Shown: positions 1 to 64,000 of the stretch, piece by piece
How the letters are laid out: every line of letters begins with the position of its first letter
Position numbering within the stretch: position 1 is the stretch's first letter
IMG/VR virus record: IMGVR_UViG_3300020050_014713
Span: 1-64,000 of that record
DNA length: 64,000 bases
Reading direction: 5' to 3' (one strand)
Origin: a virus
Taxonomy: Duplodnaviria > Caudoviricetes
The notes under the pieces: generated by a model
Told to the model about the DNA's origin: nothing
Seen by the model: the letters and a program-made list of their open reading frames with translations, nothing else
The model's database searches: none
Program-made: the position numbers and the translations under genes

Positions 1-85
1 GTTCTTTAATCTTTTGTTTGTGCTTTTTTTCACGTTCTTTTGAACCGTCTTCATTATGATAGAAGGTTCTACGATTGTTGCTCAT
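1..85 (-). CDS. hypothetical protein, N-terminal part only (runs off window edge)
   Basis: ATG at 85-83 directly after dUTPase stop; open frame MSNNRRTFYHNEDGSKEREKK... Confidence 0.55.
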   Translation of the reverse strand, partial: MSNNRRTFYHNEDGSKEREKKHKQKIKE

Positions 86-87
86 TT

Positions 88-567
88 TTAACTCTTGTTA
101 GTGCTCCTAATATTATCTCCAGCAGAACTTCCAAATCCCTTGATTCCCCTATCTGTAATGGACAAGTCATTAGCTTCCCTAAAAATAGCTTGTGGGGCTG
201 GTGCTAGTACCCCTTGAGCAATGCGATGACCGCAATCTACGGCTATAGTAGGTCCGCTGCCGATGTATTCTAGGATGATCCTTACCTCACCCCTATAGTC
301 ACTATCAATGGTCCCTAAAGCCACTTTAAGCCCTGTTTTAGAGGATAATCCGCTCCTAGGACGTACTTGAATTTCGTATCCTTTAGGTATTTCAAATGCT
401 AGACCAGTCCTAACAAGCATTTTCCCACCGGGAGAAATAGTAAAGTCTTCTAGAGCGTGGAAATCAAATCCCGCACTTCCATCAGTTTGATACTTAGGAA
501 TTTGAGCTTTTTCATCTAGTTTTTTAACTCCAACAATCAATTTCGACTCCCTATAAAAATATACCAC
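88..567 (-). CDS. dut: trimeric dUTPase
   Basis: Motifs SAGFDF, RPRSGLS, GTIDSDYRGE, RIAQ, RGIKGFGSS; true start probably near 540. Confidence 0.95.
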   Translation of the reverse strand: MVYFYRESKLIVGVKKLDEKAQIPKYQTDGSAGFDFHALEDFTISPGGKMLVRTGLAFEIPKGYEIQVRPRSGLSSKTGLKVALGTIDSDYRGEVRIILEYIGSGPTIAVDCGHRIAQGVLAPAPQAIFREANDLSITDRGIKGFGSSAGDNIRSTNKS

Positions 568-1163
568 AAGTTAAAGTTACCAATAAACTCTACGTATGAA
601 CTATCGTTGTTTATAATGATATCATATTCGTCTAGTTTTCCAAGATCATTTTCAGATTTATGTGTCATTAGTTGTTTTGTAGGTCTTAGAATACGTATAA
701 GCTTAGCCCCATTTTTCCTTAGCCAGATTCTTTCGTCTATAAATCTGCCATCACTTATTACAACTTTACCGCCGTCATGAAGCTTAGATTCTAGAATTTT
801 GCACCAAATTGCAGAGTCAGATTCCCTGAATATTTCAGTTCCAACTAATTGCATCATTTCTCTTGGAGATGAGAACTTAAACTCTTTATAGTCTACAAAT
901 TTATTAGTAGAGTATTGGTTAAAAAATTGCTCTAAATGGCTATGTAGTAGTGGAGTGTGGAAAACTGGTACGTCAAAATGAGCGTCTTTTAAAGTTCTGT
1001 CGTTGAAGTATCTAATGGGTATTGCGTATGTTTCAGATAGAATTGTTTTTAGGGCATCTCCAAAGGCTAATCGTCTGTAGTTATGGTCCCTAACTAGTTC
1101 ATTGGTTAGGGTATCTTTACCAGAACCAGCTTCTCCAAAAAATGCTATAATCTTTTTAGCCAT
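537..1163 (-). CDS. deoxynucleoside monophosphate kinase (T4 gp1-like)
   Basis: P-loop GEAGSGKDT, AFGDALK, REMMQLVGTE, ISDGRF, HKSE. Confidence 0.85.
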   Translation of the reverse strand: MAKKIIAFFGEAGSGKDTLTNELVRDHNYRRLAFGDALKTILSETYAIPIRYFNDRTLKDAHFDVPVFHTPLLHSHLEQFFNQYSTNKFVDYKEFKFSSPREMMQLVGTEIFRESDSAIWCKILESKLHDGGKVVISDGRFIDERIWLRKNGAKLIRILRPTKQLMTHKSENDLGKLDEYDIIINNDSSYVEFIGNFNLWYIFIGSRN

Positions 1164-1482
1164 TAGAGAATTCTTTGTAAATGAGCTTACTTAACTCATC
1201 AATATCTGGCAAATGAAATTCAACAATTTTTGCACATACTTCTTCTACTTGATCTTTTTTAAGTGAGCTGTCTGAAGTTAGGCAAGCAACAAAGAAAACA
1301 TGGAAAATTTCATGACGAGCTACTGGCAATGTAAAAAATGATTTGCAAAAATGGACTTCGTGAGTGTTATCAATTATTGTAACTGCTCTAAGTCCTTTAC
1401 CGTGTTTTTTGACAAAGGTGCGGTCACTCATTATTTGAAATGACCATTTAATACCTTTAATGTCGAAAACTCTTTTTTTCAT
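1156..1482 (-). CDS. small HExxH zinc-metallopeptidase-like protein
   Basis: ARHEIFH motif followed by a downstream EE. Confidence 0.5.
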   Translation of the reverse strand: MKKRVFDIKGIKWSFQIMSDRTFVKKHGKGLRAVTIIDNTHEVHFCKSFFTLPVARHEIFHVFFVACLTSDSSLKKDQVEEVCAKIVEFHLPDIDELSKLIYKEFSNG

Positions 1483-1483
1483 A

Positions 1484-2074
1484 CTAGCTTTTAGACTGTT
1501 CTAAATATAAAATTGCAGATTTTAAATTTTCAATAGAATCTTTAACTGCTCCAATTGCCAAATTACACTTTACACAAAGTAATCCTCTAATTTTTCCAGT
1601 TACATGACAATGATCAATACATAAATCTCTAGTTTCTGTACCATTATTTTTTAATTTAGTTTCTGGCAATTTACAAATTTCACATTTATTTCCACATTTT
1701 AATTTCATATTATTAAAATCTTCTAATGAAATTTTGTATTGCTTTTTTAAGTTTTTTTCTTTAATAATTTTAAAATTTTTTTCATTATATCTTTTACAAA
1801 TCATTTTTTTACGTTCTTTATTTGCATTATTTTTTTTATAAGCAGCAATATACTTTTCTGGAGTTTCTGTTTTAAATTTAAGATATCGTTGTCTATATTT
1901 TTCCTTGTTTTTTGCACAATATTCTTTTATTTTACCAGAAAGTCTAGCTTTTAGTTTGCTTTTATTGCCTATTTTTATTGTATTAATTTTTCTACATTCT
2001 AAGCTACAAGTAAAATGCCTAAAATATTTACTGGTAAATTCTACATTACAAATTTTACAATTTCTAGTATACAT
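1484..2074 (-). CDS. free-standing HNH endonuclease, endonuclease VII type
   Basis: CEIC...CIDHCHVTGKIRGLLCVKCNLAIG; N-terminal Cys knuckle. Confidence 0.9.
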   Translation of the reverse strand: MYTRNCKICNVEFTSKYFRHFTCSLECRKINTIKIGNKSKLKARLSGKIKEYCAKNKEKYRQRYLKFKTETPEKYIAAYKKNNANKERKKMICKRYNEKNFKIIKEKNLKKQYKISLEDFNNMKLKCGNKCEICKLPETKLKNNGTETRDLCIDHCHVTGKIRGLLCVKCNLAIGAVKDSIENLKSAILYLEQSKS

Positions 2075-2949
2075 TATAGAAAAAACAACCTTGGTTGACC
2101 ATTTTCAACCAGTCCACATGCCATTGTCCACTTAGTAATCTTAGATTGGGTGTATTGAAGGGGAAGTGAACTTTCGTCAGCCATAAATCCAACATCCATG
2201 GACCACAAACCAGGGCGATCTACTTCAACTACAGGACGGTGTCGATGACCGTGAACACATGGCTTATTAAAGTGTTTAGCATGGTCAATAGACTTACTTA
2301 GCCATCCATGAACATATACTACGCCGTCAATTTCAATATGGTCCCTATCGGACTGCATCACTTCAACATTCTTAAACTTATATAATTCTTTGTAAGTAAC
2401 AAAGGATTCTAATTCTGGCAATTTTTCACTAATACGCTTAGCCATTCTAACATCATGATTACCTAAAATTTGATAGCACTTTGTTTTTGGAAGCATTTTT
2501 TGTATGGTTTTCCACATAGTTGTGGCATATGCAAGTCCATCTTTAATTTCTTGATGTGGTGTAATTTCTAAACTTCTCGAATATTTTGAAAACGCATATT
2601 GGTCAAGCAAATCACCAATTTGAACTACGTGTGTAGGCTTTTCTTTTTTAATTAAAGCCATCATTTTATTATATGCATCTGGAGAGTGAAATGGAAAATG
2701 AGCATCTCCAATAATAAAAACTTTAGAATTCTTAGAATCCACTTTTAATCCTTCCTTAGTGTAATTTTTCTTATCAATATTATTTTTAAACCGTTTATGG
2801 GCTTTTCGTACTGAATTTGCTGTGGCACCATCAAACTTCTCAGCAATTTCTTCCCAAGTAAGTTTTTCTGAATCTCTTAGGTGCTTCAAAAGATCAAGTT
2901 CAACCTGGGACCAAACATGCTTACTTAATTGTTTCAATGGTTTCTCCAT
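2074..2949 (-). CDS. calcineurin-like metallophosphoesterase with N-terminal Myb/HTH-like domain
   Basis: GDAH, GDLLD, GNHD, HG, HGHRH; N-terminal W...LTWEEIAEKF...SVR helix pattern. Confidence 0.85.
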   Translation of the reverse strand: MEKPLKQLSKHVWSQVELDLLKHLRDSEKLTWEEIAEKFDGATANSVRKAHKRFKNNIDKKNYTKEGLKVDSKNSKVFIIGDAHFPFHSPDAYNKMMALIKKEKPTHVVQIGDLLDQYAFSKYSRSLEITPHQEIKDGLAYATTMWKTIQKMLPKTKCYQILGNHDVRMAKRISEKLPELESFVTYKELYKFKNVEVMQSDRDHIEIDGVVYVHGWLSKSIDHAKHFNKPCVHGHRHRPVVEVDRPGLWSMDVGFMADESSLPLQYTQSKITKWTMACGLVENGQPRLFFL

Positions 2950-2962
2950 AAGTATCTAATTA

Positions 2963-2991
2963 ATGGTACTATGTTAATATGCGGTTGTCAA
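2963..2991 (-). promoter_or_regulatory. sigma70-type promoter
   Basis: TTGACA-N17-TACCAT upstream of the phosphoesterase gene. Confidence 0.6.
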
Positions 2992-2996
2992 ATATA

Positions 2997-5450
2997 TCAA
3001 TGCCCATCTCGTAAATTGGTTGCTATTTGTGGGACAGCTACCAATGGAACCGATAATAAATTAGTTGTTTCCATACATCTTTGAACAATTTCGCACACTT
3101 CAGAAACACATTTACTATTAGTTGTGACTACTACCTGATCATGGACCGCAAGACTAATCCAGGCATCTAGATTTTTTTGCATAAATTCTTTTGATGCTGC
3201 AATCATGGCTTGGTTAATTACACTAGTTGCTGCTGATTGAATGGGAAAATTAAGAGCGTTATTTAGTAGGTTGTTGTATTCTTTACGGATTCTTTTAAGT
3301 TCTTCCATAGGAACTCGCTTGTTTTTTGAAATGGCAAATAGTTTTTTATAGTCCAAAATATCGTCGCCAAAGAAATCATAAATTTTTTTAGCTTTTGGTA
3401 AGTGACGAACTCTTCCAAACTTTGAAGTTACCGTGCCAGTTGTTTTTGCACTACTTAAATATTGATCCATTTTAGTCTTTAAATTTGGAAAAGCTTTAAA
3501 ATAGTTATCAATAATAGCTTGAGCTTCTTCTTCTTCGATATTCAGAGTTTTTGCAAGTTTAAAACTTTTCATTCCAAATCGAATTCCAAGTGCATACGGC
3601 TTTGCTTGCTGACGTATTTCTGGATATTTCTTTTTTAAAAAATTATCAGCTTTTTTATCAGCACTTACATCTTTTAACCCAAGTGCCATAATGGCTACTA
3701 CAGAATAAATATCTAAGTTTTTTGTAAAAATTTCCAGCAATGATTTGTCTCCGCCGTCATCAGCAAATACACGAGGTTCTAGAGATTCATAATCATCGTC
3801 AATAAATTTATAGCCCTCTGGAGCAATAAATATTTCTCTAATTTTATTAGTATAGTCTAGTACTAGTGGACTTAGTCCGCTCTCTTCGTCCTTAGGTCTA
3901 GTAAGCTGCTGTAGATCGCTTCCGTATCGTCCGGAAGTAGTGGCGTGTTGTTTAAATTGAGGATAAAAAATCCCATTCTCGTGGTTTTCTAGGAATCTGT
4001 CTACATAAGCACTCTTTATCTTACTAAGTTTATTGTAATCGATAAGCTTAGCAATCCAACTATACTTGTCTTTTAGAGAAAGTAATAGTATTTCATTTAC
4101 TTGTGGAGTGCCTTTTTCAGTTTCACTAATGGCTTCCTCCCCCATGCCATCAAAAATAATCTTAGCTAAATGATGTTTACTAGTAATGTTAACTAGCTCT
4201 TTACCTTGGTTTTGCTTATTATGTATGAAATTTTGAATATTCTCAGTTTCTTTTGCGGTTAACTGTGTTAAATCCCCCAACAAGAAACTACGAACTCTCT
4301 CATCCTCAATAGCATTAACGTTTTTTACAGTAATACTGTACTTGCCACTTGCTAGTTTTGGCACAGAAATTCCAAAGAACTCCACCACTCCCTGTGCAAA
4401 AGTCCCTTTATTAGAAACTGGATATTCTTCGTTCAAATAGTCCTTAATAAACTTCTTGCTATATGGTGCTATTTCAGCTTGTACTTCCTTTTCCAGCCTA
4501 AATAGATCCTTACTAATCGACTCATTCATAGTGTTCAGTAGGTTTAGATCTACGTGAACTCCTTTTTCTTCCATTGTAATGGTCACTAGTTTGTATAGCG
4601 GCATTACTTCTCGGTTATAGAAAAAGTCCCTTAAGTCGTCTGTTAACTGGGTTTCCAGATAGTGGAATAGTCGCAAAGTAATATCTACGTCGGCGCAGCA
4701 ATACTTTCCAATAATATCTACATTGCCTTTATAAATTTCTTTATCCGATTTTAGCCATTTTCCCCCGGCTTCTACTACACTTTGCTCTAGTTCTAGCTGC
4801 TCTTGGTTAGCAGCATCCTGGCTATCCAAGCCTAGTTCTACGCTATACTTAATTGCCAACGTTTTAAGACCAAAATCACTTTCCTCATCTAGTGTGTGCT
4901 GCAACATAACTGTATCAGCATAGATACTTTCCTTTAGATCTACTCCAAAATTAGACTTTGTTACTCGGCAGTCAAAAGAAGCATTGTGCATAATAAGCTT
5001 TTTAGTCTTAAGCTTATTTAAAATTTCCAAATGAGTAGCAGCAGCAACACCTACTGGAATCAACTTGTCTTGTTCCCAGCTTAGAATGGGCAAGTAAAAG
5101 CCAATGCCCTTATCCACACCCACTGCATAGCCAATTACTTTATCTTTGCGAACGTTAAGCCCGGTAGTTTCTGTATCGTAGGCTACGTAATCATACAAAT
5201 CTAACTGAGCAAGAACCTCTTTTGCAGATTCTTCTGTATAACACATGTTATACAGTTTTTCACCGGGAGCTACAGTTAATTTTTTTGCAACAGACTTTGG
5301 CTTAATATACTGTCGAACAATCTTTTCATACTTCTTGCTTACTGAAACCTCTTGATTGTTCAAATAAATTTTACCATCAAGCTCAAAAGCCCCGTGCTTC
5401 TTTGCTTCTTGGATAAAAGTATTTAAATTTGAGGCAGTTTCAATTAGCAT
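2997..5450 (-). CDS. polA: family A DNA polymerase with 3'-5' exonuclease
   Basis: Exo DTETTG, HNASFD, YCCADV; motif A DYESLEPR; motif B RQQAKPYALGIRFG; motif C VHDQ. Confidence 0.95.
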   Translation of the reverse strand: MLIETASNLNTFIQEAKKHGAFELDGKIYLNNQEVSVSKKYEKIVRQYIKPKSVAKKLTVAPGEKLYNMCYTEESAKEVLAQLDLYDYVAYDTETTGLNVRKDKVIGYAVGVDKGIGFYLPILSWEQDKLIPVGVAAATHLEILNKLKTKKLIMHNASFDCRVTKSNFGVDLKESIYADTVMLQHTLDEESDFGLKTLAIKYSVELGLDSQDAANQEQLELEQSVVEAGGKWLKSDKEIYKGNVDIIGKYCCADVDITLRLFHYLETQLTDDLRDFFYNREVMPLYKLVTITMEEKGVHVDLNLLNTMNESISKDLFRLEKEVQAEIAPYSKKFIKDYLNEEYPVSNKGTFAQGVVEFFGISVPKLASGKYSITVKNVNAIEDERVRSFLLGDLTQLTAKETENIQNFIHNKQNQGKELVNITSKHHLAKIIFDGMGEEAISETEKGTPQVNEILLLSLKDKYSWIAKLIDYNKLSKIKSAYVDRFLENHENGIFYPQFKQHATTSGRYGSDLQQLTRPKDEESGLSPLVLDYTNKIREIFIAPEGYKFIDDDYESLEPRVFADDGGDKSLLEIFTKNLDIYSVVAIMALGLKDVSADKKADNFLKKKYPEIRQQAKPYALGIRFGMKSFKLAKTLNIEEEEAQAIIDNYFKAFPNLKTKMDQYLSSAKTTGTVTSKFGRVRHLPKAKKIYDFFGDDILDYKKLFAISKNKRVPMEELKRIRKEYNNLLNNALNFPIQSAATSVINQAMIAASKEFMQKNLDAWISLAVHDQVVVTTNSKCVSEVCEIVQRCMETTNLLSVPLVAVPQIATNLRDGH

Positions 5451-7441
5451 TAAAACCCCATGAATCCAGATTTATTATCAGCTTTTTCTTGTTGCTTATC
5501 CTCTTTAAGTCTATCTCGAAGATTCTTAAGATTAATTTTACCAATTGCATCTAGCGGTTTAATTTTACCAGTAGGTCCGTGCCACTTGAAATCCATAGCA
5601 CCTAATTTACCTAATCTATTTTTGACTACATTCATTCCCATAAAAATATCTCCATCAGGATTTTCTGATGAAATACCTGGTCTATGCAATGTTATCATAG
5701 AAGTAACAGCTTGAGCAATAGAGCTACTACCTTTAGCGCACGAATAACTAGTCAAAGGTTCGTTTGGTTTACTGGATACTTTATTAGGTTGTAGCAAAAT
5801 AAATACACACTTGTTCATTTCATTGGCAATTTCTCGTAGCCCTTGAATAGTTTCCGCACTAGCTTGAGTAGGATCACTAAACTGAGACAATACTAGCTCA
5901 CTATAATCAATTACAATAACAGGAATAGACCTGCCAAGCATCAACTCACGTTGAATGATAGACTTCTTAATGTCTTTAATGGTTTGACCACTTTTAAATA
6001 GAAATGTGGTATTTTCGTAGTTCTTTTCTAAAGAGTTTTGATATTGAGAAATTACTCCCAAATCTCCATCCCTAATAGCTTTATAAATTACCTCTTCTTC
6101 TAGTCCTGTTTCTCGCTGTACTAGTTTTTGAAATAGAGTAGATTCTCCCATATCATAACTAAACAACATATTATCAATACCAGCAACGCTGTTGTTGCTA
6201 ATAATTTCCAAAGCAAGACTTGTTTTACCAACACCTGGAGGTGCTAGAATAGCAATCAAATGCTGTGTTTTAGCCTTAATGATATCATCAAGTTCTTTAA
6301 GTCCAGTTTTAATAGAGTTCTTATCCGCGTTTTTTGCGTACTCAACAAAAGAAAAGAAACCTTCCCTGGCAGATACGATTTTAGCATCTGCTGTTGTATC
6401 TGTAAGTGGAATTTTGTTAGCTTTAGCATATTTATAAAGCCAGCTAGTTGGGTCACTAACTGTATACTGTCCGCCACGCCAATGTGGACCATATACTTGA
6501 GAAATAATATTGGTCCAGATTTCTTCTTTGGTAAACGGGCTGGCGGCTTTGCCTTTGATAGCTTCTTGTTTTTCTACAATAGATTTCAGTAGGCGGTGTG
6601 TGTCTTCTTTGTCAAACCCTAGATTCTTGTAAGTAGCTGCCATGCACATTAAAGCATGACTGCGTTCTCCTTGAGAAAAGAATCCTTTAAAAATTGCATA
6701 CCTTGCGTTATCTAGGAATGGCGGCTTATCTTCGAAATTTAGCCCATCTAGTTCAGTAGTAAGCACCTCTACTGATTCTCGCACAATTTCTTTTGGAAGT
6801 TTATTCTTTAATGCTAGAACTTTGTTTGACAGGTCCGCTACTTTGAATTGGCTAATAATACTCTTAACGTTTGTGTTTGTTAAGGTTTTGGCTTTTTCTT
6901 TAATCTCATCAATAGACAAGGTATTTAGCTCATCTAGGGTCAGGTACCTGCAAAATAGCCCGGTGGATGGATGTTTTGTGTGAGGTACCCGCAATACCTG
7001 GTTACAATCGTACATGCTAGTGTCAAAGCCTGCCAAATCCTCGGCAACACTACTACAAATTGATTCTACTTCCCTTGGGGTAAATACTTGATTAGTATCT
7101 ACTACTAGATGAAACCCTTTGTTTCCGCTAAAAGTAATTTGAAAACTGGAAGGGTCTACTTCTAGGTTTTGAAGACGTTCGCAAATAGTTACTAAACTAG
7201 CTCTTGCTTGCTCTAGGTTTTCTTTATTATCAATATCAAACCATAGCTTATTTGTAGTTAGGTTTGTTAGCCCAGCTACGCTATGCTGTTTGTCAAAATG
7301 TTCTTTATGTTGTTCATTGTAGTTATAAAGACTATAAAAATATGGAACAGACCTGTTTTTTACAGCGTCTTGTAGGAAATCTGTTTTTGAAATTAAACGT
7401 GCTTTAGAGAATCCGTTTTCAGTTAAACGAACATATTCCAT
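5450..7441 (-). CDS. AEP primase fused to DnaB/SF4-like helicase
   Basis: WFDID, FSGNKGFH, LRVPHTKH; Walker A APPGVGKT, VIVIDY, KNRLG. Confidence 0.9.
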   Translation of the reverse strand: MEYVRLTENGFSKARLISKTDFLQDAVKNRSVPYFYSLYNYNEQHKEHFDKQHSVAGLTNLTTNKLWFDIDNKENLEQARASLVTICERLQNLEVDPSSFQITFSGNKGFHLVVDTNQVFTPREVESICSSVAEDLAGFDTSMYDCNQVLRVPHTKHPSTGLFCRYLTLDELNTLSIDEIKEKAKTLTNTNVKSIISQFKVADLSNKVLALKNKLPKEIVRESVEVLTTELDGLNFEDKPPFLDNARYAIFKGFFSQGERSHALMCMAATYKNLGFDKEDTHRLLKSIVEKQEAIKGKAASPFTKEEIWTNIISQVYGPHWRGGQYTVSDPTSWLYKYAKANKIPLTDTTADAKIVSAREGFFSFVEYAKNADKNSIKTGLKELDDIIKAKTQHLIAILAPPGVGKTSLALEIISNNSVAGIDNMLFSYDMGESTLFQKLVQRETGLEEEVIYKAIRDGDLGVISQYQNSLEKNYENTTFLFKSGQTIKDIKKSIIQRELMLGRSIPVIVIDYSELVLSQFSDPTQASAETIQGLREIANEMNKCVFILLQPNKVSSKPNEPLTSYSCAKGSSSIAQAVTSMITLHRPGISSENPDGDIFMGMNVVKNRLGKLGAMDFKWHGPTGKIKPLDAIGKINLKNLRDRLKEDKQQEKADNKSGFMGF

Positions 7442-7457
7442 TAAATTCTCCAGAGGT

Positions 7458-7489
7458 AAAAGAAGCCTCCTAGTGTTTAGCTAGGAGGC
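7458..7489 (-). terminator. intrinsic terminator
   Basis: Perfect 9-bp stem GCCTCCTAG/CTAGGAGGC followed by TTCTTTT on the minus strand. Confidence 0.8.
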
Positions 7490-7509
7490 GTATATAAGAA
7501 AACTAGTGA

Positions 7510-7797
7510 CTAGGATTCTACAGACAAGGTAAGTTCGCCCTTAATAAAAGCGATGCGTTCCTTGCGTACTGCAGCTTCCTCCTCACTTAGTGTACCATTA
7601 GCAACTAGCTTGTCAATGGGTGCCCGAGGGTCTTGGGGAAATAGTGTACTTTGTTCATTTAGGTCAACAACTGTACCATCATTAAGCTCTACAGTAATGG
7701 ATTTAACCCCATACTTACCTAGCTTAGGCTTGACGTAAGTAGTCTTACCATCCTTAGAAATTAGACTTTGGAACAGGGTGTAGGTCTTCTTAGCCAT
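7510..7797 (-). CDS. hypothetical protein (position suggests an ssDNA-binding protein)
   Basis: Start at MAKK with AAGGAG RBS; lies between annealing protein and primase; followed by a terminator. Confidence 0.6.
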   Translation of the reverse strand: MAKKTYTLFQSLISKDGKTTYVKPKLGKYGVKSITVELNDGTVVDLNEQSTLFPQDPRAPIDKLVANGTLSEEEAAVRKERIAFIKGELTLSVES

Positions 7798-7807
7798 TTG
7801 TTTCTCC

Positions 7808-8365
7808 TTAGAAACCGTTTGAGTTATTGACAGAACTTGGTTTATTAGCAAATGAAGCTGGTTTTTTTACGTCAGCAGGTTTGGCAGCTACTGCTGGAGA
7901 CGCCACTGCTTTAACAGCAGGCTTGGTTTTAGAGGGGGGCTTAACATTGCCTTTAAATACCTCGTTAGCTACGCCTAGAGTAGCAGCACCTTTAGATAGT
8001 GCATCGGTACGAGCACCTTTGTAGGCATCTCCAAGATTCTTCTTATCTACTGAAAACCCAACTGTTTCAACGTAATGGTTTAGAGTATCTGTAAAGCCTT
8101 CTGGACGTTCACAAAACCGATCAAAGAAAATGGATAGGCGACCTAGATAAAGCACTCCACCTTCTTCCTGAGGCTGCCAAGAACCTTCCAAACGCCAACC
8201 ATTAACACCACACACATTATTAAGGCGTTCTACAATGTATTGTGCTTTAACACTGGTTAGGTCAAATCCTCGGCTATTGTCAGTGGACAAGGCTTCTTCT
8301 CCAAATGCCTCCAACAATTCTTGGTAGGCTTGGTCAACGGTTTTTAGTTTTTTTACATTACTCAT
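7808..8365 (-). CDS. Rad52/Sak-like single-strand annealing protein
   Basis: VKAQYIVERLNNVCGVNGW, DAYKGARTDALSKGA...GV; low-complexity tail. Confidence 0.85.
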   Translation of the reverse strand: MSNVKKLKTVDQAYQELLEAFGEEALSTDNSRGFDLTSVKAQYIVERLNNVCGVNGWRLEGSWQPQEEGGVLYLGRLSIFFDRFCERPEGFTDTLNHYVETVGFSVDKKNLGDAYKGARTDALSKGAATLGVANEVFKGNVKPPSKTKPAVKAVASPAVAAKPADVKKPASFANKPSSVNNSNGF

Positions 8366-8880
8366 TACAGTTTTCCTCCTGGAATTTTATTATAATTAGA
8401 AAGACTTTGATGATCGGTATACTTCTGAAAACTTTTATATTCATCTTCAAAAGCTTCAAAATTAATGCTATAGCCCTTAGGTAGATGTGGAGTAGTTTTA
8501 TCAATCAACTTTTCAGCAGGTTCTATAAAATTAATCACATGGGAGTCATCAAAATAAAGCTGTCCAGAACAGTAATAGTTATCTTCCTGGACTTTATATG
8601 TAATTTCATTTAAAGTTTTTAATAGTTCTGAACAATGATTAGTAGCTCGGGTTTTAAAATTAAATGCGTGATCATACTCTTGGTAAATAGTATCAACGGT
8701 CTTTTTCTTGCTCCAATTATCAAAGTAAAACTGAGCGTCAATACTTTTAGAATTTACTGTAAAAGAAAATACTACATTTTCCATGTCTTTAAATTCATTA
8801 ACTTCAAAACCACTGTATTCTGGTCCAAATTTTTCTTTGCATAATTTGTTAACTTCTAAAATTTCTTGATAAATTTTCAT
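8365..8880 (-). CDS. hypothetical protein
   Basis: Coupled to neighbours; no motif recognised. Confidence 0.65.
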   Translation of the reverse strand: MKIYQEILEVNKLCKEKFGPEYSGFEVNEFKDMENVVFSFTVNSKSIDAQFYFDNWSKKKTVDTIYQEYDHAFNFKTRATNHCSELLKTLNEITYKVQEDNYYCSGQLYFDDSHVINFIEPAEKLIDKTTPHLPKGYSINFEAFEDEYKSFQKYTDHQSLSNYNKIPGGKL

Positions 8881-9248
8881 GATTCCTCCATTAGCAACTT
8901 GCTTTTATAAACAAATTTTTGATACTCACGAATAGCATCAGACTTGTATTTACAATCTTCAGAATGAAACCGCTTACAGAACGCTCCTTCTGTAGTGGCT
9001 TTGTTTGGGTCGTAAGCAAACTCAATAACTCCCCACTGTCCGTTAATCTGAGCAATTCCAAACGCTTCACGCATGTTAGCCGGGGTTTCTTGTGCAGCTT
9101 CAAGCTTTAGCTCTACCTTAACATCGTAAACGTGCTTATCACTCATATTATTCATATGACTAGTGTATGGAATAGCAAGTTTAGTACAGATTTCTAGAAT
9201 GTCATCAGGCTTTAGATTCAACTCTTTAGCCAACTCATAAACTTTCAT
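8877..9248 (-). CDS. protein with translation initiation factor IF2 N-terminal-like domain
   Basis: MKVYELAKELNLKPDDILEICTKLAIPYTSHMNNMSD follows the IF2-N pattern (VYELAKEL...L..L..LGI...SH...L.D). Confidence 0.75.
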   Translation of the reverse strand: MKVYELAKELNLKPDDILEICTKLAIPYTSHMNNMSDKHVYDVKVELKLEAAQETPANMREAFGIAQINGQWGVIEFAYDPNKATTEGAFCKRFHSEDCKYKSDAIREYQKFVYKSKLLMEES

Positions 9249-10183
9249 TTACTTTCCTTAGGTTCTTTTAAACCTTGTTTACTGCCGTATTTACACAGAC
9301 TGAAATAGTCACATTTTCTACCGAACGCAAAACATGAGTCAGGATTCTTTTCAAACCCCGACGACATGCACTGATTGATATTGTACAGGGTATCCTGGTA
9401 TTTTTCAAACACTTTCTGCTCTTTTTCTGCCGGAACAGCATCCACAATAAATTGATAGTTTACTTTACCGCCCTTAATTTTCTTATCAAAAACTAGAAAC
9501 CCTGCCAACTCGCTCTTTACTACGTGATTGTAAGTAGCTAGCTGGTCACTATTACGAACACTATCGTCAGTATAAGCTTTATTAGAAGTTTTATTATCTA
9601 GAACTATTTTGTAAATTTTACCGGCATCAATGGATAGTCCTTCACCTAAAGTTACATCATCTTTTAATAGTTCCTCGCCTTTCATTTGAACAACAAAATC
9701 TACAATAATTTGAAGCTCATCTCCTTCCCCGTTGGGAATTCTAATATCTTGCTGAACTCCTTCAATGGCATGAAACCGCTTCATAATGTTCTGGTATTCG
9801 GCTAAGTAAAGATTACCTTTAGCAATAAGGCTATTACATGCCAAAGAATTAAACTGTTCTAGGTTGTTATCCCGCAAATCTCTAATAAAATCTTTCTGTT
9901 TAGCTTGGCTAAGCTTAGATTCTGAGTATTGCAAAAGTTCTAAATCAATATCAACCATACTATACTCAGTTTCATCGTGAGTTAGTAGCATTTTTGCACA
10001 TAGAACACTTTGTGCGGATTCTAAAACATCACCTTCAAGAATACTATTTGCAGCTTCATCAAAAGCTTTGCCAAAAGATAAAGCCGACCCTACTTTTTCT
10101 GGATATAGCTTATCAACATATCTGTATTCAAACTTTTTTGGGCAAGAAATAAATGTTTCACACTTACTATGACTGATCTTCAT
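9245..10183 (-). CDS. PD-(D/E)XK exonuclease, RecB/Cas4-like
   Basis: ISHS...CP.K.EYRY, VLDNKTS, QLATY, C-terminal C...C.....C; start at MKIS. Confidence 0.85.
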   Translation of the reverse strand: MKISHSKCETFISCPKKFEYRYVDKLYPEKVGSALSFGKAFDEAANSILEGDVLESAQSVLCAKMLLTHDETEYSMVDIDLELLQYSESKLSQAKQKDFIRDLRDNNLEQFNSLACNSLIAKGNLYLAEYQNIMKRFHAIEGVQQDIRIPNGEGDELQIIVDFVVQMKGEELLKDDVTLGEGLSIDAGKIYKIVLDNKTSNKAYTDDSVRNSDQLATYNHVVKSELAGFLVFDKKIKGGKVNYQFIVDAVPAEKEQKVFEKYQDTLYNINQCMSSGFEKNPDSCFAFGRKCDYFSLCKYGSKQGLKEPKESK

Positions 10184-10313
10184 TAGCCTCTTCTTTCTTT
10201 TTAGCCAGTACATTTCTATTGTAGTAGAACATTGCTACTAGTGCAAGTAGCAGTCCACCTGGTACCAATAATACCAGCAGGGAATATTTAAAAATAGCGC
10301 GCAATTGCTTCAT
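10167..10313 (-). CDS. small single-TM membrane protein (48 aa, not in ORF track)
   Basis: MKQLRAIFKYSLLVLLVPGGLLLALVAMFYYNRNVLAKKKEEANEDQS fills the gap between two genes. Confidence 0.6.
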   Translation of the reverse strand: MKQLRAIFKYSLLVLLVPGGLLLALVAMFYYNRNVLAKKKEEANEDQS

Positions 10314-10779
10314 AGTATACTTTTTGTTTCTTTTTGTTGGACGTATTATATCTTAGGTACCAGCGTTTTTCCTTCCCACGATACATGTTTTTAAAATCTC
10401 TTAAAACTTTAGCACTAGCCCTAACACTATAAACAGAATTGGTAAGAAGCCTTTTTTTACCAAATCCATAAGCTTTAGCTGTCCTATGATGCACCTGACC
10501 TATTCCAAAGTCTGTAGGTTTTCCCCCGGTAAGTCCTACGGCACCCACCTGGTACTGGCTTTCTCGGGCTAGGATAGCCATATAAAGCCGTTTAGGAAGC
10601 TTATACACCTGACAAGCATAAGCGATGTAGCCACTAAGATTCTTGTAATATACTTGTTCTTTCTTAGACTTAGGTTCCCTACTATGCTGTTTTAAATTAT
10701 ACAGCATCTGTTTGTCAATTGCAAAACAAGTTTTACAAGTTACAATTAAAAATAGGATTAATATAACACTTCGAATCAT
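10288..10779 (-). CDS. lytic transglycosylase (SLT domain) with N-terminal signal or anchor
   Basis: AILARES catalytic Glu, DFGIGQV, RYN; hydrophobic N-terminus. Confidence 0.85.
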   Translation of the reverse strand: MIRSVILILFLIVTCKTCFAIDKQMLYNLKQHSREPKSKKEQVYYKNLSGYIAYACQVYKLPKRLYMAILARESQYQVGAVGLTGGKPTDFGIGQVHHRTAKAYGFGKKRLLTNSVYSVRASAKVLRDFKNMYRGKEKRWYLRYNTSNKKKQKVYYEAIARYF

Positions 10780-10780
10780 A

Positions 10781-11053
10781 CTAATACTCTTCTACTTTAG
10801 ATAGATTTATATTCTTTAATGTAATCTTATGTATATTTTCTTGCTTAAAAATAGATTTGCCGGAAATATGATGTGGCAAACTCATTAGAATTTCCAAAAT
10901 CCAATGTTCATTTGGTTCATATTCTTCGTTCCAACTAACATGTTCAAATTCACAATCAATTTCGCCAGCAGTTGAATGAATAGTATATTCAATACTATCA
11001 ACTCGAAATACCCGTTTTGGTTTATTCGATGATTTAAATAACTTAGATAACAT
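10781..11053 (-). CDS. hypothetical protein
   Basis: Start at MLSKLF preceded by AGGAG. Confidence 0.6.
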   Translation of the reverse strand: MLSKLFKSSNKPKRVFRVDSIEYTIHSTAGEIDCEFEHVSWNEEYEPNEHWILEILMSLPHHISGKSIFKQENIHKITLKNINLSKVEEY

Positions 11054-11107
11054 TCTCTCTCCTTTACCCAACAATGAGGCAAACAAAAAACACAACAATG
11101 GCAACAA

Positions 11108-11290
11108 TCATTGAATACCTCCATTAATCGTTTTCAAAACTTTACATACGTCTTCAAAGTCTTGTCGTTCATTTTCAGGCATAATAAAAGGGACATTGTC
11201 TTTTGTAATAGTTGGTTTAAGGTCGTTGTTTAATGTAACCTCAATCCAATAACCATTATTCATTTCATATGTGAATTCTATGCTATTCAT
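11108..11290 (-). CDS. hypothetical protein
   Basis: Co-oriented, packed. Confidence 0.6.
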   Translation of the reverse strand: MNSIEFTYEMNNGYWIEVTLNNDLKPTITKDNVPFIMPENERQDFEDVCKVLKTINGGIQ

Positions 11291-11513
11291 AGTAGTACCT
11301 GCCGGTATTATGCTTATTTAGATGAATCTCGTGGTCTATGGATTCTAGTTGGTCAGGAACAAATTCTGGCTTTAGTTCCCAGATAACATAATGTTCGCAA
11401 TAGAAACAGGTTTCCCCATCCAATGCTAACTTAGTTGGCTTATAAACCCTACTTGGTTTATGCAAATTTGTACCTTTTTCACAGTCGCACATTGGCGTAG
11501 CTCTTTTAGTCAT
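11283..11513 (-). CDS. small Cys-rich (zinc-finger-like) protein
   Basis: CDC...CFYC; ATGA overlap with the upstream gene. Confidence 0.6.
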   Translation of the reverse strand: MTKRATPMCDCEKGTNLHKPSRVYKPTKLALDGETCFYCEHYVIWELKPEFVPDQLESIDHEIHLNKHNTGRYYYE

Positions 11514-12067
11514 TGAATACTCCATTCTGACTCGGGGTTAACCCGGTAAGTTGTTTGATACTTGTTTCTATATTCCAAACTAATCACATTTTGCTTCCTA
11601 AGCTTAACAATGTAATTTTTAAGGGATCTATGAGAAATGCTCATCTGATCTGCCAGGTCTACTTGAGTACCAGTAGGGTTGCGTTTAAAGAAATTCACAA
11701 TGTAATAGGCAATGGGTCTAAGCATAGCTTCTTTACCGCTCATCACTTTTACTTTTTTAACCCTTGCCTTTTTAAGTTGCATTTCTTGAATTTTAAAGTG
11801 ATTCAAAATTTTATTCAAAGTATCAACGCAATTAGCATCTGTTTGAAATTCTTTAAGTATTGCAATAATTCGGGTTTGGCAGGCAAAGGAAGAGTATCTT
11901 TCTACATTTTCCAACAAAGCTTTAAGCTCTGCGTGCAACTCCGCATTAGCTTCCTTATGTGCGGTAGCATAGCCGTGGAACATGGTTTCCCACCTAAGCT
12001 TGTTATCAATGTCATTTTCCGGACAATTGCCAAATTTCTTAGAAAACGACTGTTTCAAATCTCGCAT
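11510..12067 (-). CDS. protein with C-terminal winged HTH
   Basis: TQVDLADQMSISHRSLKNYIVKLRKQNVI. Confidence 0.7.
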   Translation of the reverse strand: MRDLKQSFSKKFGNCPENDIDNKLRWETMFHGYATAHKEANAELHAELKALLENVERYSSFACQTRIIAILKEFQTDANCVDTLNKILNHFKIQEMQLKKARVKKVKVMSGKEAMLRPIAYYIVNFFKRNPTGTQVDLADQMSISHRSLKNYIVKLRKQNVISLEYRNKYQTTYRVNPESEWSIQ

Positions 12068-12069
12068 AA

Positions 12070-12465
12070 CTATACCCTCTCAATTTCGACGGTTTTAATA
12101 TTACAAACCGGGACTACTGTCCCAGTGGCTTTACACTGATATCTGCCGTCTCTAATCAATGCATCTGCTACCTTACGAGCACGTTGTTCAGAAGTCAATT
12201 CAATTTCCCACCCAAAGCTTCCATCAATAATATCCCTGTATGGATCTACTGGGTCCGAGTAAAACACTGCACCATCTACACAATTCACCTTTAATCTATA
12301 TTTGGGCAACAAAGCTTGGGTTGTAGCCCATTCAAGGTTTCTAGCAGCAAGTGAGTCATTTCTAATCCGGGTTTGTCTTGATTCTATTAAAAAACAAATC
12401 AATAAAAGTGTAGCCACAAACCCAAGTGCTGAACAAAAAACAATGGCTTCCACAATTACCTCCAA
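12070..12465 (-). CDS. hypothetical protein with N-terminal TM segment
   Basis: GGAGG RBS; hydrophobic residues 1-27. Confidence 0.65.
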   Translation of the reverse strand: MEVIVEAIVFCSALGFVATLLLICFLIESRQTRIRNDSLAARNLEWATTQALLPKYRLKVNCVDGAVFYSDPVDPYRDIIDGSFGWEIELTSEQRARKVADALIRDGRYQCKATGTVVPVCNIKTVEIERV

Positions 12466-12561
12466 TACCTTTTAAAAAAACCCTTTATTCTATCCCAATA
12501 GTACCAAGTGAAAACACCAGTTATAAACACAACTGTGCAAATCCTGCCTATGAAATAGTAC

Positions 12562-12589
12562 TTGACAAAAACATAAATCATGGTATAAT
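12562..12589 (+). promoter_or_regulatory. consensus sigma70 promoter, antisense to the early genes
   Basis: TTGACA-N16-TATAAT with extended -10 TG. Confidence 0.5.
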
Positions 12590-12647
12590 AAAACCATAGA
12601 AGTAAGAGTTTAGGACCAACAGCATAAGAAAATGCATCTTAGAAGTC

Positions 12648-13010
12648 TTAGTCCAAGAGAGATAGCAGCTCTTCCTTGGAACTATGAGCAGAAAGGAATT
12701 TGTTATCCGCCATAGCTATGTCCCCAGTTACAAACTTCTTTACTGTCATAAAATCCGAGTAAATACTTTGCAGTTGTTCTTTAGTGGCACCATGTATAAT
12801 GGATACCTTAAGAGCTTCATCAACGGCATTAGTTTGGCTAATAGCGGCTAACAGAGTTAGGTCAAGGAACTGCAGTTGTTTCTCAGCCTCCTTTGTTATT
12901 ACCGAATCCAGCTTATGAAGTTTAAGATGAGAGATAAGATTTTGCATAATTCTGGGAGTGTTCTTAAGCTTTGAGTTCATAACCTTCCTTGTTATAATAA
13001 ACACTAACAC
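12648..13010 (-). CDS. hypothetical protein
   Basis: Co-oriented ORF. Confidence 0.6.
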   Translation of the reverse strand: MLVFIITRKVMNSKLKNTPRIMQNLISHLKLHKLDSVITKEAEKQLQFLDLTLLAAISQTNAVDEALKVSIIHGATKEQLQSIYSDFMTVKKFVTGDIAMADNKFLSAHSSKEELLSLLD

Positions 13011-13041
13011 CTACTGAAAAAACTTACTGTTCCGAAAATTG

Positions 13042-13329
13042 CTAATCCTCACCCCTATCGCCTAGACTATCACAAGCTTTACTAAAAGCGTTTAAAGCCT
13101 CATTGACGTGGTTGCCACATCCAGTAGGCATCTTACCTAGGTACTTGAGGTGAATGGTGCAGGAAGGGCTAATAGACACCTTCCAATAGGCATACATACC
13201 GCTAGTGCTGCTAGTATATTCAAATACCAGGTTAACAGCTTGGACACATGCAACTTGAGCAGATTCAATAGCTTTATTTAATAGGTTATTGTCAATTTCT
13301 TTAAGGTCCGAGTATTTAGCCCAGGTCAT
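13042..13329 (-). CDS. hypothetical protein
   Basis: ATGA overlap with upstream gene. Confidence 0.65.
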   Translation of the reverse strand: MTWAKYSDLKEIDNNLLNKAIESAQVACVQAVNLVFEYTSSTSGMYAYWKVSISPSCTIHLKYLGKMPTGCGNHVNEALNAFSKACDSLGDRGED

Positions 13330-13658
13330 TCTAGTACTCCTGCTTTAATGGTGTATAATACGTTTAGGACACGTTCTTTAGGAGTTTCTCCGGCTTGTGC
13401 CCAATACCAGTTTTGAATTTCACGTGCTTCATTCATATTAAAATATCCATGCGCACCATCATTTACTGCTAAAACGTGTATACCATATTTGTCAAATAAT
13501 GCATCTAAAGCTTTACCTTCGGGAGTTACAGTAAAATGTCTAAACCCACAATGCCCCATAGCGCAATAAGCATTACCGTTAACATATTTAAAACTAGTCC
13601 AATAAATATCTGGAATAGCTTCAAACTTGTTAATGAAATAATCTACATTATATTTCAT
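13326..13658 (-). CDS. hypothetical protein
   Basis: Co-oriented, packed. Confidence 0.65.
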   Translation of the reverse strand: MKYNVDYFINKFEAIPDIYWTSFKYVNGNAYCAMGHCGFRHFTVTPEGKALDALFDKYGIHVLAVNDGAHGYFNMNEAREIQNWYWAQAGETPKERVLNVLYTIKAGVLE

Positions 13659-13681
13659 ATAAGCCTTTGTTAAGGAATGTA

Positions 13682-14449
13682 TTAGGCGGCTACTGGAAGG
13701 TAATTTAGAGCAAGGTCAAACAAATTACTATTGATAGATTCATCGGCGGTAATGGAGCGTACAGCGGCTAGCTTACGTGTCTTAATATGCCCAGTGGCTA
13801 CGTCTTTAAGGGATACCACTACGCCGCCCCTAATTAGCGCCTCTTGGGTACGTTGGAACACGGTATAAAGATCATTAGGTTCATCCTCTTGACGCTTAAT
13901 TACTGGCATAGTAAAGCCTTCTAAGACGCGCTCATTATTACTAAGCTTACTAGCCCTCATTTCTACGGCTTTTTGCTCAAGTTCTTTAATGTTAACGCTT
14001 GTCATTTGGACGCTTTGCATAGCCTTAATTACGTTCCTAAGCTTTTCTGCTTGTGCCACAATGCGCTCTAAAGCTTCTTCTACTTGAGCAGGCACTGACT
14101 TACCAATGTGCTTAATGGTGTAACTCTCAAAAGTTTCTCCTACCACTGCCCCGTTAGAACATACTAGCCGAAAAAACCCTAGTGAAAGTTTCAAGGGAGT
14201 AGTACCGTCGTGGCTATTGATGAGAACAAGTTGCAAGCGAGTGTCGCCAACTTTTTGCAAGGTAGTTTCATTAGATAGCCTAACTGTATGTTTTTGATAC
14301 CCTTGCTTTGATTGTTTACGTACTTTATTAGCTTTAAAACTATCCACCACATAGCCTTTAGCTTCCAATTGGGACACAATATCAGCGGTTTTAACAAGTT
14401 GGTAGCGATTGGTAAGGGTTTCTAGCTTTTGATCAGCGGTATTAAGCAT
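13682..14449 (-). CDS. DUF932/DUF945-like phage protein
   Basis: RYQLVKT, LVLINSHDG, GFFRLVCSNG, Y.IKH.G, DLYTVFQRTQE. Confidence 0.8.
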   Translation of the reverse strand: MLNTADQKLETLTNRYQLVKTADIVSQLEAKGYVVDSFKANKVRKQSKQGYQKHTVRLSNETTLQKVGDTRLQLVLINSHDGTTPLKLSLGFFRLVCSNGAVVGETFESYTIKHIGKSVPAQVEEALERIVAQAEKLRNVIKAMQSVQMTSVNIKELEQKAVEMRASKLSNNERVLEGFTMPVIKRQEDEPNDLYTVFQRTQEALIRGGVVVSLKDVATGHIKTRKLAAVRSITADESINSNLFDLALNYLPVAA

Positions 14450-14492
14450 TTTAGTTCCTTTTTTTGCCTCTAATAATTAAAGGCATTAAAGC

Positions 14493-14520
14493 ACATTAGC
14501 ACAATAAAAACTTACGTCAA
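14493..14520 (-). promoter_or_regulatory. early sigma70-type promoter
   Basis: TTGACG-N16-TAATGT, with TG extension. Confidence 0.6.
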
Positions 14521-14533
14521 GCATCCTTTAAAC

Positions 14534-14755
14534 TTATTGTTTAAGTCCTTTGTAACTCCTATACTCCATATACATAGTGATAGCATCTGGACCTAGGCGC
14601 TTTGCAATGTCTTTCAATTCTTGTTCTGACCTTTCGCCGTTCCAATAAACTCTTGGATCGTCAGTCATGGGATAGTGCCAATCAAAGGACTCTAGTTTAG
14701 ATTGAAAGTCTTCCAAGTCTTTGTTATAAGCTAGGTTTAATTTAGTTGCTTTCAT
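14534..14755 (-). CDS. hypothetical protein
   Basis: FDWHY.MTDD.R pattern seen in small phage proteins. Confidence 0.65.
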   Translation of the reverse strand: MKATKLNLAYNKDLEDFQSKLESFDWHYPMTDDPRVYWNGERSEQELKDIAKRLGPDAITMYMEYRSYKGLKQ

Positions 14756-14776
14756 GTTTAAAACTTCCTTTAAAGA

Positions 14777-14968
14777 TTAAAGTAGGAATTTAGTTATGTA
14801 AAAAAATGCTGACCAAACACAACTTATTACAATAGCATTAGCGGTAAAGTTTAGGTTATCAACTTTATGAACTAGGAAAAATCCTAGTCGGGCAATGTTA
14901 ACAATAATTAAATACACTCCTGAAAAAAACAAGAAAGTTACTAAAAATTGATGCATATAACCTCTCAA
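14777..14968 (-). CDS. small two-TM membrane protein
   Basis: Two hydrophobic stretches. Confidence 0.55.
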   Translation of the reverse strand: MRGYMHQFLVTFLFFSGVYLIIVNIARLGFFLVHKVDNLNFTANAIVISCVWSAFFYITKFLL

Positions 14969-15004
14969 AAACTTAAATGTTATTTTAGATGTTAATATAT
15001 ATCT

Positions 15005-15706
15005 TTAATGAACATAAAACTTAGGATTAATGCTTTGACCGTTAACTTTCACTACCAAAGCCATGCTACCAGCGCCAGTTTGGGCATAGTCTACCCTAAA
15101 GGCATGAATACCGCGACGAAGGTATTTGTTGCCAGCTTTAGTAGTAATGCCGTGACTGTTGTCATTGTCTACTACCAAACTACCGCCTACGTAAATGAGA
15201 GACGCATCGTCGCTACTGGATTGAAAGTTGTAGTAGTCTGACTCCAAAACGACAATGTAACCAGTACAGCGGACAAGGTACAGGTTAACAAAGGAAGCTC
15301 TAAAAACTTCCGGAAGCACGTTAATCCCAGTAGTTCCTGCAGCGTTAGGTTGATTGAAGGAAGTTTCCCCCTCACCCTTATACAGGAAAGTATAGGCGCT
15401 TGTAATGCCGGTGAGAGTAGGGACGCCGCTAGTTCCAGTAGGTTGAATCCTATGCCCGCCAGTGACGTTATAAACAGTGCAAGACAAGCCTTTAGTAAGC
15501 GGTGATTGTGCCAAACCTTCGCGGTAGCTGTTTTCATCGTCCACTAGGTAGTCAATATCCTCCTGGACTTCGTCTACTGGCAAACTTTCCTCGACAACTA
15601 CGGGAGCACTAGCTCCTGGTGCCCCAGGTGCCCCGTCTTTACCGCAACCGGCTAGAAATGCAATCAAAGGAAGCAAGGGAATAAGTTGAATAGCCATTTT
15701 AAACAT
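15005..15706 (-). CDS. lipoprotein with short Gly-X-Y stretch and PA14 domain
   Basis: Lipobox LAGC; GKDGAPGAPGA; YNFQSSSDDASLIYVGGSLVVDNDNSHG...GIHAFRVDY. Confidence 0.8.
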   Translation of the reverse strand: MFKMAIQLIPLLPLIAFLAGCGKDGAPGAPGASAPVVVEESLPVDEVQEDIDYLVDDENSYREGLAQSPLTKGLSCTVYNVTGGHRIQPTGTSGVPTLTGITSAYTFLYKGEGETSFNQPNAAGTTGINVLPEVFRASFVNLYLVRCTGYIVVLESDYYNFQSSSDDASLIYVGGSLVVDNDNSHGITTKAGNKYLRRGIHAFRVDYAQTGAGSMALVVKVNGQSINPKFYVH

Positions 15707-15716
15707 AAAACCTCCG

Positions 15717-15908
15717 TTAGTTAATGCTAGACTTGATAGCAATTGAAATTAATTTATAAATTTTAGTTTCTTGCTCTAATAGCCAAGAAATTTTTTGGTT
15801 ACTGGTACCAGTTTCTACTTTATCCATAGCTTTATGAACAAGGTTAAGCGATGTGTACAATGATTGCAGCTTATTCTTATTTTTGTGTAACTTACTAATA
15901 GACAGCAT
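15717..15908 (-). CDS. hypothetical protein
   Basis: Downstream of a promoter. Confidence 0.55.
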   Translation of the reverse strand: MLSISKLHKNKNKLQSLYTSLNLVHKAMDKVETGTSNQKISWLLEQETKIYKLISIAIKSSIN

Positions 15909-15936
15909 ATGCCCTCGCTTGTTATTCTCTTATCAA

Positions 15937-15964
15937 AGAATAGCACTGTAGAAAATTATAGCAA
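15937..15964 (-). promoter_or_regulatory. early sigma70-type promoter
   Basis: TTGCTA-N16-TATTCT, with TG extension. Confidence 0.55.
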
Positions 15965-15975
15965 GTAAAAAGATG

Positions 15976-17037
15976 TTACTTAACTAGCTGCAATTGAGAA
16001 GTTATGTATTTGTCCAAAACAGGAGCTACCTGATTTAGAGAGAACGTGTGGCAACCAACTTTAATGATAGTATCGTTGTCCATTTTAATAATGGAGTCGA
16101 GAGTAAAATCACCTACTTGCATTCCAATATAGGCACTGCCAGACACGATAGCTTTGTAAAATCTTAAGCCTTGTTCTTTAGGTACCCTAGCGCCACTAGT
16201 AGTCTGGATTTCATTGCTGGTAATGCGAACAAGATCATGCTTTAAATCTAAAATGCGCTTAAGGTCCCAAGGAAGGGGAGTTACCATGTTACGATCGGAT
16301 AGCCAAAACCCAAGACTTTCCTTGTATTTAGCAATTTTATCAGCGTTCTTTTTATTAAAATTTTCGCGGGCTAGCCGTTGCCTTTCAGCAATGATAGCAG
16401 GACTATTCAGCTCTTGATAACGCTTTAGCCGTCGTTCCAGGTGCCAGCGGATAGCGTCCCTAGTGTCTTGATCAACTATAACAGGTTTATGCCCAATAAG
16501 ATCAAAATAGGCGTTAGCTTCCTTAATTGATCTATCAAGGCTACTAATACCCCACTTAATACAGTATTTACTACTAACCTTAACTGTCGAAAAAAGACCT
16601 GTAATAACTGTATAAATACGATTGTAAAAATAATTGATGTTATCAATATCAATAAGTTGGGAAGGATTAGGTACGTGGAATACAGGCATTAAACCGTCAA
16701 GGGCACGCTGGATATGATTTAGCTGCATACCAGTAGCCATGCTGTATCGATGGCTATTGATTAGAGCAACGCGCTTGCCGTTTTTAAGGGTAAAGATCTT
16801 AGCGGCTAGATAGTGGCTACCGTAGCTATAGATGCTATCGCCGTGAAAATACAAGCTATCTTTAGAGTTACGCCCATAGTCCTGAGTTTGTTGCGCCCAA
16901 ACGTGGCACAACTGGGCATTAGACAACACTTGCTTAACACGTTTTTTCTTACCATCCACAACTTTATAAGCTGGTTCAACGTCCGATACCCTAACGTTGC
17001 GGTTTTTAGTTGCCGAATATTGCATAAAGCTAGGCAT
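15976..17037 (-). CDS. hypothetical early protein
   Basis: Long ORF; start MPSF with GGAG RBS. Confidence 0.75.
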   Translation of the reverse strand: MPSFMQYSATKNRNVRVSDVEPAYKVVDGKKKRVKQVLSNAQLCHVWAQQTQDYGRNSKDSLYFHGDSIYSYGSHYLAAKIFTLKNGKRVALINSHRYSMATGMQLNHIQRALDGLMPVFHVPNPSQLIDIDNINYFYNRIYTVITGLFSTVKVSSKYCIKWGISSLDRSIKEANAYFDLIGHKPVIVDQDTRDAIRWHLERRLKRYQELNSPAIIAERQRLARENFNKKNADKIAKYKESLGFWLSDRNMVTPLPWDLKRILDLKHDLVRITSNEIQTTSGARVPKEQGLRFYKAIVSGSAYIGMQVGDFTLDSIIKMDNDTIIKVGCHTFSLNQVAPVLDKYITSQLQLVK

Positions 17038-17065
17038 AAAAACTCCTATAGTCAAGTATTAATAA

Positions 17066-17094
17066 AGGATACAATAGTAACCCAAATAAGTCAA
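17066..17094 (-). promoter_or_regulatory. early sigma70-type promoter
   Basis: TTGACT-N17-TATCCT. Confidence 0.65.
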
Positions 17095-17098
17095 TTAT

Positions 17099-17599
17099 TT
17101 AAAGTTCCATTGCATCTATTTCAGACTTAACAGCATCGTAGTCCCTACCCAATGCTTTTTTAAGTCTATAGTAGTTCTCAATACATGCATCATAGGTAGC
17201 TTTAGCTTTGATGCTATCGTTATCATAACCGCATTCATTGCACCAATCACTGAAACATTGTTCATGTGCACTAGAGTCAAGGAATAAACAATGCAACACG
17301 TCAGTTAATGTAGGAGGCTTAACTAAAGCTGGTACTTGAAATATCTTAATATTCCCAACAATATTACTTTTAGTAACGGGTTTAGTAGCTCTAATCGTAT
17401 AGCCTTCTTCGCGAATTTTCCTAATAGCACTATCCGTAAAAGCATTACCTTTTTTATCTTCTAAAAGCTTAACCCAACCCATTCCCACGGTATAGTCAAA
17501 ATCTTGACCATTGATCCGAACATTAAATTTCATGCCGTCCCAATCGTCGCGCTTAGTGTGTCCAATTAGGATAGCCTCACACTTAATTTTGTCTAGCAT
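17099..17599 (-). CDS. hypothetical early protein
   Basis: C-terminal F.DWC.E.GYD.DSIKA...Y.AC pattern recurrent in phage early proteins. Confidence 0.7.
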   Translation of the reverse strand: MLDKIKCEAILIGHTKRDDWDGMKFNVRINGQDFDYTVGMGWVKLLEDKKGNAFTDSAIRKIREEGYTIRATKPVTKSNIVGNIKIFQVPALVKPPTLTDVLHCLFLDSSAHEQCFSDWCNECGYDNDSIKAKATYDACIENYYRLKKALGRDYDAVKSEIDAMEL

Positions 17600-17626
17600 A
17601 ATGCCTCACTAGTTGTTCTTTACAGC

Positions 17627-17655
17627 AGGATACACTAGAAAATAGAACTAGTCAA
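17627..17655 (-). promoter_or_regulatory. early sigma70-type promoter
   Basis: TTGACT-N17-TATCCT. Confidence 0.65.
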
Positions 17656-17658
17656 GTA

Positions 17659-17856
17659 CTACCTGACACTACCTTTAATTTTCCAAGCAAAACCGGGAAT
17701 GGTACCAATTGACTCCAGCCGTTCACTAGTACAGCTAGGGCATACATTAAGAGGGGTTAGAATACCGCCTAGGCTAACAAATAGCTGTTTTGCATCACCA
17801 TTGGAACATTGTTTAAACTGACACTTAACAATAGTTGGCGGAACAAGAGTAAGCAT
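17659..17856 (-). CDS. small Cys-containing protein
   Basis: GGAGG RBS; CxxxxC and CPSC. Confidence 0.6.
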   Translation of the reverse strand: MLTLVPPTIVKCQFKQCSNGDAKQLFVSLGGILTPLNVCPSCTSERLESIGTIPGFAWKIKGSVR

Positions 17857-17867
17857 ATAGCCTCCTA

Positions 17868-18200
17868 TTAAGTAAACAAGCGAATAGCGGCTTCTTTAAG
17901 AATAGTTTTTTGTAAGGCTAGGGTAGAACTTGGATCAAGATTGTCATGATAGCGTTGAAATTCCATAAGTTTATATACATCTTGGAAAGGCATCAAAGGT
18001 CTAAGATCTGGATATTCTGTTAAAACAGATACAATAAAATTAGCATTTTTTTGTGCATCGTGACCATCGGGGATAAAAAGTCCAATAGCGCAACGTTGTC
18101 CCTTGCTGTTTAAATAGGAACAATTAGGCGCACCGCTATTAGAAATAGCCTTTCCAGTAAACTTCTCATCAATGGTGCGACAAATATCGTCAATATGCAT
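17868..18200 (-). CDS. hypothetical protein
   Basis: C.Y...G.RCAIG..IP...QR.HD pattern; GGAG RBS. Confidence 0.7.
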   Translation of the reverse strand: MHIDDICRTIDEKFTGKAISNSGAPNCSYLNSKGQRCAIGLFIPDGHDAQKNANFIVSVLTEYPDLRPLMPFQDVYKLMEFQRYHDNLDPSSTLALQKTILKEAAIRLFT

Positions 18201-18209
18201 GGGTAACTC

Positions 18210-18392
18210 CTAAATCTTTTTATTAAGGATTTCTAGCACGTTATCCAAGTTCTTAATCATTTCGTCAGTATTCCAATTAGCATGAGTAAGCATATCTTTT
18301 TGTTCAATGAGAAACTCTTTCAATAGCTCCAAAGGTCCAATAGCTGATAAACGAAGGTCATCCACATGCTGGTTAACTCTATCCAGATTCAT
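18210..18392 (-). CDS. hypothetical protein
   Basis: Start MNLD with GGAGGT RBS. Confidence 0.6.
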   Translation of the reverse strand: MNLDRVNQHVDDLRLSAIGPLELLKEFLIEQKDMLTHANWNTDEMIKNLDNVLEILNKKI

Positions 18393-18408
18393 ATTACCTC
18401 CTAAACTA

Positions 18409-18573
18409 CTATTGTAACTCAAAGCCCCACTGACAAACATGCCTAGCCTTAAGAGCATCCACCCCTTGAGCTATAAACCGCTCAACACACTGCAGCCTTT
18501 GCTCCCTGACAGACGACGTAGCACATCCAGATAGAATGAACAAGGGAACTAGCATAAGCATGGTTAGTCTCAC
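18409..18573 (-). CDS. small lipoprotein (54 aa, not in ORF track)
   Basis: AGGAGG-GTG; MRLTMLMLVPLFILSGCATSSVREQRLQCVERFIAQGVDALKARHVCQWGFELQ; lipobox LSGC. Confidence 0.75.
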   Translation of the reverse strand: MRLTMLMLVPLFILSGCATSSVREQRLQCVERFIAQGVDALKARHVCQWGFELQ

Positions 18574-18845
18574 AAAGCCTCCTTTATGGTGTCTATGAGT
18601 AATTCATCTTGAACAAAGCTAGTCAATTTAGGATTTTCTTGCAAATCTACGTAATGGTTACATGTGCATTGGTCTATGTTCTCGTCACAAGTACCGACTA
18701 TGCGCACCGCTGTTACTGTAAATATCTCATCGGAATCATGCATGCACATGGTGCGACCAACACAATGGTAGAAGTGGTCACCAGCATTGAAGGGATTTAG
18801 CTTAACCCGGTCCCCAACTTTAAGATTAAATTCTCCACGACGCAT
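18570..18845 (-). CDS. small SH3-like protein
   Basis: LKVGDRVKL; GGAGGT RBS. Confidence 0.6.
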   Translation of the reverse strand: MRRGEFNLKVGDRVKLNPFNAGDHFYHCVGRTMCMHDSDEIFTVTAVRIVGTCDENIDQCTCNHYVDLQENPKLTSFVQDELLIDTIKEAL

Positions 18846-18873
18846 GTTACCTCCCGACAGGTGTATTAAAGCT

Positions 18874-18901
18874 AGTGTAACAGATATTTTTGGAGAGTCA
18901 A
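18874..18901 (-). promoter_or_regulatory. early sigma70-type promoter
   Basis: TTGACT-N16-TACACT, with TG extension. Confidence 0.65.
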
Positions 18902-19153
18902 CACTTATTTATTGCGTAACTTTCCCGGCTACCTACGTGTTGCCACTAGCGTCGCAACGCATAGACGCGTAGGATGCAAGAAACTATCTATACATTTACT
19001 GGAAAATCCCCGGGCATTCAAGTTACTAACTCTTGCAAGCAACTTCTGTATGGGGAACATTCTATAACAAAGGGTATAACTGTTGAAAGAACAAGCTAAA
19101 GAAGGGGTAAGCTATTGAAAATATTCAGTAAGTTGTTTAGTAGTAAAGTAGTA

Positions 19154-19184
19154 AGGATATAAACATGTGAAAACACATTGTCAA
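19154..19184 (-). promoter_or_regulatory. sigma70-type promoter with palindromic spacer
   Basis: TTGACA, then TATATC (N17) or TATCCT (N19); spacer contains ATGTG-N4-CACAT. Confidence 0.5.
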
Positions 19185-19189
19185 CCAAG

Positions 19190-19514
19190 AAAAAAGGCAT
19201 AGCTTCGCTTACTCATAGCTACTAAATTTTTTTGCTATAAGTAGTAGAAGCGTCTTGGTTACTTTAAAATTCACCTTGACTCGTCAGGTTATTCCCCAAT
19301 ACTAGGAAGGTGTACACGAAATTCGGATTCTTCGCATACAGTGTCTTGATAGGCTTTCCGGCTAGGGCATTTAGTAGCTTCGCCCAAAGCAAGTATTGTC
19401 AGCTACGTGAGGGGCAATTTTCCCCCTACTACTCTCATCCCGTCTTGCAATCCTGTTCAACGGTATTTTTAACGGTCCTATCAATTTTCCCGAGAGATTC
19501 CATTCTCCATAGCC
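19190..19514 (-). ncRNA. candidate structured ncRNA (or structured origin)
   Basis: No long ORF; hairpins that pair fully (via G-U) only on the minus strand; 11-bp long-range helix; ends in U6. Confidence 0.5.
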
Positions 19515-19535
19515 CTAGTTAGAATCCTGTAAAAA

Positions 19536-19712
19536 TTACTTCTTTTTACGAAGTACCGTGGCATTCCCACCAGCAAATACATTCCTAGGTTTTTCAGTTT
19601 CAACTGGTTTTTTAGGATTTAAACGCTTGTGTTCCTTGCGTCGATCCGATTCAGTCTCAATTGACTCACTAGACTTATACTTGCGTGCTTTACTCCAATC
19701 CAACTTGCTCAT
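19536..19712 (-). CDS. small basic protein
   Basis: MSKLDWSKARK...; no SD evident. Confidence 0.6.
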   Translation of the reverse strand: MSKLDWSKARKYKSSESIETESDRRKEHKRLNPKKPVETEKPRNVFAGGNATVLRKKK

Positions 19713-19715
19713 AAC

Positions 19716-19727
19716 CATAGTTAGAAA
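19716..19727 (-). promoter_or_regulatory. TTTCTAACTATG box (copy 1)
   Basis: Exact 12-mer also at 46995 and 52313. Confidence 0.6.
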
Positions 19728-19791
19728 CTCAACTATTGATTTTTGGCGTTAGATAACAATCATATAGTTTTTATATACACAATCTTACCTA

Positions 19792-19820
19792 TTGTTGCGG
19801 TGTGACTATTCTGTTAACAT
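19792..19820 (+). promoter_or_regulatory. putative promoter for the recombinase
   Basis: TTGTTG-N17-TAACAT with TG extension; leader hairpin CCCAAG/CTTGGG. Confidence 0.4.
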
Positions 19821-19862
19821 GGGACTAGCCCAAGACTTCACTTGGGACACAAAGGGACTATT

Positions 19863-20426
19863 GTGATTGGATGTAAACCCCTAACCCCTACTGAAGTAGC
19901 TGATATCACTAAGCATCTAAGCTGTGCTAGGGATAAGTGTTTGTTTATATTGGGATTGCGTACGGGATTGCGTATAAGTGAATTGCTATCGCTGAAAGTC
20001 TCTAATGTGTTTTCAACGGGTTCTCTAATGCAATGTATTTATATTGAACGTAGGAATACAAAGGGTAAAACTGCTGGACGATCTATAGCGTTGCACAACG
20101 ATGCAAGAGAGGCTATAGCTAGTCTACTAGCAACTTGGGACCATAGTCCAGGGGACTGGCTATTCCAATCGTTTAGAACGCCTAATAAGCCCTTAGATCG
20201 GGTTATGGCGTACAGGATGCTACGAGAGGCTACGGATAAGGCTAAAATAGCTGGTAAAGTAGCTACGCATAGTATGCGCAAGACCTTTGCCGAACGGATG
20301 TACACTAAGCTGGATAAGGATCTACTTAAGTTACAGAAGGCTTTGGGGCATAGGGACGTTAACAGTACTATAGCCTATCTATCGTTCAATCAACAGGATA
20401 TTGACGATGCAATCTTAAGTGACTAA
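19863..20426 (+). CDS. tyrosine recombinase, catalytic domain only
   Basis: TGLRISELLSL, RRNTK, HSMRK, LGH, YL: full R-K-H-R-H-Y set; GTG start after AAGGGA. Confidence 0.95.
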   Translation: MIGCKPLTPTEVADITKHLSCARDKCLFILGLRTGLRISELLSLKVSNVFSTGSLMQCIYIERRNTKGKTAGRSIALHNDAREAIASLLATWDHSPGDWLFQSFRTPNKPLDRVMAYRMLREATDKAKIAGKVATHSMRKTFAERMYTKLDKDLLKLQKALGHRDVNSTIAYLSFNQQDIDDAILSD

Positions 20427-20503
20427 TGGTACTACGCCTAGGAGTTGAACCTAGCTTTAAGACGCTTATAAGACGCCTTCGGAATACCGTCCCGCCGCGT
20501 AGC
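20427..20503 (-). tRNA. tRNA-Ile (anticodon UAU)
   Basis: Acceptor GCTACGC/GCGTAGT, A73, encoded CCA; anticodon loop CT-TAT-AA; T-arm CTAGG-TTCAACT-CCTAG; atypical G8 and G1-U72. Confidence 0.8.
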
Positions 20504-20513
20504 ATTAAGTAGA

Positions 20514-20696
20514 CTAGTCAGCAAGTACTTCTATTTTGCTAGTAGCGTCAATGTATACAACTTCGTTAACACCTGTTAGCTTGTAGACGTTCTCTTGAGC
20601 ATTGTAGACGCTAACTTCCTTGACGCACAACACTTTGGATTTATTAGAGTAGATATCTTGGACGTTAACAACCATACCGGGGAATACGTTCAACAT
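20514..20696 (-). CDS. small hypothetical protein
   Basis: GGAG RBS. Confidence 0.6.
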   Translation of the reverse strand: MLNVFPGMVVNVQDIYSNKSKVLCVKEVSVYNAQENVYKLTGVNEVVYIDATSKIEVLAD

Positions 20697-20704
20697 GGTA
20701 ACTC

Positions 20705-20797
20705 CTAGGTAAACAGGTTAATAACAAAGGCTACGGTTACAGCTAGTATAGCAGGGAACAAGAGTATAGCAACGGCTACTAAGAATACAGTTCCCAT
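20705..20797 (-). CDS. 30-aa hydrophobic peptide
   Basis: MGTVFLVAVAILLFPAILAVTVAFVINLFT; GAGG RBS. Confidence 0.5.
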   Translation of the reverse strand: MGTVFLVAVAILLFPAILAVTVAFVINLFT

Positions 20798-20798
20798 A

Positions 20799-20969
20799 TT
20801 ATTCCTCGCTAAATCCATAGGTTAACTGGTTCAAGGGACGTGCTTCCAGGTCGCATAGGTCTAAGTCACAAGGGAACATTAGGTCTATGTATTCCCAAGC
20901 TTTGTCGTATGATGCAAAGGACTTACAGTCAAACATACGGTTATTGTAACTATCGAATACTCCGAACAT
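20799..20969 (-). CDS. 56-aa hypothetical protein
   Basis: GGAGGT RBS; MFGVFDSYNNRMFD... Confidence 0.65.
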   Translation of the reverse strand: MFGVFDSYNNRMFDCKSFASYDKAWEYIDLMFPCDLDLCDLEARPLNQLTYGFSEE

Positions 20970-20977
20970 GGTACCTC

Positions 20978-21580
20978 CTAAGCGAACAAGCCGTTAATAA
21001 ATTTACCGTCCTTACGTTTAAACGCTAGCTTAGAATGATCCAGGGAGTTGGAACGCTCTTGGTCAAAGGTGCCGGTGAAGTCAGTACAGGTTACGTGAGT
21101 ACCCATGTCCGCGAGTTTACAGGAGAACAGTTCGCCGTCCTTCATGGTGATGCAAGACGTTTCGGCATAGCCGGTCAGAGAGTTATGGGCATTGCATCCG
21201 TAAATAGGCACTAGACCGTAGCCAAACACCTCAGCAAGTCCCTCGCCACGGGTATTATCAAAGTAGCGGATACGGGCATTGAACAGTTGACCACGTGTTG
21301 CAACGTGTCTAATAGCGTCCTGGACCGACTCTTCAGGGCAACGCAAGGCATGTTCTGGCAACGCTTTGGACTTCTTATAGATGCTGAATACATCCCTAGG
21401 CATATAGGCGGAGTGACCAATTGCAACGCCACGGTTATAAGTAGTTGCAATGATACGATCAAACTTATAAGTAGTCTTAGTCTCAGCAACCAAGTAACCC
21501 CAAACAACGGTAACAAAATCATAGCGTTGTTCAAGTTCGGCGTATGAGCGGGTAACGGAGAGTACTTTACGCTTAGACAT
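20978..21580 (-). CDS. hypothetical protein with possible cold-shock/OB-like C-terminal domain
   Basis: ARIRYFDNTRGEGL resembles the CSD RNP-1 region. Confidence 0.6.
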   Translation of the reverse strand: MSKRKVLSVTRSYAELEQRYDFVTVVWGYLVAETKTTYKFDRIIATTYNRGVAIGHSAYMPRDVFSIYKKSKALPEHALRCPEESVQDAIRHVATRGQLFNARIRYFDNTRGEGLAEVFGYGLVPIYGCNAHNSLTGYAETSCITMKDGELFSCKLADMGTHVTCTDFTGTFDQERSNSLDHSKLAFKRKDGKFINGLFA

Positions 21581-21610
21581 GGTAACTCCCTAAGTTGTGG
21601 TCCTAGGTCT

Positions 21611-21639
21611 ATACTATAGCATGGTGCGGCATAGTTCAA
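21611..21639 (-). promoter_or_regulatory. putative early promoter
   Basis: TTGAAC-N17-TAGTAT. Confidence 0.45.
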
Positions 21640-21899
21640 TTGATAAAAAGATTGTAATGTATTGATTAGTAGTAGGGTGTAGGAATATCAAGGGGATAGG
21701 ATAGATAATAGTTTGGGACGTGGGCATATAAGGATGGTTAGGACATAGCTCTATATGGGACAATGGTTGACGTAGGTATATACTGTAGGGAATAGACATA
21801 GCTATTGCATAGCACAACGTATACCAATCGTAGGAGAATGAATAGTATTCCATTGTAGTATTGGAGAGTTAGAGAATAAACTAATGATTACAGGTAGAT

Positions 21900-21909
21900 G
21901 GGGGGGGGG
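21900..21909. repeat. G10 homopolymer at a purine/pyrimidine skew switch
   Basis: Direct reading of the sequence. Confidence 0.9.
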
Positions 21910-22240
21910 CTGGCATGGTATGGAAAGTGAAAGGTTACTGCATAAGCTCGCGCACAAACAAGTCATTTTTTAAAAAGTCCTTTCAAATCAAAATCATACA
22001 CTTCAAACGGAATTATCTTCCATCTATTATTTTCTTTCCAATAATTATTTTTCGTAATAGAAATTTTTTTATCAAATGTAAATTTTAAATGCCACCAAAA
22101 AAATCTAATATTGATATAACAATCGCTCATGTATATACCTAACCTATCGTTTTTCCATTAAATGTATGTATATTCCTATTTCCTTAACAATATCAAGCCA
22201 TTACACAATTTGCAAACTGTAGCTTATACATACCTATTTT

Positions 22241-22390
22241 TTAAAACTTTAGTTTTCTAAATAAATCAATTTCAACAGCATGGGTTCCTAAGTATATAAT
22301 AATCCGTAGATATCTCTTAGTATCATCGTTTCTCCACAGCAGTAGAGTTCCAACTTCCAATGCCCAAGTCTTCCTAAGTCTAATTTCCAT
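22241..22390 (-). CDS. 49-aa hypothetical protein
   Basis: Follows the upstream gene; MEIRLRKTWALEVG... Confidence 0.45.
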   Translation of the reverse strand: MEIRLRKTWALEVGTLLLWRNDDTKRYLRIIIYLGTHAVEIDLFRKLKF

Positions 22391-22393
22391 AAC

Positions 22394-22624
22394 TTACAAC
22401 CTACTCTTGTAAATACCCAATATCTCTTCTATAGCAATGGCTGGCAATTCCAAGTCTGTGTGCTTTACTAACATATCAACATGTTCTTTAATGTGCTCGT
22501 GCATTCCCGGAACACCTATAAAATCCTTATGTGAAGCTATGTGCTTAGAATGATTATCTAGTATGTGACATTTAGCCTGGCTAGGGTTTTCATTTTCCGC
22601 TTTAATCAATAGTTCCTCGCCCAT
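22394..22624 (-). CDS. hypothetical protein
   Basis: ORF. Confidence 0.55.
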   Translation of the reverse strand: MGEELLIKAENENPSQAKCHILDNHSKHIASHKDFIGVPGMHEHIKEHVDMLVKHTDLELPAIAIEEILGIYKSRL

Positions 22625-22878
22625 ATTATCCGCCTTTCAATACCTTAGGGGGGTAGGGTCTATTTTCCATCTCTTTCATTTCCCATTTCCGCCGAAAAAT
22701 TTTTTTCTTTTATGCACGCCCATTTTCAACTACTTATGCCTTTGCTGCTGCCGGTCTAATAATTTCAACACTATATACCTAATCACAAAAACAGCAGCCA
22801 TTACGGCTAGCAGTTGTGGAACAGATTCTTTAAGAATATGTAACCCAATTGATATAAAAAAATACCCCACACTAGCTC

Positions 22879-23346
22879 CTAGCTATTCTTTTCTGGAAAC
22901 TGTGCAAGGGCAGCACACGCAAAGCATTCACATTCTGGCTTAATACAAAACTTTTGGAATCCCTTGAGAGCTTGGCGAAACTCTTTAGCCTCCTCAATAG
23001 CGGAATCGCGTTCGTCCATAATCCTTAGCATTGATGAAATTAACTCACTCTCTTTTTTAGAAAAGTCATCGTAGTATTTTTGCAACTCTTCTTTTTGACC
23101 CTGCGCTACATCCCGTTTAAACTTCCACTCATTAACTTTGTTATTGGCTGTCCGAAGCTGAGAGTGGTAAAAATCAGATTCTGATTGAACTACGGCAATT
23201 TCCATATTATATCTTTTTAAAATCTTATCTACAATCCTACAAGCTTTTTCACTTTGGAAAACGCCATTTTTATCCCAGCATACAGATGCCTCACCAATAC
23301 AAATTGCGACAAGTTCTTCAAATGTATATTGTAAATCTGAATTCAT
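22879..23346 (-). CDS. coiled-coil protein with C-terminal CxCxAC motif
   Basis: Shares its C-terminus with 27386-27742. Confidence 0.7.
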   Translation of the reverse strand: MNSDLQYTFEELVAICIGEASVCWDKNGVFQSEKACRIVDKILKRYNMEIAVVQSESDFYHSQLRTANNKVNEWKFKRDVAQGQKEELQKYYDDFSKKESELISSMLRIMDERDSAIEEAKEFRQALKGFQKFCIKPECECFACAALAQFPEKNS

Positions 23347-23347
23347 C

Positions 23348-23545
23348 CTAACACCATCTTCCTAAATAATTTATAATATGATCCTCCCGGTCTTCCCAAG
23401 TAAGTCCGCTTTCAGTAGCTAGATGTAGCACTAACACTCTGTTATTGTAGTACCACGCTACTAAACTAGACCTAGAGCTTAAGTCTCCACCATGTTTTTT
23501 ATACAGCGGATAAATAACGTCTTGTAGGAACTGTTTTAGGCACAT
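23348..23545 (-). CDS. hypothetical protein
   Basis: Packed. Confidence 0.6.
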   Translation of the reverse strand: MCLKQFLQDVIYPLYKKHGGDLSSRSSLVAWYYNNRVLVLHLATESGLTWEDREDHIINYLGRWC

Positions 23546-23673
23546 TACTTAATCCAAGGAAATATGTATACCCTGCCACCTAGCCCATTACCAAACTCAA
23601 TTCCCTTGCTCCAAACCCTAATGTGCCACCGTTTAAACCGCAACACCAGCCCTGTCATCTTACAAGCTCTCAT
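23545..23673 (-). CDS. 42-aa hypothetical protein
   Basis: Fills the gap exactly; GGAG RBS. Confidence 0.55.
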   Translation of the reverse strand: MRACKMTGLVLRFKRWHIRVWSKGIEFGNGLGGRVYIFPWIK

Positions 23674-23675
23674 TT

Positions 23676-23891
23676 CTAGCTCCTATTTACAAATCCCTTA
23701 GTGGTGCCGTCTAACCAAGGAATACCCATAACCCTAAACACTACTAACAGTGCCCAGATAAATCCTACCATAAAAACTGTATTAAGGAAAATCCAAAACC
23801 CCAGCATAAAATAGAACTTAACTATCCACAGCATAACCTGGAAAATATTCTCAGGCTGTATAGAATCTATATAGTTTGGATGGTGTACCAT
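23676..23891 (-). CDS. small membrane protein
   Basis: Long hydrophobic stretch. Confidence 0.6.
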   Translation of the reverse strand: MVHHPNYIDSIQPENIFQVMLWIVKFYFMLGFWIFLNTVFMVGFIWALLVVFRVMGIPWLDGTTKGFVNRS

Positions 23892-23897
23892 AGGTTC

Positions 23898-24101
23898 TTA
23901 TTTTACTTTTTTTAAATCACTAGACTTGTACCTTCCACCAATATCTAAACAAAATGGATACACATGATTATCAATTCTTACAATTTTAGCAACTTGTTGT
24001 AGTTGTTCCACGTATACCATCTCATTTAATTTAAACTCATCCAGATTTTTTCTGGAAGGCATTCTGTCGTAAAATCCATTTTCCCTATAACCACAAAACA
24101 T
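23898..24101 (-). CDS. small SH3-like protein
   Basis: FKLNEMVYV...KIVRID...L. Confidence 0.55.
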   Translation of the reverse strand: MFCGYRENGFYDRMPSRKNLDEFKLNEMVYVEQLQQVAKIVRIDNHVYPFCLDIGGRYKSSDLKKVK

Positions 24102-24114
24102 AAAGTTCCTAATA

Positions 24115-24720
24115 CTAAGAATTAAATGATCCTATTAGCAAATACTTCCCCTTGGAAGTAGCCACTTCAATGACACCAGTACCAATATTGTTACCAACAG
24201 CTTTTCTAAAGTCATCGTCTAGTTTACTTACTAGATTATAATCAGTATCTACTCTTGGTTTAATAGTGTACTTAGTAGTATGGGTTTTTACTATTTTTCC
24301 CGCGTCGTCTAAGAAATTAACCTTGAACCCCTTAACTACTATATCGTTGTTTTCCACTCCCGCCTTTTCCGTCTTCTTGGCATTAATACGCTGTTTCCAA
24401 ACTTCGTCATCTTCTCCAGTATAGGTAATGGTACCGTTGGGGTACATTAGGTGTTCAATAGTCTTAAATAGCTCTTCATGCCTTCCTAGCCGCTCCCTTA
24501 GGAAATCTGTAACTTCAAAATAGGACTTGCGTTCGGTAAGCTCAAAACCAATATCCTCAAATACATCCTGTGGATGCTCTAGGCTACCGTCGAACCTGCA
24601 CCAATCGCTATTGGGATGAAGAACATCTCGATTATATTTCTTTAGCACTGCTACAATTTCTTTGGCGTTAGATTTCTTAAACTTGACGCCTTTAAACTTC
24701 ATTGTTACATCATAGCCCAT
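24115..24720 (-). CDS. hypothetical protein
   Basis: GGAG RBS. Confidence 0.7.
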   Translation of the reverse strand: MGYDVTMKFKGVKFKKSNAKEIVAVLKKYNRDVLHPNSDWCRFDGSLEHPQDVFEDIGFELTERKSYFEVTDFLRERLGRHEELFKTIEHLMYPNGTITYTGEDDEVWKQRINAKKTEKAGVENNDIVVKGFKVNFLDDAGKIVKTHTTKYTIKPRVDTDYNLVSKLDDDFRKAVGNNIGTGVIEVATSKGKYLLIGSFNS

Positions 24721-24732
24721 TGTAAACTCCTA

Positions 24733-25044
24733 TTATTTATCCCATCTAGTTTTTTCTAAAATAATCGCATTCTCAAACCATTCTTTCATAGTCGTGTATT
24801 TGTTAAACGGATGCTCGTGTGTCCAATCGTCAATTTCCACAGCTTCTAAACTGGCAACGTGAGGATATAGATATTTAATATTAGCAAGCCAATTGTGCAC
24901 TTCCTCACTATCCATTTCATTTTCTGTAAAATATAAAACGGCTTTATATGCTGTCGTTTTCATACTATTTAACCTCGTGGTATTTAACATAGTCAGTTTT
25001 AAGCTGATCTTCTTTTTCTTTAAGTTCCCGCTTATCTTCCTCAA
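24733..25044 (-). CDS. hypothetical protein
   Basis: True start probably later (MKTT). Confidence 0.55.
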   Translation of the reverse strand: MRKISGNLKKKKISLKLTMLNTTRLNSMKTTAYKAVLYFTENEMDSEEVHNWLANIKYLYPHVASLEAVEIDDWTHEHPFNKYTTMKEWFENAIILEKTRWDK

Positions 25045-25186
25045 TAAACCTGTAAGCTTCCTCTATACTATACATTGTCTTATAGCTAGGTTGCCAAGAC
25101 CATAGCCAATGATCTTTACGCTCTACCTTAAAATAAACTAGTCCATTCTTGGAAGTTTCTTTAATACGCCATTTCATCCAAACCAC
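24965..25186 (-). CDS. hypothetical protein
   Basis: Packed. Confidence 0.6.
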   Translation of the reverse strand: MVWMKWRIKETSKNGLVYFKVERKDHWLWSWQPSYKTMYSIEEAYRFIEEDKRELKEKEDQLKTDYVKYHEVK

Positions 25187-25413
25187 TCCTCGCGGCTATC
25201 TTGTTCCCCTAAAATCTCAATAGCCCACTTACAAAGGTCTGTTCCAAACAATTGATTACCATACAATAGCTTCTGCACTTCTACTGGATAACCAATTTCA
25301 AGTAGCATACCGCTGTGCTCATCAACCATAACTTCTGCCAATGCCCTAAAGCTATGCATACGTTCGCCGCAACGTAAGTTTTTAATAACCAGTGCAATGT
25401 CTTTATTGGTCAC
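25174..25413 (-). CDS. hypothetical protein
   Basis: ORF. Confidence 0.6.
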   Translation of the reverse strand: MTNKDIALVIKNLRCGERMHSFRALAEVMVDEHSGMLLEIGYPVEVQKLLYGNQLFGTDLCKWAIEILGEQDSREEWFG

Positions 25414-25470
25414 TTTTTACCCCGGTTTAATTTTGGGCTGGTTTAAGAAATGCAGTTACTGATTATTAAC

Positions 25471-25680
25471 CTATTTTGTTTGATTATTATTTTCTATCTT
25501 TAAATCAGCTAAGTAGTCGATAATTGCATCGGAGGCACCTGGCACTGTTCTTAATGCTGACTCCGCTTTGTCTAGCTTTGCTTTTAGCCGGGAGATTTCG
25601 GCTTGTAGATCGGCGTTAGCATTTGCCAATAGCCGGTTTATCTCTTTTGAAGTTTTAAAGTCTTTTTCTAGGTCACTCAT
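25471..25680 (-). CDS. small coiled-coil protein
   Basis: Heptad pattern. Confidence 0.6.
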   Translation of the reverse strand: MSDLEKDFKTSKEINRLLANANADLQAEISRLKAKLDKAESALRTVPGASDAIIDYLADLKIENNNQTK

Positions 25681-25904
25681 TATTGCTCCTCAACCCTTAC
25701 AAACTTAATAGGCAGCTTAAACTCCGGCAGCCTTTGATCCATAAACTTATAGAACTTGCCATTCTTTGAGACTTCCCCATGAAAGCTTTCATTGCTTTCA
25801 AACAACCAATATTCCATGTCAAAGTAGTTATCATGGTCTAGAACCACCTTATCTAGCAGTTCCATACAAGCTACAGTTCTTTTAATGTAAGCTCTCACTA
25901 ACAT
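25680..25904 (-). CDS. hypothetical protein
   Basis: Downstream of a promoter. Confidence 0.6.
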   Translation of the reverse strand: MLVRAYIKRTVACMELLDKVVLDHDNYFDMEYWLFESNESFHGEVSKNGKFYKFMDQRLPEFKLPIKFVRVEEQ

Positions 25905-25937
25905 CCTAGTAGAGGTATAGGGGTACCCTCTATTTTT

Positions 25938-25965
25938 ATCCTAGCACGTTTTCAGATTCTGTCAA
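25938..25965 (-). promoter_or_regulatory. sigma70-type promoter
   Basis: TTGACA-N16-TAGGAT with TG extension. Confidence 0.6.
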
Positions 25966-25981
25966 AAAATTTTTGTAAACT

Positions 25982-26179
25982 TTACAATTCACATACCAAG
26001 TCATACTCGTGAACCATCCTAATCCACTCCACAAGATATCTCTCCACCTTTTCGGTGCTCCACTTGCCGTCCCTATAGTAGTCAAAGCTTTGCCACTTCC
26101 CTTTTGGAGGGTAGAAAATAAGCAAGTTATCGTTCTCTGATAGAAACACTCCGCCAGTAAGGATTTCATAATTCATCAT
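25982..26179 (-). CDS. hypothetical protein
   Basis: ATGA overlap with upstream gene. Confidence 0.6.
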   Translation of the reverse strand: MMNYEILTGGVFLSENDNLLIFYPPKGKWQSFDYYRDGKWSTEKVERYLVEWIRMVHEYDLVCEL

Positions 26180-26484
26180 AGTTTGCCTGTCCTATCTTCG
26201 GCAGCTTTTACAGCTCGGTTGAAGGTTTCTTCTGTAATTGGTTCCGGTACAAACACTTCTGACTTGTTAAATAAATTAAACGCAGCCATAAGCTTCTCTG
26301 CCGCGTCTTCCAAACTGACAATGCTATATTGGTCATAGTCCGGACCTTCGCCATTCCAAAACTCCTTAAACAAACAAATCTCATGTTCCCAAGGATGTTC
26401 TAGATTTTCTGTTGGAGCAGACCAAGTTGTAATTGCCAGATTTTTGTTATTGCAAAATTCCAGCAGCTCCTGTAGTTTACTCAT
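26176..26484 (-). CDS. hypothetical protein
   Basis: Coupled. Confidence 0.65.
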   Translation of the reverse strand: MSKLQELLEFCNNKNLAITTWSAPTENLEHPWEHEICLFKEFWNGEGPDYDQYSIVSLEDAAEKLMAAFNLFNKSEVFVPEPITEETFNRAVKAAEDRTGKL

Positions 26485-26786
26485 TCTTCCTCCACTTCTA
26501 CGTCATCAGCGTATACATCTTCTACTGAAAGCCGGTTAAGTTCCTTCTCTTTGCTAACCTCAACAGGATATAGCTTATACCAATCTGTACTGTTTCTATC
26601 GTATACCCAGTTTACTAGCATATCCTCGTCATCAATTGCTTTGATAAGTTCCGCTTCGTATACGTCGTCGTAATTGTCCCCAGAAGTAGTGGCGTAGTAG
26701 TGTGCCCGGTCCTTGGCAACTTCCTCGGCGTCTATCTGGTAGAGGCTGCTTGTTTGCACTTCAATCTTAATTACTTTCTTTTTCAT
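26481..26786 (-). CDS. acidic hypothetical protein
   Basis: Coupled. Confidence 0.65.
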   Translation of the reverse strand: MKKKVIKIEVQTSSLYQIDAEEVAKDRAHYYATTSGDNYDDVYEAELIKAIDDEDMLVNWVYDRNSTDWYKLYPVEVSKEKELNRLSVEDVYADDVEVEEE

Positions 26787-26790
26787 ACAC

Positions 26791-27144
26791 CTAAATCTTA
26801 TATTTTTTTAATAGCCTACTAATGGGTAGGGATACATTGTAGTAGTATAGCTGATAAATTTTAGGAAGCAATCCTCGGTCTAGTAGGAAGCTCCTACGAT
26901 AGATTCCATTGTCACATTGAAACATTCCTTGCTGTAGGCTTATATAAGTTGCAAAGGAACCATATGTGCGAGTTTCGTTGTATTCATTGGATTGGTAGGT
27001 AGCTAGGAACTTATCCAGGTTATTATGGATATATTGATCTTCCGCGTCCCGACAGAAATCGCTTAGGTATCCAGTAAGCTGGTAGAGCTTTACCCCTAGT
27101 TTAAATCGCAGGAATTCGGTTTTATCTTCATAGATGTGTTTCAT
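26791..27144 (-). CDS. hypothetical protein
   Basis: Coupled. Confidence 0.65.
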   Translation of the reverse strand: MKHIYEDKTEFLRFKLGVKLYQLTGYLSDFCRDAEDQYIHNNLDKFLATYQSNEYNETRTYGSFATYISLQQGMFQCDNGIYRRSFLLDRGLLPKIYQLYYYNVSLPISRLLKKYKI

Positions 27145-27389
27145 TCTATATCCTCCGGCAAATTAAACTTAGCCAGGATAGATTCTACCCTATTTCTATC
27201 CGCTCCTGTTAGAGCGGTACGGAACCACAATAGTTCAGAGCGCACATTACTAAGCCTTTCTTGTAATAGGTTACGTTCTGCTGTAAGAGCATCTATTTTC
27301 TTTTGCAAATCCATCTCAGTTTGAGATTCAAAAATACGGGTTTCTCCAAGCACTTTTCCGTTACCATCAATAACCATTCTACGTTTCAT
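27141..27389 (-). CDS. coiled-coil hypothetical protein
   Basis: Coupled. Confidence 0.65.
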   Translation of the reverse strand: MKRRMVIDGNGKVLGETRIFESQTEMDLQKKIDALTAERNLLQERLSNVRSELLWFRTALTGADRNRVESILAKFNLPEDIE

Positions 27390-27742
27390 TTATTTTCCTC
27401 CTTCTCTGAAAACTGCGCGAGGGCAGCGCAGGCTATGCATTTGCAAGGGTCTGCTTTTGGAAGATTGTTATGGTGCGAGGTTATTTCTTTCAAGCACGCC
27501 CGAAACGCCTTGGCCTCCTCGCGGGCGGCGGCGAGCTGCTTCAGCGCCAATTCCTGCGGGTCAGGATTAGCATCGCACCACGGGGCCTTGTGCATTTTGA
27601 AGTGATGTTCATTCTTTTCTTTTAGCTCATCCCTTTCCTTGGTGACGGCGGCGAGCTGGGAGCGGAGGGATTCGATCTCCTTAACGGCGTCCTGCATAGG
27701 GTCTGAGTCGTCTCGATTGTTTTGAATCCTATCCATTCCCAT
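27386..27742 (-). CDS. coiled-coil protein with C-terminal CxCxAC motif; GC-rich
   Basis: Paralogous tail to 22879-23346. Confidence 0.7.
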   Translation of the reverse strand: MGMDRIQNNRDDSDPMQDAVKEIESLRSQLAAVTKERDELKEKNEHHFKMHKAPWCDANPDPQELALKQLAAAREEAKAFRACLKEITSHHNNLPKADPCKCIACAALAQFSEKEENK

Positions 27743-27983
27743 CCCCCTTCCGCTCTAGCTGGGCGATTTTGGCAAGACATTGAGATGCTTCTGATGAATA
27801 CCAGCGGGTGTTGTCATCATTTTCAAAAACCATATGTCTAAGCGTTTCAATCGCCACCTCAAGCTGTTTTTCAAGCAGGTCAATTTTAAAATTTTTTCGA
27901 TCAATTTCTTCTAATAGCGAAGAGTGCCCACTCATATTAATTCCATTGTTTGAACTATCCGGAAACTCCAGATAGTTGCCCAT
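27729..27983 (-). CDS. hypothetical protein
   Basis: Packed. Confidence 0.6.
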   Translation of the reverse strand: MGNYLEFPDSSNNGINMSGHSSLLEEIDRKNFKIDLLEKQLEVAIETLRHMVFENDDNTRWYSSEASQCLAKIAQLERKGDGNG

Positions 27984-27988
27984 ATAAA

Positions 27989-28333
27989 TTAAAGCTCTTT
28001 TAGTAGCATATCCCTAAGTTTCAAAACTTCCGGCAAATATAGAAAGTTAACGTCACCCAGCTTACCCACTAGGTACATTCCATCTTCTACTATTTGAGCA
28101 GAAACTCCACCGCCAAGTTCAAAGGTTGTAGATATTTCACACAAGGATTTGACAATGTCTTCATCGGTTGCAACAGACAATCTGCTTAGATATAGGTTTC
28201 TACATCCTGATGGAAACTTGTTTGTAAGGCATCTAACAGATGCGTATTGTCGTTCACCAAATCCACCAATCCAGTCAACCTGGTAAAGACCATCTATGTC
28301 CTTACATTTTACAATAGTTCCAATAGGTATCAC
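27989..28333 (-). CDS. SH3-like hypothetical protein
   Basis: IGTIVKCKD...SRLSVATD. Confidence 0.6.
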   Translation of the reverse strand: MIPIGTIVKCKDIDGLYQVDWIGGFGERQYASVRCLTNKFPSGCRNLYLSRLSVATDEDIVKSLCEISTTFELGGGVSAQIVEDGMYLVGKLGDVNFLYLPEVLKLRDMLLKEL

Positions 28334-28512
28334 AGCTTCTCCTTAGTCTCAGGAACCTTAAAAGGAACCCCTACCATTTTCTTATCATACTCTCGTATTT
28401 GATCAAGATACTTTTGTAGGATTGTATGGAATTTACCATCTATAGGAATATTGCTAGACCTGTCTAGTAAGTCCTTAAAATACTCACGCATTTCCTCCTG
28501 AAAAGTTTTCAA
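28330..28512 (-). CDS. hypothetical protein
   Basis: Coupled. Confidence 0.55.
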   Translation of the reverse strand: MKTFQEEMREYFKDLLDRSSNIPIDGKFHTILQKYLDQIREYDKKMVGVPFKVPETKEKL

Positions 28513-28724
28513 GGACTAACTCCAAACATGTGCTGTACAAGAGCAACGACAATTGCTCCCAAAAACGTCAAGGATGCCAACGCCATCAGTCCCCAAACTA
28601 ATATCGCAATATAACTCATAGCCTTAGTGGCAGCACTACTAGGTATTGTGCTTAGTATTTCTGCAATTCCCACCAAAATAAACATTACACCAACACCTAC
28701 TAGAAAATACCATAGAAATTCCAT
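28509..28724 (-). CDS. two-TM membrane protein
   Basis: Two hydrophobic helices. Confidence 0.65.
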   Translation of the reverse strand: MEFLWYFLVGVGVMFILVGIAEILSTIPSSAATKAMSYIAILVWGLMALASLTFLGAIVVALVQHMFGVSP

Positions 28725-28759
28725 ATTAACAATTCCTTGTTACAATGACGTTTAATTTG

Positions 28760-29047
28760 TTAGAATATATCACATTCCTCAACCGAGTACTTAGTTCCGG
28801 TAAAAGGGTCTAGTTTAGCCTTTGGGTCCAGTTGTTGCAATTTATGCAATACGCCATCTTGCTTTTCCGCATAAGCCATAAAGTGATAATCCCCTACTCG
28901 TTCCCCAACCCTTCCTAACTCATCTAATTGATTAGCCAAGGCTTCGGCATTTTCCCGGCTATAAAATACCTTATAGACAATCCATTGCTGCCGATCAGCA
29001 TATTCCCCAGTGGTACCAATAATTATATAAGCTTTAGTAGATTGCAC
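28760..29047 (-). CDS. hypothetical protein
   Basis: YII.G.TGEY.D..W...VF.S.E.A pattern. Confidence 0.65.
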   Translation of the reverse strand: MQSTKAYIIIGTTGEYADRQQWIVYKVFYSRENAEALANQLDELGRVGERVGDYHFMAYAEKQDGVLHKLQQLDPKAKLDPFTGTKYSVEECDIF

Positions 29048-29187
29048 ACAGCTCCTTTACCGTTTCATTTGCAAACTGTACCACTTTTTGGTACTTTTTG
29101 CGAACGTAATGTATTTATTTTCAGCCATTAGCTACTTCCTAGGACCATTTTACAATGCTTTGACAATGTAAAGGGCTATTATAATAG

Positions 29188-29400
29188 CTATCCTACTAAA
29201 ATAGTGCCTTTAAAGATGTAATTTACCCAAGTGTCTCGGTTGTCATAGTTGGCAATGTACAAATTTGCAACAAATTCAAGGGCTTCTACGTAGCTGCCAA
29301 AGCTTTTCCTACTGGGAGTGCAGTTTTCGGTATAGTCTACGTGCCATTTTACCTCTTTTTCTTGTACCGGGGCTTTTTGGTGCCATGCTTTTTGCGACAT
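29188..29400 (-). CDS. hypothetical protein
   Basis: ORF; overlaps the upstream peptide. Confidence 0.55.
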   Translation of the reverse strand: MSQKAWHQKAPVQEKEVKWHVDYTENCTPSRKSFGSYVEALEFVANLYIANYDNRDTWVNYIFKGTILVG

Positions 29401-29513
29401 TTTGCGTTTTCTCCCTTATTTGGCGGACAAATGGGACATTTTAAGGTCAGTTTACGTTCCGCAGCCTTGTAAGTCCTGTTATCTGTGGTGGTTTTATCTT
29501 TTTTTATGCCCAT
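29349..29513 (-). CDS. 54-aa very basic CxxC peptide (not in ORF track)
   Basis: MGIKKDKTTTDNRTYKAAERKLTLKCPICPPNKGENAKCRKKHGTKKPRYKKKR. Confidence 0.55.
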   Translation of the reverse strand: MGIKKDKTTTDNRTYKAAERKLTLKCPICPPNKGENAKCRKKHGTKKPRYKKKR

Positions 29514-29965
29514 TTTGGTTTAAGCTTGTCCATTTTCCAACGTTGTCTAAGATATAGCCTATATGCTAGGTGAACATCGGCTACAGATGTGAAATCTACA
29601 CCCTTTTCTTGGTTTCTGGCACAGTTTACAAATTCCGTTAGGGGTCCAGATGGCATTTTAAGCCTATTATAAGCCAAATGGGGCAGGTGCTTCTGACACC
29701 CGTGGGTTTTACCAGTCCTAGCCTTAAAGTCCCTAGAAAGGGCTATGGCGTGCCGTAGAAGCCACGTATAGGCACCTCTTCCCTCGCTTGCCCACTTGGT
29801 GGCTGGGTGGTTTTTATGGGAAAGTTTGTAGGGTGCTGATATTCCGTTTAGGATGCAGGCTGCAGATAGAAGCTGGCAAGTTTCTACTAGCATTTTATTA
29901 CGACGTTTTACGTCCAGGTATTTTGCAGATTTAACCGGGCAAGGATAGGTTGCAAATACATTCAT
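29504..29965 (-). CDS. pyrimidine-dimer DNA glycosylase, DenV/endonuclease V-like
   Basis: MNVF...KM.VE.CQLLS, YKLSHKNHP..KW. Confidence 0.8.
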   Translation of the reverse strand: MNVFATYPCPVKSAKYLDVKRRNKMLVETCQLLSAACILNGISAPYKLSHKNHPATKWASEGRGAYTWLLRHAIALSRDFKARTGKTHGCQKHLPHLAYNRLKMPSGPLTEFVNCARNQEKGVDFTSVADVHLAYRLYLRQRWKMDKLKPKWA

Positions 29966-29966
29966 T

Positions 29967-30110
29967 CTAGTCCCTAGGTTCTTTTGGCTTTGTAAGGTAA
30001 AATACCCAACTGCCAATTAGGTAGAATATAGCACAAAATAGAAAGAACGCTAGATATAGTTCTAGTGGGTGTGTAAGAAAATACTCTAGCAGTGCCTGTT
30101 TAAGTGTCAT
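29967..30110 (-). CDS. 47-aa single-TM protein (not in ORF track)
   Basis: MTLKQALLEYFLTHPLELYLAFFLFCAIFYLIGSWVFYLTKPKEPRD. Confidence 0.55.
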   Translation of the reverse strand: MTLKQALLEYFLTHPLELYLAFFLFCAIFYLIGSWVFYLTKPKEPRD

Positions 30111-30159
30111 AGATGCCCATATACGGACAAAAACATGGTTAATTGCTCATATATGGACA

Positions 30160-30468
30160 CTATTCTGATACCAGTCCTGGCATGGGAGCATTTAAAGCCT
30201 CTATTAGGCGTTTTAAAGCTCTTTCAGCCTGGGCGCGTGTCTGGTAGCAATTTCCTATGGTCATGCGCCCCATCGCACTATCAAAGCCATCCATAACGGC
30301 TATATCCGCTGTAACAAATGCGTGAGCGTCTAGGATGATATAGTAGTATAGCTCGCCAGGAGCAGGAACCCAAAGCACGCTATTCGCCGGGCTGAGTTTC
30401 TGGGTCTTCGTTTTCGGTAATAAACTCTGCAAAAGGTTCTTCTTTGACAATTTCAATTTCCCCGTCAA
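30160..30468 (-). CDS. hypothetical protein
   Basis: P..GELYYYI...GNCY.TR..A pattern; start uncertain. Confidence 0.6.
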   Translation of the reverse strand: MTGKLKLSKKNLLQSLLPKTKTQKLSPANSVLWVPAPGELYYYIILDAHAFVTADIAVMDGFDSAMGRMTIGNCYQTRAQAERALKRLIEALNAPMPGLVSE

Positions 30469-30604
30469 AACAATAGCCTGAACCTCGTAGAAAGTCTTGG
30501 AAGTCTGTTAGCACTTCTGGCAGGGTGACAGCATGTGACTGCATTTCTAGGTCTGCAGTGTCATACTGGTTGTTGGGGTCTTTTAGCTTTTTAAAAACAA
30601 ACAT
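30380..30604 (-). CDS. hypothetical protein
   Basis: TL.EVL..F.DFLRG.GY.F pattern. Confidence 0.65.
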   Translation of the reverse strand: MFVFKKLKDPNNQYDTADLEMQSHAVTLPEVLTDFQDFLRGSGYCFDGEIEIVKEEPFAEFITENEDPETQPGE

Positions 30605-30624
30605 AAATCTCCTTTAGATATGGG

Positions 30625-30972
30625 TTATTTCTTAGTTCCTAAATATAAATCAACATGTAAGTTATTTTCAACAGTCTTGGGTTTATCTTCTTTTGAAATT
30701 TTAAGCATAGAAAACAACTCTTTATAATTACTAAGTTCTTGTTTAACACTATCGTAATCCGGTGCTACTGTTTTTCTCAGTTCTGCTAAAAAATTAAGAA
30801 GCGGTTGAACATCGTTTCTTAGGTCAAACGGTTCGTCCATTGAGATATACATACGATATCCCATTGTTTCAACCTTTGCTACCAAGTCAAATTGAAGCTT
30901 GGAATTAGGTTTAAAAATGTACTCTCCAGAATTTCTTAGAGTATTAACTAGAGTCGCATAATTTTTACTCAT
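30625..30972 (-). CDS. hypothetical protein
   Basis: Coupled. Confidence 0.65.
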   Translation of the reverse strand: MSKNYATLVNTLRNSGEYIFKPNSKLQFDLVAKVETMGYRMYISMDEPFDLRNDVQPLLNFLAELRKTVAPDYDSVKQELSNYKELFSMLKISKEDKPKTVENNLHVDLYLGTKK

Positions 30973-31768
30973 TTAACTTCTCAATTGGTTTAATATCTAC
31001 GTCAATTCCTTCAGCAGCCATAGTTTCGGTCTTATCGCTAGTAGTCCAGAATACTAAAAGATTCCTAACTCCGCTTTCTACCTGTGCCCCACGGTGTAAG
31101 GACATACTCCCACTAAATAGTAGCACATGTCCTTTTGGAATGGAAGCTATGTGCTCGTAAGAAAAAATTGAGGTTCTAATATCCGTTCCGCCGCCTGTAT
31201 ATAATTCAGGGGCTAGGTTCACTACTGCAGTCATATCGCTGTAAATATCGTTGTGCCATGTAGTTTCAGCTTTCTTATTACTATACTGAGCAAACTGAAT
31301 GGTTTCTACCCGGTCTGGATACTTACACCACATTAAACCAAACAGAGGAAATAGAGCATATTGGGCAAATTCGAATAAACTAATAAATAGTTCATAATCT
31401 CTAATTTTTGTTACAAACTCAGGAATTTGGTAGTTTTCATGCTCCTTAGGATTCACCGCCATTTGCTTGTCTTGTAGGTACGCAGTAAACAGGTCGCAAA
31501 TAGTTGGGTTTAGTAGTGGGATAGATATTGCTTGTCCGTTGGCATAGATACAATTTCCGTAAAACCAATGAACAGCTTTCTGTTGATTATAAGATAGTTT
31601 ATTAATATCTAGAACGTCAGCATGGTAGGATTCTAGCATTGGATTACAGATATCAATGATATCGTCAATATAGACATTAAGCTCTGGATGAATCCATTCT
31701 CTGGAGAAGGTAGCTAGGTGCGGAAGCCCCTTGTCTTGTAGGAATTGTTTAAAGGATTTACTTTCCAT
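30965..31768 (-). CDS. 2OG-Fe(II) oxygenase
   Basis: HxD (WHND), GGGT, distal H (HRG), R..LV.W. Confidence 0.85.
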   Translation of the reverse strand: MESKSFKQFLQDKGLPHLATFSREWIHPELNVYIDDIIDICNPMLESYHADVLDINKLSYNQQKAVHWFYGNCIYANGQAISIPLLNPTICDLFTAYLQDKQMAVNPKEHENYQIPEFVTKIRDYELFISLFEFAQYALFPLFGLMWCKYPDRVETIQFAQYSNKKAETTWHNDIYSDMTAVVNLAPELYTGGGTDIRTSIFSYEHIASIPKGHVLLFSGSMSLHRGAQVESGVRNLLVFWTTSDKTETMAAEGIDVDIKPIEKLNE

Positions 31769-31937
31769 TTAATTTCTTATTCCACTGCGCTTTTCGATAT
31801 TGATTTAAATCTTCTTCAATTTGCTTATGTCGTTCTTCAGCTTCTTTACTAAACCGTATTATTTCTCGTTTAGAATCCTTAATTAAAAAATTTCGTCCAA
31901 TAATTAAAAGCACTAGTAATACTAGTAAACCAATCAT
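31758..31937 (-). CDS. 59-aa N-anchored membrane protein (not in ORF track)
   Basis: MIGLLVLLVLLIIGRNF...; fills the gap. Confidence 0.6.
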   Translation of the reverse strand: MIGLLVLLVLLIIGRNFLIKDSKREIIRFSKEAEERHKQIEEDLNQYRKAQWNKKLNGK

Positions 31938-32563
31938 TCACTTGCCTTATTTTTATAGTTCACAATCCAGCTTTCTACTTGACCAATGGATACTGGGCGG
32001 TATGAATTCCCCACTACCCCAATGTCCCACTGTTTATCTTGCTTAACCATTTTACCGTTTATGTTTTGTGAATGGAGGTGCCCGTGTAGAGCGAAGGAAT
32101 TTCTATTGTCTAGAGAATATTGCCTATGTCTAGATTCCCCATGCCAGTTCTCTCCAGGAACATGATTGCGCATTCCAGTAGTATCTTCCCTTGGAATGCC
32201 GCGCAGCGGACAATGAGAGAGTGTTACTTCCTCGCCAGCAATGTAAATGCTGGCACTATTCAATACAACATCAAATCCAATGTTGTACATAGCATTCATG
32301 CCTTTGTCATGGTTCCCTAAGATAAGCACCTTATGCCCATTTAAAGCTGCTGCAATCTTCTTAAGAGATTCTCTGCTGCCCATTCCAAAGTCCCCGAGAA
32401 AATAGCATACGCCATTAGCAGGAACACATGCATTGTAATTTCTTATTAAAACTTCACGCATGTGGTCCACATCGCGGAATGGACGTTGATCAAACACTAT
32501 GCTGTTAGCATGGTTGTAGTGGGTATCTGATGTGAAGAATATGGGTTTACGTTCGTTAGCCAT
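31934..32563 (-). CDS. calcineurin-like metallophosphoesterase
   Basis: FTSDTH, LGDF, GNHD, SH, HGHLH. Confidence 0.9.
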   Translation of the reverse strand: MANERKPIFFTSDTHYNHANSIVFDQRPFRDVDHMREVLIRNYNACVPANGVCYFLGDFGMGSRESLKKIAAALNGHKVLILGNHDKGMNAMYNIGFDVVLNSASIYIAGEEVTLSHCPLRGIPREDTTGMRNHVPGENWHGESRHRQYSLDNRNSFALHGHLHSQNINGKMVKQDKQWDIGVVGNSYRPVSIGQVESWIVNYKNKASE

Positions 32564-32856
32564 TAGCTTTGTTGGTTGATGTAACTGGCAATGTGAGAGG
32601 CACTGCCGAACACAAAGAGTGTTTCGATATAATCTTCATCGTCAATCGCGGACAATGGATATACCTTAGTGCTGAGTTTAATTTTTGTGTAGACTTTACC
32701 TTCTGAGTCGATGCCTTCTAGTAGGTATTCAATGTCATTGCGGTTCACGGCTACGTTAGTAGCTTTAGTAGTGAGGATGGTTTTACCAGTATTAGGATTT
32801 GTGGCAAAAGAATTGGTTGAAAATACAATAAACATATTATTCCTCACAGGTTTCAT
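32563..32856 (-). CDS. hypothetical protein
   Basis: Coupled. Confidence 0.6.
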   Translation of the reverse strand: MKPVRNNMFIVFSTNSFATNPNTGKTILTTKATNVAVNRNDIEYLLEGIDSEGKVYTKIKLSTKVYPLSAIDDEDYIETLFVFGSASHIASYINQQS

Positions 32857-33091
32857 TATAGATAATGTAGCTTTCTACGTTATAGTCTCGAATACCGTTA
32901 TTGCAAGTTACGTCAAAAGTATCGTCAGTAGTTTTGTATTTAGTTTGCTTCAATACTCGTACCCCACCATTGCAAAAACAAAAGGCTTCAGCCCTAAGCA
33001 TAGCTTCTGCACGTTCAGCAGCGTGGTTTTTAAATAGCGCTCCGCAAGAAACTAGTAAGAAACTAAGGCAAATAATCTTGATCATTTTCAT
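32837..33091 (-). CDS. small Cys-rich lipoprotein
   Basis: Lipobox LVSC after MKMIKIICLSFL. Confidence 0.7.
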   Translation of the reverse strand: MKMIKIICLSFLLVSCGALFKNHAAERAEAMLRAEAFCFCNGGVRVLKQTKYKTTDDTFDVTCNNGIRDYNVESYIIYNETCEE

Positions 33092-33350
33092 CCCCAGATT
33101 TATATTGGTACTGCAGTTGTTCTAGGCTAATTCGTTTATCATCTTTATCTAACAAAATAAATTTACCATCTCGCATATCAATTCTAAGTGAAATGTACTT
33201 ACATCTACTGTTATAAATCCAACCCCAAGATTTATTTAAGCTAAACATTCCACCTTCAGTAGCTTTTTTAATAAAGGAAATAACTTCCTCTAGGTTAGTA
33301 TCCCAGATATTTTCTTTTTGTTTTAGTTCTAAAATTTTGTCTCGTTTCAT
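33063..33350 (-). CDS. hypothetical protein
   Basis: Coupled. Confidence 0.65.
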   Translation of the reverse strand: MKRDKILELKQKENIWDTNLEEVISFIKKATEGGMFSLNKSWGWIYNSRCKYISLRIDMRDGKFILLDKDDKRISLEQLQYQYKSGDENDQDYLP

Positions 33351-33703
33351 TTAATTTCCTGTTTGCAGTCTGGACAATATTTAAAAACTACAGCGTTAGT
33401 ACCCATGCCTACGTAACTATTTCGAGCATTGGTGTGCCAGCATTTGGGATTGGAGGTAGCTTTCATGCCTTGAAGAATTTGATTTTCCAAAGGTTCCATT
33501 TTAGCTAGATATTCTCTAATGTAAGTATCAGTTGCAACTAACACAAACCTACTACAGTCAAACATAGAACCACCTGTATTTTTTAGTATAACTTGCTCAC
33601 CTTTTGCAAATGTACTTTCTACAATATATGATTTTCCAACCTGTAGTATTTTTTCTACGTCAGTATTGTCAATGCATTTAACAATATCGCCTTTAGTAAA
33701 CAT
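33347..33703 (-). CDS. SH3-like protein with C-terminal zinc ribbon
   Basis: KGDIVKCID; CWH...YCPDCK; AGGAG RBS. Confidence 0.65.
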   Translation of the reverse strand: MFTKGDIVKCIDNTDVEKILQVGKSYIVESTFAKGEQVILKNTGGSMFDCSRFVLVATDTYIREYLAKMEPLENQILQGMKATSNPKCWHTNARNSYVGMGTNAVVFKYCPDCKQEIK

Positions 33704-33716
33704 AGTACTCCTAAGA

Positions 33717-33917
33717 TGGGATAGGTAGGACGCTACTCCTACTTACTGTGAAACTCTGCGCCCTTATTTTGCGTCGCGCGGTCCGACTGGTTGGACGACC
33801 GTTCACAGCTACGGTATCCAATATATTTTCCACAGATTCATTTCTTTTGCGTGTCTCCAGTGCTGACTCGAACGGTGTTGCCACCTCGCCAGACACAGCT
33901 TTCCACGCCGCTATCCC
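33717..33917 (-). ncRNA. 201-nt tRNA-like structured RNA
   Basis: GGGATAG/CTATCCC-A terminal stem, D-like stem GCGTG/CACGC, 8-bp anticodon-like stem, T-like arm GTAGG-AGTAGCGT-CCTAC; starts at the predicted +1 of a consensus promoter. Confidence 0.8.
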
Positions 33918-33923
33918 AAAACT

Positions 33924-33952
33924 AGAATACGTTTTTACTCAAAAAATGTCAA
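33924..33952 (-). promoter_or_regulatory. strong sigma70 promoter of the tRNA-like RNA
   Basis: TTGACA-N17-TATTCT, 6 nt upstream of G33917. Confidence 0.8.
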
Positions 33953-33962
33953 TAGACTGTGG

Positions 33963-34157
33963 CTATTTTATAACTTTTACTTGTTCAATTGGAACTGCGC
34001 AAATATATCCAGTATCTAGCTGCACTATTGCGTAAAAATAATTGGTTGCATATCGATTGACATTTGGAATGATATCCATTAGAATGCCATCAACTTCTTT
34101 CATTTCATAATGTTCTGCACAAATTTCTGCTTTTACAATTTGACCGTATTTACTCAT
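33963..34157 (-). CDS. small SH3-like protein
   Basis: YAIVQLDTG..CAVP.EQVK. Confidence 0.6.
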   Translation of the reverse strand: MSKYGQIVKAEICAEHYEMKEVDGILMDIIPNVNRYATNYFYAIVQLDTGYICAVPIEQVKVIK

Positions 34158-34458
34158 AATCTACTACCTCTTCCAATATTTCTATGTCTACGCCCGGTTC
34201 TAGATTGTCGCTAGGTCCCATTCCACCGTCTATATTAATCATCCATGCATAATGTCTTGTTCCCATTGATGCATAACTAGGCTTCAATCCATCATTATAT
34301 ACGGTCTTAACTTCGTCTTTTAGTCCATGTAGAACATTGTAAGAACCGTAAACATCTCTAAGAAACTTAACTCTATAATAGCCCTTCTTTAAGGGCTTAA
34401 CTTTTCTCCCATCTTCCAAGATAATGATAAAGTTATTAAACTTCTCCTTTTTACTCAC
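34150..34458 (-). CDS. hypothetical protein
   Basis: Coupled. Confidence 0.6.
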   Translation of the reverse strand: MSKKEKFNNFIIILEDGRKVKPLKKGYYRVKFLRDVYGSYNVLHGLKDEVKTVYNDGLKPSYASMGTRHYAWMINIDGGMGPSDNLEPGVDIEILEEVVDYE

Positions 34459-34748
34459 TTTGCGCCATCTGGAAATATCTCAGGGTCTTCGTCTTCCCAC
34501 TCATTTACTTCGTATGGTGAGTTATCAGGATGTTTACAGTAAGCTCTTTGTTGCGCTGCGTAATCGGCGTGTGCCCAAGAGCTTAAATGTTTAAACTTGG
34601 AATTGACAGTCTTAGGAGGTAACATTCCAGCGTTTTCCATTAGTTCTAGAAGACGCTCTGTGGTTTCTTTACTCATGTAAAGATCGTAATTATGTTCAAC
34701 ATCTTGAATGTATTCCCACATTAATTCTAGCATTTCAGAACGCTTCAC
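34455..34748 (-). CDS. hypothetical protein (MKRS...GMLPP...WE.ED family)
   Basis: Paralog of 36936-37169. Confidence 0.65.
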   Translation of the reverse strand: MKRSEMLELMWEYIQDVEHNYDLYMSKETTERLLELMENAGMLPPKTVNSKFKHLSSWAHADYAAQQRAYCKHPDNSPYEVNEWEDEDPEIFPDGAK

Positions 34749-34965
34749 TGTCTACCTCATTTATAATTAGCTCTTCAAAAAATTCAAAGTCACTTTTGGC
34801 GTTTTGCGAACGAATATAGAGATTTCGGTACTCAACTGGTAAAGTTTCCTCTACACAATGCTTATAAAACCTAAGAGCTACCAATTCATCAGTAAAAAAG
34901 TGTCTAAATTTTGGACTATCACACTTTACTAAAAATAAATTAGGTTTCATTTTCTTTTCCACCAT
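34735..34965 (-). CDS. hypothetical protein
   Basis: Packed. Confidence 0.55.
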   Translation of the reverse strand: MVEKKMKPNLFLVKCDSPKFRHFFTDELVALRFYKHCVEETLPVEYRNLYIRSQNAKSDFEFFEELIINEVDSEAF

Positions 34966-35156
34966 TTTACGTCTTCAGTTTTAATAGTTACATATTCAAA
35001 TTGATTATAAGCCTTGCCAATGTATTGAACCAAGTTATCTTTCTTTCGAAGATATCTAACCTTGCATTTATAGCCGGTGCTACATGGATACACTGCCATT
35101 ATATGCAGATACAAGTCTGAGTGTGCTGCAGTGTGAATCCAGTAACCTACTGTCAT
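34947..35156 (-). CDS. hypothetical protein
   Basis: Coupled. Confidence 0.6.
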   Translation of the reverse strand: MTVGYWIHTAAHSDLYLHIMAVYPCSTGYKCKVRYLRKKDNLVQYIGKAYNQFEYVTIKTEDVKWWKRK

Positions 35157-35335
35157 TTTTTATTTTCTAAATAGTTGGTTTTGAATGCTGGAGGAAGTGC
35201 AACTCCCTTGCCATAATGTTTTTTTAGACGCTTATAGAGCTTATAGTTATCCCTGTCATTTTTATCAGCCTTTAGGTTAATAGCTTTGCCTTCACGAGCG
35301 TCATAACGTAAGATCTTAGCTTTACTTGCGCGCAT
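35153..35335 (-). CDS. small basic protein
   Basis: Packed. Confidence 0.55.
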   Translation of the reverse strand: MRASKAKILRYDAREGKAINLKADKNDRDNYKLYKRLKKHYGKGVALPPAFKTNYLENKK

Positions 35336-35336
35336 T

Positions 35337-35585
35337 TTAATCTCCCTTTTCTTCAGTAATGTACTCTACCCACGATGTGCGGATAGTAGTAAGATATTGT
35401 TTATTATTATAAGTTGTTTCAATAGTGATAAACTCATTTTCTAGCAAATCCATACCAAAGAAGCATTCAAAATCTTCAGTAAGGTAGCCGTCTAGTGTTA
35501 CATCTGACAGCTTTATGCTAATTTTTCTGCGTACTGTAGGCGGTTGTTTATTATCTGATCCACCATTTTTAAATATCTCAAGCAT
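35337..35585 (-). CDS. hypothetical protein
   Basis: Coupled. Confidence 0.6.
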   Translation of the reverse strand: MLEIFKNGGSDNKQPPTVRRKISIKLSDVTLDGYLTEDFECFFGMDLLENEFITIETTYNNKQYLTTIRTSWVEYITEEKGD

Positions 35586-35812
35586 TAGTTTAACCCGGAA
35601 ATAGAAATAGTTTTAAAGCTCATATCTACCTTACTAATATACTCAACAGCTTCTTGCTTATAGATTTCAGCAGATTCTTTAGACATAAAAGCATCAATTG
35701 TCTTAAAAGCTTCCATAAGAACTGAGTACCTAGTATCCGTAGATAGCTGAGAATCTACTGCAAACCTATACCGTTGCATATAATTTGAGATATCAAATAC
35801 TTCAGTTGACAT
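35585..35812 (-). CDS. hypothetical protein
   Basis: Packed. Confidence 0.55.
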   Translation of the reverse strand: MSTEVFDISNYMQRYRFAVDSQLSTDTRYSVLMEAFKTIDAFMSKESAEIYKQEAVEYISKVDMSFKTISISGLN

Positions 35813-35981
35813 AACCCACCAAATTCCTAAAAATTGCAGTTCCTAAAAGTGAAAATAAAATTGCCAAGATAATTCCTAAGCTAATTCTAGTTCCAGTTAC
35901 TTTTTCATCCAGGCGAACTAATTGTCTAGCCAATATACCAGACATAAACCCTATAACGCCGTGTGCTAGTAGGAAAATCAT
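35802..35981 (-). CDS. 59-aa two-TM protein (not in ORF track)
   Basis: MIFLLAHGVIGFMSGILARQLV...IILAILFSLLGTAIF; ATGA overlap. Confidence 0.6.
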   Translation of the reverse strand: MIFLLAHGVIGFMSGILARQLVRLDEKVTGTRISLGIILAILFSLLGTAIFRNLVGYVN

Positions 35982-36184
35982 TCGGATTCCCCAAGAATTT
36001 TAACTTCGTCTACATTCAACAGACGTTTATACATCTCTTTTACCATAAAAATAGAATCTTCAATAGAGTCAATGGTGTTTACCACCTTGTCTTTCCGTAT
36101 CATAAACCTAAGCATCTCATTGCATTGGTTTCCAAAAACTAGGATATCCTGTTTGTTTGAAATTGTAAATACCTTCTTGCTCAT
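35978..36184 (-). CDS. hypothetical protein
   Basis: Coupled. Confidence 0.6.
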   Translation of the reverse strand: MSKKVFTISNKQDILVFGNQCNEMLRFMIRKDKVVNTIDSIEDSIFMVKEMYKRLLNVDEVKILGESE

Positions 36185-36786
36185 AAGACCCTCATTATTT
36201 TTTCAAGTGTATTTTCATCATTTTCAATAACCGTAAAATCTACTCCACAGGCTTGTAACTGCTTGGTAATGAAACCGTCTAGAGCATTAGCAGCATCCTC
36301 AGTTTCGTATCTACCTACTTGAACATACGGTACAGTACGTTTAAGCATAAAATTTTTGTAGGTAACTCCGTTATTGGAGGCTTGGCGCATAATTGTACGA
36401 GCAATGTCAGTAGTGCTTTGGTTGTTATTGTAGTGGTTATGGTAGATAGCCGGGAGCAGGAGTGGGCAATCCGTAATTAGGTAGTCAGTAGTGTTGTATA
36501 GCTCGTACTCGGAAACTGCTTGCTTGGAAAATATCTTAATTTGATCAAACATTTGGATGGGCTTACCCATTCTTGCCATACGTTTTACGTATTCAGTAAT
36601 TAGTTCGCAGTCTTTATTGGCAAGTTTTAAACGATAGAAAAGACCTGCGGCAGTAGTACTTTTGCCACTTGCTGGTGCCCCAAAGAGGTTAATTACACAA
36701 GTTCTATTCATCCCACTCTTCCTCTTCCTCAGGTTCCTCATAACTAGTATAATGCTCAAAATCTTCGTAGTCAATCTGATTTTCAT
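36181..36786 (-). CDS. NadR/Ttd14-like P-loop nucleotide kinase
   Basis: INLFGAPASGKSTTA, TEYVK, ITDCPL, GRYET; start probably MNRT. Confidence 0.75.
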   Translation of the reverse strand: MKIRLTTKILSIILVMRNLRKRKSGMNRTCVINLFGAPASGKSTTAAGLFYRLKLANKDCELITEYVKRMARMGKPIQMFDQIKIFSKQAVSEYELYNTTDYLITDCPLLLPAIYHNHYNNNQSTTDIARTIMRQASNNGVTYKNFMLKRTVPYVQVGRYETEDAANALDGFITKQLQACGVDFTVIENDENTLEKIMRVL

Positions 36787-36943
36787 CTAAAGATGGAGCG
36801 TATCTAACTTGGTTATTTTTACGCACATTAAAATCAAAGGATTTACAGCAAGTTCCGCAGAATAGTCGCTCGTTCTTTTCTGCCCATTCCTGGTCAACCT
36901 CTACCTCACTGTTACAAAAAGGGCAATAGGTTACGCTACTCAT
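36704..36943 (-). CDS. zinc-ribbon protein with acidic tail
   Basis: CPFC...CGTC. Confidence 0.7.
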   Translation of the reverse strand: MSSVTYCPFCNSEVEVDQEWAEKNERLFCGTCCKSFDFNVRKNNQVRYAPSLDENQIDYEDFEHYTSYEEPEEEEEWDE

Positions 36944-37169
36944 CTTCAGGTTCCCAGTAAGAAAAAATCTCTACTTCTCGTCCTTGATGTTCTTTTTTGT
37001 TTTTATCATATTTTTTCCCACTTGCCATCAGCCCGGCATAGCACGGAGGTTTCATTCCAAGTTTTTGTAAAATATCAATTGTTTCCTCGGCTTGTTCTTT
37101 AGTAACCAAGGAGGAACTTTTTGCAAGAAGGGTTTTAATGGCGTCACTCTTTTTCATTATGCGCCTCAA
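36936..37169 (-). CDS. hypothetical protein (MKKS...GMKPP...WEPED family)
   Basis: Paralog of 34455-34748. Confidence 0.65.
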   Translation of the reverse strand: MRRIMKKSDAIKTLLAKSSSLVTKEQAEETIDILQKLGMKPPCYAGLMASGKKYDKNKKEHQGREVEIFSYWEPEDE

Positions 37170-37482
37170 GTTTAGCTAATTTTGCTTGTGCAGATTCAAT
37201 GGCTGCTCTAAGTCTAGCAATTTCTCGTTTCTTAGAAGATTTTATTTCTATAGGTCCTGCAGGAAGGTTTAAAATACATGTATCTCCAGGATTGCCATAG
37301 ATACTTACTGCCTCGGAAAGTAATAATTGGTAGATATTTTCAGAAAATGTAATACTATCAATTTCACCACTATATTTACCAATTTCATTGGAAAATTCTG
37401 CAAGTATATTTAATATTGTATTATTTGACATATGTAAACTCCATAGGTTTATTGGTTGCAAAATATTTTTCATTGCAAACAC
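37144..37482 (-). CDS. hypothetical protein
   Basis: Start probably MSNN. Confidence 0.6.
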   Translation of the reverse strand: MFAMKNILQPINLWSLHMSNNTILNILAEFSNEIGKYSGEIDSITFSENIYQLLLSEAVSIYGNPGDTCILNLPAGPIEIKSSKKREIARLRAAIESAQAKLAKLEAHNEKE

Positions 37483-38053
37483 TTGAGTTTATAATAGTAG
37501 TCCAATTGTGATCAATCTGACCATAAGACCCGTGAATGTGCCCACAGACGGCATACTTAGGCTTTACTTCATCTATATATTTTCTAATATATCTACAACC
37601 AACATGAGTTCCATCTTCTAGTTTATCTAGTAAACCATATGCTGGACAGTGTGTAACCAGCACGTCGCAATCTGGGGCACTATCCCAAAAATTAGCCCTG
37701 CGTCCATCAACTTCATTAAAATACCAATTGCCAAAAACAGGCTGGATTGCTGATCCAAAAAATCTAATGCCTTCAAATTCAATTAGCTCATTATGCAACA
37801 GAGTCCAGCCATATTGCTCTGCGATTTGTTTTGCAAATCCAGGGCTTTCTTGAAATAATCCATCGTGGTTTCCTGGTGTTATAAATTTCTTACGAAAATT
37901 AGTTCCAGCTAGACCTAGCTTAAGTGTTTCAAACGCTTCAACAATTTCATGAAAATTTCCACGAAAAGCTAAATCGCCGGAATGTATAACAATATCTCCA
38001 TCTGGAATTATAACGTATCGTAGGTGCGTGTCGCTCAAAGTTACAATTTGCAT
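37421..38053 (-). CDS. metallophosphoesterase (MPPED/Icc-like)
   Basis: LSDTH, IHSGD, PGNHD, LVTHCP, CGHIH. Confidence 0.9.
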   Translation of the reverse strand: MQIVTLSDTHLRYVIIPDGDIVIHSGDLAFRGNFHEIVEAFETLKLGLAGTNFRKKFITPGNHDGLFQESPGFAKQIAEQYGWTLLHNELIEFEGIRFFGSAIQPVFGNWYFNEVDGRRANFWDSAPDCDVLVTHCPAYGLLDKLEDGTHVGCRYIRKYIDEVKPKYAVCGHIHGSYGQIDHNWTTIINSSVCNEKYFATNKPMEFTYVK

Positions 38054-38054
38054 A

Positions 38055-39116
38055 TTATTTATCCAATAGAGTTTTGTTCTCTTCCCGTCCTGCTGCTGTA
38101 ATTTTAACCCACTTAGCTTTATTTTGCAACTCTCTAATGTTCCTAGCCCCGCTGTAGCTTAGCCCAGAACGTAAGCCGCCAATAATGTCTTGCATAATAG
38201 CATCTGAGGCAGCTTTGTCTTTGTAAGGAACCATAGTTGAAATTCCTTCTGCTGTTTTCTGACTTCCACCTTTACCGTGGTCTTGATATACTTCGGCACT
38301 AGCCATTCCCCTATAGATTTTATGCAGTGGTAAGCAATTAGGATGTAGATTATCGTAATCTTTTAAATCTCTAAGTTTTTGCTCATCAAGTCCTCTTACC
38401 TCTCCGGGAGTGTGATATGTTCCGGACAACATAGAACCGACCATGACATAGTCACAGCCTGCTGCAAAAGCCTTAACAATGTCTGCCGGTTTCTTCAATC
38501 CGCCATCAGCCACGCAACTATTATTAGGAACTGCGCTGGAACATTCAAAAATTGCTTCTAATTGAGGATACCCATGCCCTGTTTTAGACCTTGTAGAACA
38601 AGCCGCCCCACTCCCAATACCAATTTTTACAATGTCTGCACCAGAATCTACTAGAAACTTAGCGCCGTCTGCACTTGCTACGTTTCCGGCAATAACTGTA
38701 AGATGCGGGTAGAAGGACTTTACAAACTGCAAAGTCTTTCCCATTTGCTTACAATGTCCATGCGCTACATCTACCACAATAGTTTTAACACCAGCTTCTA
38801 CTAGGAATTCAAGCCTAATTTCATCATTAAATCCAATACTAGCAATAGTATTTTCGGGGCACTTCTGGAAAATCTTAACGTTTTCTTGTGGCGTCATGAA
38901 CCTATGCATACTGGCAGCAGCGCCGTAAGTGTTTAACCAATGGGCTAAATCGGGTGAAAAAATAGTATCCATATTTGCGGAAATAATTGGCAAGTCTAAT
39001 TTAAATTTACCGCACTTACTCGTAGAGCTAGTATCTACATCTGCTCTAGAAGCAATATCTGAGTATTGAGGCTGTAGCAATACGTCGTCAAAGGTAAGCG
39101 CAGTCTTAATTTCCAC
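38055..39116 (-). CDS. IMP dehydrogenase/GMP reductase family enzyme, no CBS domain
   Basis: LTFDDVLL, PIISANMD, VDVAHGH, GNVA, GIGSGAACSTR..TG.GYPQ, ADGG, YRGMAS, GLRSGLSY. Confidence 0.92.
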   Translation of the reverse strand: MEIKTALTFDDVLLQPQYSDIASRADVDTSSTSKCGKFKLDLPIISANMDTIFSPDLAHWLNTYGAAASMHRFMTPQENVKIFQKCPENTIASIGFNDEIRLEFLVEAGVKTIVVDVAHGHCKQMGKTLQFVKSFYPHLTVIAGNVASADGAKFLVDSGADIVKIGIGSGAACSTRSKTGHGYPQLEAIFECSSAVPNNSCVADGGLKKPADIVKAFAAGCDYVMVGSMLSGTYHTPGEVRGLDEQKLRDLKDYDNLHPNCLPLHKIYRGMASAEVYQDHGKGGSQKTAEGISTMVPYKDKAASDAIMQDIIGGLRSGLSYSGARNIRELQNKAKWVKITAAGREENKTLLDK

Positions 39117-39376
39117 TATAGTTCTCCAATGTATACACAGTTTTCTTCGTAGTAGGATGAATTAGAACGCTCTAGCATATCTTCAGATACACCTCCACCA
39201 AAATTAGCCTCGATCTTAATATACCTATATCTGACGGCGGTTCCAGATTCTCGACACAAAAGAGTTGTTACAATGTACATCTGATGGAATAATGTGTCAT
39301 AGTATACTTTCTCGGTTTTATATAAGATATCTTTCATTTGTAGCCTTTTGTATAAGGGCACCAGGATTTGCCGCAA
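39116..39376 (-). CDS. hypothetical protein
   Basis: Coupled; ends VYIGEL. Confidence 0.6.
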   Translation of the reverse strand: MRQILVPLYKRLQMKDILYKTEKVYYDTLFHQMYIVTTLLCRESGTAVRYRYIKIEANFGGGVSEDMLERSNSSYYEENCVYIGEL

Positions 39377-39648
39377 GGATTATCTCCGCAAAATTCACAA
39401 GCACTCTCTTTTTTAGTAGATTTAATCCTTACGCTATCTGGTACTAAAGCAAGGGCGCACCACTCTTCGGGATTTTCTGGACAAAACTCACAGGCGGCGG
39501 TGCATCGATATTTAGACTGTATTTTTTCAATAGATATTGAACCTGCTGGGTGCCTAAGTTGATATTTAATAAATTCTTCGCATTCACGTTCATGTTGTTC
39601 TTCTGAGTCGCATCCATCTAATGCAATGTCAACAATAAATTTAGGCAT
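39334..39648 (-). CDS. Cys-rich hypothetical protein
   Basis: Duplicated ACEFC-x-ENP motif. Confidence 0.6.
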   Translation of the reverse strand: MPKFIVDIALDGCDSEEQHERECEEFIKYQLRHPAGSISIEKIQSKYRCTAACEFCPENPEEWCALALVPDSVRIKSTKKESACEFCGDNPCGKSWCPYTKGYK

Positions 39649-39668
39649 ACTACCTTTAGGTATAAAAT

Positions 39669-39875
39669 TTAAGTATCTAAGTTATTGTCTAAAAATTCTT
39701 TAAATTTATCTAATATAAAATTTCTACACTCCAATATTGAGTCAAAAGATACTGGGTTTCTGTTAATATCTATATAATTAATCCAGTCTTTGTGCATAGT
39801 TTTCATCTGAGGATAAAATTTACCTTGACGCTTTCTAATCTTAAATTTAAAATTCATTTCAAACTTTTTGTTCAA
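39669..39875 (-). CDS. hypothetical protein
   Basis: Packed. Confidence 0.55.
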   Translation of the reverse strand: MNKKFEMNFKFKIRKRQGKFYPQMKTMHKDWINYIDINRNPVSFDSILECRNFILDKFKEFLDNNLDT

Positions 39876-40245
39876 TGGTTTTTGGAACCGCTAACTGAAA
39901 TACAAGCTTACCACGTTTTTCAAACTCTCGTATAACATGCTTGCTACCATTAGAACCATTGTGAATTACCAATAATACATCTGAATATTCTGCAATGGTT
40001 TCATTACGTTTTAACGGAGCAACATTACCTGGAAACTTATCATACTCTGGCTTAAACTCTGTAAATTTATAACGATACTTTGTTGCAAAGTTCCTAGCAG
40101 CAGTATCAATGCCCTCTGCCCCTCCAGAAACAAATTCCCAATCTTTAACTTGAGCATTAGTAAAGGTATTTACAATGTGAATAAGAGCTAGTACATCGTC
40201 TGCAAATAGTTTAATTTTACGGCTGCCACAAATAGCAAATTTCAT
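39859..40245 (-). CDS. SLOG-superfamily (YspA/DprA-like) protein
   Basis: AICGSR, VSGGAEGID, APLKRN, GS.GS. Confidence 0.8.
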   Translation of the reverse strand: MKFAICGSRKIKLFADDVLALIHIVNTFTNAQVKDWEFVSGGAEGIDTAARNFATKYRYKFTEFKPEYDKFPGNVAPLKRNETIAEYSDVLLVIHNGSNGSKHVIREFEKRGKLVFQLAVPKTIEQKV

Positions 40246-40598
40246 AGAAACATTCCTTTTACGCCTGCTTCAGTGGTGTAGTAGACCTTTTTTATTCCCG
40301 CTTCTACCAACATCGAATGGCAGTATTGGCAGGGTTTAGCCATAGCCATATTCCCGTTACGGTCCTCGCGATAAACATATATCGTACAGCCTTTCAAACT
40401 TTGTCTAGCAGAAATAACAGAAACCATTTCGCTATGTAAGCATTTATATGGACTAGTGGATCTACTGTGCGTCTTAAGCTTATTGTAACCTTTAGAAATT
40501 TCAGTAGATTTTCGAACAATTACGCTGCCTACTCGGGCTTTATGATGGCTAGATTTTAGAGATTCTTTCCTAGCACGCTCGAAAAACTTAAACTTCAT
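40242..40598 (-). CDS. cytidine/dCMP deaminase-fold protein
   Basis: HSE and PCQYC zinc ligands; VGSVI, GYN. Confidence 0.85.
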   Translation of the reverse strand: MKFKFFERARKESLKSSHHKARVGSVIVRKSTEISKGYNKLKTHSRSTSPYKCLHSEMVSVISARQSLKGCTIYVYREDRNGNMAMAKPCQYCHSMLVEAGIKKVYYTTEAGVKGMFL

Positions 40599-40726
40599 AT
40601 TTTCCCCGCCATCCTGGCAAGAATACCTATAGTTACAATCTCACATAGCAGACCTACAGGATATGCCACTGCAATAAATATACGGTTCTTACTACGCAGT
40701 GCAAAATAAAATAACAGAGTTCCCAT
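40595..40726 (-). CDS. 43-aa hydrophobic peptide (not in ORF track)
   Basis: Overlaps both neighbours by TAATG and ATGA coupling. Confidence 0.55.
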   Translation of the reverse strand: MGTLLFYFALRSKNRIFIAVAYPVGLLCEIVTIGILARMAGKI

Positions 40727-40944
40727 TAATTTGGTCCCCTAAGCAAAACTTGACATTGCCCAAACAAATACTGAAATTGCTCTTTAAGTTCTTTTTCGTT
40801 TTGTTTTTCAATAAAACAGGTATTTAATAATACTTGGTGTTTGTTATTTAAAATATTATCTTTAAATCCAAGCTTATATCCCCAAGCTCCAATAATTACA
40901 TGACTTAAAAATAAAGAGATGGTGGCAATCAATACAAATTTCAT
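40726..40944 (-). CDS. small exported or membrane protein
   Basis: Hydrophobic N-terminus. Confidence 0.55.
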   Translation of the reverse strand: MKFVLIATISLFLSHVIIGAWGYKLGFKDNILNNKHQVLLNTCFIEKQNEKELKEQFQYLFGQCQVLLRGPN

Positions 40945-41405
40945 GCATTTCCTAGGTCAGCTTTACATTCTGGACATACCCAAAAACTAAGGGATTTTGA
41001 TAAGTGGTTTTTATATTTCTTAGGATGCATACATCCAAGTTCTTTTGCTTTAATAGTACGGTTAAACATCGTGATAGCAGCACCAGGAACATTGTAACTA
41101 AGCCTACTAAGATGTGTATTATCGTACATAAATTCAAATAAGGCATCGCTATCGTTTCCCCAAAGAGACAAGTCTTCTAGTAGGTATTCGAATAGCTGGT
41201 TAATGGGCTTTTCTACACTATTGTGCTCATCGCTAAAGTATGCCCATGGGATTTCTTTATACCCTTCAATCCAGCCGCTATTTCCGTTTATTGAACACCA
41301 GCTAATGTACTCTTCTTCGTCGGATATTAGCGTATGGGAAATAGACCCATAGGCTATGTCTTTTGACCTAAGAATAATTGGGTATTTTTTAAAGCTGTTG
41401 CTCAT
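40941..41405 (-). CDS. hypothetical protein with C-terminal zinc ribbon
   Basis: CMH...WVCPECK. Confidence 0.65.
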   Translation of the reverse strand: MSNSFKKYPIILRSKDIAYGSISHTLISDEEEYISWCSINGNSGWIEGYKEIPWAYFSDEHNSVEKPINQLFEYLLEDLSLWGNDSDALFEFMYDNTHLSRLSYNVPGAAITMFNRTIKAKELGCMHPKKYKNHLSKSLSFWVCPECKADLGNA

Positions 41406-41715
41406 TATTTATACTTTTTAATTTGTTAATAAAAGCAATAAATTGATAGGATGGCAAAATATCGTTTTTTTTATGGTTACATCTGTTACAACAAAGTACT
41501 AAATTTTCCAGTTTATTAGAACCGCCCTTAGAAAGAGGCACTACATGGTCGATTGTCATTGTAAGGTCACATCTATCAGTATGTCCTGGTTTTTGCTGAA
41601 TCATTTCTACGTTGCAATAGAAACACAACTTACCAAATTTACTAAGAAGCGACCGGACCTTCCTACGCTTTTCTTTTGCGCCTAGTTTGCTTGCTTTTTT
41701 TGGCAGATTTGACAT
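41389..41715 (-). CDS. small HNH endonuclease
   Basis: CFYC, TIDHVVPLSKGG.N..NLVLCCNRCNHKK. Confidence 0.9.
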   Translation of the reverse strand: MSNLPKKASKLGAKEKRRKVRSLLSKFGKLCFYCNVEMIQQKPGHTDRCDLTMTIDHVVPLSKGGSNKLENLVLCCNRCNHKKNDILPSYQFIAFINKLKSINNEQQL

Positions 41716-41800
41716 ACGCTAAAATTCCTCCGCACTCATCATCTCCACACATAGCATACCACACATATATATATGCTTTCCAAATTTCTTAAAAGAAACA

Positions 41801-42097
41801 TTATCCCAGTTTATTCTTTTTAATCCTATTAGTTTTTGTAACTTTTCTTTTTGTTTTTTTGTTACTATTTTCATTTTTCAAATACTTTAGAATGTTTTCT
41901 AGTTTTCCATCGTTATCTGGATGGGACAATAGATAGGGGATATTTACTCCGTATGCTATGCACGCAGCGTACAAGTCTCCAAGAGCTTCTCGCAACTCTT
42001 GGTTTTCAATAACTATTGACTCAATCGTTACTTTATTCTTTTGTGGTTTTGCTATCATATTCTTTTTTCTCAGTAAGTAAGTGAGATAGCATTTCAA
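41801..42097 (-). CDS. hypothetical protein, basic tail
   Basis: Start probably MIAK. Confidence 0.55.
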   Translation of the reverse strand: MKCYLTYLLRKKNMIAKPQKNKVTIESIVIENQELREALGDLYAACIAYGVNIPYLLSHPDNDGKLENILKYLKNENSNKKTKRKVTKTNRIKKNKLG

Positions 42098-42284
42098 AAT
42101 GAGGGTTAGTAGGTTTTATCAGTAGGCTAAGGGATTTAAAGATCAATTTTACATCTTCAAGGGTTTGAACCTTATCTGCGTCTACTACATAGATTGTATT
42201 GACAGCAGCGTGCCTCCTAGCTTCCTGAACAATTTCACTAATTGGCTTACTCTTGTCCTGACTCATCTTCCCCTCCTGCAGCAT
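42033..42284 (-). CDS. hypothetical protein
   Basis: Start probably MSQD. Confidence 0.55.
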   Translation of the reverse strand: MLQEGKMSQDKSKPISEIVQEARRHAAVNTIYVVDADKVQTLEDVKLIFKSLSLLIKPTNPHFEMLSHLLTEKKEYDSKTTKE

Positions 42285-42600
42285 TTCCTAGAATATCGAT
42301 TAGGTCCTGTTGGCATTGAAGCCTATCAGCCTCTTGCTCATATTGATTACAAAACTCTGTAATGCTTTCCAAGTCTAGCTCTACTTTAAGCTTGTAGTAG
42401 TCTAAATAATCTTGAAAACACTGCTCTTCGGCAATAGCATCTTCCGGATATCTGTTGGCACAAAATTGTCCGGCAGCTTCTAGGTCCGGTCCAAGTGTTA
42501 CTTTAGTTTCAGGTCCTTCCTTAGGAAGCTTAACCTTAAAATCCATACCACAACCTACTAAAAACACGAGGCTACTTAAGAATAAAATTGTCTGTTTCAC
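42247..42600 (-). CDS. lipoprotein, acidic, with Cys pairs
   Basis: Lipobox LVGC; repeated FC...C. Confidence 0.7.
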   Translation of the reverse strand: MKQTILFLSSLVFLVGCGMDFKVKLPKEGPETKVTLGPDLEAAGQFCANRYPEDAIAEEQCFQDYLDYYKLKVELDLESITEFCNQYEQEADRLQCQQDLIDILGNAAGGEDESGQE

Positions 42601-43351
42601 TAAATACCTGCCTGACAGGGTGATCTTGTTCTGGAAAATAATTGTTGACTATGTGAGCAATGTATCGTTTTCCATACTTACGCTCAAGAATATAATCGCA
42701 TATTTTAGCACCTAAGCCAAATATAAAGTTTTCTTTTTTCAAAGTGTAAAATTTAAAGGCAGCTAGATGGGTACCGTCGTTTTGTAAATGCCTTAGAGTA
42801 AATTCCTTGCCGTCCTTCCTACGGTAGGTTTCAGCATACCCGGCAAAAATAGGTTCTGTTTTAATTTTTACTGGAAACTGCAGTACGTTATCTAAACGCT
42901 CGTACCAAATAGGTCTTGTTTTAACCCCTTTATAAGCCGAATAGAGGCTTTGTAACGTAGGTAGTAGGGTGATGGGGGTTAGAAGCCATTTAAGGGGTTT
43001 TGGGGCTAATAGATAGGCATAGAGGGCAGTATCCCAGGGTCGGAACAAGCCGGTATTCCATATTAGTGGTAGGAATTTAATCTTTTTCCTATAGTATGGC
43101 ATATCAAACTGGTAAGTGGCTAGTATTAGATAGGTGCTGTTGTCATGGCTAGCTTTTGGAATATATAAGCCATAAATATCCTGGTTTGCTCCAATGTGAG
43201 TAAATAGATTAGTTTTTGCAAACCTAAGAGAATTGTCTGTTACCTTCTCACCAATGGCATATTGAGTAGTGTAGATAATGTTATTAAAGCTTTCTACGTT
43301 ACGCTGAGGCTTTAAACCCATTGTGCTGTCAAAAAATGCCATTTCTATCAT
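42572..43351 (-). CDS. hypothetical protein
   Basis: 259-aa ORF with a central hydrophobic stretch. Confidence 0.7.
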   Translation of the reverse strand: MIEMAFFDSTMGLKPQRNVESFNNIIYTTQYAIGEKVTDNSLRFAKTNLFTHIGANQDIYGLYIPKASHDNSTYLILATYQFDMPYYRKKIKFLPLIWNTGLFRPWDTALYAYLLAPKPLKWLLTPITLLPTLQSLYSAYKGVKTRPIWYERLDNVLQFPVKIKTEPIFAGYAETYRRKDGKEFTLRHLQNDGTHLAAFKFYTLKKENFIFGLGAKICDYILERKYGKRYIAHIVNNYFPEQDHPVRQVFSETDNFILK

Positions 43352-43352
43352 A

Positions 43353-43733
43353 TTATACCGATTGTGTTTTAGAATCTGAGAATTGTTTTAGATTTAGTTC
43401 GCCGTCACGCAGCCTTCTACTAGTAATAAACTTAACCAAGGAATTTTCTACAGAAGCAATAAACTCATAGTCTCCAATAACGCACAAGTATTTGTTATTG
43501 GTTAGATGTTCAAATACAGTTTCTTTAATACGCCCAGTTGCAATGTAGCGTCCAATAGCTCGGTTAAAATTGTCATGGGTGTGACAAAAGGCTACTCCAA
43601 GTTTAATAACACAAAAACTACCGCTTTTATCAAATTCAACAGGCTGTGTTTTATCAAATACATAAGTTGCACCTCCGCTATTATGAGGAAGTCCATTCTT
43701 AAATAGTCGGTCGTGAACAATGGTTAGTTTCAT
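43353..43733 (-). CDS. hypothetical protein
   Basis: GVAFCH..DNFNRAIGR pattern. Confidence 0.65.
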   Translation of the reverse strand: MKLTIVHDRLFKNGLPHNSGGATYVFDKTQPVEFDKSGSFCVIKLGVAFCHTHDNFNRAIGRYIATGRIKETVFEHLTNNKYLCVIGDYEFIASVENSLVKFITSRRLRDGELNLKQFSDSKTQSV

Positions 43734-44233
43734 TATTTTTCCTTTAGAATGTAAACGTAAATATCGGTATCCACAAATACTTTGTTAACGATATTTTCTA
43801 TGATATCCCAGTCTCCACCACCTAGACCGCTACCAATCTTTGGAATTCCAATTTTACGTTTTCCAAATTCACTTTTTAGTGACTTCATCCCTTTTTCAAT
43901 TGCTTCGTAGGAACAGTAGATTTTACCGTCAGTTCCGTAATCTTCTTGAGTAAACATATTTACAACTATGCCATCTTTAGTATCAACGCTAAGTATCTTG
44001 CCAAGTAGGTTATCGGGTGGAAGGAAGGCATTGTGTACGCTTACGTATTCTCGGTAGCTGTCTCTTACTATTGCATAGCGGCGTGCAATCTGTTTAGCAA
44101 TGCCACTTCCAAAGCCATTTACACAGTTGCATCCATGCGCAATTACATCTACGTCTTTATTTTTTAGAGCGTCTAAAAGATTACCTTCTACATACTTAAT
44201 CATAATTAAATACCACAAACTCCATTTAAACAC
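43733..44233 (-). CDS. macrodomain protein (TARG1/Poa1-like ADP-ribose processing)
   Basis: YVEGNLL, IAHGCNC..GFGSGIA, NMFTQ, PKIGSGLGGGDW. Confidence 0.88.
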   Translation of the reverse strand: MFKWSLWYLIMIKYVEGNLLDALKNKDVDVIAHGCNCVNGFGSGIAKQIARRYAIVRDSYREYVSVHNAFLPPDNLLGKILSVDTKDGIVVNMFTQEDYGTDGKIYCSYEAIEKGMKSLKSEFGKRKIGIPKIGSGLGGGDWDIIENIVNKVFVDTDIYVYILKEK

Positions 44234-45825
44234 TCTTTCTCTTTTTCCTCAAAAACAACCCCTTCATTCTTTAAAGCTTCTTCGAGAGAAACTTTTGTTA
44301 AAGGCTGACCTCCCCTGCATCCATCCGGATACATAGTAAATCCGCGAAGACGTTTTGCGTATTTGAGTAGTATCTTAGAATTCTCTTTCATAGTTTTTTC
44401 GTTGTTGTTTTCAGTTCCCCAGGCATCAATATTACAAGTAGAACTAATTGCCATATCTACATAATTCTGCACATCGGCTTGAAACTTTACTCGTTGTTTA
44501 AATGATAAATCATATGAATCTTGGATATTTTCAATTTTAACGCCAGCTTCTAATAGGCGTTTTACAGAACCGTCAACAACGTATTGATAGTGCCATTTAT
44601 TATCTTTAAAATAGCGGCGTTTATATGCTTTGCAAAATAGAGGTTCAATTCCGGTAGTAGTCTCTGCTAAAATTCCAATGGTTCCTGTTGGAGCAATAGC
44701 CCTAACTCCTTTTGGAATGGAAACTCCGAGAGTTCTGGCAGTAACGAATGCCGTACTATCCGACTCCTGTTCCCACACTGAAAGCCATTTATGTAGTTCT
44801 GGGGTTACTTCATAAGGCATTCCTCGCATCATTAACCATTCGTGAATACCTCCTAAACCTAGTCCAATGCGGTTATTTTTATTACCCACTTCTTTAATTT
44901 TTTCGGTAGGTACGTCGGAGTACATCCCTCCACACATTAGCAACATTGTTCCGTACTTTGTAACATGTCTAAGTTCTTTAGTGTCTTTAATTCTGTTAAG
45001 CCAAACAGTGCCTAAGTTACACTTGTCACTATCATCTTCGCTGGTCACTTCCGTACAAGCGTTTCGCAACGTCTCGTTATCTTTACGAAAATTAAAACTA
45101 AATCCTGGTTCAGCAGTTGAGAATGCCTGAAGGCAGTTAAGATTCCAAACTTTTAATGCGTGCTCATGAAGTTCGTGATTTTTATTTTCAATAGCAATAA
45201 AAAATTCAGTATCGTAGTTAACAGAAATGTTAGTAAGTTCCATGGGCATTGGAAAATTAATATCTTTTTCTTTTAGAGCTTTGAGTTCTGGAGAATGATT
45301 TTTAAGATTTAGAAATTTAAATACATCATCATGTTTCCAATTTAGTGATGCGTAAATTGCACTGCGTCGCTGACCACCTTGCATAATATATCGCCCAGCT
45401 TCGTTAATCATATTAATTAGTGCAATTGGACCCGTACTAGTCCCACCGGTTTTTACAATTTTAGCGCCCTCAGGACGAAGCATACTATAGTCAAAGCCAA
45501 TCCCGCCGCCGGTCATAAGAGCCATCGTAGCCTTAAATACAGCATCTGCCCAAGCTTCTCGACTATCTTCTGCTCTAAACAAAAAACAATTATTTACTTG
45601 GTGAAATGGACGACCAGATGCATATAGATACCTACCGCCGGGGATGAATTGTCGTTTTAGCATAATTTGATAGATGCACTCTTGATCTTCTTTTGAAAGA
45701 ATTTGTCCGCATACAGCAGTTACAACACGACGACAAAGATCCGCCCAAGTTTCAACACCGTCCATTGAATATTTTTGTAGGAAAATATCTTGAGCAAATT
45801 TATTTGAGAAAACATCGTATTTCAT
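44206..45825 (-). CDS. nrdJ: class II (B12-dependent) ribonucleotide reductase, compact
   Basis: FIPGGR, NNCF, RRSA, NACTE, CNLG, IGLG, IAPTGT, TGIEP, C-terminal CxxxxC; no beta subunit in the window. Confidence 0.85.
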   Translation of the reverse strand: MKYDVFSNKFAQDIFLQKYSMDGVETWADLCRRVVTAVCGQILSKEDQECIYQIMLKRQFIPGGRYLYASGRPFHQVNNCFLFRAEDSREAWADAVFKATMALMTGGGIGFDYSMLRPEGAKIVKTGGTSTGPIALINMINEAGRYIMQGGQRRSAIYASLNWKHDDVFKFLNLKNHSPELKALKEKDINFPMPMELTNISVNYDTEFFIAIENKNHELHEHALKVWNLNCLQAFSTAEPGFSFNFRKDNETLRNACTEVTSEDDSDKCNLGTVWLNRIKDTKELRHVTKYGTMLLMCGGMYSDVPTEKIKEVGNKNNRIGLGLGGIHEWLMMRGMPYEVTPELHKWLSVWEQESDSTAFVTARTLGVSIPKGVRAIAPTGTIGILAETTTGIEPLFCKAYKRRYFKDNKWHYQYVVDGSVKRLLEAGVKIENIQDSYDLSFKQRVKFQADVQNYVDMAISSTCNIDAWGTENNNEKTMKENSKILLKYAKRLRGFTMYPDGCRGGQPLTKVSLEEALKNEGVVFEEKEKECLNGVCGI

Positions 45826-45830
45826 ATTTA

Positions 45831-46172
45831 TTATTTTCCTTCAATGTCTTTTAAAGTTCGTTTAGAAATTCCAAGCTTTTGATTCAACCTATCAAGAACC
45901 ATTAGTAGGATGTTGTTAGTGATACCATACCACTCTTGGTCCTTTTCATCCATTTTCTCAATGTTCTCTAGCACCTGGTGAATAATGGACGCAAGACAAG
46001 TAATATGCCGTTTTTCATAGTTGTGTTCTGGATGGAGGCTATTGATTCGGTTATACAACTCTCCGAAAATCATAGCTTCATTCTTAGTCATCTTAACATT
46101 TGGTGATTCAGCAATTTGCTTAAACAATGGTCGTAGGTATAGCTTTTCATCATCGGTAAGAAACAACTTCAT
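45831..46172 (-). CDS. hypothetical protein
   Basis: Coupled. Confidence 0.65.
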   Translation of the reverse strand: MKLFLTDDEKLYLRPLFKQIAESPNVKMTKNEAMIFGELYNRINSLHPEHNYEKRHITCLASIIHQVLENIEKMDEKDQEWYGITNNILLMVLDRLNQKLGISKRTLKDIEGK

Positions 46173-46468
46173 ACTTTTTCCTCGGGAATACGTTTATGCC
46201 TTGTATGTACAAAACCTTTATCAACTAAATCTTGTGCAATGTGAACTAGTACCATGGATGGGTTAAATTGAATGGCTGCCTTGCCATTCTTTTTTACAAC
46301 TTTAAACTGCCCAAGATTTTCAATGTACACCCTACCTTCTCCCTTTTCTAGAAAGTCGTAAAATGATTCAATAAAAATCTGATACATAGTTGCAGCTTGT
46401 TTTTTGGAAATTTTATAGTGCTCTGCAAAACGGTCAACAATAGCAAGAGAATCTGGTCTATCGTACAT
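46169..46468 (-). CDS. divergent HU/IHF-like DNA-binding protein
   Basis: ISKKQAA...F.E...D.L..G..VYI..LG.F.V, I.F.PS. Confidence 0.65.
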   Translation of the reverse strand: MYDRPDSLAIVDRFAEHYKISKKQAATMYQIFIESFYDFLEKGEGRVYIENLGQFKVVKKNGKAAIQFNPSMVLVHIAQDLVDKGFVHTRHKRIPEEKV

Positions 46469-46574
46469 ATAAAACTCCCAAATATAACCAAGGCAACATT
46501 AGTAAAAATAAGACAAATGTTTGAATTACCTTAGTAAAATTAATAGACCCACCTACGAATACCCTCACGCTCAT
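46458..46574 (-). CDS. 38-aa single-TM peptide
   Basis: MSVRVFVGGSINFTKVIQTFVLFLLMLPWLYLGVLYVR; overlaps the endolysin 3' end. Confidence 0.35.
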   Translation of the reverse strand: MSVRVFVGGSINFTKVIQTFVLFLLMLPWLYLGVLYVR

Positions 46575-46983
46575 CAACGTGGAAAAAATTATTGGCAGTT
46601 CCAATAGATGTAAATTCTTTTTCTAGGCACTTTAACAAATCATCCATATCTTTACTGGATTCCACTTTTGAAGGTCTTACATCCAGTGCAATACAGCCAA
46701 CATTTCCCTTACTATCTACGTAATTCATTTGATGGGTACTCTTATTTACGGCTGTTTTAAAGTTAGGGTCGTTTCTCAAGTCTGCTTGCTTTCTTACACA
46801 CCTACAAGCACTTGTAATGGTCAAGGACTTACCAAAATTATCCCGCACCCTTTGGATTTTGTCAACCAAAGTTTTGGATAATGTCTGCTCCTCGCAATCT
46901 GAATAATTACAATGACATGCAAACTCATGAGTACTAAAATTTGCACTTAGTTTGTACCTGTCAGTTTTCTTAAATTTCAACAT
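46540..46983 (-). CDS. peptidase M15 family endolysin
   Basis: NFS.HEFAC.C, ITSA.RC, S.H...ALD, FHVD.R. Confidence 0.88.
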   Translation of the reverse strand: MLKFKKTDRYKLSANFSTHEFACHCNYSDCEEQTLSKTLVDKIQRVRDNFGKSLTITSACRCVRKQADLRNDPNFKTAVNKSTHQMNYVDSKGNVGCIALDVRPSKVESSKDMDDLLKCLEKEFTSIGTANNFFHVDEREGIRRWVY

Positions 46984-46994
46984 AATTTTCTCCG

Positions 46995-47006
46995 TTTCTA
47001 ACTATG
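46995..47006 (+). promoter_or_regulatory. TTTCTAACTATG box (copy 2), upstream of the terminase operon
   Basis: 14-bp identity GTTTCTAACTATGG with the reverse complement of 19715-19728. Confidence 0.6.
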
Positions 47007-47135
47007 GGTAGAGAAATAAGCAAATCCTAATGTGTCTAGTGGCACAACTTATTTAAGAGGCTAACGCTATTTTTCTTTTTTAACCTATAAATCATCCTTG
47101 CTACCCCATTGGGTGCAAGCAAATGAAGGTGCAAC

Positions 47136-47414
47136 ATGAAGAACGTATCACAATGGGTATTTTTTACCCTATTCATTGTATTCTCAACAGCCTTGTTTTT
47201 CAAGCAATCCTTCGTATTTTGTGTGCCTTTGGTAGTAGCCGCGTATCTCTACTTCCACACTTGCAAGCAATTACACTATAGCGCACTAGAAAAAGAATTC
47301 CAAGACCTAAAAGAAAAATTCCTGGGTTTTGAAGATAACACCAAGAAAATTGCTGAGCTAAGCGACAAAATCAACCAAGTTCAGCTAGCTAACGGTATGA
47401 GGAAAATCCGGTGA
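47136..47414 (+). CDS. membrane protein, two TMs plus coiled coil
   Basis: First gene of the plus-strand operon. Confidence 0.65.
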   Translation: MKNVSQWVFFTLFIVFSTALFFKQSFVFCVPLVVAAYLYFHTCKQLHYSALEKEFQDLKEKFLGFEDNTKKIAELSDKINQVQLANGMRKIR

Positions 47415-47791
47415 TAGATTTTACACAGTATAAAACTCGTAAAGAACTTGAAAGCTTTTGCGAAGCTTTGTTTTTACAAGTTTCAGTGCTGAAAAAAGAT
47501 AACTCAAGCCTATCCGACCAGGTACAGCACGCAGAACACCTACTTAAAACAAGTAATGTTCCATCGGTTGGCGCTGAACCATGTACCACAGAAAAACTAA
47601 TCCTACGAGAATTAGATAGGCTAGACCAAAGTAGCAAGTTGGCTTCCCTCGAAACTGAGGAAATTAAGAACTTAAAGATGCTTGTAGAAGCTCTAATTAC
47701 TCTACGTAAGAAAGAACCTCTAAAAGAATCAAAGCCAATAAAGAAAAAAATTGATGCTCAAGAGCTTTTATCCATTGTAAGAGATAAATGA
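47411..47791 (+). CDS. candidate terminase small subunit
   Basis: Position and overlap directly before terL; helical. Confidence 0.45.
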   Translation: MIDFTQYKTRKELESFCEALFLQVSVLKKDNSSLSDQVQHAEHLLKTSNVPSVGAEPCTTEKLILRELDRLDQSSKLASLETEEIKNLKMLVEALITLRKKEPLKESKPIKKKIDAQELLSIVRDK

Positions 47792-49242
47792 CTCGAATAA
47801 CTAAACAAGAAGCTATTCAGGAACTTTGGGAAAACGGAATCGTTTGCGATTGGCTATTAGATGACAACCAAAAAGACGTTGTCACCATGATTGAAACCAA
47901 TAGAGCTTCTCAAATCTGCGTTTCCTTAAGTCGTCAGTCCGGTAAATCATTTGGTACACTTGCGTATCTAGTAGAAAAGTGTATGCAAACTCCAAATATC
48001 ATTGCAACATTCGTAGCCCCGTACCAGTCACAAGCTAAAAAAATTGCTAAGACTACTATGCGGGAAATATTATCTACTTGCCCAGAGCATCTTCGTCCAG
48101 AATATAAAACTCAGGAAAACCATTTTCTATTTTCGAATGGGAGCGTTATTGAGTTGTGCGGAAACAATGCTGGACACATTGAAAAAGCCAGGGGACCTAA
48201 AGCTCATATTATTGTTTGCGATGAGGTAGGCTTCTGGGTAGATCTAAAGTACAGCATTAAATCTGTTCTCTTACCTAAGTTAAACACTACTAAAGGTAAG
48301 CTGATAATGATTTCTACCCCTCCTGCATCTGCTGGACACCCGTTCCAAGAGTTTTTCGAAACTGCTAAGTTTAGAGAAGCTGCAATTGTTAGAACAATTT
48401 TTGATTGCCCCAGATATACAAAAGAAGATATTGATAAGTTTGCCGAGGAGTGTGGAGGATACGACAGTATTGACTTTAGAAGAGAGTACGGATGCGAGTT
48501 CGTAACGGATACCTCTCGTGCAGTTATTCCAGAAGCTACTAGCGAACTTTTAGAAGAAATAACAAAAGACTGGGAACGCCCTCCATACTACAATACCTAT
48601 GTTTCAATGGACATTGGTTTTAAAGACTTAACTGTTATTCTTTTTGCCTACCACGATTTCCGTTCTGGAAAAGTAATTATTGAAGACGAAATAGTATTGG
48701 ATACTCCTGAGAAACTTCGTACAGATAGCTTTGCCTACGCTATTTACGACAAAGAACAAGCTCTTTGGGGCGGTATAGACGGCGAACACCATGAACCATA
48801 CAAAAGGGTATCGGATATTAACCACATCCTATTAAACGATCTATACCTTGCTCACAACCTTAGTATTATTCCCACAGCTAAAGATGACCTCGATGGACAA
48901 ATCAACAATACTCGCCTAATGGTTGGCGGCGGAAAAGTCATAATTAATCCAAGATGTAAAACTCTTATCTTCCACCTTAAGAACGCCATTTGGAAAAACG
49001 AAAAACGCAAAGAGTTTTCTCGTAGTGCTGATGCTGGTCACTATGATGCTCTAAGCGCACTCATCTACCTACTAAGAAACGTTGACTACCATAAAAACCC
49101 ATATCCTGAAAAGTTTGATCTTCGACTAGAAAAAGAATCGTTTATATCTCCACATTGGAAACCTAAAACCGACGACATTAAAAAAACTTTAAGAGAAATC
49201 TTTACAATTAATAAAGACAAGAAAAAAGTGAGAATGAGATGA
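47788..49242 (+). CDS. terL: terminase large subunit
   Basis: SRQSGKS, IIVCDE, ISTP, FRREY.CEF, nuclease SMDIG and HYDA. Confidence 0.95.
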   Translation: MTRITKQEAIQELWENGIVCDWLLDDNQKDVVTMIETNRASQICVSLSRQSGKSFGTLAYLVEKCMQTPNIIATFVAPYQSQAKKIAKTTMREILSTCPEHLRPEYKTQENHFLFSNGSVIELCGNNAGHIEKARGPKAHIIVCDEVGFWVDLKYSIKSVLLPKLNTTKGKLIMISTPPASAGHPFQEFFETAKFREAAIVRTIFDCPRYTKEDIDKFAEECGGYDSIDFRREYGCEFVTDTSRAVIPEATSELLEEITKDWERPPYYNTYVSMDIGFKDLTVILFAYHDFRSGKVIIEDEIVLDTPEKLRTDSFAYAIYDKEQALWGGIDGEHHEPYKRVSDINHILLNDLYLAHNLSIIPTAKDDLDGQINNTRLMVGGGKVIINPRCKTLIFHLKNAIWKNEKRKEFSRSADAGHYDALSALIYLLRNVDYHKNPYPEKFDLRLEKESFISPHWKPKTDDIKKTLREIFTINKDKKKVRMR

Positions 49243-51242
49243 GTAACAATACCTACTTTGCAGCACAAGAAAAAGAAAAGCTTGCCTCTACGCTAATTGC
49301 TAAAAAGAATAAGTTTTACGAAAGTCTTATGGCAAGTGGCTATGTAGAGAAAATTAACCGTTTGTACGCCATGTACCACGGCATGGATTTTTACGAAAGC
49401 GTTTCCGGTCACGACATTAAGTTTGAAGGGGAGCAAGGAGAGCTTGTTTCAATGAACGTAAACCATTTACGTAACATTGCTTCAAACATGCATACGCTCA
49501 TCACTTCTACCCGTCCAGTAATGGAAACTAGGGCTATTAACACCGATTATAAGTCCAGGGTACAGACCAAGCTTGCTAATGGTCTATTGGACTATTATAT
49601 GCGTGAAAAACGCCTAGAGTGGATTTTACGCCGTGCTTGCGAATACGCCATTGTTCTTAGTAGTGGGTGGGTACGAATGGAGTGGGACGCCACTGCTGGG
49701 GAAGAGATTGATACTGATGAGGAAACTGGAATCAAGGTTTATGAAGGGGATGTAAGAATTGAGGTTCTATCTCCATTTGATATTTTTTTTGACGCCTGTA
49801 GAGAAGATCAAGACCATGATTGGTACGTTGTCACCAGTTATAAAAATAAATACGACTTAGCCAGTAAGTATACAGAGTACGCAGATAAAATCAGAGACTT
49901 ACCCACTAAAGACAAGCTTGAGTATAAAGGCGGGGTAAATTTTGGTGTAGATGAAACCACTCTAATTCCTGTATTTGAATTTTTTCACAGAAAAACTGAT
50001 AGCCTTCCAGAAGGTCGCTACCTAATGTTCCTATCTACCGATATTGCACCAATAGACATGCCTTTGCAATATCCTATGATTCCTCTATTTAGGATTTCTG
50101 CTGGGGATATCTTAGGAACTCCATTTGGCTACACTCCTTTGTTTGACCTAATGGCGCTTCAAGAAGCTGCCTCAATGCTATACAGCGTTATTCTAACTAA
50201 CCAACAGGCTTTTGGTGTTCAGAATATTTGGGTTCCATCCGGAGCAGGAATTTCTATTGAAAGCTTAGCTGGTGGACTAAACATTATTGAAAGTAATGCA
50301 TCTGCTGGAAAACCTGAAGCTCTTAACTTTACTAATACCCCAAAAGAGATTTTTGAATATCTACAGTTTCTAATTCAATCAATGGAAACTATCTCTGGTA
50401 TTAACAGCGTTGTGCGCGGTAATCCTGAAGCTAGCTTACGCTCTGCTTCCGCTTTGGCGCTTGTGCAATCCAATAGTATCCAGTTTATGAGTGGTCTAGC
50501 TGCTCAATATAACCAGCTTATTGAAGATGTTGGAACTGGTCTATTTAGAATTCTAAAGCTTTACGCAAAGACCAAACGTGTAGCATCCATTGTTGGAGTA
50601 AATAATAGGTCCTACCTAAAAGAATTTAACAATGACGATTTGAGTAACATTAATAGGGTTATTGTTTCTGCGGGTAACCCTTTGCAAAAAACTTCAGCCG
50701 GTCGTCAACAAATGGCAAGTGAGCTAGTTCAATATACTGAACTCACTCCACGTCAGTATTTGACCGTATTGGAAACAGGAACATTAGATAGCGTAACTGA
50801 GGGAGCAATGAAAGATGAAAATCTAATTGTTTCTGAAAACGAAATGCTACTAGATGGTAAAACTCCAGTAGTTGATGTTCTTGATAAACATAGCATTCAC
50901 ATTATGCGCCACAGAGAGGTAATTTCTGATGCCAGTTTACGTGAAAATCCAGAGTTAGTAAAAGCTGTTCACGAGCATATTCAAATGCATATTGACCAGT
51001 TGCGTACAGCAGATCCTACTTTCTTGGCTATGATGGGGGAACAATCACTGGCTCCTCAACCCATGCCTAATACAGGTCAGAATTTGCCTCCAATGGGTCA
51101 GGGGGATGCTTCTGCTGGTGCCCCTATGCCTAGCGCCCCAATGCCTCCAGAACAGGCTAATACAGGGCTTCCTAGCCCTCCACAGGGATTTGAGAATCAG
51201 CCCATTAATGCTGAACAGTTACAACAAAAAATTACAGGTTAA
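49239..51242 (+). CDS. portal protein
   Basis: 667 aa after terL; ISGINSVVRG, Pro/Gln-rich tail. Confidence 0.85.
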   Translation: MSNNTYFAAQEKEKLASTLIAKKNKFYESLMASGYVEKINRLYAMYHGMDFYESVSGHDIKFEGEQGELVSMNVNHLRNIASNMHTLITSTRPVMETRAINTDYKSRVQTKLANGLLDYYMREKRLEWILRRACEYAIVLSSGWVRMEWDATAGEEIDTDEETGIKVYEGDVRIEVLSPFDIFFDACREDQDHDWYVVTSYKNKYDLASKYTEYADKIRDLPTKDKLEYKGGVNFGVDETTLIPVFEFFHRKTDSLPEGRYLMFLSTDIAPIDMPLQYPMIPLFRISAGDILGTPFGYTPLFDLMALQEAASMLYSVILTNQQAFGVQNIWVPSGAGISIESLAGGLNIIESNASAGKPEALNFTNTPKEIFEYLQFLIQSMETISGINSVVRGNPEASLRSASALALVQSNSIQFMSGLAAQYNQLIEDVGTGLFRILKLYAKTKRVASIVGVNNRSYLKEFNNDDLSNINRVIVSAGNPLQKTSAGRQQMASELVQYTELTPRQYLTVLETGTLDSVTEGAMKDENLIVSENEMLLDGKTPVVDVLDKHSIHIMRHREVISDASLRENPELVKAVHEHIQMHIDQLRTADPTFLAMMGEQSLAPQPMPNTGQNLPPMGQGDASAGAPMPSAPMPPEQANTGLPSPPQGFENQPINAEQLQQKITG

Positions 51243-51280
51243 CCTATACCCATAATGGATTAGGTATTTAAGGAGAAGAT

Positions 51281-52258
51281 ATGTCCGACGTAAAAACAGA
51301 TGCACCCGTAGAGAATCAAGTAGAAGAAGTTAGCGAGGAGAATCTAACAGAAGAGGAACTTGCTGCCTTGGAAGCTGAAGAAGGCGAAGAAAAAGCTAAA
51401 GAAGAACCAAAAGACAAGGAAGCCGCAAAACCTACCTCTGTCAAAAAATTTAAACTTAAAGTTGATGGCAAAGAAGAGGAGGAAGAAATTGATCTTGCAA
51501 ACGAAGCTGAGCTAGTAAAACGTTTACAGCTAGCCAAAGTAGCTCAAAAACGAATGCAAGAAAGTGCTGCAGATAAAAAAACTGTAGCCAAAATGAACGA
51601 AGAACTAAAAGAATTTGTAATTGCATTGAAAGAAGATCCATTTAGTGTTCTTTCTGATCCACGATTTGGATTGGATCTTAAAAAGCTAGCTTATGACTAT
51701 GTTGCAAAAGAAGTTGAACAAGCTACAAAAACTCCAGAACAGCGTGAAGCTGAGGCAAAAGAAGCTAAAGCAAAAGAACTTGAAGAAAAACTAGCTAAAC
51801 TAGAAAAAGAAAAAGTTGAAGCTGAGAAAAAATCAATTCAAGAGAAGTATGAGCAAGAACTTCAAAAGGGAATTATTGAATCCATTAAGGAAAGTGGATT
51901 ACCAGAAGACGAACCTGAAGTTCTAAAACGTTATGCTCAAGCTATGAAAATTGGCTTGAAGTTTAAAATGGAACTAAATCCAAAAGAACTTGGTCCCATT
52001 ATCAAACAACAACTCTATCAAGAATCTAAGAAGTTTGCTTCTTTCTTGAAAGATGAAGAGTTTGAAGAGTTTGCTGGAGTAGACCGCATTAAAAACGTCC
52101 GTAAAAAGATGTTAGATAAAATTAAAACTAACGTAACTTCTAGTAAGCAAATAAAAGACACTGGTTCTGAAAAAGATGAAGACAGTCTCAATAGGGACAA
52201 AAAGAAATATGTCCGTAATAGCAAGAGTTTCTGGAAAGATTTAGAAAAAGGAAGCTAG
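51281..52258 (+). CDS. capsid scaffolding protein
   Basis: Acidic coiled coil, KLKVDGKEEE; between portal and capsid. Confidence 0.75.
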   Translation: MSDVKTDAPVENQVEEVSEENLTEEELAALEAEEGEEKAKEEPKDKEAAKPTSVKKFKLKVDGKEEEEEIDLANEAELVKRLQLAKVAQKRMQESAADKKTVAKMNEELKEFVIALKEDPFSVLSDPRFGLDLKKLAYDYVAKEVEQATKTPEQREAEAKEAKAKELEEKLAKLEKEKVEAEKKSIQEKYEQELQKGIIESIKESGLPEDEPEVLKRYAQAMKIGLKFKMELNPKELGPIIKQQLYQESKKFASFLKDEEFEEFAGVDRIKNVRKKMLDKIKTNVTSSKQIKDTGSEKDEDSLNRDKKKYVRNSKSFWKDLEKGS

Positions 52259-52312
52259 TAACCTATTGAAATTACATGATGTAGCATAAAAATGATAGAA
52301 AGTAAAAACGAT

Positions 52313-52324
52313 TTTCTAACTATG
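52313..52324 (+). promoter_or_regulatory. TTTCTAACTATG box (copy 3), upstream of the capsid operon
   Basis: Exact 12-mer in a 174-nt intergenic gap. Confidence 0.6.
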
Positions 52325-52432
52325 TAGTAAGTAGGTAATTAAAACTGTGATGCAAGCACTCGCCCATTACATAATTTTAACGCTGAAAACTAAAAAACTT
52401 TTAACAAAAACTAAATAATTGAGGTTAATAAA

Positions 52433-52870
52433 ATGGATCGCTTAGAAAAAAATGAATATCTCTATGACCGCTGCCTAAAGGCTGTCTCCTTGCCCTTCCG
52501 CGTGAAGGTTGAAGGTAGCGCCACTCCTGCCAGCAAACTACTCTCCAGCGACTTGCCTGGTGTTTGTTTGATTGGTGCCGAAGGTCTTACCGCTGAAATC
52601 ACCGCTGTTGAATCTGGCTTGAGCTACGCGGCTGTTGATGCCAACGGTACCTACGCTGTTTTCTTGAAAGGTTCAGAACTTGGCGACGTTAAAGAAGTCT
52701 ACTCGGTTTCTTTGATGCGCACTCTAGATGGCGGTACCACTACTGCTGCTCTAGTTTCTAACGGTTTGACTGCTGGCGGCAACATCTTAATTCAAATTGA
52801 TGCCACTGACGCCTTAAACAGCACCGATGATTCTGAACTATATCTTGAAGTAAAATACTGTCTTAAATAA
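52433..52870 (+). CDS. abundant virion protein, candidate capsid decoration
   Basis: Same biased codon usage as the major capsid gene; beta-rich. Confidence 0.55.
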   Translation: MDRLEKNEYLYDRCLKAVSLPFRVKVEGSATPASKLLSSDLPGVCLIGAEGLTAEITAVESGLSYAAVDANGTYAVFLKGSELGDVKEVYSVSLMRTLDGGTTTAALVSNGLTAGGNILIQIDATDALNSTDDSELYLEVKYCLK

Positions 52871-52884
52871 TTAGGAGTTTATAA

Positions 52885-54102
52885 ATGTCTACTACTGTTA
52901 ATATTACAACCCTCAATGGTAACTTTAAAAAAGTTTATGCCGATAAAATGGATAAACTCATCCCCATGGATATCAAGATTTCTCCCGAAATCGACTTTAT
53001 CCCCTCAGAAAAAATGGGCGGTCTAAATTACAACGTGCCCGTAGCTGTTGCTAACGAGCATGGCGTAACTTACGGTGGGGAAGAAGGCGAAGCTTTCAAC
53101 CTACTACCTCCTGTTTCTGGTAACATCAAGGAAGCAAGCGTAAAAGGTTCTGAAATCGTAATGCGCTCTTTCATCTCCTACGGTGCTGCTAGCCGTGCTG
53201 AAAAGTCACAGGCTGCCTTCGTTCGTACTACCAAGTACATCGTTGAAAACCTCACCGAATCCATCAACCGTAAACTAGAAGCCGAGTGCCTCTACGGTCA
53301 AATGGGTCTTTCTGCTGTTTCTGCCGTTTCTGGTAACATCCTTACTCTAGCTGCCGCTGAATTCGCTCCTGGTATTTGGTTCGGTGCTAAAGGTATGCGT
53401 CTAGAAATCTACGACAGCACTGGTGCTACTCTTCGTGGAGAAGCTCAAGTTGATAAAGTTGACCTAGACAACAAGCAACTAACCCTAAACGCTATGCCTG
53501 CTGGCGTAACTGCTACCGATGTTATCTTCGAAAAATCTGCCAAAGGCAAAGAATTCGTTGGTATCCACAAGATTCTATCCAACACTGGTACTCTCTTCGG
53601 CATTAGCGCCTCTACCTATGAAGTTTGGAAATCTACCGTATTCCCTGTCGGCGGTAACTTGTCTTTCGGTAAAATCACTGAAGGTCTAGGTAAAGCTGCT
53701 GGTCGCGGTCTAAACGTAGACATTAAACTCTACGTCTCTAACGCTACCTGGGCTAAAATGGTTCAAGACCAAGCTGCTTACCGTCAGTATGATACCAGCT
53801 ACAAAGCTGATAAAGCTGAAAACGGTTTCCGCTCTATCATGTTCCACTCTCAGAACGGTTCTGTTGAAATCATCCCCCACACCTACGTAAAAGAAGGCTA
53901 CGCTTTCGGTCTAGTTCTTGAAGACTGGGAAAAAGTCGGTTCTACCGATGTTACCTTCAAAATCCCTGGTTCTGGTGGAGAAGAGTTCTTCCGCCCTCTT
54001 TCTGATGCCGCTGGTTTCGAACTACGTTGTTACGCTGATTGGGCTATCTTCTGCCATAAGCCTAACCGTCAGATTCTTTACTCCGGTATTACTAACTCCT
54101 AA
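52885..54102 (+). CDS. major capsid protein (HK97 fold)
   Basis: 405 aa, LK.VY...M N-terminus, strong codon bias, followed by a terminator. Confidence 0.88.
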   Translation: MSTTVNITTLNGNFKKVYADKMDKLIPMDIKISPEIDFIPSEKMGGLNYNVPVAVANEHGVTYGGEEGEAFNLLPPVSGNIKEASVKGSEIVMRSFISYGAASRAEKSQAAFVRTTKYIVENLTESINRKLEAECLYGQMGLSAVSAVSGNILTLAAAEFAPGIWFGAKGMRLEIYDSTGATLRGEAQVDKVDLDNKQLTLNAMPAGVTATDVIFEKSAKGKEFVGIHKILSNTGTLFGISASTYEVWKSTVFPVGGNLSFGKITEGLGKAAGRGLNVDIKLYVSNATWAKMVQDQAAYRQYDTSYKADKAENGFRSIMFHSQNGSVEIIPHTYVKEGYAFGLVLEDWEKVGSTDVTFKIPGSGGEEFFRPLSDAAGFELRCYADWAIFCHKPNRQILYSGITNS

Positions 54103-54111
54103 TTTGGGTAT

Positions 54112-54144
54112 GGGGCGGTACTTGTTGCCGCCCCTCCCTTTTTC
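54112..54144 (+). terminator. intrinsic terminator after the capsid gene
   Basis: GGGGCGGTA-CTTGT-TGCCGCCCC then TCCCTTTTTT. Confidence 0.85.
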
Positions 54145-54168
54145 TTGAGTTTATAACGGAGTGGCTTA

Positions 54169-54663
54169 GTGAAAACAGTCGTAGTAAATAATACATCATT
54201 TCAAATCCCAGAAGTTGGGGATGAAAACTATGGCGAAAACCTAACAGCATTCTTTTTGGAACTTGCTGAGGTTTTAAATGGAGTTTCTGCTCCATTAGAT
54301 ATTCAAGAAACAGATTTTAATTTTGCAAACAATCAGTCCTCTCCTACTAACGTAACTGGAATGGCTTTTCCCACTTCAAACGTTGCAGGATTTGAGATTA
54401 AATATATCATCACACGAGAAAATATAAGCGATAAAATCACCGAAAGTGGAATTCTACGTGGATTTCAAGGAGATGGCGGTTGGTACATTGCTCGTGGAGA
54501 TGTTCAGAGTGATGTTAATAATACCAATTTTCCCTCTTCGGATGGGGACGTTGGAGTGTACTTTGATATAACAAGCGGAGGTCAAGTGACTTACACCTCC
54601 AATAACTTTCCTGGGCAATTAGCTGGTAAAGTAACTTTCATTGCTAAAACGATTCAACAGTAG
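54169..54663 (+). CDS. virion protein
   Basis: Domain homologous to the C-terminus of 59430-61244. Confidence 0.65.
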   Translation: MKTVVVNNTSFQIPEVGDENYGENLTAFFLELAEVLNGVSAPLDIQETDFNFANNQSSPTNVTGMAFPTSNVAGFEIKYIITRENISDKITESGILRGFQGDGGWYIARGDVQSDVNNTNFPSSDGDVGVYFDITSGGQVTYTSNNFPGQLAGKVTFIAKTIQQ

Positions 54664-54669
54664 GATAAT

Positions 54670-57387
54670 ATGGCTAATAAATTTTGGGGATTTTTTAAAG
54701 GCGTTCTTCTTAGAAAAGAAGCTTCTGCCGTTTCGTATGCTGCTGAAAACGAAGGTGCAATATATAACAACAATAACCTTGAGCTTCGTACTCAGCTTGC
54801 TGGTGCTGATAGGGAAATTGTAACTGAAGACCAGACACAAACCCTTACTAACAAAACTATCAATGCTGATTCCAATACCATTACCAATATTGAAAACGCT
54901 GATATTAAAGCTGGCGCTGCTATTGATGCTTCTAAAATTGCTGATGGTAGCGTTTCTAATACCGAATTCCAATATCTTGCTAACGTAACAAGCGATATTC
55001 AATCTCAATTTTCTGGAACTGCAAGCGCTGCCGACGTAGCAGATTTAGTTACTTTAAGTGGCGTAGCTTCTGGTAGTGAAGATTTAGGTACCTTTACCGG
55101 AGCAACAATCCCAGACAATTCAGATAACAAAGAAGCTTTTCAAGCCCTAGAAACAGCCCACGAAGCCCACGTAAATGACTCTTCTGCCGCACACGCAGCT
55201 TCTGCGGTATCCAACACCCCATCTGGCAACCTAGCTGCTACAGACGTTCAGGGAGCTTTAAACGAGCTTCAGTCAGATGTTGACACCAGGGCTACTAGCT
55301 CCGCTCTAACCACCCATACCGGAGCTTCTACTGGAGTTCATGGAGTAACTGGTTCAGTAGTGGGTACGTCTGATACTCAAACTTTATCTGCCAAAACTTT
55401 CTCAGACGCCGTTACCTTGGCAGAAATTTCTACTCCTACTACACCCTCTTCAGGCTTTGGTAAAGTATATTTTAAAGCTGATGGAAGCTTGTATCAACTA
55501 AGTGATAGTGGTGCAGAAACTAAAGTTGGTTCTGGTTCAGGGTCTAAAAATTATATTTCAAATTTTGATGCCGCTCAGGGTACTACTGGCTATGCCACTT
55601 ATGCTGACGCTGCTGGAACTAGTCCTGTAGATGGAACTGGCGGTAGCCCTAGCGTAACCTTTGCTGCAAATACCTCCTCTCCTCTTTCTGGGGCTGCAGA
55701 TTTCTTATTTACTAAAGATGCTGCAAATAGACAAGGTCAGGGTGTAAGTTACGCTTTTACAATTGATAATGCCGACCGTGCTAGTGTTCTTCGCATTGCT
55801 TTTGACTATTCAACTTCTGCCAGTTTTGCAGACGCTGATATGCGAATGTATATCTACGATGTAACTAACTCCCGTCTAATTGAAGGTGTTCCTGTTGAAA
55901 TTGGTGCCAATGCTCAAGGACATTTTGCTTCTGAATTTCAAACAAGTCCTGATAGCACTAGCTACCGTTTAATTTTTCACGTAGCTTCTACCAACGCTTC
56001 AGCTTATACATTAAATTTTGACAACGTTGTTGTTGGTCCACAATCAGTTGTTAAAGGACCAATTGTTACAGATTGGGTTTCCTTTACTCCCACTGGTGGG
56101 TTTTCTACTAACTCTACATATACTGGAAAATATCGAAGAGTAGGAGATAATTTAGAAGTTTCTGCAAAAATTGCTTTTTCTGGAGCACCTAACAGCACCG
56201 ACTGTACCTTTAACTTACCAAGCGGTTTATCAATTGATTCTAATAAAGTTTTAAGCACAACTCCACAAAGTGCTAATTTTGGTACTGGTAACATATTTGA
56301 TACTAGTGCTGGATTTAACTATGTAGCGCAAGTAACGTACCATTCGTCTACTGCTATACGATTAAGGGGCGGAAACGGATCTAGTAACGTTTCTGATACA
56401 AGTCCGATAACTTTTGCAAACGGCGATACTATTGAAGTTATTTTTAGAGTGCCTATTTCTGGATGGTCTTCTAACCAAGTTCTTTCTCAAGATAATGGAC
56501 AAAGAGTCGTATCATTTAGTGCTCGCAGAAGTTCTTCAGATCAATCAATTACCACTGCTACTGAAACTAAAGTACAATTTAACTCAGTCTCCTTTGATTC
56601 TACCAATTCATTTAGTACTTCCACGTATAGATTTACTGCTCCTGAAAATGGATTTTATTTTTTAAGTGCAACTTGCCAAATTAATAACTCTACTCAAGAT
56701 ACTCTCAATAGTATTAGAATTAAAAAGAATGGTACAACAGACTTAGTGGTAAAAAACGAGGATAAGGCATATGCTAGTTTTTATGCTTCTGCAAATGCCG
56801 TAGATCAAGCTATTAAAGGGGATTATTACGAAGTTTACATGCTAAGTAACGACACTTCTTATGAAGTTGTAAATTCTGTATCATCATTTTTTTCCGGATT
56901 TAAAATCCAATCTGCACAACAAATTGCCGCAAGTGAGGTAATTGCTTGTTCTTATGAAACTAATGCTGGACAAGCAGTTGCAAACAATACTGTTACACTT
57001 GTAACCTATGAAGATAAATCTTTTGATACTCATAATATCTATAATACATCTACTGGAGAAGGCACGGTTCCAGTGTCTGGAAAATATACGCTTAGTGCAA
57101 GTGTTTATTATGATGGATCTACTGACTGGGCTGTCGGCGAATCTGCAAATATCAGACTAGAAATAGATAGAGGTTCTGGTTTTAATACAGAGGCGGGAGT
57201 TGAATTGTTTCCGCCTACTGCATCATCTGCGGTAGGATTATCTATTGGAGCAAATAAAGTATTTGATTTAGTAAAGGGTAATAAATTTAGAATTAGAACG
57301 TATCAGGTTTCCGGAAATAGTAGAAACCTAATTGCAGTTGCTGCATTTAATTATATGTCTTTTGCTAGAGTTGGAGGAGTTGAATAA
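54670..57387 (+). CDS. fibre/receptor-binding protein with two C-terminal C1q-like domains
   Basis: Ser/Thr/Gly-rich; FSA...QSI...KVQF...FD...FTAP..G.Y pattern occurs twice. Confidence 0.75.
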   Translation: MANKFWGFFKGVLLRKEASAVSYAAENEGAIYNNNNLELRTQLAGADREIVTEDQTQTLTNKTINADSNTITNIENADIKAGAAIDASKIADGSVSNTEFQYLANVTSDIQSQFSGTASAADVADLVTLSGVASGSEDLGTFTGATIPDNSDNKEAFQALETAHEAHVNDSSAAHAASAVSNTPSGNLAATDVQGALNELQSDVDTRATSSALTTHTGASTGVHGVTGSVVGTSDTQTLSAKTFSDAVTLAEISTPTTPSSGFGKVYFKADGSLYQLSDSGAETKVGSGSGSKNYISNFDAAQGTTGYATYADAAGTSPVDGTGGSPSVTFAANTSSPLSGAADFLFTKDAANRQGQGVSYAFTIDNADRASVLRIAFDYSTSASFADADMRMYIYDVTNSRLIEGVPVEIGANAQGHFASEFQTSPDSTSYRLIFHVASTNASAYTLNFDNVVVGPQSVVKGPIVTDWVSFTPTGGFSTNSTYTGKYRRVGDNLEVSAKIAFSGAPNSTDCTFNLPSGLSIDSNKVLSTTPQSANFGTGNIFDTSAGFNYVAQVTYHSSTAIRLRGGNGSSNVSDTSPITFANGDTIEVIFRVPISGWSSNQVLSQDNGQRVVSFSARRSSSDQSITTATETKVQFNSVSFDSTNSFSTSTYRFTAPENGFYFLSATCQINNSTQDTLNSIRIKKNGTTDLVVKNEDKAYASFYASANAVDQAIKGDYYEVYMLSNDTSYEVVNSVSSFFSGFKIQSAQQIAASEVIACSYETNAGQAVANNTVTLVTYEDKSFDTHNIYNTSTGEGTVPVSGKYTLSASVYYDGSTDWAVGESANIRLEIDRGSGFNTEAGVELFPPTASSAVGLSIGANKVFDLVKGNKFRIRTYQVSGNSRNLIAVAAFNYMSFARVGGVE

Positions 57388-57752
57388 TGTACCGGGTTAA
57401 AATACAAAATTTAAATGATAACAGACGCTGGCAAGCAGATTTTTCTACTGAAGAGCAAGCTCAATCTTGGTTAGCAGAGCAAAAGTTAAAAATTGGACGT
57501 AGAGAAGCTAGAGAAGAGCAAGTTGAAGAAGAGCAGGTTCAGTTTGAAGCTGAAGCTAGTTATGAAATTGAAAACTTATCAGAAAACTACGACTATTTAT
57601 TAGCTCAGTGTTATAAAAATCGCAGAGCTGCTTATCCTCGTATGGAAGATTACATGGATGCCATCGTAAAGGGAGACGATGCTCAAGCTCAAGCTTATAT
57701 TGATGCTTGTTTAGCTGTTAAGGCTTTATATCCCAAGCCCTCTGAGGAATAA
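57387..57752 (+). CDS. fibre assembly chaperone-like protein
   Basis: R..AYP...D.MDA...ACLAVKALYPKP. Confidence 0.7.
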   Translation: MYRVKIQNLNDNRRWQADFSTEEQAQSWLAEQKLKIGRREAREEQVEEEQVQFEAEASYEIENLSENYDYLLAQCYKNRRAAYPRMEDYMDAIVKGDDAQAQAYIDACLAVKALYPKPSEE

Positions 57753-58471
57753 TGGATCAGAAAAAATTTGCAGAATTGGCTAAAAAATATATTGGAAAGG
57801 TTCAGCCTTCTGAAAAAAGTTCATACTCTGCAGATGAATTTAACGCTCTTGTAAGTAAAATGCAACAAGCCAAAGATATGGACCCAAGGCTTGCTCTAAT
57901 TGCTAAAAAAATGGCAGAGAAAGCACATTCTCCTGTAGAGGGTATGGGTTCTGGAATGGATGCCAACCTTAATAATTTAAAAGAAATTGTAAGGGGAAGT
58001 AAGCCAGACCTTGAGGAAGTCATTAAAGTTCCTGGTGGAGAAGGTGGTTGGATTCAAGATATCCACAAAGTAAAGGGCAAGATTCCTGTTGATGCTTCTA
58101 CTATTGTACCTTCTAGTGAATCAACTGCCGATAAAGTTTCTAGTGTCATTAAAAATGTTACTGACCGCATAGATTCTCCAACAATGATGAAAGAACTTAA
58201 GGGTCCTGAGTTTACAGAATCTCTTGCTAAGAAACTTGGTAGAACTGGATTAAAGGCTTTTTCAGCCCTTGCTGGACCTGCTGTGGGTGTTGGAGCAGCA
58301 CTAGCTACCGGAGATGCCTCTGCCGCCCTTCCAGAAGCCCTACAGTCGGAAGAAGTGGGTCGTGGTAGCGATACTCAAAAAGCTTCTGAAATGGATAGAC
58401 CTTCTGAAGGAGGCTATATGTCCCCTGAGCGTAGCAGGCGTTTGTTTGAAGCTTTTAGGAACAAGTACTGA
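57752..58471 (+). CDS. hypothetical protein (possible internal virion protein)
   Basis: Coupled; Gly/Ala-rich hydrophobic segment. Confidence 0.6.
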   Translation: MDQKKFAELAKKYIGKVQPSEKSSYSADEFNALVSKMQQAKDMDPRLALIAKKMAEKAHSPVEGMGSGMDANLNNLKEIVRGSKPDLEEVIKVPGGEGGWIQDIHKVKGKIPVDASTIVPSSESTADKVSSVIKNVTDRIDSPTMMKELKGPEFTESLAKKLGRTGLKAFSALAGPAVGVGAALATGDASAALPEALQSEEVGRGSDTQKASEMDRPSEGGYMSPERSRRLFEAFRNKY

Positions 58472-58704
58472 TGAAAGATTTTTTTAAAAAACTTATTTAC
58501 AACGGAAGTACTGGGGAACCTTCTCTTACTGCTTTGCTTGTAATTGTATTTGCTGTTGTTGCTGGGTACGGCGCTATTAATGAGTTTGTTATGGGCGGAG
58601 CAGAACCCAAAGCTGCTGTAGATTTATTTTGGGGAGTGTTAGTTGCATACACAGGGCGTAGAATTTCAGTGGGAAATAAAAATTACTCAGGTGAGGATAA
58701 ATAA
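58471..58704 (+). CDS. two-TM protein, holin candidate
   Basis: 77 aa, two TMs, charged C-terminus. Confidence 0.5.
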   Translation: MKDFFKKLIYNGSTGEPSLTALLVIVFAVVAGYGAINEFVMGGAEPKAAVDLFWGVLVAYTGRRISVGNKNYSGEDK

Positions 58705-59417
58705 TGGAAAATGATAAAAAGTTTGGGTTAAATTCTTTAATCCAAGGCACAAAGGTTCTTGCCAACGGCATAGACATCTCTGATGAAGCTAAAGTGCGAT
58801 TTGTGATTGAAGGTGCTGCTGGAGGCAACACAGTTGTTGTAAAAGGTAAAATTACCGGAGAAGATACTTTCTCTACAACTCTTGCAACTCTAAGCGGTTC
58901 TATCAATCAAGTAGTAAACGTTGCTACTTATGATCAAATTTATGTTGAATGTACGGTTTATGCTTCTTCTGGAAGCTACGTAAAGGTTATTGCAAGTTCT
59001 TTTAATGATGCCGGAGGTTCTGCTATCGATCAGATAGGTGTACTTACCGGCGACAACTTAACTGACTTTTCAGAATTCAGCTTTACTTCTTCAGATGGAA
59101 GCATTGAAATTGAAGGCAATAATACTACTAAAGAAATTGATCTTCGTGCAATTGGCGGAGGCGGTGGTAGTTCTTACGTAGATACTTTTAATGATAGTGC
59201 TGATTGGGGTTCTGCTTCTGGCGGTAACTATTCTTTAACTGTTACTCAAGGTACTCACGGCAGGGGTACATCTCCAAAGGTTCAAGTATTTGAACTTGTT
59301 GGAGCTTCCTACGAATTAGTGTATTTGAATACTGTAGTATCTGCTACAGGAAACGTAACTATATCTGTAAATGAAACTCCGGATCTAAGATTCGAAGGTA
59401 AAATAATTATTTTTTAA
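58704..59417 (+). CDS. virion protein
   Basis: N-terminal domain homologous to that of 61244-62317. Confidence 0.65.
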   Translation: MENDKKFGLNSLIQGTKVLANGIDISDEAKVRFVIEGAAGGNTVVVKGKITGEDTFSTTLATLSGSINQVVNVATYDQIYVECTVYASSGSYVKVIASSFNDAGGSAIDQIGVLTGDNLTDFSEFSFTSSDGSIEIEGNNTTKEIDLRAIGGGGGSSYVDTFNDSADWGSASGGNYSLTVTQGTHGRGTSPKVQVFELVGASYELVYLNTVVSATGNVTISVNETPDLRFEGKIIIF

Positions 59418-59429
59418 AAGGGAAATACA

Positions 59430-61244
59430 ATGGCTGTTCAAAAGTTTAAAAATGGCGTGCGAGTTGAGGGTGATCTACAATTACCAAACCAAACCGCTAG
59501 CCGTGCATTAGCAACTGATGGAAGCGGCAATGCTGTTTCCACGTCCGTAACAAGCACAGAACTAGGATATTTATCTGGAGTTACTAGTGCTATCCAAACT
59601 CAACTAAATGATGCTGGTACAGACCTTTCTGACCACATTAGTGATGCTTCAGATGCTCACGATGCCAGTGCTATTTCTAACTCACCAAGTGGAAACTTAG
59701 CTGCTACAGATGTACAGGCAGCTCTAAACGAACTTCAATCTGATGTTGATAGCCGTGCTCTAGATAGTGCTGTTATTAAAAAAGACGGCAGCGTAGCATT
59801 TACTGCCGATCAATCTATGGGAGGTTTTAAACTAACCTCCTTAGCTGCCCCAGTATCTTCCTCTGACGCCGCTACTAAAGGCTACGTAGACAACGCTTTA
59901 GAAGGTCTACGTCCTAAAGAAGCTGTTCGCGTTGCCACTACTGCATCTTTAAACTTAGCCAATGCACTAGAAAACGGAGACACTGTAGATGGAGTAACCC
60001 TTGCTACTGGGGACCGTGTACTAGTAAAAGATCAGGCTGCTCCTGAACAAAACGGTATCTACGTTGTTGTAGCTTCTGGCGCTGCTTCTCGTTCTACCGA
60101 CTTCGATTCTTTAAGTCCAATTGATGAAATTAATAAAGCTTACGTTGCTGTACAAGAAGGTACTGCCAACGCTGGTAAACTATTTGTCCAGTATGGTGAT
60201 GTTGCTGTACTAGATACTGATCCCATTAACTTTACATTCTTTAACTCTGTTTCTGGGCTTACTGGCGGAGATGGTATTACCGTTTCTGGTTCCAATATTT
60301 CTGTTGACCACGATGGAGAAGGTCTTACCTTTGTTGCTACTCAGCTAGCCATAGAACTAGATGGCGCTACCTTGTCTAAGGGTGCTTCTGGTCTAAAACT
60401 AACCGACACTGCCGTAACTCCAGGTTCATTTGGTTCTGCTACTGAAACTGTTACCTTCACTGTAGACCAGCAGGGTCGTCTTACCGCAGCTTCTGAACAA
60501 TCAATTTCTATTCCTGCTTCTCAAGTATCTGATTTTGACGAAGCCGCTCAAGACGCTGTTGGCGGTATCCTAACCGACAGTTCTTCCATTGACTTTACCT
60601 ATACTGACGGCGGACCTACTATTTCTGCAGCGGTGTTGCCTGCTGGTGTTGACCACGATGCTTTGGCTAACTTTGTTGCCAACGAACACATTGACCACAC
60701 TACAGTTCAAATTGCTACTGCTGCTGATTCCGGTCTATCTGGCGGCGGTACCATTGCAGCTACTCGTAACCTTGTTGTAGATATTAACGGCACCACTGCT
60801 GAAACTTCTGCAGACAACGCCGACAAGATCCTAATCTACGACAACTCTGCTACCGCGCTAAAGAGCATGACTAGGGCTAACTTCCTATCAGGAATTCCTA
60901 CCGCTTCTGCCGGAGACATTAGTGAAACGTCTTTTGCTCTAGCCAATGACCAATCCACTCCTGCTAACGTTACAGGATTTGCATTTGCCAACGCAACTGT
61001 TCGTAGTTTCTTTGCCCTAGCTTCTGTATTTATTGACGCTACTTCTGACTTGTACGAAGAATTTACTCTACAAGGAGTTCAGAAAGGTGCTAGCTGGGAC
61101 ATGAGTGTTTCCTCCGTAGGCGACAATAGTACTGTCGTATTTACAATTACTAACGCCGGACAGATTCAATACGTTTCTGCCGACAACGCGGGATTCTCTG
61201 CTGGAGCAATGAGATTCCGCGCTATTACAACTAGTGTAGCCTAA
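59430..61244 (+). CDS. fibre-like virion protein
   Basis: AVRVATT...DGVTLATGDRVLVKDQ...NGIY and VDQQGRLT fibre motifs. Confidence 0.75.
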   Translation: MAVQKFKNGVRVEGDLQLPNQTASRALATDGSGNAVSTSVTSTELGYLSGVTSAIQTQLNDAGTDLSDHISDASDAHDASAISNSPSGNLAATDVQAALNELQSDVDSRALDSAVIKKDGSVAFTADQSMGGFKLTSLAAPVSSSDAATKGYVDNALEGLRPKEAVRVATTASLNLANALENGDTVDGVTLATGDRVLVKDQAAPEQNGIYVVVASGAASRSTDFDSLSPIDEINKAYVAVQEGTANAGKLFVQYGDVAVLDTDPINFTFFNSVSGLTGGDGITVSGSNISVDHDGEGLTFVATQLAIELDGATLSKGASGLKLTDTAVTPGSFGSATETVTFTVDQQGRLTAASEQSISIPASQVSDFDEAAQDAVGGILTDSSSIDFTYTDGGPTISAAVLPAGVDHDALANFVANEHIDHTTVQIATAADSGLSGGGTIAATRNLVVDINGTTAETSADNADKILIYDNSATALKSMTRANFLSGIPTASAGDISETSFALANDQSTPANVTGFAFANATVRSFFALASVFIDATSDLYEEFTLQGVQKGASWDMSVSSVGDNSTVVFTITNAGQIQYVSADNAGFSAGAMRFRAITTSVA

Positions 61245-62317
61245 TGCAATTTAGCAAAGTTGGTCTAGTAGATTTTCGCGTTGCTGGTACAGGGGTTTTT
61301 TACGAAGCTTCCTGTGCTGGCAACTTTACTGCTAGATTAGTTATTGCTTTTGCTGCTGGTGGTAACACCATTGTAGCTCGCGGTAAAATTACTGGTCAGA
61401 ATAACTGGGAACTCATTGAAACGGTTAATGGATCAACTAGTATTGCATTTTCTTTAAATACTTATGACCACGTACAATTAGAATGTACTAGCTTTGGATC
61501 TACAGAAACTCCAGCTTATATTGAAGTTAACTTTTCAGGATTTTCAGAACCATTTGGCGCTACTATTGATGACTCTGATATTTCTCTTACTGAAACCTGG
61601 TCATCTAGTAAAATTAGTAGTGCTATTTTAGGACTTGGAGATATATATGTTCGATCAACGAGATTTGCATCTATTAGCTCAGGCACAAGCGGAACCATTA
61701 CAATCCCACCTGAGCAAGAAATTGTCCTCGATGACTTCGGAGGAACAATCGACGCAATTGTTGCAACTATCTCCGGAGGTCGCCCGACGATTACTCCTGC
61801 GCAAGATTCCGGTGGCACAATCATTGCTACGACGTTCAATGCCTTGGGTGCTTATAGCCTCACTGGTACTCCAAGCAGCTACCCTGTTGCTCTTATTTAC
61901 AGAGTTCGGCAGAAACTTTCTACGTATGTAGACACTGATTCTAACATCATTGGCTTTGCTCAATACGACGAAGTTAAATCTGTAAACGGTAAAAGTGGTG
62001 CCGTAGTACTTACCGCTACTGACGTGGGCGCTCTTGATGCTGTAAATGCTCTTACTGTTGAGCTTCTGTGGAATCAAACATATCCATCCTTTTATACAGA
62101 AATGACCTACGATATTTCAGATAAGGTAACTCAAGTTGATATTTGGGAAAGTGCTTCTAAAGTAACCCACATATTTACAAAAGAATTTACCTACTCTGGA
62201 AACCAGGTTACCACGGTAGAGGTTACTCATCATATTGATGGAGCAACTTTAGTTAAAAATTTTACATATGATATAGACGGCTTTATTACTAACGTAACAA
62301 GAGTATATACTCCATAG
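61244..62317 (+). CDS. virion protein
   Basis: VKSVNGKSGAVVL motif; C-terminal beta strands. Confidence 0.65.
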   Translation: MQFSKVGLVDFRVAGTGVFYEASCAGNFTARLVIAFAAGGNTIVARGKITGQNNWELIETVNGSTSIAFSLNTYDHVQLECTSFGSTETPAYIEVNFSGFSEPFGATIDDSDISLTETWSSSKISSAILGLGDIYVRSTRFASISSGTSGTITIPPEQEIVLDDFGGTIDAIVATISGGRPTITPAQDSGGTIIATTFNALGAYSLTGTPSSYPVALIYRVRQKLSTYVDTDSNIIGFAQYDEVKSVNGKSGAVVLTATDVGALDAVNALTVELLWNQTYPSFYTEMTYDISDKVTQVDIWESASKVTHIFTKEFTYSGNQVTTVEVTHHIDGATLVKNFTYDIDGFITNVTRVYTP

Positions 62318-62322
62318 GATTT

Positions 62323-62760
62323 ATGCTAGTAGCTATTGTAAATGATAATATTGTAACTTCAATTGTAGAATTAAGTGAATCTGAATATTCTTACGAAGCT
62401 ACCAAAAATCAACTACTTATCGATATTTCAACAATTTTTCCAACTCCAAAGGTTGGGTGGACTTTTGATGGAATTAATTTAGTTAGTAATGGCAATATTG
62501 ATTGGAAAATCACTAAGTTAGCAATGCGAAATAGATTTACCATATCCGAACTTACAGCATTTTATAATCTTACCTTGGTAAGTGTGCCGTTTAAGATTAT
62601 GTTGGATAATTTAAGCGTATCTACTTTTATTGACTTAAAAAGACCGGAAACATATGCTGGAGTAATGGCATTAGTAAGTGCTGGTGTTTTGACAAGCGAT
62701 AGGGCATATGCTATTCTAAATACTGAACCAAATGAAACAGAAGTTTACAGAGGCGTATAA
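62323..62760 (+). CDS. fibre chaperone-like protein
   Basis: ITKLAMRNRFT..E...IDL.R...G...L...G.LT..RA..IL. Confidence 0.6.
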   Translation: MLVAIVNDNIVTSIVELSESEYSYEATKNQLLIDISTIFPTPKVGWTFDGINLVSNGNIDWKITKLAMRNRFTISELTAFYNLTLVSVPFKIMLDNLSVSTFIDLKRPETYAGVMALVSAGVLTSDRAYAILNTEPNETEVYRGV

Positions 62761-64000
62761 TGGGAATTTATAAAAAGCTAGATTTACTAAGTGATGTAAC
62801 AGGCACTTATGATCAAACAAAAACCACTATTCAAGGAAGGGTTTTTCAAAAGACTATTGCTTCTGAAGCTGCTTTAGGTCCTCCGGTTAGTAGATTCGTA
62901 GATGTGTTTACTGACAGCGGTCAAACTCCTACTGGTGGAATGGAAGTTACTGAAAACGGACGAATGTTTGTTTGCGGTGCCGTGTCTGGTGGTGTTTTGC
63001 CAATAATGCTATATTCTTTTAATATTTCCACTGGCGTCAGTGCTTACATTGGTAGGATTAACGTAGCGCTGCCAAACTCTGCTGCAACAACTCATACTTT
63101 AAAAAACATCCGAGTTGTTGATTCTGGAACAACTGGTTGGAAAATATTTTTAAGTACTACTGGATCTGTTGTTATTAACGGAGGATTATTCCTAGTTAAC
63201 AAAGTTGATTTGGCAGATTTCGTGCCAATTGGGTTTCCCACAATTGCCTTTGCTACGGGGGACGACCAAAAAGCAGTATATTTTTTACAAGATCCTGCCT
63301 CTATGGGAGTTTCTAATTTATTAACTGCATCTGCTGGAAGTTGTCTATATCCTTCTTCTTCAGAAGTTTATGTTTTAAACGGAACCGCAACCGTTTATCA
63401 AGTACATAAGTTTTCTTATTCATCAGCACCCACTTACGCAACTCAAACCTGTACCGCAGCTACTACACCAGCCTCCCCTACTTACACTCTTACAGGTCAC
63501 GGCTATTCTAACAACGATCAAATTGTAATAATTTCTAGTAACCCTGGTGGATTTACAATAGGAACTGTTTATTTTGCAAGAAACGTATCTGCAAATACAT
63601 TTGAACTTTCTGCAACCTCTGGGGGAGCGTCTATTAACGCAACTACGGCTGTAACTCCAGTAGTTGGTAGGGCATTTGGTATTACAGGTTCTTATTTTAC
63701 ATTAAAAACTGGAAACTTACCAGTTATGACAGGAACTCTGGTAACTAACGGATCGGTAGATTGCGCTACTCCATCTCATACTACAAACGCCGGATTTGAT
63801 TGTTTATTTTTTGCAACTTCTACTAACTTATACCTAGGAAAACTTAGCGAACTTACCTCAGGAGTTACTACCTGGGCTTCATTAGTAACTTCTAATATTT
63901 CTGGAACAATAAACCAAATAACTGGTCCAACTACTACCATTGCTACTTGGTCTGATACATTAGATTCAGCAACTTATACTACCAATACATCTATTTTCAT
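62760..64000 (+). CDS. large virion/fibre protein, 5' part (runs off window edge)
   Basis: TAATG coupling; frame MGIYKKLDLLSDV...; no stop seen in the part read, absent from the ORF track. Confidence 0.7.
   Translation, partial: MGIYKKLDLLSDVTGTYDQTKTTIQGRVFQKTIASEAALGPPVSRFVDVFTDSGQTPTGGMEVTENGRMFVCGAVSGGVLPIMLYSFNISTGVSAYIGRINVALPNSAATTHTLKNIRVVDSGTTGWKIFLSTTGSVVINGGLFLVNKVDLADFVPIGFPTIAFATGDDQKAVYFLQDPASMGVSNLLTASAGSCLYPSSSEVYVLNGTATVYQVHKFSYSSAPTYATQTCTAATTPASPTYTLTGHGYSNNDQIVIISSNPGGFTIGTVYFARNVSANTFELSATSGGASINATTAVTPVVGRAFGITGSYFTLKTGNLPVMTGTLVTNGSVDCATPSHTTNAGFDCLFFATSTNLYLGKLSELTSGVTTWASLVTSNISGTINQITGPTTTIATWSDTLDSATYTTNTSIF

Follow-up and report, generated by a model that had tools for sequence, protein, structure and literature searches.

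The window analyzed here, a 64,000-nt stretch of a virus genome that is complete at 83.7 kb and has terminal repeats, encodes a 123-residue protein in which an IF2_N domain, related to the N-terminal region of translation initiation factor IF2, is joined to a second, C-terminal domain. This protein belongs to an undescribed small family and adds a new domain combination to a type of phage recombination module that is already known. The strongest evidence on its role is its genomic context, in that the gene is embedded among genes for a Cas4-like exonuclease and a Rad52-like annealing protein. The best explanation that we can offer, and a tentative one, is that the IF2_N protein is a nucleic-acid-tethering accessory of this annealase/exonuclease module.

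The gene and its recombination cassette

The open reading frame lies at positions 8877–9248 on the minus strand of the window and is preceded by an AAGGA Shine-Dalgarno sequence 6 nt 5′ of its ATG. The junction sequences show ATGA overlaps at both ends: at the upstream end its ATG and the stop codon (TGA) of the nuclease gene overlap, and at the downstream end its TGA overlaps the ATG of a gene coding for a 171-residue protein. Comparison with a 76%-identical homologue gives a dN of 0.16, a dS of ∼2.0 (saturated) and a dN/dS of ∼0.08, which shows that the gene encodes a real, constrained protein under strong purifying selection. Four segments can be distinguished, all on the minus strand. The N-domain (residues 1–48; 9105–9248) is defined by Pfam family PF04760, by an AlphaFold2 (AF2) model and by superposition on PDB structures; the linker (residues 49–57; 9078–9104) by family alignments and as the block of lowest pLDDT in the model (79); the C-domain (residues 58–118; 8895–9077) by the model; and the C-terminal tail, L-M-E-E-S plus the overlapping stop codon (8877–8894), by the family alignment.

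The neighboring genes are all on the same strand. Upstream is the gene for a Cas4-like PD-(D/E)XK exonuclease (9245–10213), which matches PF12705 with an E-value of 8e-12 as well as the exonuclease family phrog_1218. Its family alignment has an invariant C-terminal Cys triad (C294/C301/C307), and the Cys pattern suggests an iron-sulfur arrangement of the Cas4/AddB type; the copy in the window also has Cys in its N-terminal segment. Downstream are the gene for the 171-residue protein (8365–8880), which matches no family, and that for the Rad52-like single-strand annealing protein (7808–8365), which scores 21.7 bits against PF04098 (cut-off 20.3) and matches the Erf-like SSAP family phrog_1097. 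These are followed by the gene for a fourth cassette protein of ∼95 residues (7510–7797), the start of which we set at the Met of M-A-K-K-T-Y to match its homologues. The fourth protein has no family match; homologues 27–81% identical to it are found directly after the annealase in all lineages, and it is possibly a small ssDNA-binding protein. A terminator-like hairpin of nine pairs, six of them G-C (7465–7489, minus strand; a consensus match only, from a pattern scan), closes the cassette ahead of the primase-helicase gene.

Relatives of the IF2_N protein are few. Three close relatives came from a word-indexed search covering 5.8 billion clusters, and an exhaustive pass with HMMER through 1.84 billion representatives yielded ten proteins at E≤0.001, half of which are new full-length relatives with 30–36% identity. 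A further relative was added by a profile re-search, for a total of nine lineages (28–76% identity) that share the same two-domain plan and that, in the databases searched, all come from metagenomic or uncultured phages. Residues M1, L6, A7 and H31 of the head and K102, A105 and S116 of the tail domain are invariant. The remaining significant matches share the IF2_N head only, and the GenBank phage collection returned neither DNA nor protein matches.

In the nine lineages the gene order is exonuclease, IF2_N protein, annealase, ∼95-residue protein, DnaB-type primase-helicase and DNA polymerase. Wherever the contig extends far enough, the exonuclease gene precedes the IF2_N gene, with one or two variable small genes between them in some lineages, and the whole region from a lytic transglycosylase gene through the polymerase gene is collinear across lineages. 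Between-lineage identities, determined by reciprocal BLAST and HMM comparisons, are 31–72% for the nuclease, 40–68% for the annealase and 27–83% for the fourth protein. In six lineages, the stop codon of the IF2_N gene either abuts the start of the annealase gene or overlaps it; in the clade to which the window belongs, genes have been inserted before the annealase, and the IF2_N gene instead overlaps the exonuclease stop (ATGA). The original prediction had placed the gene in a recombination operon between the nuclease and the annealing protein, and this is correct except that the gene does not adjoin that of the annealase, the gene for the 171-residue protein being interposed.

Two kinds of variation were seen in this region. 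The gap between the IF2_N and annealase genes is a hotspot for variable genes, with nothing there in the more distant lineages. The 171-residue protein has only a 30% match to a 90-residue ORF in one relative (L004:3018-3290), and another relative has three genes in the gap (L001:941-2503), two of which are paralogous and Imm5-like. The polymerase has also been swapped among close relatives, with an 817-residue family A enzyme encoded in the window (2997–5450) and in L004 (L004:6431-8884), and a family B polymerase at the same position in L007 and in L001 (L001:5443-7149), the latter encoding the IF2_N protein that is 76% identical to that of the window.

The N-terminal domain

The N-domain is a genuine IF2_N domain of the N2 or N-G1 type. 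Residues 1–39 match PF04760 (IF2_N) with 30.6 bits (E = 2.8e-7), exceeding the curated gathering cut-off of 25.3 bits, and the same family is matched by all nine members with a best E-value of 8.2e-11. Among PDB sequences, a single-query phmmer search found IF2 only (Thermus IF2, 4b44, residues 5–51; E = 0.0025), and a nine-sequence profile likewise found only IF2 chains, with 4b44 matched over residues 5–62 at E = 8e-7. Families of the MerR and HTH_17 type were not matched in Pfam by any of the nine members at E-values up to 10, and PHROG gave a weak match to the HTH DNA-binding protein family phrog_7126 (E = 0.054). The IF2-N signature proposed from the sequence for residues 1–48 is thus confirmed, and the Pfam and PDB profiles identify IF2_N and IF2 rather than a generic HTH or excisionase.

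The resemblance to IF2 is confined to this domain and is distant. Profile searches found no GTP_EFTU or IF-2 domain in the 123-residue protein. Using hhalign, the head aligns with residues 317–362 of Escherichia coli IF2 (domain N2) at E = 0.013 and with domain N1 at E = 0.19, both of these being weak matches. When residues 1–120 of E. coli IF2 were compared to the family alignment, N1 aligned in register but not significantly, and the E. coli strands at 57–90 had no significant similarity to the phage C-domain. Identity of the phage N-domain to any IF2 is ∼28%, and it is therefore no recent copy from a host.

An AF2 run with four close sequences as input reached a pLDDT of only 35, and we used instead an alignment of 16 rows, composed of the nine members and seven IF2_N heads. 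This produced a two-domain model with a pLDDT of 90.6 and a pTM of 0.74, in which residues 1–48 (pLDDT 91–96) form a beta-alpha-alpha-beta-alpha arrangement that can be described as three-helix or winged-HTH-like. The model has the fold of IF2 N/G1, as anticipated by the original prediction: it superposes on Thermus IF2 N/G1 (4kjz_A) with an rmsd of 1.1 Å over 48 residues (Z 7.0), and also matches 9a4o (Z 7.8) and 4b3x (Z 7.4; Foldseek probability 1.00). Other matches are to DNA-bound pSK1 Par (8csh_A; Z 7.2, rmsd 2.4 Å over 49 residues) and DNA-bound RacA (5i44_B; Z 5.6), with weaker ones to CadR (6jgx; Z 4.5) and the PheRS B5 domain; Z values below 8, as all of these are, can represent a common structural arrangement. 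As modeled, the N-domain fits the DNA-bound MerR-type winged-helix heads about as well as it fits IF2 N/G1. With the whole model as query, Foldseek searches of the PDB and BFVD gave nothing at E≤0.001 and a high probability for IF2 rows only, and a whole-protein search of the ESM Atlas gave only IF2_N clusters. The net charge of the N-domain is between −3 and +2, neutral to acidic, and helix 2 opens with Asp-Asp, a combination that would be unusual for a DNA-binding HTH.

Domains with this fold have been described both on ribosomes and on DNA. In 70S initiation complexes of Pseudomonas aeruginosa, IF2 domain N2, which forms a three-helix bundle fitting Thermus N/G1 at 1 Å, sits on helix h16 of 16S rRNA and contacts it through Ser277-Val278-Lys279, Arg259 and a tail wrapped around the minor groove (PMC9192638). 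Domain N1 of E. coli IF2, the distal copy, has no noticeable ribosome binding; together with the two following strands (57–90) it binds NusA KH2-AR1, also in vivo (PMC12297416). The only E. coli isoform with N1 is IF2-1, the loss of which renders cells highly sensitive to two-ended double-strand breaks, and IF2-1 has been proposed to assist RecA-mediated annealing (bioRxiv 10.1101/2021.11.18.469101, 10.1101/2021.06.16.448654). IF2 has also been linked to replication restart after Mu transposition (PMC3334882). Par and RacA have winged-HTH domains of the MerR type, in which helix 2 inserts into the major groove (PMC11500499).

Residues 1–48 of the phage protein thus have the same fold as IF2 N2/N-G1 (4B3X, 4KJZ, 7UIU) and belong to the same sequence family (PF04760). 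Unlike IF2, the phage protein has no G domain, none of the other IF2 domains and no N-terminal tail of the kind that wraps h16; its head is fused to an unrelated 65-residue domain, and it is encoded in a phage recombination cassette. The MerR-type domains of pSK1 Par and Bacillus subtilis RacA (8CSH, 5I44) share the same small fold over 48–49 residues, and as in the phage protein they are N-terminal heads on differing tails; in Par and RacA the head docks nucleic acid. In contrast to these, the phage domain is not basic, and it has no detectable sequence relationship to them.

The IF2_N domain is not restricted to this family or to IF2. The literature has a passing mention of IF2_N on a DGR target protein (PMC5758913), and by scanning IMG/VR we found 38 loci (L008–L045) encoding proteins that start, at residue 1, with an IF2_N head but have other tails. 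Many of these are proteins of 220–250 residues (phrog_5329/13983; for example L012:6001-6723 and L017:6001-6675) from contigs of 90–190 kb, in which the same head, scoring 33–45 bits, is followed by an unrelated C-domain of ∼170 residues; at the one locus that was annotated (L012) the gene is among virion genes. The presence of the head on many unrelated tails shows that it is a portable module, and its occurrence alone is no sign of a takeover of translation. Two shorter proteins (L010:3640-4077 and L014:3256-3678; 140–145 residues) have an IF2_N head, an acidic linker and an amphipathic C-terminal G-F-W-G-W-L-K-G, a head-linker-membrane-helix layout that resembles that of the Par and RocS segregation proteins (PMC11500499). 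A tblastn search of plasmids with the L010 protein gave one match, located in a Fusobacterium record of 2.1 Mb at a place where no feature is annotated.

The C-terminal domain and cassettes lacking the IF2_N gene

The linker varies in both length and sequence across the family. In the AF2 model the C-domain that follows has three antiparallel strands (residues 60–68, 71–79 and 89–95) and a helix (102–115), and it carries the motifs F-G-I-A..N-G-x-W-G-V and K-Y-K-S-x-A. No family in Pfam, PHROG or NCBIfam is matched by residues 58–118, which are distinct from the head, and the fusion to an unrelated domain of ∼70 residues is as had been claimed. Fold comparisons, which also took in DMF alpha, gave a best Z of 5.3 (2ra8), ∼5 for halves of PH domains, 4.5 for WGR and 4.1–4.6 for YegP/DUF1508-like folds (rmsd >5 Å), all of these being within the noise range. 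Structural look-alikes in the ESM Atlas (TM 0.5–0.64) cover short stretches only, and that search gave no usable feature match for the C-domain. The structure search suggested earlier has thus provided a small three-strand-plus-helix domain and not a named fold. A WGR-like DNA-end sensor was considered and dropped, as the WGR match reaches a Z of only 4.5 and has no accompanying profile match.

The tail contains Asp or Glu in all nine members, three of which also have Lys or Arg there. Both domains of the window protein have a pI of 5.6–5.8, although charge is not conserved across the family, in which the domain pI ranges from 4.7 to 9.4. An inhibitor acting as a DNA mimic was dropped because of this variation in charge.

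The same annealase, with 40–49% identity, occurs in seven further sequences, five from IMG/VR phages and two on MAG contigs. The same nuclease accompanies it in four, and none of the seven has a member of the IF2_N family. In cassettes without the IF2_N gene, other small proteins fill the slot before the annealase. In L046 and L047 (L046:4789-4998 and L047:4789-4998) a 69-residue ORF directly before the annealase is XRE-type HTH-like, by eye only; the slot is occupied in L048 by a lysine-rich protein of 139 residues, in L049 by a protein of 99 residues, and in L056 and L057 by lysine-tailed proteins of 89 and 92 residues, respectively.

Some of these slot proteins may be related to the C-domain. 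By hhalign, the alignment of the L056 slot family with the C-domain is colinear and spans the entire domain (E = 0.0076, 55 columns), and the L056 protein has a lysine-rich N-tail where the IF2_N head would be; the L057 protein aligns over the C-domain hairpin (E = 0.033). The slot proteins of L048 and L049 have no relationship to the IF2_N-protein family by the same method. A C-domain HMM scored all of the slot proteins at 2–4 bits only, BLASTP gave no alignment between the L056 and L057 proteins, and no new relatives of the L057 or L048 proteins came from scans of IMG/VR. These comparisons are suggestive, not proof, of an arrangement in which the C-domain may be a cassette-specific core, and the head, whether IF2_N or a lysine tail, an exchangeable part that docks nucleic acid.

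Candidate roles of the IF2_N protein

In the accessory role that we tentatively favor, the C-domain and acidic tail would constitute the cassette-specific part of the protein, contacting the annealase, the exonuclease or both. The IF2_N head, as a small unit for docking on helices, would hold on to a nucleic-acid duplex, either a DNA end or the duplex beside the resected strand, and so retain the annealase at the place where the exonuclease makes single-stranded DNA. In this scheme we infer the protein contacts, the ligand of the N-domain and the effect on recombination. The accessory role is favored by the fixed gene order next to the annealase and exonuclease genes with its stop/start coupling, by the N-domain fold, which docks duplexes elsewhere (IF2 on h16; DNA-bound Par and RacA), by the weak alignments of the L056 and L057 slot proteins with the C-domain, and by the portability of the head among other phage proteins. 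The confidence of the two-domain model and the purifying selection on the protein also argue for it, as does the precedent for small accessory genes beside phage annealase genes. Lambda encodes Gam together with Exo and Bet, and P22 encodes Arf and Abc together with Erf, with arf preceding erf. The IF2_N gene is likewise small, and co-transcribed and translationally coupled with the genes for an exonuclease and an annealing protein, although its product has no sequence or fold similarity to Gam, Arf or Abc, and the nuclease and annealase of this cassette are Cas4-like and Rad52-like, respectively.

Several observations weaken the accessory reading. The N-domain is non-basic, its helix 2 opens with Asp-Asp, and by sequence it matches no MerR or HTH family at E-values up to 10; the homology to the slot proteins is weak, and absent for L048 and L049; and phages with the same annealase do without an IF2_N gene. 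Moreover, the synteny may only reflect the conserved replication module of one phage lineage. If the accessory role is correct, the protein would add a third, new component to a phage recombination system of the Rad52 type and could improve recombineering tools derived from such cassettes. The IF2 N-terminal fold has been tied to 30S docking, to NusA binding and, genetically, to homologous recombination, and dissecting that fold is much simpler in a protein of 123 residues whose genetic partner is defined than in IF2.

A sequence-specific DNA-binding regulator, acting as a winged-HTH repressor or activator of the early or recombination operon, would account for the resemblance of the fold to those of DNA-bound Par, RacA and CadR, and the HTH-like ORF (by eye) at the same position in L046 and L047 and the faint resemblance to phrog_7126 point the same way. 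We nonetheless consider it unlikely, since the N-domain is not basic and matches no HTH family by sequence, promoter-like sites occur at chance level, and tight stop/start coupling to the annealase would not be expected of a regulator. The original prediction proposed an IF2 mimic or competitor, or else a partner of the 201-nt tRNA-like RNA; as an N2 mimic, the head would dock on h16 at the 30S shoulder and either compete with host IF2 or bring the C-domain to ribosomes. The close superposition on 4kjz and the profile match to Thermus IF2 place the domain in the N2 or N-G1 type, the E. coli alignment is better for N2 than for N1, and the N2 Ser-Val-Lys turn on h16 (PMC9192638) would correspond by alignment to Asn11-Leu12-Lys13 of the phage protein. 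Charge is no argument against such a mimic, because the IF2 N/G1 domain is also acidic. However, the phage protein has nothing before strand 1 and thus lacks the basic N-terminal tail with its h16-wrapping Arg; Lys13 is kept in only six of the nine members; and the genes with which its own gene is translationally coupled are those of recombination, not of host takeover. The nearest matches outside the family are stand-alone or repeated IF2_N proteins rather than IF2, which together with the low identity to IF2 argues that the phage head does not track that of the host. Thus the IF2_N build stands, whereas neither the mimic or competitor role nor the partnership with the RNA gained positive support, the gene being locked to those of the annealase and exonuclease in all nine lineages, and we regard the mimic role as quite unlikely.

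Binding to a host factor would be an alternative way of using the head. The IF2_N module could be a recombination-linked adaptor that recruits to the phage annealase a partner of the host IF2 N-region (NusA, or a restart or recombination factor) or that replaces IF2-1 at annealing; this is prompted by IF2-1 alone carrying the extra IF2_N fold and being needed for repair of two-ended breaks, and is in our judgment distinctly improbable. The chance appears slighter than for any other role considered here that the protein copies IF2 Domain I as a NusA binder and acts on host transcription elongation or on transcription-translation coupling. IF2 N1 with strands 57–90 does bind NusA in vivo (PMC12297416), and the phage protein is also modeled as this fold followed by a beta-hairpin, but the phage domain resembles N2 more than it does N1, and hhalign found no significant similarity of the C-domain to E. 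coli IF2 57–90. Nor do we give much credence to an inhibitor of a host nuclease or defense system, analogous to lambda Gam, that would protect the ends used by the phage exonuclease and annealase. The window protein is small, acidic and co-expressed with an exonuclease and annealase as Gam is, and a variable, anti-defense-like slot with Imm5-like genes in L001 adjoins; the acidity of the window protein is not conserved in its relatives, however, and Pfam and PHROG revealed no similarity to Gam, Abc2 or known anti-defense families, making this very improbable.

For annotation, these findings advise caution in that a phage IF2_N match should not by default be taken as translation takeover, the fold being shared with DNA-binding winged-helix heads. 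As for structured RNAs, Rfam reports no family anywhere in the window at the gathering threshold, and the 201-nt tRNA-shaped RNA noted earlier (33717–33952) therefore belongs to no catalogued family; the sole tRNA found by ARAGORN is a tRNA-Ile(UAU) at 20427–20503 on the minus strand.

What the first reader, a model, noticed from the sequence alone, without database searches (positions are those of the whole stretch)
19190..19525. Second structured non-coding element (~325 nt) beside the recombinase
No ORF of note. Two hairpins pair completely only on the minus strand via G-U pairs: UGUAUGCGAAG/UUUCGUGUACA (19311-19340, 11 bp) and ACUUAUAGC/GCUAUGAGU (19211-19242). Long-range complements: 19217-27 with 19369-79 (11 bp), 19240-47 with 19426-33, and 19346-53 with 19477-84. 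These cross each other, implying pseudoknots or alternative folds. GCGAAGCU-(N0/N5)-AUGCC is repeated twice. The element ends in U6 and is preceded by ATTCTAACTAG, a variant of the recurring box. Inference: a late ncRNA or switch, or alternatively a structured ssDNA origin.
Basis: partly seen in the sequence, partly recalled or inferred. Interest (0 to 1): 0.7.

Follow-up and report, generated by a model that had tools for sequence, protein, structure and literature searches.

The report
Variable non-coding RNA slot beside recombinase
A 330-base gene-free stretch of an uncultivated 84-kb phage most likely makes a folded non-coding RNA late in infection; the stretch at the same spot in two related phages keeps its shape through compensating mutations, but this copy folds only modestly better than chance, is swapped for unrelated sequence in a near-identical phage, and its job is unknown.

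Summary
The element (19193-19525) lies in the largest gene-free gap of the window. On the minus strand it sits between a copy of the phage's late-operon box (19524-19516) and a conserved early-type promoter block (about 19184-19156). No Rfam family matches it.

- **Fold strength:** with RNA parameters the minus strand gives z -2.3, the plus strand -0.7, and DNA parameters about 0. Only three helices are well determined.
- **Closest relative:** a phage with a 97% identical recombinase carries unrelated sequence here, laid out the same way: box, small basic ORF, box, about 370 nt non-coding, same promoter.
- **More distant relatives:** two phages (recombinase 51-57% identical) have a box followed by a non-coding element. 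Those two elements share a structure with eight double-sided compensatory changes (alignment-fold z -5.9).
- **Link to the window copy:** position, the box, one junction motif and an equivalent closing helix connect it to those two. A covariance model, an HMM profile and a structure-profile distance do not.

Best reading: a late, minus-strand, fast-evolving non-coding RNA, or a structured 3' UTR, with unknown function. A single-stranded DNA origin is not supported. Interest is moderate.

The parts
19536..19727 (-). Late-type box (19727-19717) overlapping the start of a 60-aa very basic small ORF (19718-19536). This is the upstream half of the swapped cassette.
   Evidence: Box copies; ORF. The relative L003 has a 64-aa basic ORF that shares only the first 10 residues. 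The only homologue is 88% identical, on a 1.15-kb JGI contig.
19515..19525 (-). Second copy (variant) of the late-type box. It is the presumed promoter of the non-coding transcript.
   Evidence: It shares a 17-nt similarity with the box at 19726-19710 (family D2). Exact 9-mer copies head three late operons on the plus strand. A box also precedes the non-coding element in L003, L014 and L015.
19346..19484 (-). Core domain closed by an 8-bp long-range helix (19484-19477 with 19353-19346). A 9-nt junction motif lies at 19476-19468, and three weaker internal hairpins follow.
   Evidence: Helix probability is 0.95. The motif was derived from L014/L015 and occurs 3 times in 128 kb, once here. An equivalent closing helix in L014/L015 shows 3 compensatory pairs.
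19311..19340 (-). 11-bp hairpin with three G-U pairs, complete only on the minus strand.
   Evidence: mean pair probability 0.95.
19190..19251 (-). 3' long interrupted hairpin (15 bp, 14-nt loop), then 6 nt, then U6. It may be a transcript end but is not a canonical intrinsic terminator.
   Evidence: Pair probability about 1.0. It carries the strongest local fold signal, z -3.0. The terminator scan does not call it.
19156..19192 (-). Conserved early-type promoter block. It marks the left boundary of the swapped cassette and heads the roughly 300-nt leader and genes from 18845 downwards.
   Evidence: Identical apart from one base in L003, which diverges completely just upstream of it. A -35-like hexamer also ends the L014 element.
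19863..20426 (+). 187-aa tyrosine recombinase with a catalytic domain only, transcribed divergently from the element.
   Evidence: Pfam PF00589 at 1.8e-25. Xer-type and tyrosine-invertase NCBIfam models match below their cut-offs. Hundreds of homologues of about 187-194 aa exist.

Best explanation
The element is the template of a non-coding RNA of about 320 nt, read from the minus strand late in infection.

- **Start (inferred):** transcription begins a few bases downstream of the late-type box at 19524-16. Read-through from the identical box in front of the small basic ORF would make the element that mRNA's 3' UTR as well.
- **Fold (predicted):** a branched core closed by 19484-77/19353-46, then an 11-bp hairpin (19340-11), a poorly structured spacer, and a long 3' hairpin (19251-02) followed by U6.
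- **End (inferred):** most transcripts probably end there, just before the early promoter block, which keeps late and early transcription units apart.
- **Evolution (shown):** the locus is a conserved slot beside the small tyrosine recombinase, and its content evolves very fast. It is swapped as a cassette between near-identical phages. In a sister lineage it is held in shape by compensatory substitutions.
- **Function (unknown):** the pattern of a conserved slot, a strain-specific sequence and a preserved fold suits an RNA that acts by base pairing or as a specificity or decoy molecule better than a housekeeping ribozyme.
For: 1. The 690-nt gap is the largest gene-free stretch in the window. 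Its GC is 0.40, against 0.26-0.32 for the other gaps.
2. The box is enriched: 6 exact copies in the genome. It heads three late operons in gene orientation and is conserved at homologous sites in relative L002. A box precedes the non-coding element in all four variants of the locus.
3. The fold is better than shuffles only for RNA on the minus strand: -2.30, against -0.66 for the plus strand and -0.55/+0.13 with DNA parameters. G-U pairs make the main hairpins strand-specific.
4. The elements of L014 and L015 align and share a consensus structure. The column-shuffle z is -5.9 (0 of 200), and the energy is -29.6 on this strand against -19.9 on the other. In the two best helices 17 of 17 pairs are kept, with 8 double-sided changes, while slid controls pair at 32-41%. 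No ORF is shared between them.
5. Links from the window copy to that pair:
   - same position and orientation relative to the recombinase and the early promoter;
   - global alignment to L014 with z 3.4, ranking among the best 5 of 1112 genome windows;
   - a junction 9-mer defined on L014/L015 lies directly 3' of the closing-helix strand (roughly 1 in 1000 by position).
Against: - A covariance model built from L014 and L015 does not find the window element; forced onto it, it scores 3.5 bits. An nhmmer profile misses it too.
- Its structure-profile distance to L014/L015 is no better than that of random genome segments.
- The closest relative, L003, has unrelated sequence here, and its minus strand folds no better than chance (z -0.8).
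- Most of the element shows no local fold excess. A whole-element z of -2.3 would not survive a genome-wide correction.
- The 3' end is not a canonical terminator.
- There are no expression data. The box has not been shown to be a promoter.
- The identical-strain contigs give no variation with which to test pairing in this copy.
Confidence: 0.5

Rival explanations
1. There is no dedicated RNA. The stretch is filler at a mosaic junction in the phage's plastic early region. Only the flanking signals matter: the box promoter of the small ORF, the 3' hairpin acting as a stop or stabiliser, and the early promoter. The other pairings are chance.
For: The window and L003 differ as a patchwork across 19-24 kb, so replacement here is not special. 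Local fold excess is confined to the 3' hairpin. The 8-bp complements are of chance length. L003's substitute has no minus-strand fold excess. The CM, HMM and structure-distance tests fail to tie the window copy to the structured pair.
Against: Phage genomes rarely keep 300+ nt of filler, yet four variants keep 260-370 nt of ORF-free sequence behind a box. GC is higher than in the other gaps. The L014/L015 counterparts are clearly under structural constraint. The fold excess is specific to one strand and to RNA parameters.
Confidence: 0.25
2. It is a DNA-level site for the adjacent small tyrosine recombinase. This could be an attachment or resolution site, or a fim-like invertible segment bounded by the 11-bp inverted repeat 19217-27/19369-79. 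That segment carries a plus-strand promoter-like site at 19276-19303.
For: The recombinase has the size of FimB/FimE and matches the tyrosine-invertase models weakly. Gene-free DNA of 450-940 nt upstream of the recombinase is common in this clade, even where there is no box. The perfect 11-bp inverted repeat is real, and a promoter-like site lies inside it.
Against: An inverted repeat that good occurs in 3 of 40 shuffles, and no consistent flanking repeats are found in L003, L014 or L015. Three independent contigs of this strain all have the same orientation. Recombinases that are 97% identical sit beside unrelated sequence. The compensatory changes in L014/L015 indicate a folded single strand rather than duplex sites.
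Confidence: 0.1
3. It is a decayed remnant of a small late gene. The second box would be that gene's former promoter.
For: The second box duplicates the first over 17 nt, including an ATG at the same offset. Micro-ORFs of 9-22 codons follow the box in the window and in L003.
Against: No frame shows protein-like similarity. The ORF-free state is shared by four diverged variants. L014 and L015 conserve pairing, not a reading frame.
Confidence: 0.05
4. It is a structured single-stranded DNA origin or primase loading site.
For: A 7-nt sequence that I recall forms a very stable DNA mini-hairpin occurs twice here, out of 4 copies in the window. The phage encodes a primase-helicase.
Against: DNA-parameter folds are no better than shuffles. 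There are no iterons and no AT-rich tract. There is no skew feature at this position.
Confidence: 0.03

Closest known systems
Candidate structured RNAs of phages found by comparative genomics (Rfam-type motifs; survey in PMC10690425)
   Same: An intergenic, ORF-free element with its own promoter-like signal. Relatives show a consensus structure supported by compensatory changes.
   Different: It matches none of the 4227 Rfam 15 models. Only two sequences support the structure, and this copy cannot be placed in their model.
Immunity RNAs of P1/P7 (c4) and P4 (CI), from my own knowledge
   Same: Small phage RNAs whose sequence differs between otherwise near-identical phages, giving strain-specific action by base pairing.
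   Different: Those RNAs are 70-80 nt, are processed from early or immunity transcripts, and have known target sites. Here no complementary target longer than chance was found in the phage genome, and lysogeny is not shown.
phi29-family packaging RNA (pRNA), from my own knowledge
   Same: A phage RNA whose fold is kept while its sequence diverges almost beyond recognition among relatives.
   Different: pRNA belongs to protein-primed phages and is made early. This phage has a standard terminase and portal, and nothing links the element to packaging.
fim switch of E. coli (FimB/FimE plus the 314-bp fimS), from my own knowledge
   Same: A roughly 190-200-aa tyrosine recombinase with only a catalytic domain sits beside a non-coding element of about 300 bp.
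   Different: No conserved flanking inverted repeats were found, and no second orientation appears in the assemblies.
IS110/IS1111 bridge or seek RNAs (review PMC13604230)
   Same: A structured non-coding RNA encoded next to a recombinase gene, variable while the protein is conserved.
   Different: Those recombinases are of the DEDD/serine type, not tyrosine recombinases. Here the RNA is divergently oriented, and no guide-target pairing was found.

Membership tests
Any Rfam 15 family | Score at or near the family's gathering threshold | tested here: not met
   No gathering-level hit in the whole window. The only hit at E<=10 in 18500-20000 is a chance CRISPR-repeat match outside the element. 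Nothing was found in L003, L014 or L015.
Structured element of L014/L015 (defined here) | Same position: downstream of a late-type box, divergent from the small recombinase, upstream of an early-type promoter | tested here: met
Structured element of L014/L015 (defined here) | Long-range helix closing a core of about 125-140 nt, with the junction 9-mer directly after its 5' strand | tested here: met
   Helix 19484-77/19353-46 has P 0.95. The 9-mer lies at 19476-19468 and is one of 3 matches in 128 kb.
Structured element of L014/L015 (defined here) | Significant score against the covariance model or sequence profile of the family | tested here: not met
   CM R1 gives no hit at E<=10 in 6 kb and 3.5 bits when forced. 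nhmmer gives no hit. The structure-profile distance falls within the null.
Intrinsic (Rho-independent) terminator | G+C-rich stem, loop of 3-8 nt, U-run starting 0-2 nt after the stem | tested here: not met
   The scan does not call it. The loop is 14 nt and 6 nt separate the stem from the U6 run.
Fim-type invertible promoter switch | Inverted repeats flanking the segment, conserved among relatives, with both orientations present in populations | tested here: not met
   The 11-bp inverted repeat is matched by 3 of 40 shuffles. No common repeats occur in L003, L014 or L015. All three contigs have the same orientation. Sequencing reads were not available.
Iteron-type or AT-rich replication origin | Tandem direct repeats plus an AT-rich unwinding tract | tested here: not met
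   There are no tandem repeats inside 19193-19525. GC is 0.42.
Bridge-RNA-guided recombinase system | DEDD-type IS110 recombinase, with RNA loops complementary to donor and target DNA | tested here: not met
   The recombinase belongs to PF00589, the tyrosine type. No complementarity to the genome above chance was found.

The most novel reading that the evidence does not exclude
The variable RNA is the specificity partner of the adjacent tyrosine recombinase. That enzyme has no N-terminal DNA-binding domains, stays 97% identical while the RNA cassette beside it is exchanged, and keeps a non-coding neighbour across a whole clade. This would be an RNA-directed tyrosine recombinase, a kind not described in the papers I could search.
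Probability: 0.03. Interest if true: 0.9.

Novelty: new member of a known kind. Interest (0 to 1): 0.4.

Why it matters
If it is real, this is an undescribed phage RNA locus with an unusual evolutionary pattern. The slot beside a minimal tyrosine recombinase is conserved, its content is exchanged between near-identical phages, and in a sister lineage the content is held in shape by compensatory mutations. That pattern is typical of molecules involved in specificity or conflict, such as immunity, exclusion or anti-defence, and such phage RNAs are poorly sampled. At present the evidence supports a candidate only: two informative sequences for the structure, and no expression data.

Tried and rejected
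**Searches for more copies**
- Phage-database DNA search: no match.
- Single-protein locus searches in IMG/VR with the recombinase and the neighbouring ORF: nothing.
- Exact flank patterns in viral and metagenome collections: nothing.
- Recombinase-alignment scans of the viral, metagenome and genome collections gave 240 loci. None carries the element or matches the CM.
- A box + helix + motif descriptor scan of IMG/VR gave 8 chance hits.
- A second protein search seeded with the L014 recombinase found no closer relatives.
- Exact look-ups of the flanking ORFs returned only identical strains.
- The one diverged copy of this cassette type has no retrievable DNA.

**Ideas tested and dropped**
- Antisense target within the phage genome: only chance-length matches.
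- tRNA or tmRNA-like genes in the relatives' loci: none found.
- Plus-strand 70-aa ORF: no similarity to the analogous ORF in L003 and no family hit.
- Inverton: rejected as the leading idea.
- Shared 10-11-mers among the four variants: local alignment scores are at chance.
- The 7-nt mini-hairpin word is locally enriched (2 of 4 copies), but both copies belong to one 9-nt direct repeat.

Full report
**Setting**

The window is the first 64 kb of an 83.7-kb IMG/VR phage record with 121-bp terminal repeats. Genes run on the minus strand up to about 47 kb. They include DNA polymerase, primase-helicase and ribonucleotide reductase. From 47 kb onwards they run on the plus strand and include terminase, portal and capsid.

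The finding lies in a 690-nt gap (18846-19535). This is the largest gene-free stretch in the window and the second largest in the genome. Its GC is 0.40, against 0.26-0.32 for the other gaps. To its right lie three features:
- a 60-aa very basic ORF on the minus strand (19718-19536);
- a 187-aa tyrosine recombinase with only a catalytic domain on the plus strand (19863-20426);
- a tRNA-Ile(UAU) on the minus strand.

**The observation**

- The 11-bp hairpin at 19340-19311 contains three G-U pairs, so it is complete only on the minus strand.
- The 3' hairpin is longer than described, at 15 bp in two segments. Both hairpins have pairing probabilities of 0.95-1.0.
- The 8-bp pair 19484-77/19353-46 is of a length expected by chance, yet it is the best long-range helix (P 0.95).
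- The 11-bp perfect complement 19217-27/19369-79 is real. It competes with the 3' hairpin and has no weight in the nested ensemble. Inverted repeats this good occur in 3 of 40 shuffles of the gap.

Folding of the whole element:

| Parameters | Strand | z-score |
|---|---|---|
| RNA | minus | -2.30 |
| RNA | plus | -0.66 |
| DNA | minus | -0.55 |
| DNA | plus | +0.13 |

In 120-nt windows the excess is concentrated at 19160-19319, the 3' hairpin. The rest of the element is unremarkable. No Rfam family matches.

**Flanking signals**

The 9-nt core of the box that precedes the element occurs six times in the genome. Three copies head late operons on the plus strand, one lies inside the portal gene, and two are here on the minus strand. 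One of those overlaps the start of the small ORF and the other precedes the element. The two local copies are similar over 17 nt. In a relative with an 83% identical terminase, the box is conserved at the homologous late-operon heads. I read it as a late promoter element. That is an inference, because there are no expression data and I found no phage RNA polymerase among the large ORFs.

Immediately after the U6 run comes a block with a -35-like hexamer and a -10-like element. This block is almost identical in the closest relative. The 3' hairpin plus U6 does not meet standard terminator criteria.

**Relatives**

Exact look-ups gave three contigs of the same strain, all 99.9-100% identical and in the same orientation. 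The informative relatives came through recombinase homologues.

*L003/L004* have a 97% identical recombinase and flanks 93-96% identical. Window 19193-19704 is replaced by about 550 nt with no detectable similarity, but the layout is the same: box, 64-aa basic ORF sharing only its first ten residues, a box variant, about 370 ORF-free nt, then the same promoter block. The two phages differ as a patchwork over the whole 19-24 kb region, and the tRNA is absent from L003. Replacement here is therefore part of general mosaicism. L003's substitute folds no better than chance on the minus strand.

*L014 and L015* have recombinases 51-57% identical to the window's and 66-67% identical to each other. 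Both have ORF-free DNA upstream of the recombinase, with a box followed by 250-300 nt. L014 ends in a -35-like hexamer at the contig end. Evidence that these two elements are related and share a structure:
- The elements align (global z 3.7).
- RNAalifold predicts 40 pairs, 19 of them with double-sided changes.
- Column-shuffle controls give z -5.9 on this strand (energy -29.6) and -5.5 on the other strand (energy -19.9).
- In the two clearest helices all 17 pairs are kept in both sequences, with 8 double-sided changes. Slid controls pair at 32-41%.
- No reading frame is shared.

So in that lineage the slot holds a structured single-stranded element under selection.

**Is the window copy a member of that family?**

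For:
- It has the same position and orientation.
- The box lies upstream.
- Its global alignment to L014 gives z 3.4 and ranks among the five best of 1112 genome windows.
- A 9-nt junction motif defined from L014/L015 occurs three times in 128 kb, and one copy lies directly after the 5' strand of the window's closing helix.
- The base of that helix has the same sequence as in L014, by my inspection.

Against:
- The covariance model built from L014 and L015 finds only its own two sequences among 183 loci, and misses the window. Forced onto the core, it scores 3.5 bits and does not recover the helix.
- An nhmmer profile misses it.
- Its structure-profile distance to L014/L015 (31-32) lies within the null, whereas L014 against L015 gives 16.5.

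I rate homology as plausible, about 60%, but unproven.

**More distant clade members**

Contigs carrying the homologues P0004, P0007 and P0009 also have 450-940 gene-free nt upstream of the recombinase. They have no box, and some carry short tandem or direct repeats. In still more distant 85-kb phages the recombinase sits inside an array of co-directional small genes with no adjacent gap.

**Interpretation**

The best-supported reading is a late, minus-strand non-coding RNA of about 320 nt, which may also serve as the structured 3' UTR of the small-ORF mRNA. It occupies a conserved slot whose content evolves very fast. Confidence is 0.5.
- **Shown:** the anatomy, the strand-specific and RNA-specific fold excess, the cassette replacement, and the covariation in L014/L015.
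- **Inferred:** promoter activity of the box, the transcript ends, and homology of this copy with L014/L015.
- **Unknown:** function. No antisense target exists in the phage genome beyond chance-length matches.

Rivals:

| Rival | Confidence | Main reason it ranks lower |
|---|---|---|
| Mosaic filler with only the flanking signals functional | 0.25 | Four variants keep 260-370 ORF-free nt behind a box |
| DNA site or invertible switch for the recombinase | 0.10 | No conserved inverted repeats, no second orientation, identical enzymes beside unrelated DNA |
| Decayed small gene | 0.05 | No frame shows similarity; L014/L015 conserve pairing, not a reading frame |
| Single-stranded DNA origin | 0.03 | DNA-parameter folds equal shuffles; no iterons, no AT-rich tract |

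**Novelty and score**

The element is not in Rfam, and I found no description of it in the literature I could search. It belongs to a familiar kind, the candidate phage structured RNA. Support is thin, with two informative sequences and no expression data. Interest is 0.4.

The most novel reading not excluded is that the RNA supplies specificity to the domain-minimal tyrosine recombinase. I give that about 3%.

Noticed in passing
window 20427-20503: The tRNA-Ile(UAU) that abuts the recombinase stop codon is absent from the 96%-identical relative L003. There the flanks join with only about 5 nt between them. The tRNA is therefore a recent gain or loss and is unlikely to be the recombinase's obligatory site.
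   Followed up: partly
L012:1736-1768 (window 19168-19179 and 20004-20036): One short metagenome contig of the same strain ends in a junction that joins the early promoter spacer to the inside of the recombinase gene. The join is at a 12-nt inverted repeat, in inversion-like geometry. It is probably a chimeric read or assembly artefact, since such an inversion would split the recombinase gene.
   Followed up: partly
window 18846-19155: The other half of the gap is a leader of about 300 nt downstream of the conserved early-type promoter. It has a local fold excess on both strands at 18880-19000 (z -2.3 and -2.9). Its first 96 nt are 86% identical in L003.
   Followed up: partly
window 20981-21576: A 200-aa gene of unknown function is missing from L003 but has a 68%-identical homologue in L014. 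The whole 19-24 kb early region is a patchwork between close relatives.
   Followed up: partly
L179:1-504 and L176:1-545: In more distant relatives the gene-free DNA upstream of the recombinase has no late box. L179 carries four tandem copies of a roughly 11-nt unit that resembles a shortened box. L176 carries short direct repeats plus a long purine/pyrimidine-rich hairpin. These could be protein-binding arrays.
   Followed up: no
genome 80365-81914 (outside the window): Two nearly adjacent gene-free stretches (472 and 937 nt, GC 0.32) lie near the end of the record. They are candidates for the origin or packaging region.
   Followed up: no
window 19717-19736: The first box is part of a 6-8-6 inverted repeat just upstream of the small ORF. 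It is fully conserved in L003 and marks the right-hand boundary of the swapped cassette.
   Followed up: no

What the first reader, a model, noticed from the sequence alone, without database searches (positions are those of the whole stretch)
33717..33952. Hidden 201-nt tRNA-shaped RNA with expanded D- and anticodon-arms and its own promoter
Seen on the minus strand: promoter TTGACA-N17-TATTCT with +1 at G33917. The RNA reads as a 7-bp acceptor-like stem GGGAUAG/CUAUCCC plus A; a 2-nt linker; a D-like stem GCGUG/CACGC whose loop carries a long hairpin capped by GGUG-GCAA-CACC (GNRA); an 8-bp anticodon-like stem CUGUGGAA/UUUCACAG enclosing two hairpins (UUGGA..ACCGU/ACGGU..UCCAA and GUCG/CGAC, with a possible GCGC pseudoknot); a 3-nt variable region; and a T-like arm GUAGG-AGUAGCGU-CCUAC stacked on the acceptor. 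The next gene's RBS follows 4 nt later. It is a GC-rich island in AT-rich DNA, masked by a 61-aa ORF. Established: tmRNA and bacterial Y RNAs are tRNA mimics with insertions. Differences from tmRNA: G3-C70 rather than G3-U70, no TTC T-loop, no encoded CCA. A GCA-AAA-UAA triplet sits inside the anticodon domain, like a minimal resume-codon tag. Inference: an undescribed phage tRNA mimic, acting as a decoy for anticodon nucleases or uncharged-tRNA sensors, a ribosome-binding RNA, or a processed cis-leader.
Basis: partly seen in the sequence, partly recalled or inferred. Interest (0 to 1): 0.92.

Follow-up and report, generated by a model that had tools for sequence, protein, structure and literature searches.

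The report
Widespread uncatalogued cloverleaf phage RNA
The flagged 200-base stretch is a real non-coding RNA gene from a large, uncatalogued family of cloverleaf-shaped RNAs carried by hundreds of unrelated phages, including one cultured Pseudomonas phage; its function is still unknown.

Summary
The single-sequence fold is only modestly better than shuffles (z -2.5). The decisive evidence is comparative.

An earlier scan note on another phage led to conserved blocks. Pattern scans and a covariance model then recovered about 180 distinct relatives in viral and metagenome contigs, a few MAGs, one Brevundimonas prophage and Pseudomonas phage Persinger.

Four helices are supported by compensatory changes: 94-96% of cells paired, against 69-73% in shuffles and 29-44% in slid controls.

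Shared core:
- P1, 7-8 bp
- a CG linker
- a 5-bp P2 capped by GAAAGC...AGA
- a variable middle
- a conserved A
- a 5-bp P4 with loop AGUMGCG, abutting P1

The commoner form is about 100-140 nt with a plain P2 hairpin. The window copy is a long form with a helix inserted in that loop.

No member hits Rfam or ARAGORN. The 61-aa ORF is not conserved. No neighbouring or co-occurring protein is shared.

The tRNA-like layout is real. tRNA hallmark loops, the tmRNA-like tag and a conserved anticodon-like arm are not. Function is inferred only.

The parts
33947..33952 (-). -35 hexamer TTGACA of the promoter-like site
   Evidence: The family upstream logo has TTG at the same phase.
33924..33929 (-). 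-10 hexamer TATTCT, 17 nt after the -35. It puts +1 at G33917 (or U33918).
   Evidence: The family logo shows TAnAnT at -11..-6 relative to the RNA start. The start site is inferred, not measured.
33717..33918 (-). The whole structured RNA (long form of the family), about 201 nt
   Evidence: Covariance model R1 matches it end to end at 110.6 bits. MFE fold. No other copy in this 83.7-kb phage genome.
33911..33917 (-). P1 5' strand GGGAUAG (U33918 can add an 8th pair)
   Evidence: Pairs with 33718-33724. All P1 pairs show double changes in the family.
33909..33910 (-). Conserved 2-nt linker CG between P1 and P2
   Evidence: C in 79/80 and G in 78/80 short-form members. These positions were not part of the search pattern. 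40/41 and 37/41 in the long form.
33904..33908 (-). P2 5' strand GCGUG
   Evidence: Pairs with 33849-33853. It covaries in some members: AUAUG/CAUAU, ACACG/CGUGU, GUGUG/CACAC.
33897..33903 (-). Conserved loop segment GAAAGCU (5' half of the P2 loop)
   Evidence: In short-form members the same letters form the hairpin loop GAAAGCAGA.
33860..33896 (-). Helix inserted in the P2 loop: P2b GUGU/GCAC plus a distal hairpin with GCAA tetraloop. The distal sequence is variable in the family.
   Evidence: P2b pairs covary. The whole insert is absent from the short form.
33854..33859 (-). Conserved loop segment UGGAGA (3' half of the P2 loop)
   Evidence: AGA is kept in the short form.
33849..33853 (-). 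P2 3' strand CACGC
33744..33848 (-). Variable central domain. In this copy an 8-bp stem (33828-33835 with 33746-33753) encloses further hairpins.
   Evidence: Folded. Length and hairpin number vary freely among relatives, so this part is not a conserved 'anticodon arm'.
33743..33743 (-). Conserved unpaired A just before P4
   Evidence: A in 41/41 long-form members and 74/80 short-form members.
33725..33742 (-). P4 hairpin: GUAGG / AGUAGCGU / CCUAC, loop consensus AGUMGCG-N
   Evidence: Stem pairs covary. Loop U, G, C, G are 41/41 in the long form and 77-78/80 in the short form..
33718..33724 (-). P1 3' strand CUAUCCC, directly abutting P4 with no linker
33701..33716 (-). Tail UCUU, SD AGGAG and ATG of the next gene (118 aa, 33347-33703). 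Not part of the conserved RNA.
   Evidence: An SD-led start lies within 13-30 nt after the RNA in 32/93 long-form relatives.

Best explanation
The stretch is a gene for a non-coding RNA of about 201 nt. It belongs to a large family of phage structured RNAs that is absent from Rfam release 15.

Shown:
- The family shares a cloverleaf-like core. A 7-8-bp terminal helix (P1) closes a multi-helix junction.
- After a fixed CG linker comes a 5-bp helix (P2) capped by the conserved loop GAAAGC...AGA.
- Then come a free-form middle domain and a conserved A.
- Last is a 5-bp hairpin (P4) with the conserved loop AGUMGCG, which runs straight into P1.
- The window copy is the long form, with a helix inserted into the P2 loop.

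Inferred:
- It is transcribed from its own sigma-70-type promoter, starting at the first bases of P1.
- The two conserved loops, each five pairs from the junction, pack against each other. Together with the junction bases they form the functional site.
- Context argues that the RNA is a self-contained module that works through a host component common to many bacterial phyla, or through a small ligand, or on itself. It is not a regulator of one particular gene. The contexts are: the same core in unrelated phages of diverse predicted hosts; 1-3 copies per genome; tandem arrays; positions in front of unrelated genes; a position behind an integrase with its own terminator; and a position inside a packaging module.
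- No conserved phage protein accompanies it.

My odds:
- real RNA family, about 0.95
- stand-alone RNA that binds a conserved host factor, about 0.4
- within that, mimic of the tRNA acceptor/elbow, about 0.2
For: Homologs. An earlier scan note led to a second phage, L006. It shares the 17- and 16-nt blocks after a different P1.
- The long-form pattern hit 30 IMG/VR contigs, 87 metagenome stretches and 7 genuine MAG contigs.

Structure.
- MAFFT alignment A2: 95.5% of cells paired against 73.0% in shuffles. 18 of 23 pairs have double changes. Slid controls give 29-44%.
- 61 distinct metagenome members not used to build the model: 93.5% against 69.0%.
- 81 distinct short-form members: 94.2% against 71.7%.
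- Folds constrained to the consensus cost almost nothing relative to free MFE.
- Positions outside the search patterns are nearly invariant: the linker CG, the A before P4, and the P4 loop U-M-G-C-G.

Non-coding. The window's ORF frame stays open for a median of 29 aa in relatives. The spacing between conserved blocks is not a multiple of 3. Gene callers left the gap empty on three other contigs.

Promoter phasing. The upstream logo and 21/100 members with at least 9/12 promoter matches support it.

Autonomy.
- No recurrent neighbouring protein and none shared by 16 complete genomes.
- Downstream genes are unrelated: UvsX-like recombinase, Cas4-like exonuclease, aminotransferase, NadM-Nudix, GroEL, primase-helicase, RNA ligase.
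- 1-3 copies per genome, tandem or dispersed.
- In phage Persinger it lies just after int and is followed by a terminator.
- In a Brevundimonas provirus it lies between terS-like and terL genes.

Not a known family. No Rfam match for any member at gathering score or at a loose E-value. No ARAGORN hit.
Against: - No expression data.
- The long- and short-form patterns fix parts of the P2 loop, so its apparent invariance is partly built in. Copies found by the model alone do vary there: GGUAGAU.., GAAGUCGCUG.
- Alignments A3-A6 are fitted to the model's structure, and P1 boundaries in A2 were chosen by pairing. Both inflate pairing somewhat.
- Docking of the two loops is geometric inference. I found no covariation between them or with the linker.
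- A third of long-form copies sit 13-30 nt before a start codon, and most downstream genes are co-directional (42 against 10). That also fits a cis-acting leader.
- The family may already sit, unnamed, among the 8,495 IMG/VR candidates of PMC10690425. I could not check this.
Confidence: 0.6

Rival explanations
1. Cis-acting operon leader. The nascent RNA folds right after the promoter and acts on the machinery that made it or on its own message. Possible modes: processive antitermination or pause suppression by binding RNA polymerase (as HK022 put RNAs do), protection of the mRNA 5' end, or help with translation of the next gene.
For: - The promoter is phased so that +1 falls on P1.
- An SD-led start codon lies 13-30 nt after the RNA in 32/93 long-form copies, against 3/86 at a shifted control position.
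- Downstream genes lie mostly on the same strand (42 against 10).
- Several copies per genome sit in front of different gene blocks.
- The core is conserved across phages of diverse predicted hosts, as expected for a ligand of a universal enzyme.
- No phage protein partner is apparent.
Against: - In Persinger the RNA lies after int and is followed by a terminator facing a convergent gene.
- About 10 of 52 callable copies are followed by opposite-strand genes.
- Second copies in tandem arrays are not promoter-proximal.
- Short gaps to the next gene are the default in compact phage genomes, so the shifted control overstates the signal.
- There is no family-wide pairing between the RNA's 3' strands and the SD: 1.1 nt against 1.5 in shuffles.
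Confidence: 0.25
2. Mimic of the acceptor/T-arm half of tRNA. The P1-P4 stack plus an elbow made by the two conserved loops is recognised by enzymes that measure tRNA ends, such as RNase P, RNase Z or the CCA-adding enzyme. Alternatively it is recognised by defence toxins that attack tRNA 3' ends, so that the RNA is processed like a tRNA or acts as a decoy.
For: The layout matches a cloverleaf:
- P1 of 7-8 bp
- a 2-nt linker
- a 5-bp arm with a 9-nt loop
- a variable middle
- a 5-bp arm with an 8-nt loop
- no linker back to P1

The smallest members are 99-105 nt. Tandem arrays with A/U-rich spacers resemble tRNA clusters. The 3' tail is U-rich in AT-rich phages.
Against: - ARAGORN and the Rfam tRNA and tmRNA models give nothing.
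- The P4 loop AGUMGCG has no U...A T-loop signature.
- No CCA is encoded.
- No anticodon-like loop is conserved.
- The eighth P1 pair covaries (UA 30, AU 17, GC 13, CG 6). The stack is therefore 13 bp rather than 12, and the terminal A is a paired base, not a discriminator.
- Copies are not clustered with tRNA genes.
Confidence: 0.2
3. Ligand-sensing aptamer (riboswitch-like). The junction and docked loops bind a metabolite or signalling nucleotide common to all hosts.
For: - A near-invariant core sits on covarying helices in phages of diverse predicted hosts.
- Position is frequently at the 5' end of genes.
- Tandem copies occur.
- Two parallel arms of equal length with conserved loops recall aptamers that close by loop-loop contact (my own knowledge).
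Against: - Downstream genes have no common function.
- No conserved expression platform: no SD sequestration, and terminators are rare (5/78 short-form copies).
- Some copies are not upstream of any gene.
Confidence: 0.1
4. A new self-cleaving (or otherwise catalytic) RNA. The conserved loops dock to form an active site, as in the four-way-junction hairpin ribozyme.
For: - The distribution resembles that of small phage ribozymes (my own knowledge): many unrelated phages, no gene association, tandem and dispersed copies.
- Two conserved loops lie at equal distance from a junction.
Against: - No match to any ribozyme family in Rfam.
- No evidence of cleavage.
- Resemblance to the hairpin ribozyme is in architecture only and comes from memory.
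Confidence: 0.07
5. A small protein gene (the 61-aa ORF at 33711-33896 or the 95-aa plus-strand ORF), or a DNA-level element such as an attachment site, origin or miniature transposon.
For: - The ORFs exist.
- The Persinger copy lies next to an integrase.
- The element is multi-copy.
Against: - The frame is not kept: median 29 aa open, and spacing is not in threes.
- The 61-aa product has no PHROG match.
- G-U pairs occur in the helices on this strand only.
- P1 sequences differ between copies in one genome, so they are not transposon ends.
- Helices covary while their sequences diverge.
Confidence: 0.03

Closest known systems
tRNA and tRNA-like RNAs (tmRNA tRNA-like domain, bacterial Y RNA YrlA, viral 3' tRNA-like structures)
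   Same: Cloverleaf order of helices. The terminal stem of 7-8 bp is continuous with a 5-bp hairpin arm. There is a 2-nt linker to a short arm with a 9-nt loop, and the third arm is dispensable or variable. Insertions are tolerated in the D-like loop and the middle, as tmRNA tolerates a large insertion (the comparison itself is from established knowledge).
   Different: No T-loop or D-loop consensus, no anticodon loop, no encoded CCA and no tag reading frame. Not detected by ARAGORN or the Rfam tRNA and tmRNA models. Its loops carry their own invariant sequences, GAAAGC..AGA and AGUMGCG.
HK022 put RNAs (putL, putR), RNA-only processive antiterminators
   Same: Phage-encoded and promoter-proximal. 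More than one copy per genome ahead of different operons, with no protein cofactor needed. They would act on a universally conserved enzyme (established knowledge; contexts).
   Different: put is a two-hairpin element of about 70 nt with no terminal closing helix. No sequence or model similarity was found. Some copies here are not at operon heads. Antitermination was not tested.
Four-way-junction hairpin ribozyme
   Same: Two arms next to a junction carry conserved loops at similar distance, which could dock. In the long form the P2 loop is an internal loop.
   Different: No sequence or Rfam similarity. No evidence of cleavage. The resemblance is architectural and recalled from memory.
Anonymous candidate structured RNAs of viruses (10,006 csRNAs; PMC10690425)
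   Same: The same data source (IMG/VR) and the same kind of object: covarying intergenic motifs in uncultured phages, some called tRNA-like.
   Different: That paper names no motif with these features in its text. Its models are not held here, so overlap could not be checked. Nothing there assigns a function.
Large ornate phage-associated RNAs (GOLLD, ROOL; PMC12286853)
   Same: Phage or prophage-borne, protein-independent, of unknown function, and found by comparative genomics.
   Different: Those RNAs are 500-800 nt and are in Rfam. This family is 100-240 nt and shows no match to them.

Membership tests
tRNA | Recognised by tRNA detectors or models | tested here: not met
   ARAGORN finds only tRNA-Ile at 20427-20503. 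Rfam tRNA (RF00005) gives no match at E<=10 over the region. It does find a true tRNA in L283, so the search works.
tRNA | Cloverleaf geometry: 7-bp acceptor, 2-nt linker, D arm, anticodon arm, 5-bp T arm continuous with the acceptor | tested here: inconclusive
   The 2-nt linker, the 5-bp P4 abutting P1, and a short P2 arm with a 9-nt loop are met. P1 is mostly 8 bp, P2 is 5 bp, and no single conserved third arm exists.
tRNA | T-loop (U54...A58) and D-loop (GG) consensus; 7-nt anticodon loop | tested here: not met
   The P4 loop is AGUMGCG-N and the P2 loop is GAAAGCAGA. The middle domain is variable.
tmRNA | tRNA-like domain with G3-U70, encoded CCA, pseudoknots, and a tag ORF with resume codon | tested here: not met
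   No ARAGORN tmRNA hit and no Rfam tmRNA hit. P1 position 3 covaries freely. The GCA-AAA-UAA triplets lie in the non-conserved middle.
Bacterial Y RNA (YrlA-type) | Sequence-conserved Ro-binding terminal stem, canonical T-arm, neighbouring rsr gene | tested here: not met
   P1 has no conserved sequence, and every pair varies. There is no conserved neighbouring protein and no Rfam Y RNA match.
Riboswitch | Aptamer upstream of a functionally coherent gene set, with an expression platform | tested here: not met
   Downstream genes are unrelated. There is no SD sequestration beyond chance, and terminators are rare. Ligand binding cannot be tested here.
HK022 put-type antiterminator RNA | Promoter-proximal position at operon heads; two-hairpin fold; suppresses downstream terminators | tested here: inconclusive
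   Promoter phasing and multi-operon placement are seen in a subset. The fold is different. Several copies are not at operon heads. The effect on termination cannot be tested here.
Any Rfam release 15 family | Covariance-model match at or near gathering score | tested here: not met
   There were 0 matches at gathering score in the window and in 12 long-form loci. In 13 short-form loci the only match was a true tRNA outside the element. With loose E-values the only hits are unrelated or fall on a terminator hairpin.
Small protein gene | Reading frame and length conserved among homologs | tested here: not met
   Median 29 aa open in the window's frame. 40 of 90 members have no open frame in any of six frames. 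Block spacing mod 3 is 35/33/15.

The most novel reading that the evidence does not exclude
The family is a new functional RNA class with its own chemistry or sensing. It could be a self-cleaving or otherwise catalytic RNA, or a sensor of a universal host signal. It could also be a tRNA-end mimic that phages of many lineages use to soak up host enzymes or defence toxins aimed at tRNA acceptor ends. In each case the active pocket would be formed by docking the GAAAGC..AGA and AGUMGCG loops.
Probability: 0.2. Interest if true: 0.92.

Novelty: categorically new. Interest (0 to 1): 0.8.

Why it matters
Few RNA classes with a near-invariant core shared by phages of many bacterial phyla remain undescribed. 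Earlier examples include riboswitches, small ribozymes, 6S RNA and tmRNA.

It recurs 1-3 times per genome and needs no phage protein that I could detect. It therefore probably acts on something basic in the host, or is itself catalytic or ligand-binding.

It is unannotated in the GenBank record of a cultured phage (Pseudomonas phage Persinger), so it can be tested directly. It also marks a class of 'empty' GC-rich gaps in AT-rich phage genomes that gene callers skip.

Caveat: 'categorically new' refers to the RNA family, which matches no known family. It does not refer to a demonstrated new mechanism.

Tried and rejected
- **Close relatives of the window phage.** Flanking proteins (118 aa and 64 aa) have no relatives in IMG/VR or in the 5.8-billion-protein set. 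Three other contigs are 100% identical and give no covariation. The capsid found one 10.6-kb fragment that lacks the region.
- **BLAST of the element or of other members against GenBank phages.** Nothing, because the conserved blocks are too short.
- **Six of 13 pattern hits in GTDB genomes.** These are chance matches inside coding sequence (Pseudomonas, Phyllobacterium, Persicitalea and others) and were discarded.
- **SD/anti-SD switch proposed in note e1-5916885.** In the window, 4 SD bases can pair with UCCUAC. Energy equals shuffles (-5.5 against -5.7 kcal/mol), and family-wide there is no tendency. Rejected as a family mechanism.
- **Pseudoknot between the CG linker and the CG of the P4 loop, and GC/GC contact between the two loops.** Variants in the linker (A, U) are not compensated. 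Unsupported, not excluded.
- **A shared partner protein.** The largest cross-genome cluster was a single-linkage artefact mixing dUTPase and Clp protease. The next largest were an endolysin-type peptidase and a subtilase.
- **tRNA-cluster association.** One tRNA in 37 loci.
- **Literature.** Searches by sequence string and by topic found nothing on this motif. Supplements of PMC10690425 are not held.
- **Short-form pattern in 401 genomes of the class of the Brevundimonas MAG.** Not found in those searched.
- **Phages Mano and HeidiAbel_Bas97.** They share the Persinger integrase region but lack the RNA.
Full report
**What is in the window.** The window is part of an 83.7-kb phage record with direct terminal repeats. 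Its terminase is under 30% identical to that of any cultured phage.

- Terminal helix: GGGAUAG/CUAUCCC.
- Linker: CG.
- Second helix: GCGUG/CACGC, whose loop carries a further helix.
- Middle: a large domain closed by an 8-bp stem.
- Last hairpin: GUAGG-AGUAGCGU-CCUAC, which runs straight into the terminal helix.

GC is 0.47-0.53 in the element and 0.29-0.39 around it. The SD and ATG of a 118-aa gene follow within 13 nt.

The fold alone is not compelling: z = -2.46, and 5 of 200 shuffles fold as well. ARAGORN and Rfam find nothing here.

**Finding relatives.** The phage is isolated.
- Flanking proteins have no relatives.
- Three other contigs carry the element unchanged.
- BLAST against GenBank phages is empty.

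The break came from this scan's own notebook. A first-stage note on another genome (e1-3506059) described a promoter-driven GC-rich tract of about 220 nt whose ends pair. I recovered that locus by its quoted end sequences (L006, a 165-kb phage).

L006 has a different terminal helix, followed by the same 17 nt (CGGCGUGGAAAGCUGUG) and later the same 16 nt (CACUGGAGACACGCAA). It ends in a hairpin with the loop GUCGCG whose stem differs compensatorily from ours.

A pattern built on the two blocks hit:
- 30 IMG/VR contigs
- 87 metagenome stretches
- 13 GTDB contigs, of which 7 are genuine, all in MAGs, and 6 are chance matches in genes

**Structure.** A MAFFT alignment of 29 members (A2) gives 95.5% standard pairs over four helices. 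Column shuffles give 73.0%, and sliding the partners gives 29-44%. Double changes occur in 18 of 23 pairs.

A covariance model built from it (R1) found every member end to end, plus divergent extra copies. Two further sets confirm the helices:
- 61 distinct metagenome sequences: 93.5% paired against 69.0%
- 81 distinct short-form sequences: 94.2% against 71.7%

The last two alignments are fitted to the model, which favours it somewhat. Constraining each sequence to the consensus helices costs almost no energy relative to its free MFE.

Bases that were not part of any search pattern are nearly invariant:
- the CG linker
- the G-C pairs closing P1 and P4
- an unpaired A before P4
- U-M-G-C-G in the P4 loop

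**Two forms.** Model-only hits revealed members in which P2 is a plain hairpin, GCGUG-GAAAGCAGA-CACGC. About 3 chance hits are expected (my estimate).

All 80 loci fetched gave a model match, and 80 distinct matches are full-length RNAs of 99-233 nt, median 140.

The family's basic plan is therefore a cloverleaf of about 100 nt. The window copy is a long form with a helix inserted between GAAAGC(U) and (UGG)AGA.

In contrast, the middle domain holds one to four unrelated hairpins.

**Not a protein and not a DNA repeat.**
- In relatives the window's 61-aa frame stays open for a median of 29 aa.
- 40 of 90 members have stops in all six frames.
- The distance between conserved blocks is not a multiple of three.
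- G-U pairs occur on this strand.
- Copies within one genome have unrelated P1 sequences and middles, so these are not recent transpositions.

**Context.** Aligned on the RNA start, upstream sequences show TTG at -34..-32 and TAnAnT at -11..-6. This is a sigma-70 promoter that puts +1 on the first or second base of P1. 21 of 100 members reach at least 9/12 matches.

In AT-rich phages the RNA is followed by C/U then a short U-run. In GC-rich ones the tail is merely G-poor.

An SD-led ORF begins 13-30 nt after the RNA in 32 of 93 long-form copies, against 3 of 86 at a shifted control position. This was also seen in 12 of 78 short-form copies. In compact phage genomes, however, a short gap is the default.

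The genes that follow are unrelated: UvsX-like recombinase, Cas4-like exonuclease, class IV aminotransferase, NadM-Nudix, a RyR-domain protein, GroEL, primase-helicase, RNA ligase and many small orphans.

Further context:
- Genomes of 36-165 kb carry one to three copies, tandem or tens of kb apart.
- In a Brevundimonas provirus the RNA sits between terS-like and terL genes.
- In Pseudomonas phage Persinger, the one cultured carrier found, it lies about 10 nt after the integrase stop and is followed by its own terminator facing a convergent gene. It is unannotated there.
- No protein recurs next to it or across 16 complete carrier genomes.
- It is not clustered with tRNA genes.

**How it probably works.** Shown: a conserved fold, a conserved core, probable own promoter, and independence from any particular gene or phage protein.

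Inferred: P2 and P4 are both five pairs long. Their conserved loops therefore sit at the same height beside the P1-P4 stack and probably dock. Together with the junction bases (CG, A) they would form the functional surface.

Because this surface is almost unchanged in phages of diverse predicted hosts, the partner should be universal. The hosts are inferred from MAG bins, one provirus and one cultured phage. Candidates are RNA polymerase, the ribosome, a tRNA-end enzyme, a nuclease, a small ligand, or the RNA's own backbone.

I favour a stand-alone RNA acting on a host factor (about 0.4), because of the Persinger-type and convergent contexts. A cis-acting leader is next (about 0.25). The acceptor/elbow tRNA-mimic version scores about 0.2, an aptamer about 0.1 and a ribozyme about 0.07.

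The SD/anti-SD switch suggested for this copy in note e1-5916885 is no better than chance and is not a family trait.

**Comparison with what is known.** No member matches any of the 4,227 Rfam 15 families. Loose-threshold hits at the Persinger locus all fall on the terminator hairpin.

The layout resembles tRNA: linker length, arm order, and a 5-bp arm continuous with the terminal stem. The defining tRNA, tmRNA and Y RNA features were tested and not met (see the membership table).

Literature searches by motif string and by topic found nothing. The family may be among the thousands of unnamed IMG/VR candidates of PMC10690425, whose models I could not inspect.

**Verdict.** It is a real RNA family that I could not find described, at least hundreds of members strong and unannotated in GenBank. 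It has a tRNA-like ground plan, its own invariant loops and an unknown function. It is directly testable in a cultured Pseudomonas phage.

Noticed in passing
L360:2856-2958 (+), about 23287-23389 of MT613935.1 (minus strand): Pseudomonas phage Persinger (Harrisonburgvirus, cultured) carries a 103-nt short-form member just after the integrase gene gp26. An intrinsic terminator follows it. The GenBank record has no feature there. The related phages Mano and HeidiAbel_Bas97 lack it.
   Followed up: partly
L028:1100-1517 (-); L017:5829-6197 (-); L079:1245-1703 (+); L016:8138-8530 (-); L081:540-954 (-): Some phages carry two family members in tandem, 17-85 nt apart. Their terminal helices and middle domains are quite different. 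In several pairs one copy has a divergent P2 loop (GAAGUCGCUG or CAAUAAGCUG).
   Followed up: partly
window 33347-33703 (-): The 118-aa gene right after the RNA is an orphan. It is found only on this phage's own contigs among 5.8 billion proteins. There is a weak N-terminal match to phrog_19430. The C-terminus has CW..C and C..C pairs that look like a zinc ribbon.
   Followed up: no
window 20427-20503 (-): The only tRNA in the window is tRNA-Ile with anticodon UAU, as another first-stage note on this window also recorded.
   Followed up: no
window 47788-54102 (+) and records G007, G012, G013, G018, G024, G026: By BLASTP the terminase and major capsid of this phage have distant relatives in six other RNA-bearing phage records of 36-86 kb. 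The back-translated pattern search did not find them. The carriers fall into at least two structural lineages; the other lineage comprises 155-165-kb phages G001, G005, G009 and G011.
   Followed up: partly
L223:17994-18698 to L224:737-2302 (provirus G016, the same as the L050 Brevundimonas MAG chromosome): In this GC-rich provirus the RNA lies inside the packaging module, between a terS-like gene and terL. The family is therefore not confined to early regions.
   Followed up: partly
L013, L110, L156 (long-form members): A few members have a 7-nt P4 loop (CUAGCGA or G-GUAGCG), one base shorter than the usual AGUMGCG-N. The first loop base is therefore dispensable.
   Followed up: no
window 32982-32995 (-) and 33010-33025 (+): Terminator-like hairpins lie about 700 nt downstream of the RNA on both strands, within the run of small minus-strand genes.
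   Followed up: no
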